Origin: Burkholderiales bacterium
GTDB taxonomy: Bacteria > Pseudomonadota > Gammaproteobacteria > Burkholderiales > SG8-39
Direction of reading: 5' to 3'
Assembly (NCBI GenBank): GCA_035631735.1
Contig: DASQIG010000406.1
Coordinates: 1-24,115 of the forward strand
DNA length: 24,115 nucleotides
The position numbers and the translations under genes were made by a program. The notes below the pieces were generated by a model. The model was not told the DNA's origin. It did not search any database and worked only from the letters and a program-made list of their open reading frames with translations. Below are positions 1 to 24,115 of the stretch, in pieces. How positions within the stretch are numbered: the first letter of the stretch is position 1; every line of letters begins with the position of its first letter.

Positions 1-2
1 CG

Positions 3-5372
<5,370 letters not shown>

Positions 5373-5390
5373 GCCGGCGAAAGGCCGCAG

Positions 5391-5420
5391 ATCATAAGTG
5401 CAAAGCCGCGGCCGCTTCAA
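5391..5420 (-). promoter_or_regulatory. Putative sigma70 promoter for topB
   Basis: Minus strand TTGAAG (5420-5415) - 18 nt - TATGAT (5396-5391), ending 18 nt before the topB ATG. Confidence 0.55.
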
Positions 5421-5472
5421 CCGGCGCGAGCGCCATGCGGTTGCTACGCGCGCGTGCGCGCGCGAGAAGAAA

Positions 5473-5931
5473 TCAGTTGGGTAGTCGCGTGTGGGCTGCG
5501 CTAAACAGATCTTCGGCGAGCAGCCGGCTGGTGGAAGTCTGCTGGTTCCACAGCACCATGAGCACGATGAGCTTGAGCTGATCGAGCGACAGCGTGGCGC
5601 CGGAAGCGGCGAGCGAGCGCTCGAGCACGAGCTCACGCGTCTCCGGTGTCAGAATGCCCGATTGCTCCAAGGTAATCAGGAAGCCGCGGCATTCGGCGTC
5701 GAGCTTGGCAAGCTCGCGCGGCGCGAAGGCCCGGAAGCTCGTACGGGCATTGGGCAGCGCGCGGCTCGCGCCACGCGGCGCGCTTAACACCCCCGCCAGC
5801 CAATGCAGCGCCTCGCTGATGTCCGAGTCCTCGAAGCCCGCTGCCGAGAGCTTGCGCACCACGCGCTCGCGATCATCCGCGAGCTCGGCCTGCTGACAGT
5901 TCTCGAACAGGTAAGCCAAGATGTCGTACAT
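5473..5931 (-). CDS. smg: Smg / DUF494 family protein
   Basis: MYDILAYLFEN...KLSAAGFEDSDISEALHWL, LKLIVLMVLWNQ. SD-like AAGGAG ends 5 nt before the ATG at 5931. Usual position between dprA and the type IA topoisomerase. Confidence 0.9.
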   Translation of the reverse strand: MYDILAYLFENCQQAELADDRERVVRKLSAAGFEDSDISEALHWLAGVLSAPRGASRALPNARTSFRAFAPRELAKLDAECRGFLITLEQSGILTPETRELVLERSLAASGATLSLDQLKLIVLMVLWNQQTSTSRLLAEDLFSAAHTRLPN

Positions 5932-5970
5932 GGGCACTCCTTTCTTTTAACGCGGGGCCACGACAAGCGT

Positions 5971-7068
5971 TTACCCGCGGTGCGCCTTCTCCAGGCCCTG
6001 GTAAAGCCCTCCCGGCAGTGCGGTTACGCGGCCATCAAGCTCCAGGCGAAGCAACTGCGAAGTGACCTCCTCCGGCGATAAGCCCGCGCGCTCGCAAAGG
6101 GAGTCCACATCGACCGGATCGTGACCCATGACGGCAAGCAGGCCAGTATCGGCGGCCGGCGCGCCCGCAAGCGTGCTTGCATGAGCCGTCGGCTGGAAGC
6201 CTGCCAGCTCCGCGAGCACGTCGTCGGCCGATTCGACGAGCTTTGCCCCCGTCTTGATGAGCGCGTGACAACCCTTGGCGAGCGGCGAATGGATCGATCC
6301 CGGAATGGCGAACACGTCGCGCCCCTGATCCGCGGCGCAGCGAGCCGTAATGAGAGATCCTGAAGCGATCGCCGCCTCGACGATCAGGCAACCGCGCGCA
6401 AGACCGCTGATCAGGCGGTTGCGGCGCGGAAAATTATGCGCGATGGCCGCTGTGCCGAGCGCAAATTCCGAGACCAGCAGGCCGCGGCGCGCAATCTCGG
6501 CTGCCAATTCCGCGTTGCGGTTCGGATACACCACATCGACGCCGGTGCCGAGCACCGCAATGGTGGAGCTGGCGCCGGCCAGCCCCCCGCGGTGCGCAGC
6601 CGCATCGATGCCTAGCGCGAGCCCTGAGACGATCGTAAGACCCGCGTCGCTCAGCGTTCTCGCGAAGTGCTCGGCGTTGCTTTCGCCCTGGGCGGAAGCA
6701 TTGCGGCTGCCGACGATGGCGAGCGCCGGGCGCTGCAGCAGCTCGAGGCGCCCGTGCGCATATAGCACAGCCGGTGGATCCGCGATCTCGAGGAGTGCAC
6801 GCGGATACGTTTCATCGGCGAGCGTGATTACGTAATGCGCATCCGCGCCGGCCCAGTCGAGCGCCCGAGCCACGGCATCGCGCACGCGCGATGACGCGAG
6901 GGCCTCGAGGCTCTCCGGCGCGAGAAAAGCGGCAAGCTCCGAGCGGCTGCGCGCCAGCACTTCGCGCGGCAGGCCGAATTTACGCAGCAGGTTGCGTAGC
7001 GCGACAGGGCCGAGACCCGGAGTAAGCGAGAGCTGCAACCAGCCCGCAAGCTCCGGATCGGGTCTCAT
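5971..7068 (-). CDS. dprA: DNA-processing protein DprA (Smf)
   Basis: AIVGSRNAS, VSGLALGIDAAAHRG, FPRRNRLISG, SGSLITA, PGSIHSP, and a C-terminal winged-helix-like LLRLELDG. Confidence 0.95.
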   Translation of the reverse strand: MRPDPELAGWLQLSLTPGLGPVALRNLLRKFGLPREVLARSRSELAAFLAPESLEALASSRVRDAVARALDWAGADAHYVITLADETYPRALLEIADPPAVLYAHGRLELLQRPALAIVGSRNASAQGESNAEHFARTLSDAGLTIVSGLALGIDAAAHRGGLAGASSTIAVLGTGVDVVYPNRNAELAAEIARRGLLVSEFALGTAAIAHNFPRRNRLISGLARGCLIVEAAIASGSLITARCAADQGRDVFAIPGSIHSPLAKGCHALIKTGAKLVESADDVLAELAGFQPTAHASTLAGAPAADTGLLAVMGHDPVDVDSLCERAGLSPEEVTSQLLRLELDGRVTALPGGLYQGLEKAHRG

Positions 7069-7088
7069 ACCGCGGCGCGGCTCGGTCG

Positions 7089-8231
7089 CTAAGGCGTTTG
7101 CACCACGTCGAGCGGACTGACCGGCCGCGTGATGTTCATGACCAGAGCATAGGACACCCGGTTGAAGACGCGGAACACGAAGGCCAAGCCTGCACGTTCG
7201 TCGGGCAGCTTGATCGTGCCCCTGGCCCTCGACACGTCGCGCACTGCGCCGCCAAGGGTGTAAAGCGCGAGCACGTGACCGACTTCCAAGCCGTCGCGCG
7301 CACCCCTATTGATGCTGATGATCGACCGCGGGCCGGCTTCGCCGACCTTGCCCAGGCTGCCGTAGATGCTGATCACGCGGCCGTGGATCTTGCTGTCGGG
7401 AGCGCGCGGCGCGTAGTTGATCGGCTGCGGCCGGCCGGCCGCGACCAGCTTGTCGCCGGCACCGACTTCCTGCGCGACGCTCGTGAGGACCACCGTTGCC
7501 GGCTCACCGCCGCGTTCAAGTCGCGCCGTGCCGAGGTAGACCGCTTCATAAGCGAGCGTCTGGTTGCTGTCCGGATCGACCAGCGGCACGCCGCGGCGAT
7601 ACACATACCAGCTCTCTTCCTTCGAGCTGCCGATGCCGCGCACATAGGCGCTGTTACCAGCCGCGAGGATCACGCGGTCGGCTTGCGTGCCGACGATGGT
7701 CGGCGCCTTGTCGAGGCCGTCGGGCTCGATGATCAGGGGCCTCGACAGGAACGGCTCGATGACCGATGACGGGATGCTCGGAATCTCGTCCTTGGCGAGC
7801 GACTCGACGCGCACGCGCGGCCCGAGCTTCACCGTGCCGGACGGCACGCGCGCCTGCGTGGGTTCGCCCGTCGGCGCACCGGTGGGAGCGCCGGTGGGAG
7901 CGCCGGTGGGCGCGCCAGTGGGAGCACCAGTGGGCTCGCCGCCGATGCTTAGCCGACCGCGGGCGCGGTCAAGCACGATCACGTACCCCGGGTAGATCAG
8001 GTGGGGGTTGCGGATCTCGTCCTTGTTAAGTCCCCAGAGTTCAGGCCAACGCCAAGGCGAATCGGTATAGCGTTGGGCGATGGACCACAGGGTGTCGCCA
8101 GGAACCACGACATAACGGTCCGGAGCGTCGGGGCGCAGCGTGAGCGGCGCGCTCGGCGCCTGTGCCCAAGCGGCTGCCCAGATCGCGAAGAAAGCGAGTG
8201 CTGTGATAGACTTACGCAATTGCTGGACCAT
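7089..8231 (-). CDS. Exported LysM peptidoglycan-binding protein (TsaP-like)
   Basis: Start reassigned to ATG at 8231 (GAGG upstream). Signal peptide ending AAWA-Q, LysM domain YVVVPGDTLWSIA...WPELWGLN..IRNPHLIYPG, C-terminal INRGARDGLEVGHVL and AGLAFVFRVF. Conserved position between dprA and def. The TsaP assignment is inferred from architecture and synteny. Confidence 0.85.
   Translation of the reverse strand: MVQQLRKSITALAFFAIWAAAWAQAPSAPLTLRPDAPDRYVVVPGDTLWSIAQRYTDSPWRWPELWGLNKDEIRNPHLIYPGYVIVLDRARGRLSIGGEPTGAPTGAPTGAPTGAPTGAPTGEPTQARVPSGTVKLGPRVRVESLAKDEIPSIPSSVIEPFLSRPLIIEPDGLDKAPTIVGTQADRVILAAGNSAYVRGIGSSKEESWYVYRRGVPLVDPDSNQTLAYEAVYLGTARLERGGEPATVVLTSVAQEVGAGDKLVAAGRPQPINYAPRAPDSKIHGRVISIYGSLGKVGEAGPRSIISINRGARDGLEVGHVLALYTLGGAVRDVSRARGTIKLPDERAGLAFVFRVFNRVSYALVMNITRPVSPLDVVQTP
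7857..7940 (-). repeat. Seven tandem 12-bp units encoding G[E/A]PT inside the LysM protein
   Basis: GGCGAGCCCACT GGTGCTCCCACT GGCGCGCCCACC GGCGCTCCCACC GGCGCTCCCACC GGTGCGCCGACG GGCGAACCCACG = GEPT(GAPT)5GEPT. Confidence 0.95.
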
Positions 8232-8302
8232 GGTGACCCCGCCTCGTTGTTTTTTGCGGCTCGTGGATCGGTCTTTTTCCAATAGCTTATATGGCGCCTG
8301 AG

Positions 8303-8331
8303 ATTTTCCATATAATCTATTCAATTTGCAA
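8303..8331. promoter_or_regulatory. AT-rich divergent promoter region between the LysM gene and def
   Basis: Plus strand has a perfect TATAAT at 8311-8316 ahead of def. Minus strand has TTGCAA (8331-8326) - 17 nt - GAAAAT (8308-8303) ahead of the LysM gene. Confidence 0.5.
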
Positions 8332-8347
8332 ATAAATTCGGCTTCAG

Positions 8348-8851
8348 ATGGCGATCTTGAACATCCTCCGTTACCCAGACGTGCGGCTGCACAAGCTGGC
8401 TGCCCCGGTTACCGTATTCGATGATGGTCTGAAAAAGCTGGTGGCCGATATGGCCGAGACGATGTATGCCGCGCCCGGCATCGGGCTTGCGGCCACGCAG
8501 GTCGACGTACACAAGCAAGTGATCGTGGTCGATGTCTCGGAACGACGCGACTCGCTCGTCGTTCTGGTCAATCCGCAAATCGTCGAAGCGACCGGCGAGT
8601 CGGACATCGAGGAGGGCTGCCTTTCGCTGCCGGGCATCTACGAGCTCGTGCCGCGGGCCGAGCGCGTCAAAGTGCGCGCCTATGACCGCAACGGTAACGC
8701 CTTCACACTCGAGGCGCAGGGCCTGCTCGCCGTGTGCATCCAGCACGAGATGGACCATCTCAAGGGCAAGGTCTTCGTCGAACATCTGTCGCAGCTCAAG
8801 CAGCAGCGCATCCGCGCCAAGCTCGCCAAGCAGCTGCGCAAGTCCGCCTGA
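8348..8851 (+). CDS. def: Peptide deformylase
   Basis: All three signature motifs present: [20 protein letters not shown]. Confidence 0.98.
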
Positions 8852-8858
8852 CGCGTTC

Positions 8859-9779
8859 CTGCGCCTAATCTTCGCGGGAACCCCCGCCTTCGCGGAGCGC
8901 TCCCTCGTCCGGCTCCTGGAAGCCGGGCACACCATCGCCCTTGTGCTGACGCAGCCCGACCGGCCCGCCGGTCGTGGCTTGCGCCCGGCCGGGAGCGCCG
9001 TGAAGAGCTTGGCGCTGCAGCGCGGCCTGCAGGTGCTGCAACCGCAAAGCCTGCGCGCGGACGCGCTTGTCGAGGAGCTGCGTGCCGCCCGTGCCGACGC
9101 CATGATCGTCGTCGCCTACGGCTTGCTCTTGCCGCCGCCGGTATTGCGAATTACCCGCCATGGCGCCATCAACGTCCATGCATCGCTGCTGCCGCGCTGG
9201 CGCGGCGCCGCGCCGATTCAGCGCGCTCTGCTCGCCGGCGACGTCGAGACCGGTGTATCGATCATGCAGATGGATGAAGGGCTCGATAGCGGCCCGGTGT
9301 TCGCGCAGCGGCGGCTCGCCATAGGGGCGGATGACGACTTCGGTACGCTGCACGATCGCATGGCCGAACTTGGCGCGAGTGCACTGATAGAAGTGCTCGC
9401 GGACCTGGCGGCCGGCCGGGCACGCCTCACGCCGCAGCTGCAAGACGGCGCGACCTATGCCCGCAAGATCGAAAAATCGGAAACGCGATTGAACTGGCAG
9501 CTCCCGGCCGTGGAGCTCGAGCGCGCGGTGCGCGCGTTTCGCCCCGCGCCCGGGGCGGTTGCACATCTCGCCGGAGAGTCGATCAAGGTTTGGCGCTCGC
9601 GCCTTGTCGCGGGCGAAGGCGCGCCGGGAAGCGTGCTGCGCTCGAACGACGCGCTGCATGTCGCTTGCGGTTCCGGCGCCTTGTCGCTCGAGGAGCTGCA
9701 GCCGGCGGGCGCACGGCGCATGGCGGCCGCTGAATTCCTGCGCGGTCGGCGTCTTGCGCCCGGCGCCAGATTCGAATGA
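8859..9779 (+). CDS. fmt: Methionyl-tRNA formyltransferase (start codon uncertain, candidate CTG)
   Basis: RLIFAGTPAFA, LTQPDRPAGRG, VVAYGLLLP, INVHASLLPRWRGAAPIQRA, QMDEGLDSG, TYARKIEK. Homology begins at about 8859; the ORF-track start at 8532 is inside def. Confidence 0.93.
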   Translation: MRLIFAGTPAFAERSLVRLLEAGHTIALVLTQPDRPAGRGLRPAGSAVKSLALQRGLQVLQPQSLRADALVEELRAARADAMIVVAYGLLLPPPVLRITRHGAINVHASLLPRWRGAAPIQRALLAGDVETGVSIMQMDEGLDSGPVFAQRRLAIGADDDFGTLHDRMAELGASALIEVLADLAAGRARLTPQLQDGATYARKIEKSETRLNWQLPAVELERAVRAFRPAPGAVAHLAGESIKVWRSRLVAGEGAPGSVLRSNDALHVACGSGALSLEELQPAGARRMAAAEFLRGRRLAPGARFE

Positions 9780-11053
9780 CGCATGGTGCGGCGCTCGCTA
9801 TCGAGCTCGCGCAGGCGGCTCGCGTGGTGGCGCACGTTGCTCGCGGCAAGAGCCTCGCCGACGAGTTCGAGCGCCTACGTACGGAAATAACGCGCGACTC
9901 TCGCGGCGCGCTGATCGATCTCACGTACGCGACGCTACGCCGCTACGGACGCGTGCAGGTCATCGTAGAAGCGCTCTCGCGCCGCGGCCCGCCGGATGCG
10001 CTCGTGCAGGCTTTGCTTTGGTGTGCGCTGTACGCCCTCGAGTCCGGCCGCTATGGCGAACACACCGTGGTAGACCAGGCGGTAAAGGCCTGCGTGCTGC
10101 TTGAACGCTGGACAGCGAAGGGCTACGTCAATGCACTGCTGCGCGGATTCTTGCGCGAGCGCGCCGCAATCGCGGAACGCCTCGAAGGCGACCTGGTGGC
10201 GAAGCATCAGCATCCGGCCTGGTGGATCGAACTTGCGCGCGCCGCGTACCCAGAGCCATGGGCTGCGGTGCTCGACGCTGGCAACGGTCATCCGCCGATG
10301 TGCTTGCGGGTCAATCGCCGGCGGACCGACGTGGTTGCGTACCAAGCCGAACTCGCCGGGGAGGGCATCAGCACGCGCCGGTGTGGCGCCGAGGCGCTTC
10401 TGCTCGAGCGGCCTCTGCCGGTAGAGCGGCTGCCCGGATTCGCGGCCGGCCGCGTTTCGGTCCAGGATCTTGGCGCGCAGCGCGCTGCTCATCTCCTTGA
10501 CCTGGAGGCCGGCCAGCGCGTGCTTGATGCCTGCGCGGCGCCGGGCGGCAAGAGCGCGCATATGCTGGAGATCGCCGACGTGGCGCTCACCGCTCTCGAT
10601 ATCGACCAGCGCCGAGCGGCGCGCCTCGCGCCCAATCTCGAGCGCTTGGGACTGCGCGCCGAGGTACGTATCGGCGATGCGTGCTCGCCGCAGCAGTGGT
10701 GGGACGGACGCGCCTACGATCGGATCCTCGCCGATGTTCCCTGCTCGGCCTCCGGCGTGGTGCGCCGCCATCCCGACGTGAAATGGCTGCGCCGCGCGAG
10801 CGACATCGCGCAGTTCGCGGAGCGCCAGCGCGCTATTCTCGCTGCGCTTTGGCGCCTGCTCGCCCCGGGTGGTAAATTGCTGTATGCCACCTGCTCGGTG
10901 TTCCCGCAGGAAAACGAAGAGCCCGTCGCCGCGTTCGTTGCGGGCGAGCCCCTGGCGCGGCGCCTGGCGCTGCCCGACGACTCGAGCGCCCAATGGCTGC
11001 CCGACGCCCAGCATGACGGATTTTTCTACGCGTTGATCGAAAAGCAAGTCTGA
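9776..11053 (+). CDS. rsmB: 16S rRNA m5C967 methyltransferase RsmB (Sun)
   Basis: NusB-like N-terminus, SVQDLGAQ, LDACAAPGGKS, LADVPCSASG...RRHPD, LYATCS, HDGFFYA. ATGA overlap with the fmt stop. Confidence 0.95.
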   Translation: MTHGAALAIELAQAARVVAHVARGKSLADEFERLRTEITRDSRGALIDLTYATLRRYGRVQVIVEALSRRGPPDALVQALLWCALYALESGRYGEHTVVDQAVKACVLLERWTAKGYVNALLRGFLRERAAIAERLEGDLVAKHQHPAWWIELARAAYPEPWAAVLDAGNGHPPMCLRVNRRRTDVVAYQAELAGEGISTRRCGAEALLLERPLPVERLPGFAAGRVSVQDLGAQRAAHLLDLEAGQRVLDACAAPGGKSAHMLEIADVALTALDIDQRRAARLAPNLERLGLRAEVRIGDACSPQQWWDGRAYDRILADVPCSASGVVRRHPDVKWLRRASDIAQFAERQRAILAALWRLLAPGGKLLYATCSVFPQENEEPVAAFVAGEPLARRLALPDDSSAQWLPDAQHDGFFYALIEKQV

Positions 11054-11054
11054 C

Positions 11055-11663
11055 ATGAGCGCGATGCGCGGCATCGCACTGTGTGCCGGATTGGTCGCCC
11101 TACTGCTACTGCAGCCCGCCCGGGCCAACGAAATCGATGTGCGCGATGCACAGTTGCGCGTCGCGGAGGAAGGCCTGATGCTCGATGCCGACTTCGACTT
11201 CGAGCTCACGCCGCGGCTTGCGGAGGTGGTTGCGGGCGGCGTGCCCCTGTATTTCCGGGTCGACTTCGAGTTGACGCGCCGGCGCTGGTATTGGCTCGAC
11301 GAGACGGCCGCGTCGAAGCGGCTGCAGCTGCGGCTTTCCTACCACGCGTTGTCGCGGCAATACCGGTTGTCGACCGGGCTTCTGCAGCAGAGCTTTGCTA
11401 CGCTGCAGGAAGCACTCAACGTGCTCAGGCACCTTCGCAGCTGGCTCGTGGTAGACCGCACCGTGACCTTTTCCGACGCCGACTACGAGGCCGCGGTGCG
11501 CATGCGTCTCGATACGACGATGCTGCCGAAGCCCTTTCAGCTGAGCGCACTCACCAGCCGGGAGCTGCAGCTCGAATCGCACTGGAAGCGCTTCATCGTG
11601 CATTCGCCGCGGCAGCTGCCCGCACCGGTGGAAAGCCGCGAGCCGCGCGAGGGGGCACGATGA
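11055..11663 (+). CDS. DUF4390 family exported protein
   Basis: Signal peptide, GGVPLYF, RRRWYWLDE, LSYHALSRQYR, LPKPFQLSAL. Typical position between rsmB and the NtrY-like kinase. Confidence 0.85.
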   Translation: MSAMRGIALCAGLVALLLLQPARANEIDVRDAQLRVAEEGLMLDADFDFELTPRLAEVVAGGVPLYFRVDFELTRRRWYWLDETAASKRLQLRLSYHALSRQYRLSTGLLQQSFATLQEALNVLRHLRSWLVVDRTVTFSDADYEAAVRMRLDTTMLPKPFQLSALTSRELQLESHWKRFIVHSPRQLPAPVESREPREGAR

Positions 11664-13735
11664 AGCTGGTGCTGATTCTCGGCAGCGGCGTTGCGGCGGT
11701 CGGCTTGTTCCTGCTCGCCACGGCGAGCAGCGACACGACGTTCTTCGCGCAGCAGTATCCGCTGCTGCTCGCGCTCAACGCTGCGTTTGCCGCCATGTTC
11801 GCGGCCCTGGTGATTTATCAGCTCGGCGTCATGGCGCGGCGCTATCGGGCACGCGTTTTCGGCACGCGGCTCACGCTGCGCCTGTTCCTGCGCTTCGCCG
11901 CGCTCGCCGTGCTGCCAGGGCTCATCGTCTACGCCGTGTCGGTGCAGTTCCTGACTCGCTCGATCGAGTCGTGGTTCGATGTCAAGGTCGACGCGGCGCT
12001 CGAGGGCGGCATGAACCTCGGCCAGCAGGTCATCGACCAGATGCTCATCGATTTGCAGACCAAGGCGCGCACGATGGCGCTCGAGCTCGCCGATATCCCC
12101 GCCGCGCAGCTCGTGACCCATCTCGAGCGCCTGCGGCTGCAGGCGGGCGTGCAGGAAGCGTTGGTGATCAACGCCAGGGGCCGGCTGCTCGCTGCGGCGA
12201 GCGACGACATGGTGAAGCTCGTGCCCGAGCTGCCGGCCGCGGCGCTGCTGCGCCAGGCACGGCTGCAACGCGGCCACACGGCGATCGACGCCACGCCCGG
12301 CCGCGCGCTTGCGCTGCGCGCCATCGTTCCGCTCGAGCCGCTCGCGCTCGCCGCCGAGCCGAGGTTTTTGCAGCTGCGCTCCGCCGTGCCGCCGACGCTG
12401 GCGCGAAACGCCGAGGCGGTGGAAGCGGCGTATCGCGACTATCGCCAGCTCGCGCTCTCGCGCGACGGGTTGAAGCGCATCTACGTGGTGACACTCAGCT
12501 TTGCGCTTCTCATGGCGCTCTCCATCGGCATCGCCGTTGCCGTAACGCAGTCCAAGCTCCTCGCCGAGCCGCTCGCCACGCTCGCGCAGGCGATGCAGGC
12601 CGTAGCGCGCGGCGACTTCTCGCGCCCTGCGCCGGTCACGAGCCGCGACGAGCTCGGCGTGCTGACCGAATCGTTCAATTCGATGACCCGGCAGCTCGAG
12701 GAGGCGCGCCGCGTCGTCGAAGCGAATCGCGCGGCGCTCGAGGCGGCGAAGTCGCGCCTGGAGAACATCCTCGCCAACCTGTCGGCGGGCGTCCTGGTGT
12801 TCGACCAGAACCTGAGCCTGTCGATTTCCAACCGCGGCGCGGCCGCCATCCTTGGCGCCGAGCTCGAAGAGTTCGCCGAGCTCATGCGCCAGCATTTCCG
12901 TGAGCAGGGCGACAAGCCCTGGCAACTCGAACTCAACCTGAAGGCCACCGGCAAGACCGTGCATGCGCGCGCCGCGCGCCTGCCGCAGGCCATCGACGGC
13001 GGCTACGTGGTGGTGTTCGACGACATTACCCAGCTCATCAACGCGCAGCGCGCGATCGCCTGGGCGGAAGTGGCGCGGCGCCTTGCGCACGAGATCAAGA
13101 ACCCCCTGACGCCGATTCAGCTCTCCGCCGAGCGGCTCGAGATGAAGCTGGCCGAGCGCCTCTCGCGCAAGGACGCCGAGGCGCTACGCCGCTCGACCGG
13201 CACGATCGTGAACCAGGTGGCCGCGCTGAAGGCGATGGTGGACGACTTCCGCGACTACGCGCGGCTGCCGGCGCCGGAGCTCGCGCGCCTCGATCTCAAC
13301 GCGCTGGTAAGCGAGGTGCTCGCGCTGTACGAGACCTCGCAGGTTCCGATCACCAAACGGCTCGCACCGACCCTGCCGGCAGTGTGGGCCGACGCAGCGC
13401 AGATCCGCCAGGTGATCCACAACCTGGTTCAGAATGCGCAGGATGCACTCGAGAACGTGCGCGCGGCCGGCCGTTCACCGTCGATCGAAGTGCGCACCGA
13501 GCTCGACGGCGACCGCGTGCGCCTGGCGGTGTCCGATAACGGTGGCGGTTTTCCGGAGGAGCTGATCGCCCGCATCTTCGAGCCGTATGTCACCACCAAG
13601 CCCCACGGCACGGGCCTGGGCCTCGCGATCGTGAAGAAGATCATCGACGAGCACCACGGTAGCGTCGCGATCGAGAACCGGGAGACGCGCGGCGCCTCGG
13701 TCACGGTGCTGCTGCCGCTTGCGAAGGCCGCCTGA
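11660..13735 (+). CDS. NtrY-family membrane sensor histidine kinase (HAMP-PAS-HisKA-HATPase)
   Basis: Start reassigned to ATG at 11660 (ATGA overlap). N-terminal TM helices, QFLTRSIESWFD, HAMP (DELGVLTESFNSMT), H-box ARRLAHEIKNPLTPIQLSAERL, N-box HNLVQNA, DNGGGF, FEPYVTTKPHGTGLGLAIVKKII. Confidence 0.92.
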   Translation: MKLVLILGSGVAAVGLFLLATASSDTTFFAQQYPLLLALNAAFAAMFAALVIYQLGVMARRYRARVFGTRLTLRLFLRFAALAVLPGLIVYAVSVQFLTRSIESWFDVKVDAALEGGMNLGQQVIDQMLIDLQTKARTMALELADIPAAQLVTHLERLRLQAGVQEALVINARGRLLAAASDDMVKLVPELPAAALLRQARLQRGHTAIDATPGRALALRAIVPLEPLALAAEPRFLQLRSAVPPTLARNAEAVEAAYRDYRQLALSRDGLKRIYVVTLSFALLMALSIGIAVAVTQSKLLAEPLATLAQAMQAVARGDFSRPAPVTSRDELGVLTESFNSMTRQLEEARRVVEANRAALEAAKSRLENILANLSAGVLVFDQNLSLSISNRGAAAILGAELEEFAELMRQHFREQGDKPWQLELNLKATGKTVHARAARLPQAIDGGYVVVFDDITQLINAQRAIAWAEVARRLAHEIKNPLTPIQLSAERLEMKLAERLSRKDAEALRRSTGTIVNQVAALKAMVDDFRDYARLPAPELARLDLNALVSEVLALYETSQVPITKRLAPTLPAVWADAAQIRQVIHNLVQNAQDALENVRAAGRSPSIEVRTELDGDRVRLAVSDNGGGFPEELIARIFEPYVTTKPHGTGLGLAIVKKIIDEHHGSVAIENRETRGASVTVLLPLAKAA

Positions 13736-13738
13736 GCC

Positions 13739-14983
13739 ATGGCGCAGATCCTGGTCGTCGACGACGAGGTGGGCATCCGCGAGCTGCTGTCCGAGATCCT
13801 GGAGGACGAGGGCCACCAGGTGGCACTCGCCGAAAGCGCGGCGGACGCGCGGCGCGTGCGCGAGCGTGCGCGCCCCGATCTCGTGCTGCTCGACATCTGG
13901 ATGCCCGACACCGACGGCATCACGCTGCTCAAGGAATGGGCGGCGAGCGGCCAGCTCAACATGCCGGTGATCATGATGTCGGGGCACGCGACCATCGAGA
14001 CGGCCGTCGAGGCGACGCGCATCGGCGCGCTCGACTTCCTGGAGAAGCCGATCGCGCTGCAGCGCCTGCTCGCCACGGTAAAGCGCGCGCTGCGCCACCC
14101 TGAGTCGGTGCCGGCGCCGCAGCTCGCGTTGACCGCGCTCGGGCGCTCCGCGGCGCTCGCCGATGCGAAGAAGCGTCTCGCCCAGCTCGCGCAGGTCGCC
14201 GCGCCGCTCATGCTGCGCGGCGAGCGCGGCATGCGTGCGGAACTGTTTGCCCGGCTGCTGGTTCCGGCCGGCGCGCCGTTCGTCGACGGCGCACAAATGC
14301 TCGACGAGGCGCCTTCGGAGCTCCTCGGCAAGGCCGCCGGCGGCGTGCTTTTTCTTCCCGACCTGAGCCGATTTGAGCGCGCCGAGCAGCGCCATCTCGA
14401 ATTCCTGTTGCCGCGCGCCGACAAGCACAAGGCGCGCCTCGTGTCGTTCTCGAGCGTCGATGTGCGCGTGCTTGTCGAGAAGCACGAGTTCGACCCCGAT
14501 CTTTGCATGCGGCTCGCCGAGCTCACGCTCAAGCTTCCGGCAGTGCGCGAATTCGCCGAGGACGTGCCCGACCTCGCCTCGCTGATGCTCGCGCAGCTGG
14601 TCGAGGCGCGCCTCTGCCCGTCGCGGCGGCTCGCGATCGCGGCGCTGAACGCTCTACGCCATCATTCGTGGCCGGGAAACCTCGCCGAGCTCGAGAGCGT
14701 AGTGAAGGACCTGGCGTTCACCGCGCTCGACGAGGAAATCCAGCTGCACGACGTCGAGCGGGTGCTCGCCGCCCGCGGCTCGCCGGGCGCGCTACCGGAA
14801 GTGACGCTTGACCGTCCCTATCGCGAGGCGCGCGAAGCCTTCGAGCGGGTGTACTTCGAGAACCTGCTTGCGCGCGAGCACGGCAGCATGTCGCGCGTCG
14901 CCGAGCGCTCGGGGCTCGAGCGCACCCACCTGTATCGCAAGCTCAAGGCCCTCGGCCTGCCCGTCGGGCGGCGCGAGGAATAG
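13739..14983 (+). CDS. NtrX-like response regulator (REC, degenerate AAA+, Fis-type HTH)
   Basis: ILVVDDE, LLDIWMPD, MSGHAT, FLEKP, HSWPGNLAELE, and HTH SRVAERSGLERTHLYRKLKALG. Starts 3 nt after the kinase stop. Confidence 0.9.
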   Translation: MAQILVVDDEVGIRELLSEILEDEGHQVALAESAADARRVRERARPDLVLLDIWMPDTDGITLLKEWAASGQLNMPVIMMSGHATIETAVEATRIGALDFLEKPIALQRLLATVKRALRHPESVPAPQLALTALGRSAALADAKKRLAQLAQVAAPLMLRGERGMRAELFARLLVPAGAPFVDGAQMLDEAPSELLGKAAGGVLFLPDLSRFERAEQRHLEFLLPRADKHKARLVSFSSVDVRVLVEKHEFDPDLCMRLAELTLKLPAVREFAEDVPDLASLMLAQLVEARLCPSRRLAIAALNALRHHSWPGNLAELESVVKDLAFTALDEEIQLHDVERVLAARGSPGALPEVTLDRPYREAREAFERVYFENLLAREHGSMSRVAERSGLERTHLYRKLKALGLPVGRREE

Positions 14984-15085
14984 TCAGGCCGGTTTCTTCG
15001 TCTTTTTCACGCGATGCGGCCGCTTCTTGCCGTAGCTGCCGCGGTAGATCTTGCCGCGCCGCGTGCGCTTGTCTCCCTTACCCAT
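14984..15085 (-). CDS. thx: 30S ribosomal protein THX (bS31/bTHX family), 33 aa, not in the ORF track
   Basis: Hand translation gives MGKGDKRTRRGKIYRGSYGKKRPHRVKKTKKPA*. It closely resembles the Thermus Thx N-terminus as I recall it ([23 protein letters not shown]). Confidence 0.92.
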   Translation of the reverse strand: MGKGDKRTRRGKIYRGSYGKKRPHRVKKTKKPA

Positions 15086-15092
15086 GCGGCGA

Positions 15093-18809
<3,717 letters not shown>

Positions 18810-18818
18810 GTACGCTCC

Positions 18819-18857
18819 AACAAGAAAGGCCCGTTCAGCTTTGCGCGAAACGGGCCT
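18819..18857 (-). terminator. Intrinsic terminator in the metH leader (riboswitch expression platform)
   Basis: AGGCCCGTT-(13 nt)-AACGGGCCT followed by TTCTTGTT, ending about 9 nt before the metH GTG. Confidence 0.75.
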
Positions 18858-18922
18858 GTTCGACGCGTCTCTTTAGCGGCATTTGTAACGCGCCCGCAAG
18901 CTGAACATCAAATCGGCGCGGT
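18857..18922 (-). ncRNA. SAM-II (SAM_alpha-type) riboswitch aptamer
   Basis: AC-CGCGCC-GAUUU-GAUGUUCA-GCUUGC-G-GGCGCG-UUAC-AAAU-GCCGCUAAAG-AGACG. P1 CGCGCC/GGCGCG is a perfect helix, and the conserved GAUUU, GCUUGC, AAAU and GCUAAAG blocks are in SAM-II order. It lies upstream of a methionine biosynthesis gene. Confidence 0.85.
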
Positions 18923-18928
18923 AGTGGG

Positions 18929-18957
18929 AGTCTGCCCACAGGGCTTGGACGTGTCAA
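18929..18957 (-). promoter_or_regulatory. Putative sigma70 promoter for metH
   Basis: Perfect TTGACA (18957-18952) - 17 nt - CAGACT (18934-18929). The predicted +1 is the A at 18922, 2 nt before riboswitch P1. Confidence 0.65.
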
Positions 18958-18972
18958 TCGCGGCCCTATAAT
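18945..18972 (+). promoter_or_regulatory. Putative sigma70 promoter for the thioesterase gene
   Basis: TTGGAC (18945-18950) - 16 nt - perfect TATAAT (18967-18972), 11 nt before the ATG at 18984. Confidence 0.55.
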
Positions 18973-18983
18973 CCGCGGCTCCC

Positions 18984-19436
18984 ATGGCCGCTGGCGCGGA
19001 ATTTCACTCGATCGTCGGGCGGTTTGCGTGCCGGGTGCACTGGGGCGACTGCGATCCGGCCGGGATGATTTTCTACCCGACCTACTTCCGCTGGGTCGAT
19101 GCGGCGAGCTGGGCGCTGTTCGAGACTGCGGGTTACGGGCCGCAGTGGATGAAGCGCGAGCACATCGCCATGCCGCTCGTCTCGGCGCAGTGCGAATTTC
19201 TCGCGCCCGCGGTTCAGGGCGACCGCTGCGAAGTGCGCTCCCGCATCGGACGCTTCGGCGGCAAGTCGTTCACCGTCGAGCACGACATCGTGCGCAGCGA
19301 CGGAACGGCCCTTGCGAAGGCGCAGGAGACGCGGGTCTGGGGCCGCTACGTCGGCGGCCCGGGCACGCCCCTCAAGGGCGAGACGATTCCGGAAGAGGTC
19401 AAGGCGCGTTTCCGCGCGCCCTCGCCCACTCGCTGA
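18984..19436 (+). CDS. Hotdog-fold acyl-CoA thioesterase (4-hydroxybenzoyl-CoA thioesterase / YbgC-like)
   Basis: RVHWGDCDPAGMIFYPTYFRWVD (catalytic-Asp motif), PLVSAQCEFLAP, RIGRFGGKSF. Confidence 0.88.
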   Translation: MAAGAEFHSIVGRFACRVHWGDCDPAGMIFYPTYFRWVDAASWALFETAGYGPQWMKREHIAMPLVSAQCEFLAPAVQGDRCEVRSRIGRFGGKSFTVEHDIVRSDGTALAKAQETRVWGRYVGGPGTPLKGETIPEEVKARFRAPSPTR

Positions 19437-19438
19437 GC

Positions 19439-20002
19439 TCAGAAGTCGAAGAACACCGTCTCGCCGTTGCCCTGCAGGATCACGTTCCACTCGAGCGCGC
19501 CCTCGCCGACCTTGCGGGCAATCAGCGTGGCGCGGCGCTCTGCAGGCACGAGCGCAAGCACCGGATCGGTGGCGTTCGCTGGGTCGTCCGGGAAATACAT
19601 GCGCGTCATGAGCTGCTTCAGCAGCCCGCGCATGAACAGAGTGATATTGAGATGCGGCGCCTGCATGCTGCTGCCAAGGCCGGGGACGCGGCCCGGCTTG
19701 ATGGTGCTGAAGCGAAACGCGCCTGCATCATCGGTGAGCGAACGGCCGTAGCCGCGAAATGCGGACTCGAGCGGCTTGTCCTGCTTGTCCTCGGGGCTGG
19801 CGTAGCGGCCGTGGCGATTTGCCTGCCAGATCTCGACTGCCGCATCGTTCACCGGCTTACCGTCGGCGTCGATCACGCGGCCGCGTATCGTGACGCGCTC
19901 GCCCGCGACACCGCGCGGCGCAAGCTCCTCGATCTGCATCCATTCGAGCCCGATGCGCAGGTACGGCCCGATGGTTTGTGACGTCGTCGCACGCAGGCTC
20001 AT
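19439..20002 (-). CDS. pcaG: Protocatechuate 3,4-dioxygenase alpha subunit
   Basis: Start reassigned to ATG at 20002 (ATGA overlap with the pcaH stop). TTSQTIGPY, GRVIDADGKPV, EIWQANRHGRY, FSTIKPG, QAPHLN, TRMYFPDD, C-terminal ETVFFDF. Confidence 0.93.
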   Translation of the reverse strand: MSLRATTSQTIGPYLRIGLEWMQIEELAPRGVAGERVTIRGRVIDADGKPVNDAAVEIWQANRHGRYASPEDKQDKPLESAFRGYGRSLTDDAGAFRFSTIKPGRVPGLGSSMQAPHLNITLFMRGLLKQLMTRMYFPDDPANATDPVLALVPAERRATLIARKVGEGALEWNVILQGNGETVFFDF

Positions 20003-20709
20003 GGCACATTCTCCATCGGCGTTTGCTCGCGCCCGCGCAGGACGATGTCGAAGCGGTAGGCGAGCGCATATTCCGGAATCGTGTTTTCCCAGTCGAACAC
20101 CGAGATCAGGCGGTTGCGCGCCTTCTCGTCGGCGACGCAGGTAAACATCGGGTCGTAGTCGAGCAGCGCATCGCCGGGGAAATACATCTGTGTTACGAGC
20201 CGCTGCACGATGCCCTGGCCAAAGAGCGAATAATGGATGTGCGCCGGCCGCCAGGCGTTGTAGTGGTTGCGCCAAGGGTATTCGCCGGGACGGATGGTCA
20301 TAAAACGGTAGCGGCCTTCCTTGTCAGTGAGAAAGCGTCCCGCGCCGGTGAAGTTCGGATCGAGCGGCGCATCGTGCTGGTCGACGCGGTGGTTATAGCG
20401 GCCGGCGGCATTCGCCTGCCAGATTTCCACGAGGATGTCTGGCGCCGGCCTGCTGTTTTCATCAAGCACGCGTCCGCTGACCACGATGCGCTCGCCCACC
20501 GGCTCGCCTTTGTGCTGCTTGGTGAGGTCGCTGTCGCCAGGCTTTACCTCGTCGTAGCCGAACACCGGCGCAGTGACCTCCGAGAGGGTGTGTGGCAGCA
20601 CGACGAGCGGCTGCAGCGGTGCGCGCTTGACGGTCGATGCATACTTCGGGAAGAGATATTCCGGCTGCGTGTCCCAGTAGGGTCGGCGGTACGGCGTAAT
20701 GCTCGGCAT
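19999..20709 (-). CDS. pcaH: Protocatechuate 3,4-dioxygenase beta subunit
   Basis: YASTVKRAP, GEPVGERIVVSGRVLD, EIWQANAAGRYNH (Tyr ligand), EYPWRNHYNAWRPAHIH (Tyr, His, His ligands), TQMYFPGD, YRFDIVLRG. Confidence 0.95.
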   Translation of the reverse strand: MPSITPYRRPYWDTQPEYLFPKYASTVKRAPLQPLVVLPHTLSEVTAPVFGYDEVKPGDSDLTKQHKGEPVGERIVVSGRVLDENSRPAPDILVEIWQANAAGRYNHRVDQHDAPLDPNFTGAGRFLTDKEGRYRFMTIRPGEYPWRNHYNAWRPAHIHYSLFGQGIVQRLVTQMYFPGDALLDYDPMFTCVADEKARNRLISVFDWENTIPEYALAYRFDIVLRGREQTPMENVP

Positions 20710-20713
20710 GCGG

Positions 20714-21352
20714 CTACTCCGCGTCGGGTTGCTTGGACGGCTGCGCGCGGTCGAACGCCTCCAGCTTCATGCATTCTTCGAATACGCGCATGGTGATCGG
20801 ATACGGCCCCAGGTCGCTGCTATAGCGCTTGGCGTTGAAGATCTGCGGCACGAGGCAGCAGTCGGCGAGCGACGGCGCATCGCCGTGCGAGAACTTGCCG
20901 GTGCCCGGGCGGGCCAGCTCGGCCTCGACCTTCGCCAGGCCGTCGCCGATCCAGTGCCGGTACCAGGCATTGATGCCCTCTTCGTTCTGCCCGAGCGCGC
21001 GTTTCAGATGCTGCAGCACGCGCAGGTTGTTGAGCGGGTGGATCTCGCAGGCAATGAGGTACGCGATCGAGCGTACGCGCGCCCGCTCGAAGGCCTCGCT
21101 CGGCACGAGCCGCGGCGTCGGGTAACGCTCGTCCAGCCATTCAATGATCGCCAGCGACTGGACCAGGCGCGTGCCATCGTCGAGCTCCAGCGTGGGCAGC
21201 AATCCTTGTGGATTGACGCGCGCATAGTCGGGCTTGCGGTGCCCGCCTTTCGCGAGGTGCACGAACACCGGCTGATACGCAATGCGCTTGAGGTTGAGCG
21301 CAATGCGCACGCGGAATGCCGCCGAGCTGCGGAAGTACGTATAGAGCTTCAC
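20714..21352 (-). CDS. maiA: GST-zeta maleylacetoacetate / maleylpyruvate isomerase (MaiA/NagL-like)
   Basis: GTG start overlapping the upstream TGA. YFRSSAAFRVRIALNLK, NPQGLLPTL, QSLAIIEWL, CEIHPLNNLRVL, ADCCLVPQ, EAFDRAQPSKQPDAE. Confidence 0.92.
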   Translation of the reverse strand: MKLYTYFRSSAAFRVRIALNLKRIAYQPVFVHLAKGGHRKPDYARVNPQGLLPTLELDDGTRLVQSLAIIEWLDERYPTPRLVPSEAFERARVRSIAYLIACEIHPLNNLRVLQHLKRALGQNEEGINAWYRHWIGDGLAKVEAELARPGTGKFSHGDAPSLADCCLVPQIFNAKRYSSDLGPYPITMRVFEECMKLEAFDRAQPSKQPDAE

Positions 21353-22041
21353 AGCGGCGCGACGATTTTCACCCGCAGCTCGGCGACCCCATCGATGCCC
21401 GCCTGCAGCTCATCGCCCGGCTTCACCGGGCCGACGCCGGCGGGCGTGCCGGTAAAGATCAGATCGCCCGCTTCGAGCGTGTAGTGCTCCGACAGATAGG
21501 CAATCTGTTCGGGCACCGACCAGATCATGTCGGCGAGATCGGCGCGCTGGCGCTGCTTGCCGTTGACGTTGAGCCAGATCGCGCCCCTCGAGGGATGGCC
21601 GCTCTTCGCCGCGGGCACGAGTTCGCTGCAGGGCGCGGACTCGTCAAAGTTCTTGCCGAAGTCCCAGGGCCGGCCATGGTCCTTGCCCCACTGCTGCAGA
21701 TCGCGACGCGTCATATCGAGGCCGACCGCGTAGCCGAAGATGAAATCGTTGGCGCGCCGCACGTCGATGCGCCGGCCGCCCTTGCCGAGGGCGACCACCA
21801 GCTCTGTCTCGTAATGGTAGTTCGCAGTCTTTGCGGGGTAATGCACTTCGCCGCCACGCGCGACCAGCGAATGCTCGCTCTTCAAGAAGAAGAACGGCTG
21901 CTCGCGGCCGTCGCCGCCCATCTCCTTCTGGTGCTCGGCATAGTTGCGCCCGACGCAGAAGATACGTCGCACCGGATATAGGTCGGCGCTCGCCTTGACT
22001 GGCAGCGCAGGCGCGGTCCACAGGGGGATTGCGTAGGCCAT
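21349..22041 (-). CDS. Fumarylacetoacetate-hydrolase family acylpyruvase (NagK/FAHD1-like fumarylpyruvate hydrolase)
   Basis: PVRRIFCVGRNYAEH, PFFFLK, YHYETELVVALG, VGLDMTRRDLQ, PWDFGKNFD, GDLIFTGTPAGVG. GAGGA SD sequence upstream. Confidence 0.9.
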   Translation of the reverse strand: MAYAIPLWTAPALPVKASADLYPVRRIFCVGRNYAEHQKEMGGDGREQPFFFLKSEHSLVARGGEVHYPAKTANYHYETELVVALGKGGRRIDVRRANDFIFGYAVGLDMTRRDLQQWGKDHGRPWDFGKNFDESAPCSELVPAAKSGHPSRGAIWLNVNGKQRQRADLADMIWSVPEQIAYLSEHYTLEAGDLIFTGTPAGVGPVKPGDELQAGIDGVAELRVKIVAPL

Positions 22042-22058
22042 CGGATTCCTCGAAAACC

Positions 22059-22090
22059 CGCAATTCTATTCCGTGTACGATGCCGGCGAA
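22059..22090 (-). promoter_or_regulatory. Putative promoter of the FAH-maiA-pcaHG operon with an overlapping inverted repeat
   Basis: Minus strand TAGAAT at 22068-22063, with a weak -35 TTCGCC 16 nt upstream. The imperfect inverted repeat CGCAAT-N3-ATTCCG (22059-22073) covers the -10. Confidence 0.45.
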
Positions 22091-22541
22091 TCGCTTGCCA
22101 GCCCGACACGCAAAGCGCGCGCGAGCAGAGTTGCGGCACGGCATCCTGCCGGAGCTCCTCGGCTACCGGCTGCGCTTGGCGCAGCAGGCGGTGTTTCGCG
22201 ACTTCGCCGCGAGCGTCGGCGAGGTTTCACCCGGGCGCGCCGGCATCGTGCTGTTGATCGAAGCGAATCCCGGAGTCACGCAGGGCAGGCTCGCCGAGAC
22301 GGTGCGCCTCGACCGCTCGACCATGGTGGGCGTCATCGATTCGCTCGAAGAGCGCGGCTTCGTCGAGCGGCGCCGCGGGCGCGATCGGCGCACCAATGGC
22401 TTATGGCTGACACGGCCGGGTCGCGTAGTGGCGCTCCGGCTGCGCCAGCGCATCGAGCGGCACGAGCGTCGCGTCGCCGCGCGCCTTACCGAAAGCGAAC
22501 GGCTGCAGTTGCTTTTTCTGCTCGGGAAGCTTGCGCAATAA
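22080..22541 (+). CDS. MarR-family transcriptional regulator
   Basis: LGYRLRLAQ, NPGVTQGRLAETVRLDRSTMVGVIDSLEERGFVERR..GRDRR...LWLTRPG (winged HTH). Start ATG 22080 chosen; TTG 22131 is an alternative. Confidence 0.9.
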   Translation: MPANRLPARHAKRARAELRHGILPELLGYRLRLAQQAVFRDFAASVGEVSPGRAGIVLLIEANPGVTQGRLAETVRLDRSTMVGVIDSLEERGFVERRRGRDRRTNGLWLTRPGRVVALRLRQRIERHERRVAARLTESERLQLLFLLGKLAQ

Positions 22542-22543
22542 GA

Positions 22544-22563
22544 AAGGGCGCCGCAGCGCCCTT
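22544..22563. terminator. Probable bidirectional intrinsic terminator between convergent marR and amtB
   Basis: AAGGGCGC-CGCA-GCGCCCTT. The minus-strand tail is U-rich (TCTTATT after the stem-ending TT); the plus-strand tail is CCTTTCC. Confidence 0.75.
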
Positions 22564-22591
22564 CCTTTCCCTGCCGGCTTCTACGGACAGG

Positions 22592-24001
22592 TCATGCAAC
22601 CTGCTCGCCGTGCAGACTGACATCGAGGCCTTCGCGCTCTTCCTCTTCGGTGACGCGCAGGCCGATCACCATGTCGATCACTTTGAGGATGATGTAGCTG
22701 CCGATGCCGCTGACGAGCAGCGTGGTGAGCACGCCGTACAGCTGCGTTAAGAGACTGGCATCGGCGCCGCTGATGTCCTTGACGTTGAACACGCCGGTCA
22801 GGAGCGCGCCGACGATGCCGCCGATGCAGTGCACGCCGAAGGCGTCCAGCGAATCGTCATAGCCAAGCGCCTTCTTGAGCGCGGTCGATGCCCAGAAGCA
22901 AAGCACCCCGGCGGCGATGCCGATGACGAACGCCCCAGTGACCCCGACGAAGCCGGAAGCCGGCGTGATCGCGACCAGACCCGCGACGGCGCCCGAGGCA
23001 ATGCCCAGCACCGACGGCTTGCCTTTGGCGATCCATTCCGCGAACATCCAGGAGAGCGCGGCTACTGCGGTGGCGAGCTGCGTTACGACCATCGCCATGC
23101 CGGCACGGCCGTCGGCGGCAACGGCGGAGCCCGCGTTGAAGCCGAACCAACCCACCCAAAGCAAGGCAGCGCCAGTCACCGTCAGCACCAGGTTGTGCGG
23201 CGGCATTGCTTCCTTGCCGTAGCCGACGCGCTTTCCGAGAACCAGCGCGCACACCAGCGCGGCAATGCCGGCATTGATATGCACCACCGTACCGCCTGCG
23301 AAGTCGAGAATCCCCGCCGTCGCCCATTTGCCGCTCGTGCCTTCCCACATCATGTGCGCGATCGGTGAATAGATGAGGACCGACCACAGCCCCATGAACC
23401 AGAGCATCGCCGAGAACTTCATGCGGTCAGCAAAGGCACCGGCGATGAGCGCAGGGGTGATGATGGCGAAGGTCATCTGGAAGGTCATGTAGACCGATTC
23501 CGGAACCGTTACGCCGAGATGGCTGACGGTGACCTTATTCGCCTCCTTCATGTAGAGCATGCCGGAGAGGAAGAATCGGTCGAAGCCGCCGAAATACGCG
23601 TTCCCGGGCGTGAATGCCAGGCTGTAGCCGACGATCACCCAGAGCACCGTCACCAGGCAGGTGATGGCAAAACTCTGCATCACCGTGGCAAGCACGTTCT
23701 TCTTGCGCACCATTCCGCCGTAGAAAAGCGCGAGTCCGGGAATCGTCATCAGCAGCACGAGCGCCGTCGACGCGAGCATCCACGCCGTGTCTCCGGAATT
23801 GATTTTTGCGCCGTCGACGAGCTCCGGTTTCGTCGGTGCGGCCGGAGCGGCGGCAGCCGGCGGCGCGGCAGGTTTAGCCTCGTCCTTCTTCGCTTCAGCC
23901 GCAGCCTTGTCGGGCGCAGCCGCAGGCTTGTCTTGCGCGAGCGTCGCGCCCGCGAAAGCGAACGACAGCGCAAACGCCAGGAATGCACATAGCTTTTTCA
24001 T
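22592..24001 (-). CDS. amtB: Ammonium transporter
   Basis: Start reassigned to ATG at 24001 (GTG at 24004 is also possible; GGGAG upstream). Signal peptide, SGDTAWML, PGLALFYGGMVRKKN, FQMTFAIITPAL, DFAGGTVVHINAG (His), WVGWFGFNAGS, DDSLDAFGVHC (His), GLDVSLHGE. Confidence 0.97.
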   Translation of the reverse strand: MKKLCAFLAFALSFAFAGATLAQDKPAAAPDKAAAEAKKDEAKPAAPPAAAAPAAPTKPELVDGAKINSGDTAWMLASTALVLLMTIPGLALFYGGMVRKKNVLATVMQSFAITCLVTVLWVIVGYSLAFTPGNAYFGGFDRFFLSGMLYMKEANKVTVSHLGVTVPESVYMTFQMTFAIITPALIAGAFADRMKFSAMLWFMGLWSVLIYSPIAHMMWEGTSGKWATAGILDFAGGTVVHINAGIAALVCALVLGKRVGYGKEAMPPHNLVLTVTGAALLWVGWFGFNAGSAVAADGRAGMAMVVTQLATAVAALSWMFAEWIAKGKPSVLGIASGAVAGLVAITPASGFVGVTGAFVIGIAAGVLCFWASTALKKALGYDDSLDAFGVHCIGGIVGALLTGVFNVKDISGADASLLTQLYGVLTTLLVSGIGSYIILKVIDMVIGLRVTEEEEREGLDVSLHGEQVA

Positions 24002-24011
24002 CACGTTCTCC

Positions 24012-24115
24012 CTAAAGCGCTGCCGCATCGGTCTCGCCGGTGCGGATGCGGATGACTTTCTCAAGATCGAACACGAAGATCTTGCCGTCGCCGATCTTGC
24101 CGGTGTTCGCCGATT
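24012..24115 (-). CDS. glnK: PII nitrogen regulatory protein, 3' end only, not in the ORF track
   Basis: Hand translation gives [33 protein letters not shown], the PII C-terminus. It lies directly upstream of amtB, as in glnK-amtB operons. Confidence 0.93.

Follow-up and report, generated by a model that had tools for sequence, protein, structure and literature searches.

A SAM-II riboswitch predicted to control metH by premature transcription termination in an uncultured Burkholderiales bacterium

The metH locus

The window considered here is the whole 24,115-nucleotide stretch of DNA that was analysed, and it derives from an uncultured member of the Burkholderiales, a betaproteobacterium in the NCBI sense as the earlier note on this DNA had judged probable. 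The host genome is a fragmented bin of 602 contigs that is 71% complete. Positions given below are those of the window, and the features described lie on its minus strand unless another strand is named. The principal gene is metH (15093-18809), identified by Pfam as encoding a cobalamin-dependent methionine synthase of 1238 amino acids and beginning with a GTG at 18809. The protein is full-length and comprises five Pfam domains, namely S-methyl_trans, Pterin_bind, B12-binding_2, B12-binding and Met_synt_B12. Its start codon lies 44 nt downstream of the riboswitch match described in the next section, a placement that agrees with the proposal that the switch controls metH. On the other side of the leader, a 4HBT-type thioesterase gene assigned by Pfam (18984-19436, plus strand) is transcribed divergently and lies outside the switch. 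Because this upstream neighbor is divergent, a terminator in the leader can act on metH alone. The remainder of the window is occupied by housekeeping genes including gyrB, topA, dprA, fmt, rsmB, a histidine kinase with a sigma-54 response regulator, and amtB.

A putative promoter can be read from the sequence ahead of the leader, consisting of a -35 hexamer TTGACA (18952-18957) followed 17 nt later by a -10 hexamer CAGACT (18929-18934). Both hexamers had been named in the earlier note, and their arrangement proves to be a recurring one: most metH leaders in the genus have TTGACA-N17-CAGAMT, the -35 hexamer standing at the same distance and the -10 reading CAGACT or CAGAAT throughout the genus. 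The predicted transcription start is at about 18922 (18921-18923). A pattern scan for consensus promoters and terminators returned nothing from this region, using a scanner that demands at least four of six matches in the -10 hexamer and a terminator loop of at most 8 nt. The promoter was left unflagged because CAGACT agrees with TATAAT at just three of six positions, and the terminator was missed because of the 8-nt loop limit; the empty scan is a limit of the scanner and no sign of absence. Translation would be served by a Shine-Dalgarno sequence, GGAG (18815-18818), read from the sequence 5 nt ahead of the start codon and downstream of the terminator. Neither the GGAG nor the GTG is complementary to any strand of the aptamer.

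A full-length SAM-II aptamer in the metH leader

In an Rfam covariance-model scan, the SAM-II family RF00521 (SAM_alpha) matches the window at 18853-18929 on the minus strand with 45.4 bits, covering the full model from position 1 to 79, against a gathering score of 36 bits for the family. The corresponding E-value is 1.9e-7 over the whole window and 1.6e-9 over the local stretch, and RF00521 is the sole Rfam family to reach threshold within the 24-kb window. Related families were also considered. SAM-V (RF01826), which shares its binding-pocket architecture with SAM-II, the SAH riboswitch (RF01057) and the SAM/SAH riboswitch (RF01727) gave no match on 18780-18980 even at E<=10. The earlier note had described a full SAM-II-like aptamer and had proposed the RF00521, SAM-V and SAH models as a check; the description is borne out by that comparison.

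The anatomy of the aptamer follows the family closely. The 5' strand of P1, CGCGCC (18915-18920), is taken from the structure line of cmscan and pairs with a 3' strand GGCGCG (18889-18894) that is placed both by cmscan and by an alignment of leaders. Between the P1 strands lie L1, GAUUUGAU (18907-18914), which contains the GAUUUG of the Rfam consensus, and the 5' or loop strand of P2, GUUCAGCUUGCG (18895-18906), for which the partner is either the tail or an antiterminator segment at 18845-18833. In known SAM-II structures, L1 is the U-rich strand of the triplex. P1 is followed by the A-rich linker L3, UUACAAAUGCC (18878-18888), which aligns to the consensus UUAAAcAAgUC, and then by the 3' strand of P2, the tail GCUAAAGAG (18869-18877), in which cmscan places the GCUAAA signature together with the GAG of P2a. 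The motifs GAUUUG in L1, AGCUUGC in the loop and GCUAAAG in the tail are the same as those of the RF00521 consensus in the cmscan alignment.

Conservation was assessed in 64 aptamers from the order and in an alignment of 19 terminator-type leaders, comprising 17 from metH and 2 from metX. The G-A-U-U-U-G columns of L1 are invariant among the 64 aptamers, and the bases of the pocket motifs in L1, loop and tail are nearly all either invariant or at least 90% conserved. P1 is paired in 99% of cells across the 19 leaders, its outer pair appearing as CG, AU, GU or UG and its other five pairs being invariant. The conserved P2a consists of YUC with GAG (18905-18903 with 18871-18869) and occupies the same place as P2 in the founding alignment; its columns, 20-22 with 55-57, are 98% paired (UG in 11 leaders and CG in 7), in a helix of only 3 bp where all changes are one-sided. 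Since P1 and P2b are nearly invariant in the set, little covariation is seen, and the P2b bases, invariant among the 64 aptamers, are uninformative about pairing. Judged by these features of its sequence, the metH leader carries a genuine SAM-II riboswitch, and one that would be expected to bind SAM. A further detail of the earlier note, a "perfect partner" for P2a in GAACA at 18861-18857, is present in the sequence, but relatives have GCGTG, GACCA, CCGAG and others in its stead, and the complementarity is best read as chance.

The terminator and a candidate antiterminator

Folding places an intrinsic terminator hairpin at 18828-18856, in which GGCCCGUUU (18856-18848) pairs with GAACGGGCC (18836-18828) and two inner pairs are added, and the sequence continues into a U-tract, UUUCUUGUU (18819-18827). 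The hairpin has a folding energy of -23.7 kcal/mol with a z-score of -3.3, and none of 200 shuffled sequences was as good. Across the 19 aligned leaders, 98.8% of its cells are paired and four pairs are altered on both sides, and every aligned leader has a T-rich run 3' of the hairpin.

The loop of this terminator appears to hold the partner of a competing helix. On the basis of duplex energy and conservation, the candidate antiterminator partner is CGC-A-AAGCUGAAC (18833-18845), a segment composed of the terminator loop and the first four nucleotides of the 3' arm. Its duplex with the P2 loop strand, GUUCAGCUU-GCG with CGC-A-AAGCUGAAC (18906-18895 with 18845-18833), has 9+3 bp and an energy of -15.3 kcal/mol. 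This duplex is present in the minimum free energy (MFE) structure of nascent transcripts ending at 18836-18831, and the terminator wins only after the last GGGCC. Within the terminator loop, the 5' part is variable and the 3' part is conserved as AAGCYGARC, the complement of GYUCAGCUU in the loop strand. Columns 20 and 106 form UA in 11 of the 19 leaders, CG in 7 and GC in 1, with no unpaired cells, and the base in column 106 is also tolerated in the terminator by means of a U-G wobble; this covariation of the antiterminator is confined to a single position and comes from related genomes, representing perhaps three independent events. Six of the 19 aligned leaders have an A-C mismatch in the middle of the helix.

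A shuffle test scored 17 metH leaders of the genus and gave z-scores from -1.5 to -6.6 for the complementarity of the loop strand to the terminator region. The leader of the window itself falls outside that set, its U-tract having no run of four T, and its duplex energy was calculated separately. The same test found this complementarity absent (z > 0) in almost every metZ leader from these genomes, and the metH leaders of G027 and G033, which belong to other families, were also without it. Because the candidate helix crosses P1, its formation implies either a pseudoknot or the opening of P1, and energy models limited to nested structures cannot evaluate this. The MFE structure of the full-length leader contains the terminator in every case, and control would therefore have to be kinetic. 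One other candidate, a local hairpin of GCGUCGAAC with GUUUCGCGC, was dropped as an antiterminator since it is not kept in the related genomes G013 or G005.

SAM-II and SAH riboswitches in the genome and genus

Two more SAM-II elements are present in the host genome, both of them below the Rfam gathering score. The first scores 34.8 bits and precedes a Cys/Met PLP enzyme of the metZ type (L002:1434-1512, minus strand, contig C272), with the U-tract of its terminator abutting the ATG. The second scores 29.9 bits and precedes metX-metW (L003:1501-1575, minus strand, equivalent to 5511-5585 of contig C21 of the host genome, G000); here the AUG lies 3 nt past GCUAAACAGAC, an arrangement of the translational type. 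The only SAH riboswitch of the genome scores 50.1 bits and is located on another contig (L158:200-272, plus strand, equivalent to C536:10499-10571 of G000), where it precedes ahcY, the gene for AdoHcyase (L158:310-1731). With the SAH riboswitch at ahcY, SAH and SAM would each have an RNA sensor of their own, serving separate branches of the cycle.

Comparable elements are widespread among relatives. The closest named relative is a metagenome-assembled genome (MAG) deposited as 'Burkholderiales bacterium', with a MetH that is 84% identical and a leader that is near-identical. A set of 40 relatives includes 24 genomes of the genus, each with between one and four SAM-II matches, and in 35 genomes of the order every classifiable match (68 of 68) sits directly upstream of metH, metX or metZ. 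The survey of metH leaders in relatives that the earlier note had called for finds a SAM-II element at metH in 18 of 25 genomes of the genus, most of which are incomplete bins, and in two other families of the order. The three genes differ in what follows the aptamer. In the metX copies, the start codon is 3-10 nt past GCUAAAGAGA, which is the classical translational arrangement also found in Bordetella; in the metZ copies a terminator abuts the ATG, and in the metH copies a free ribosome-binding site follows the terminator. One aptamer is thus joined to three expression platforms within one genome.

An exceptional metH leader is found in G001 (L130:207-337, plus strand), where the aptamer has no terminator. 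The MetH reading frame of G001 seems to begin at a GTG within L3 (ACAAGUGCC), in which case the P2 tail GCUAAAG would be coding. This leader may be a translational variant of the switch or an artefact of assembly or deletion.

Proposed mechanism and alternatives

The metH leader very probably acts as a SAM-II riboswitch that represses metH through premature transcription termination when SAM is high, with ligand binding and the direction of regulation both deduced from the sequence. The proposal builds on the family match, the genomic context, the conservation, and the pairing potential together with terminator covariation; from these, it predicts that SAM is bound, in which sense metH is regulated, where the promoter and start site lie, and which segment serves as antiterminator. 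Transcription would start at about 18922, and P1 would form in the nascent RNA. With SAM bound, the loop strand (18906-18895) would join the tail GCUAAAGAG (18877-18869) in an H-type pseudoknot. While the loop strand is engaged in this way, the hairpin at 18856-18828 and its U-tract would form, and RNA polymerase would stop ahead of the GGAG and GTG of metH. When SAM is absent, the free loop strand GUUCAGCUUGCG would capture CGC-A-AAGCUGAAC (18845-18833), a segment that contains the first four bases of the terminator 3' arm and would emerge before the last five. The resulting antiterminator would permit polymerase to read through into metH. At the level of the genome, the SAM-II elements at metH, metZ and metX-metW would combine with the SAH riboswitch at ahcY into a methionine/SAM-cycle regulon.

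A genuine SAM-II riboswitch could also operate through a conventional antiterminator. In this arrangement, the tail GAGACG (18871-18866) of the ligand-free RNA would pair with CGUUUC (18852-18847) in the 5' arm of the terminator, and SAM binding would pull the tail into the pseudoknot, freeing the 5' arm. The GAGACG/CGUUUC helix is paired in 91% of cells across the 19 leaders, complementarity of the tail to the downstream region reaches a z-score of about -2.5 in many metH leaders, and the metH leaders of Gemmatimonadota have a clear tail-based antiterminator of GCUAAAACGC with GCGUUUUAGC. In the host leader, however, this helix has just 6 bp including one G-U, none of its pairs is changed on both sides in the alignment, and all measures equal those of the shuffled control; it is also lost in two leaders that have GAGGCG (z of -0.1 and +0.35). 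These points make an antiterminator based on the tail unlikely as the main device, and its co-occurrence with the loop-strand helix in the MFE structures of transcripts ending at 18836-18831 is compatible with a helix that may act alongside the loop-strand pairing and not in its place.

Two further possibilities depart from ligand-controlled termination altogether. The aptamer could act chiefly on translation or mRNA stability, or the terminated leader of ~100 nt could be a functional small RNA, the terminator being constitutive. There is precedent in Sinorhizobium meliloti, where RZ and RA are proposed small RNAs and where the terminator after a SAM-II aptamer gives strong termination in both high- and low-SAM media while leader RNAs accumulate (PMC9373788). 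Also in keeping with it are the terminator in every full-length MFE structure here, the clearly translational metX copies of the same genus, with an AUG 3-10 nt past the P2 tail, and the terminator-free metH leader of G001. Nevertheless, the GGAG and GTG of the host metH lie downstream of the terminator and are non-complementary to the aptamer, leaving SAM no evident route for masking them, and a conserved and covarying complementarity between loop strand and terminator would be difficult to account for with an unregulated terminator; we regard such a role as quite improbable. Least credible is a chance or decayed look-alike of SAM-II that senses no ligand, with metH under a protein such as MetR or SahR. 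The short P2a helix would suit that reading, as would the regulators of metH reported by Leyn et al. 2014 in beta-proteobacterial genomes, which are MetR and SAH and not SAM_alpha (PMC4239095). Against it stand an E-value of 1.9e-7 in the window, the retention of the element, its ligand-pocket motifs invariant, by 18 of the 25 members of the genus, and the position of all classifiable matches upstream of methionine genes, which together render it very improbable indeed.

A wider survey of metH loci

The upstream regions of metH were also surveyed with Rfam at threshold in the best 80 metH loci from species-representative genomes. Within this set, SAM-II precedes metH in a sister Burkholderiales MAG and lies upstream of metH in four loci from Gemmatimonadota, directly so in three and, in the fourth (L092), about 1 kb away with an ORF between. 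Seven Bacteroidota have SAM-I ahead of metH, and three proteobacterial MAGs have an SAH aptamer there, two of them Burkholderiales/Rhodocyclaceae and one gammaproteobacterial (L042, L062 and L073). The statement in the earlier note that betaproteobacterial metH is more often linked to SAH riboswitches accordingly holds in part: three MAGs of the best 80 loci have an SAH aptamer before metH, but in the present genome the SAH riboswitch is at ahcY.

The four Gemmatimonadota elements (L052:1333-1407, L053:1346-1419, L101:1332-1404 and L092:445-520) score 42-50 bits. Their P1 is CGUGGC with GCCACG, which is of the alphaproteobacterial type and occupies the same place as P1 in the host leader. L052 and L053 have the tail-based antiterminator already noted, GCUAAAACGC with GCGUUUUAGC, a wiring unlike that of the Burkholderiales copies. 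Transfer of a riboswitch-metH cassette from Gemmatimonadota was considered and is unsupported; the MetH proteins are ~64% identical, but P1 and the antiterminator are different.

A lineage model (R1) built from the 64 aptamers of the order adds five loci that fall below the Rfam threshold among the same best 80. Four of these have the aptamer directly before metH, and they come from two Burkholderiales, one 'uncultured beta proteobacterium' and one Herminiimonas MAG; three of the four aptamers carry inserts. The insert-bearing, SAM-II-like aptamers before metH at L035, L038 and L057, from Burkholderiales MAGs other than the host and a Herminiimonas MAG, are missed at the Rfam threshold and score 25-46 bits with the lineage model. 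A hairpin of ~20 nt is inserted in L3 in both L035:1367-1443 and L038:371-447, and L057:1292-1407 has inserts in the loop and L3 totalling about 60 nt. The fifth added locus is from a MAG labelled Gammaproteobacteria (L055:337-392), where the aptamer scores 74 bits with the lineage model and is situated ~1.1 kb upstream of metH. The intervening ORF of 305 amino acids (581-1498) is followed by metH from 1504, and the two are probably a two-gene operon under one switch.

Relation to known SAM-II systems

The host leader resembles the classical SAM-II riboswitches of RF00521, also called the metA motif and exemplified by Agrobacterium tumefaciens metA and Sinorhizobium meliloti metZ, in having a promoter a few nucleotides before a 6-bp P1, an L1 with GAUUUG, the AGCUUGC motif, an A-rich L3 and a GCUAAAG tail, here predicted to enter an H-type pseudoknot, followed by an intrinsic terminator. 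It differs from them in its host, an uncultured member of the Burkholderiales, in its gene, metH, and in a P2a of only 3 bp; its P1 is GCGCC/GGCGC in place of the alphaproteobacterial CGUGG/CCACG, and its best-supported antiterminator uses the 5' or loop strand of P2 instead of the tail. A terminator-type SAM-II switch has been studied at S. meliloti metZ (PMC9373788), and many SAM-II representatives carry terminators according to Corbino 2005 (PMC1273637). That founding paper also recorded the motif in Bacteroides and, among proteobacteria, in a small number of other lineages (PMC1273637).

Neither the gene nor the bacterial class is new for SAM-II. The supplement of Corbino 2005 lists SAM-II before metH (COG0646/COG1410) in the environmental sequences Env02, Env04, Env05 and Env24, as well as before metE-metF in Coxiella and before metX-metW in Bordetella, a member of the Betaproteobacteria (PMC1273637). 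The four Sargasso Sea representatives share the aptamer class and the gene with the host leader, and three of them have a terminator right before the start codon. They are AT-rich, marine and of unassigned taxon, differ from the host leader in P1 and P2, and give no sign of a betaproteobacterial origin. The elements at metX-metW of Bordetella bronchiseptica and B. parapertussis come from the same bacterial class as the host leader and have a GGCGCC-type P1 and motifs, CGCUUGCGGGCGCC and AGCUAAAGA, that resemble those of the host leader. The SAH riboswitch (RF01057) is another regulator of SAM-cycle genes in relatives, metH included, but it differs in fold and ligand and is an ON switch; here it stands before ahcY and has no match at the metH locus.

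A second line of literature can be connected with these observations. Leyn et al. 2014 found SAM_alpha in Rhizobiales and Rhodobacterales only, with none in their beta-proteobacterial set, and described in beta-proteobacteria an unexplained RNA element named 'metXZ' that precedes metXW or metZ and consists of a pseudoknot (regions 1-4 and 2-6) with a terminator (PMC4239095). The topology and context of metXZ match those of the weaker SAM-II copies of the present genome and of the Bordetella SAM-II. To go by this agreement in topology and context, metXZ is probably a sub-threshold SAM-II, an identification that is absent from the Leyn paper. Both metXZ and the Bordetella SAM-II precede metX or metZ and occur in one copy per genome, while the present genome has a third copy at metH.

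Significance for annotation

The metH switch belongs to a well-known kind, found here in a host and before a gene that are somewhat under-annotated; it involves no new mechanism and raises no new question on how riboswitches work. A literature search found no paper that states SAM-II, metH and Betaproteobacteria or Burkholderiales together, and the host class and the gene are each already on record for SAM-II, separately. The earlier note had presented the pairing of aptamer, gene and taxon as under-reported. That view gives way before the metH and Bordetella cases of the founding paper (PMC1273637) and the recurrence of the metH link in 18 of 25 genomes of the genus, two other families, Burkholderiales/Herminiimonas MAGs and Gemmatimonadota. 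Only two points are mildly new, namely the loop-strand or 'decoy P2' antiterminator and how far Rfam falls short in detecting the beta-proteobacterial subfamily.

For annotation, the result places metH of this uncultured genus under a predicted direct feedback by SAM through RNA, in contrast to the SAH or MetR control found in cultured beta-proteobacteria. Weaker copies and copies with inserts escape the Rfam threshold, within these genomes as well as ahead of metH elsewhere in the Burkholderiales, so that regulon reconstructions based on Rfam, that of Leyn 2014 among them, count too few SAM-II elements in this class. We see about an even chance that the Burkholderiales possess a SAM-II subfamily of their own, with a near-invariant P1 (GCGCC/GGCGC), frequent hairpin inserts in L3 and many sub-threshold copies, that accounts for metXZ and has spread to metH in several lineages with a decoy-P2 antiterminator. 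The decoy would be independent of ligand, with the loop strand in the role of the tail and with the terminator loop and 3' arm as its target in place of the 5' arm. If such a subfamily exists, SAM-II would be a general sensor for methionine biosynthesis in beta-proteobacteria that current annotation mostly misses.

One minor observation concerns the opposite strand of the leader. The window has a weak antisense match to Rfam Bp2_287, a predicted Burkholderia sRNA, at 18824-18939 on the plus strand; with 17 bits against a gathering score of 70 and an E-value of 0.05 in a 201-base search, the match is not significant. It prompts the question of whether the Bp2_287 family is a met-leader element registered on the opposite strand.

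Follow-up and report, generated by a model that had tools for sequence, protein, structure and literature searches.

The metH leader and its elements

The window analysed here is the whole stretch of 24,115 nucleotides of contig DASQIG010000406.1, from a Burkholderiales MAG that is 71% complete. It carries metH, coding for a cobalamin-dependent methionine synthase in which the Pfam domains S-methyl_trans, Pterin_bind, B12-binding_2, B12-binding and Met_synt_B12 are recognized (E 1e-20 to 1e-123), and a divergent thioesterase gene. The leader of metH shares a 174-bp intergenic region with this second gene. The elements of the locus are listed below.

18984-19436, plus strand: 4HBT-family thioesterase gene, 150 aa, divergent from metH
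18929-18957, minus strand: putative sigma-70 promoter read from the sequence, TTGACA (18957-18952), 17-nt spacer, CAGACT (18934-18929)
18853-18929, minus strand: SAM-II (SAM_alpha) aptamer, RF00521, 45.4 bits for a gathering score of 36, E 1.9e-7
18920-18915 and 18894-18889, minus strand: aptamer helix P1, CGCGCC with GGCGCG, read from the sequence
18914-18895, minus strand: 20-nt aptamer loop, beginning with GAUUUG and ending with CAGCUUGCG
18900-18895, minus strand: P2 5' strand CUUGCG, in the register of the published SAM-II fold
18878-18871, minus strand: P2 3' strand CGCUAAAG, in the register of the published SAM-II fold
18862-18871, minus strand: linker GAGACGCGUC, directly 3' of the P2 3' strand, able to pair with the terminator 5' arm (18856-18847)
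18819-18857, minus strand: predicted intrinsic terminator, hairpin (-20.5 kcal/mol) and U-tract
18857-18849, minus strand: terminator 5' arm AGGCCCGUU
18848-18836, minus strand: terminator loop, 13 nt
18835-18827, minus strand: terminator 3' arm AACGGGCCU
18827-18819, minus strand: terminator U-tract UUUCUUGUU
18807-18818, minus strand: Shine-Dalgarno GGAG (18818-18815) and GTG start codon of metH (18809-18807), read from the sequence
15093-18809, minus strand: metH, 1238 aa, five Pfam domains, the gene that the leader would regulate

The aptamer matches RF00521 over its full length (model positions 1-79) and lies 44 nt upstream of metH, that is, in the 5' leader of a methionine-metabolism gene, as expected for SAM-II. 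Its covariance-model score, its H-type pseudoknot layout and this gene context assign it to the SAM-II class, and SAM binding is predicted. For P2 we assumed the register of the published SAM-II fold, alongside Corbino 2005. Without ligand, P2 is worth only -3.2 kcal/mol. In SAM-II, SAM protects P2 and L1, which are exposed in its absence (PMC10907184).

A transcript from the putative promoter would start at about 18922, directly before P1, and SAM-II promoters have been located a few nt 5' of P1 (Corbino 2005, PMC1273637). The promoter is absent from a promoter scan because its -10 hexamer matches at only 3 of 6 positions; relatives have CAGAAT at the position of this hexamer.

On the other side of the aptamer, a 14-nt linker leads from the P2 3' strand to the terminator. 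The GC-rich terminator stem has 9 to 10 bp, including 7 G-C pairs, with the U-tract immediately 3'; a simple terminator scan skipped this hairpin because it allows loops of 3-8 nt only. After the 3' arm come the tail UUCUUGUU, then GGAG, then the GTG start, and the Shine-Dalgarno and start codon of metH, both beyond the terminator, have no complementarity to the aptamer. An earlier note, made from the sequence alone, had read the terminator arms, the tail, the GGAG (18818-18815) and the start at 18809 in the same way.

Related leaders were fetched after RF00521 searches of 71 genomes of the genus, 150 of the order, one further family and 150 of the phylum. A search for related loci with the MetH N-terminus gave mostly distant taxa, with SAM-II leaders in only a few. 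Two alignments were made. The first, A1, holds 45 leaders, i.e. the 42 metH leaders of the genus that have a terminator, and three others of like build (L011, L013 and L016); the second, A2, holds leaders from at least 8 families of the order. The leaders compared for covariation are related by descent.

In A1, P1 is 100% paired and its closing pair covaries. All 44 distinct leaders have the P2 pairs CUU/AAG and GC/GC, without variation, and GAUUUG (L1) and GCUAAAG (3' strand) form invariant columns. The terminator stem is paired in 98.5% of cells, with 4 covarying pairs in the genus and 5 across families. All 45 leaders have a terminator loop of 11-15 nt, with an invariant 3' half, AAGC[U/C]GA, and a variable 5' half. 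The U-tract UUUCUUGUU is weaker in the window than in the leaders of relatives. The possibility that the terminator loop might be a second SAM-binding P2 3' strand was rejected, since most relatives have CGCAAGC at this place, a sequence with neither the UA bulge nor the A-run seen in the conserved CGCUAAAG.

A conserved helix between aptamer and terminator

The central element of the leader is a long complementarity between the 3' end of the aptamer loop and the apex of the terminator. On the minus strand, GUUCAGCUUGCG (18906-18895) forms 12 Watson-Crick pairs with CGCAAAGCUGAAC (18845-18833), leaving A18842 bulged, and a U18907.G18832 wobble could add a 13th pair. The two strands of this candidate antiterminator are thus as follows.

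18895-18907, minus strand: antiterminator 5' strand, the variable L1 tail (U)GUU followed by CAGCUUGCG, including the whole P2 5' strand
18832-18845, minus strand: antiterminator 3' strand CGCAAAGCUGAAC(G), made up of the loop's 3' half and the uppermost bases of the terminator 3' arm

The duplex has an energy of -16.3 kcal/mol, compared with -7.1 +/- 2.3 for shuffled loops, and none of 300 shuffles was as good. The 12-bp complementarity with one bulged A described by the earlier note is confirmed. When the whole 36-nt terminator region was shuffled, the values were -18.0 for the duplex and -8.5 kcal/mol for the shuffles, none of which reached the observed energy (0/200). In the energy comparison of the alternative states, the antiterminator duplex amounts to -17.8 kcal/mol. 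The partner does lie where it had been placed, in the loop and the top of the 3' arm, but the loop, then called unusually long, may not be fully open over its 13 nt, since RNAfold predicts additional closure, by a U.G pair, a 1x1 mismatch and two G-C pairs, down to a GCAAA pentaloop. The antiterminator 3' strand adjoins the lower part of the 3' arm without any linker, so that antiterminator and terminator stem are mutually exclusive. To form together, the two helices would have to make an H-type pseudoknot with a third loop of length zero across a 12-bp stem, which is presumably excluded on steric grounds.

The 42 metH leaders of the genus keep the helix, as do leaders from several further families of Burkholderiales. 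In A1, 96% of the cells of its 9-bp core are paired. At pair 20-107, A1 has U-A in 26 leaders, C-G in 13, U.G in 2 and G-C in 1, and the same 3'-arm base makes 26 U-A and 14 U.G pairs within the terminator stem. Where this base is G, the aptamer partner is C and the terminator partner is still U (the 14 wobbles), so that the pairing with the aptamer is the better-kept Watson-Crick pair. Across families (A2), pair 20-112 is U-A in 14 leaders, C-G in 10, A-U in 7 and G-C in 1, and pair 21-111 is U-A in 31, C-G in 5, A-U in 2 and U.G in 4. The covariation score of the helix in A2 is 0.139, compared with 0.059 for shuffles (0/500 as high) and at most 0.07 for all slid controls; sliding the partner by 1-3 columns lowers pairing in A2 to 31-41%. 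Aptamer function fixes much of the 5' strand, and only two or three pairs can covary. The earlier note had suggested covariation among leaders as a check on the helix, and pairs 20-112 and 21-111 do covary.

Examples of the variable end of the helix are GUUC/GAAC in the window, GCUC/GAGC, GGUC/GACC (L013) and GACC/GGUC (L173 and its family). They indicate that the L1 tail is a copy of the 5'-arm top of the terminator, the two competing for the same 3'-arm bases. In 12 leaders of A1, about a quarter of the genus, a central A of the helix faces a C, and this A.C mismatch interrupts the helix in those leaders. A sub-clade of the genus (L004, L005, L006, L008, L014, L117, L118, L120, L130 and L134) has C for U in the loop (AAGCCGAGC); its members have the mismatch in the middle of the antiterminator (A.C, or C.C in L014) and a compensated GCUC/GAGC end. 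Among the metZ-class leaders of the genus, the helix is not above chance (150-200 of 200 shuffles as good), and it is no better than shuffles in the sampled alphaproteobacterial SAM-II leaders with a terminator. Taken as a comparison of sequences, these data show that the helix of the metH leaders exists and is selected in evolution.

Folding of the growing chain was another check that the note had suggested. The minimum free energy (MFE) fold of the window leader contains the helix at lengths of 88-94 nt and flips to the terminator in chains of at least 96 nt; these values come from nested folds with P1 open, because the antiterminator formed with P1 folded is a pseudoknot that the energy model cannot score. 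The stage of 88-94 nt comes after the loop and the first bases of the 3' arm have emerged, and before the 3' arm is complete. An antiterminator intermediate appears in the growing-chain folding of 41 of the 45 leaders. In such modelled chain growth the helix is therefore shown to form first, i.e. it is the MFE structure before the terminator 3' arm is finished. At full length, the antiterminator state is at -35.4 and the terminator state at -39.5 kcal/mol; with the terminator state 4 kcal/mol more stable, the scheme depends on kinetics, and the direct-path barrier between the two states is about 25 kcal/mol. When the SAM complex was mimicked, by forcing P1 and blocking L1 and the 5' and 3' strands of P2, the leader folded to the terminator.

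The proposed switch and its alternatives

We think it likely that the leader works as a SAM-II riboswitch and represses metH through early termination of transcription. In this proposal, the switching element would be the P2 5' strand CAGCUUGCG together with the 3-4 variable L1 nucleotides just upstream (GUU). Without SAM, P2 would be weak and its 5' strand free. Once the terminator loop has emerged from the polymerase, the free strand would pair with the 3' half of this loop (CGCAAAGCUG, a decoy for the P2 3' strand), and the helix would extend into the first nucleotides of the 3' arm (AAC). With no linker to the rest of the 3' arm, the GC-rich lower stem would stay open, and the polymerase would read into metH. 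With SAM, P1, L1 and P2 would be locked and the strand buried in the P2/L1 triplex, hence unavailable; the terminator hairpin would fold and a transcript of about 100 nt would be released. Nucleation on the loop may let the aptamer strand, although distant, start pairing earlier than the adjacent 5' arm, which would explain why a long terminator loop is conserved. We infer the SAM dependence, the termination itself and the kinetic order in vivo.

The earlier note had proposed the same ON/OFF logic, with the P2 strand capturing the terminator loop without SAM and being withheld from it with SAM. Comparison of the leaders supports this logic well, through the conservation, covariation and folding of the helix, and read-through without SAM with termination in its presence fits a metH gene repressed by SAM. 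"Loop capture", as the note called it, describes a helix that is real, conserved and covarying, but the picture was incomplete, as the uppermost 3-4 nt of the 3' arm are drawn into the helix as well.

A more conventional antiterminator could be drawn with the linker GAGACGCGUC and the terminator 5' arm. SAM would then block antitermination by fixing the adjoining P2, and the 12-bp helix would be accessory or irrelevant. In the MFE structures at 84-94 nt the linker/5'-arm hairpin does form beside the long-range helix, its pairing (GAGACGCGUC with GGCCCGUUUC) is 88.6% in the genus, and in metZ-class leaders of the genus, as in several order-level leaders, the P2 3' strand is set against the terminator 5' arm or loop. 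However, its covariation score equals the shuffle mean (0.125 for 0.126), the helix contains two wobbles and one mismatch, and only one of its pairs overlaps P2, so that coupling to SAM would be weak. Neither the invariant 3' half of the loop nor the covariation between L1 tail and 3' arm is accounted for by this scheme, which we hold to be unlikely. An alternative partner of the linker is the P1 3' strand; this helix, H2 (GGCGCGU of P1 with ACGCGUC), is about 88% paired in the genus, again with covariation at the shuffle mean. H2 and the linker/5'-arm helix, both suggested by the energy model, are thus unsupported by covariation, and are possible accessories. The element 3' of the aptamer, GACGCGUC, that can form the 7 bp with the P1 3' strand (18862-18894, minus strand) is a near-palindrome.

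The terminator might also be constitutive, a partial attenuator or a source of sRNA, with the aptamer acting on translation or mRNA stability and the complementarity serving another purpose, for instance as a trap keeping the aptamer off in the full-length leader. Precedents exist for both aspects: at S. meliloti metA, a terminator after SAM-II seems independent of the aptamer and gives stable sRNAs (PMC9373788), and the linker of a SAM-II/SAM-V tandem keeps the aptamer silent at equilibrium (PMC11508383). What makes this reading quite improbable for the window is that the Shine-Dalgarno and start codon of metH, past the terminator, offer the aptamer no complementary sequence to act on, and that the helix overlaps the terminator 3' arm exactly and without linker, a geometry of mutual exclusion. 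Moreover, in the genus members devoid of the terminator (L113 and L157) the start codon comes right after the aptamer, which is what one expects if regulation acts through the terminator. As for a chance origin of the complementarity, or a by-product of GC-rich, CGCG-type composition, GC-rich leaders do yield many spurious helices, and the two CGCG-based helices that we tested were highly paired without covarying. Against this stand the shuffles, none of which equals the observed helix energy (0/300 and 0/200), the slid controls with their 30-40% pairing, the four types of Watson-Crick pair that occur across families, and the metZ class, which has the same composition and not the helix. A chance origin is strongly disfavoured, and we give it very little credence. 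We therefore retain the antiterminator formed by the P2 5' strand and the terminator apex as the preferred reading.

A broader generalization, on which we find the arguments evenly balanced, is that SAM-II of the Burkholderiales type has a distinct general platform, in which the terminator apex is a decoy of P2, the P2 strands swap partners in the ligand-free RNA, and the loop nucleates pairing with the P2 5' strand before the 3' arm is made. If true, it would provide SAM-II with its first defined mechanism of antitermination and explain why terminator loops of 11-15 nt are kept, and it might explain the "linker-mediated inactivation" of SAM-II in vitro.

Known systems and other SAM-II leaders

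Control of transcription by SAM-II, which the earlier note regarded as a candidate for an undescribed mechanism, had already been stated or predicted (PMC1273637, PMC2258182, PMC9481103, PMC9373788). Terminators after SAM-II aptamers were reported when the class was discovered, as the metA motif (Corbino 2005, PMC1273637), and transcription-level control was stated or predicted by Barrick & Breaker 2007 (PMC2258182). Tandem SAM-II units with terminators, SAM-II/SAM-V and SAM-II/SAM-II, have been catalogued (Sherlock 2022, PMC9481103). The S. meliloti metZ leader, for which termination is predicted, yields the sRNA RZ, and this mode of control was partly shown in Sinorhizobium in 2022 (Scheuer 2022, PMC9373788). 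All these systems (metA motif, S. meliloti metZ, first units of tandems) resemble the window in their aptamer class, in being OFF with SAM, and in the order aptamer, terminator, methionine gene. The accounts compared here specify no pairing for an antiterminator, and they describe the mechanism as not established by experiment.

In the literature that we compared, from which Poiata 2009, Gilbert 2008 and Haller 2011 fall outside, no description of the present pairing was found. What is apparently undescribed is therefore narrower than transcription-level control itself: it is the specific antiterminator wiring of the Burkholderiales SAM-II subtype, in which the P2 5' strand and the variable L1 tail serve as antiterminator and engage the terminator loop first. 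In the sampled alphaproteobacterial leaders, a repeat of the terminator 3' arm follows the P2 3' strand, which allows a three-element scheme to be drawn. In the window, by contrast, it would be the 5' pseudoknot strand that switches, pairing with the distal half of the terminator.

A similar comparison holds for the small pseudoknot aptamers of preQ1-I (Bacillus subtilis queC), fluoride and ZTP riboswitches, which, as proposed here, compete with a terminator by co-transcriptional strand exchange. In those riboswitches it is the 3' pseudoknot strand or tail that is shared and competes with the terminator 5' arm, whereas in the window the 5' pseudoknot strand would be shared, competing for the loop and the 3' arm.

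Pairing to a terminator loop, which had seemed new, has a precedent in guanidine-IV (mepA), where an aptamer loop likewise pairs with the terminal loop of the terminator and prevents termination (PMC10907184). That contact is induced by the ligand and makes an ON switch, whereas the one in the window would be the ligand-free default of an OFF switch. In addition, the window helix is longer-reaching, with 9-13 bp that run into the 3' arm, and its aptamer is unrelated to guanidine-IV. The strand that pairs with the loop is here the one that the ligand-bound fold sequesters, so the window is not of the guanidine-IV type and the likeness is functional only.

Two other described elements are closer. 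In Burkholderiales, a beta-proteobacterial "metXZ" element precedes metX or metZ, and consists of a pseudoknot of conserved regions with a variable terminator; its authors speculated that an antiterminator forms between GC-rich conserved regions and a terminator arm (Leyn 2014, PMC4239095). It was held distinct from SAM_alpha, was found before metX/metZ and not metH, and the pairing was left unspecified (PMC4239095). It is probably the same RNA subtype as the window riboswitch. In the Pelagibacter SAM-II/SAM-V tandem, SAM-II is kept from binding SAM by a hairpin in the downstream linker, and anti-linker oligonucleotides restore binding (PMC11508383). As proposed for the window, a linker that contains the terminator appears to compete with P2 of a SAM-II aptamer; lineage and sequence are other ones, and the authors, who could not explain the silencing, offer no pairing model (PMC11508383).

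SAM-II is structurally among the best-studied riboswitches, and termination is said to be its commonest mode in alpha- and beta-Proteobacteria, though this mode is still called unestablished; two recent experimental papers state that they have no explanation of how the downstream hairpin and the aptamer communicate. With an antiterminator helix that is defined and covaries, precise mutations can be designed for its testing. The wiring is unusual in that the 5' rather than the 3' pseudoknot strand would be shared, and the terminator attacked from its loop and 3' arm. It could be of use in modelling co-transcriptional strand exchange and in designing compact OFF switches.

SAM-II copies in the genus fall into three classes, metH, metZ-like with terminator, and metX. 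While 42 metH leaders have a terminator of the present build, two lack it (L113 in G065 and L157 in G001), and in these the metH start directly follows GCUAAAG, so that the expression platform has been exchanged within the genus. In the wiring of the metZ class, the P2 3' strand and the linker pair with the terminator 5' arm and the start of the loop (AAGCGUGCCG with CGGUCCGCUU, genus-wide). The source genome has one copy of this class, before a metZ-like gene (L002:1380-1512, contig C272, minus strand, 34.8 bits, below the cut-off), whose differently wired terminator pairs the P2 3' strand CUAAAGCG with CGCUUUAG at the junction of 5'-arm top and loop. A third copy precedes metX (L003:1500-1575, contig C21, minus strand, 29.9 bits). 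Most metX leaders of the genus have the start codon a few nt past the P2 3' strand; in L003, the AUG is 6 nt past it and there is no terminator, so that control is presumably translational. With its metH, metZ-like and metX copies, one genome would thus carry three expression platforms on one aptamer type.

RF00521 scores of SAM-II aptamers of the Burkholderiales type range from 27 to 52 bits, compared with 62-88 for most alphaproteobacterial matches (three are at 37-50). Many of these aptamers are below the cut-off of 36 bits, so that a good share will escape standard annotation; with scores near the Rfam cut-off, and two of the three copies of the source genome below it, the subtype is probably under-annotated. 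Finally, in three order-level leaders (L175, L195 and L199) both P2 strands find a complement in the terminator apex GGUUUAGCG-CAAGCUGACC, which, judging from these sequences, suggests a double strand swap between P2 and terminator.
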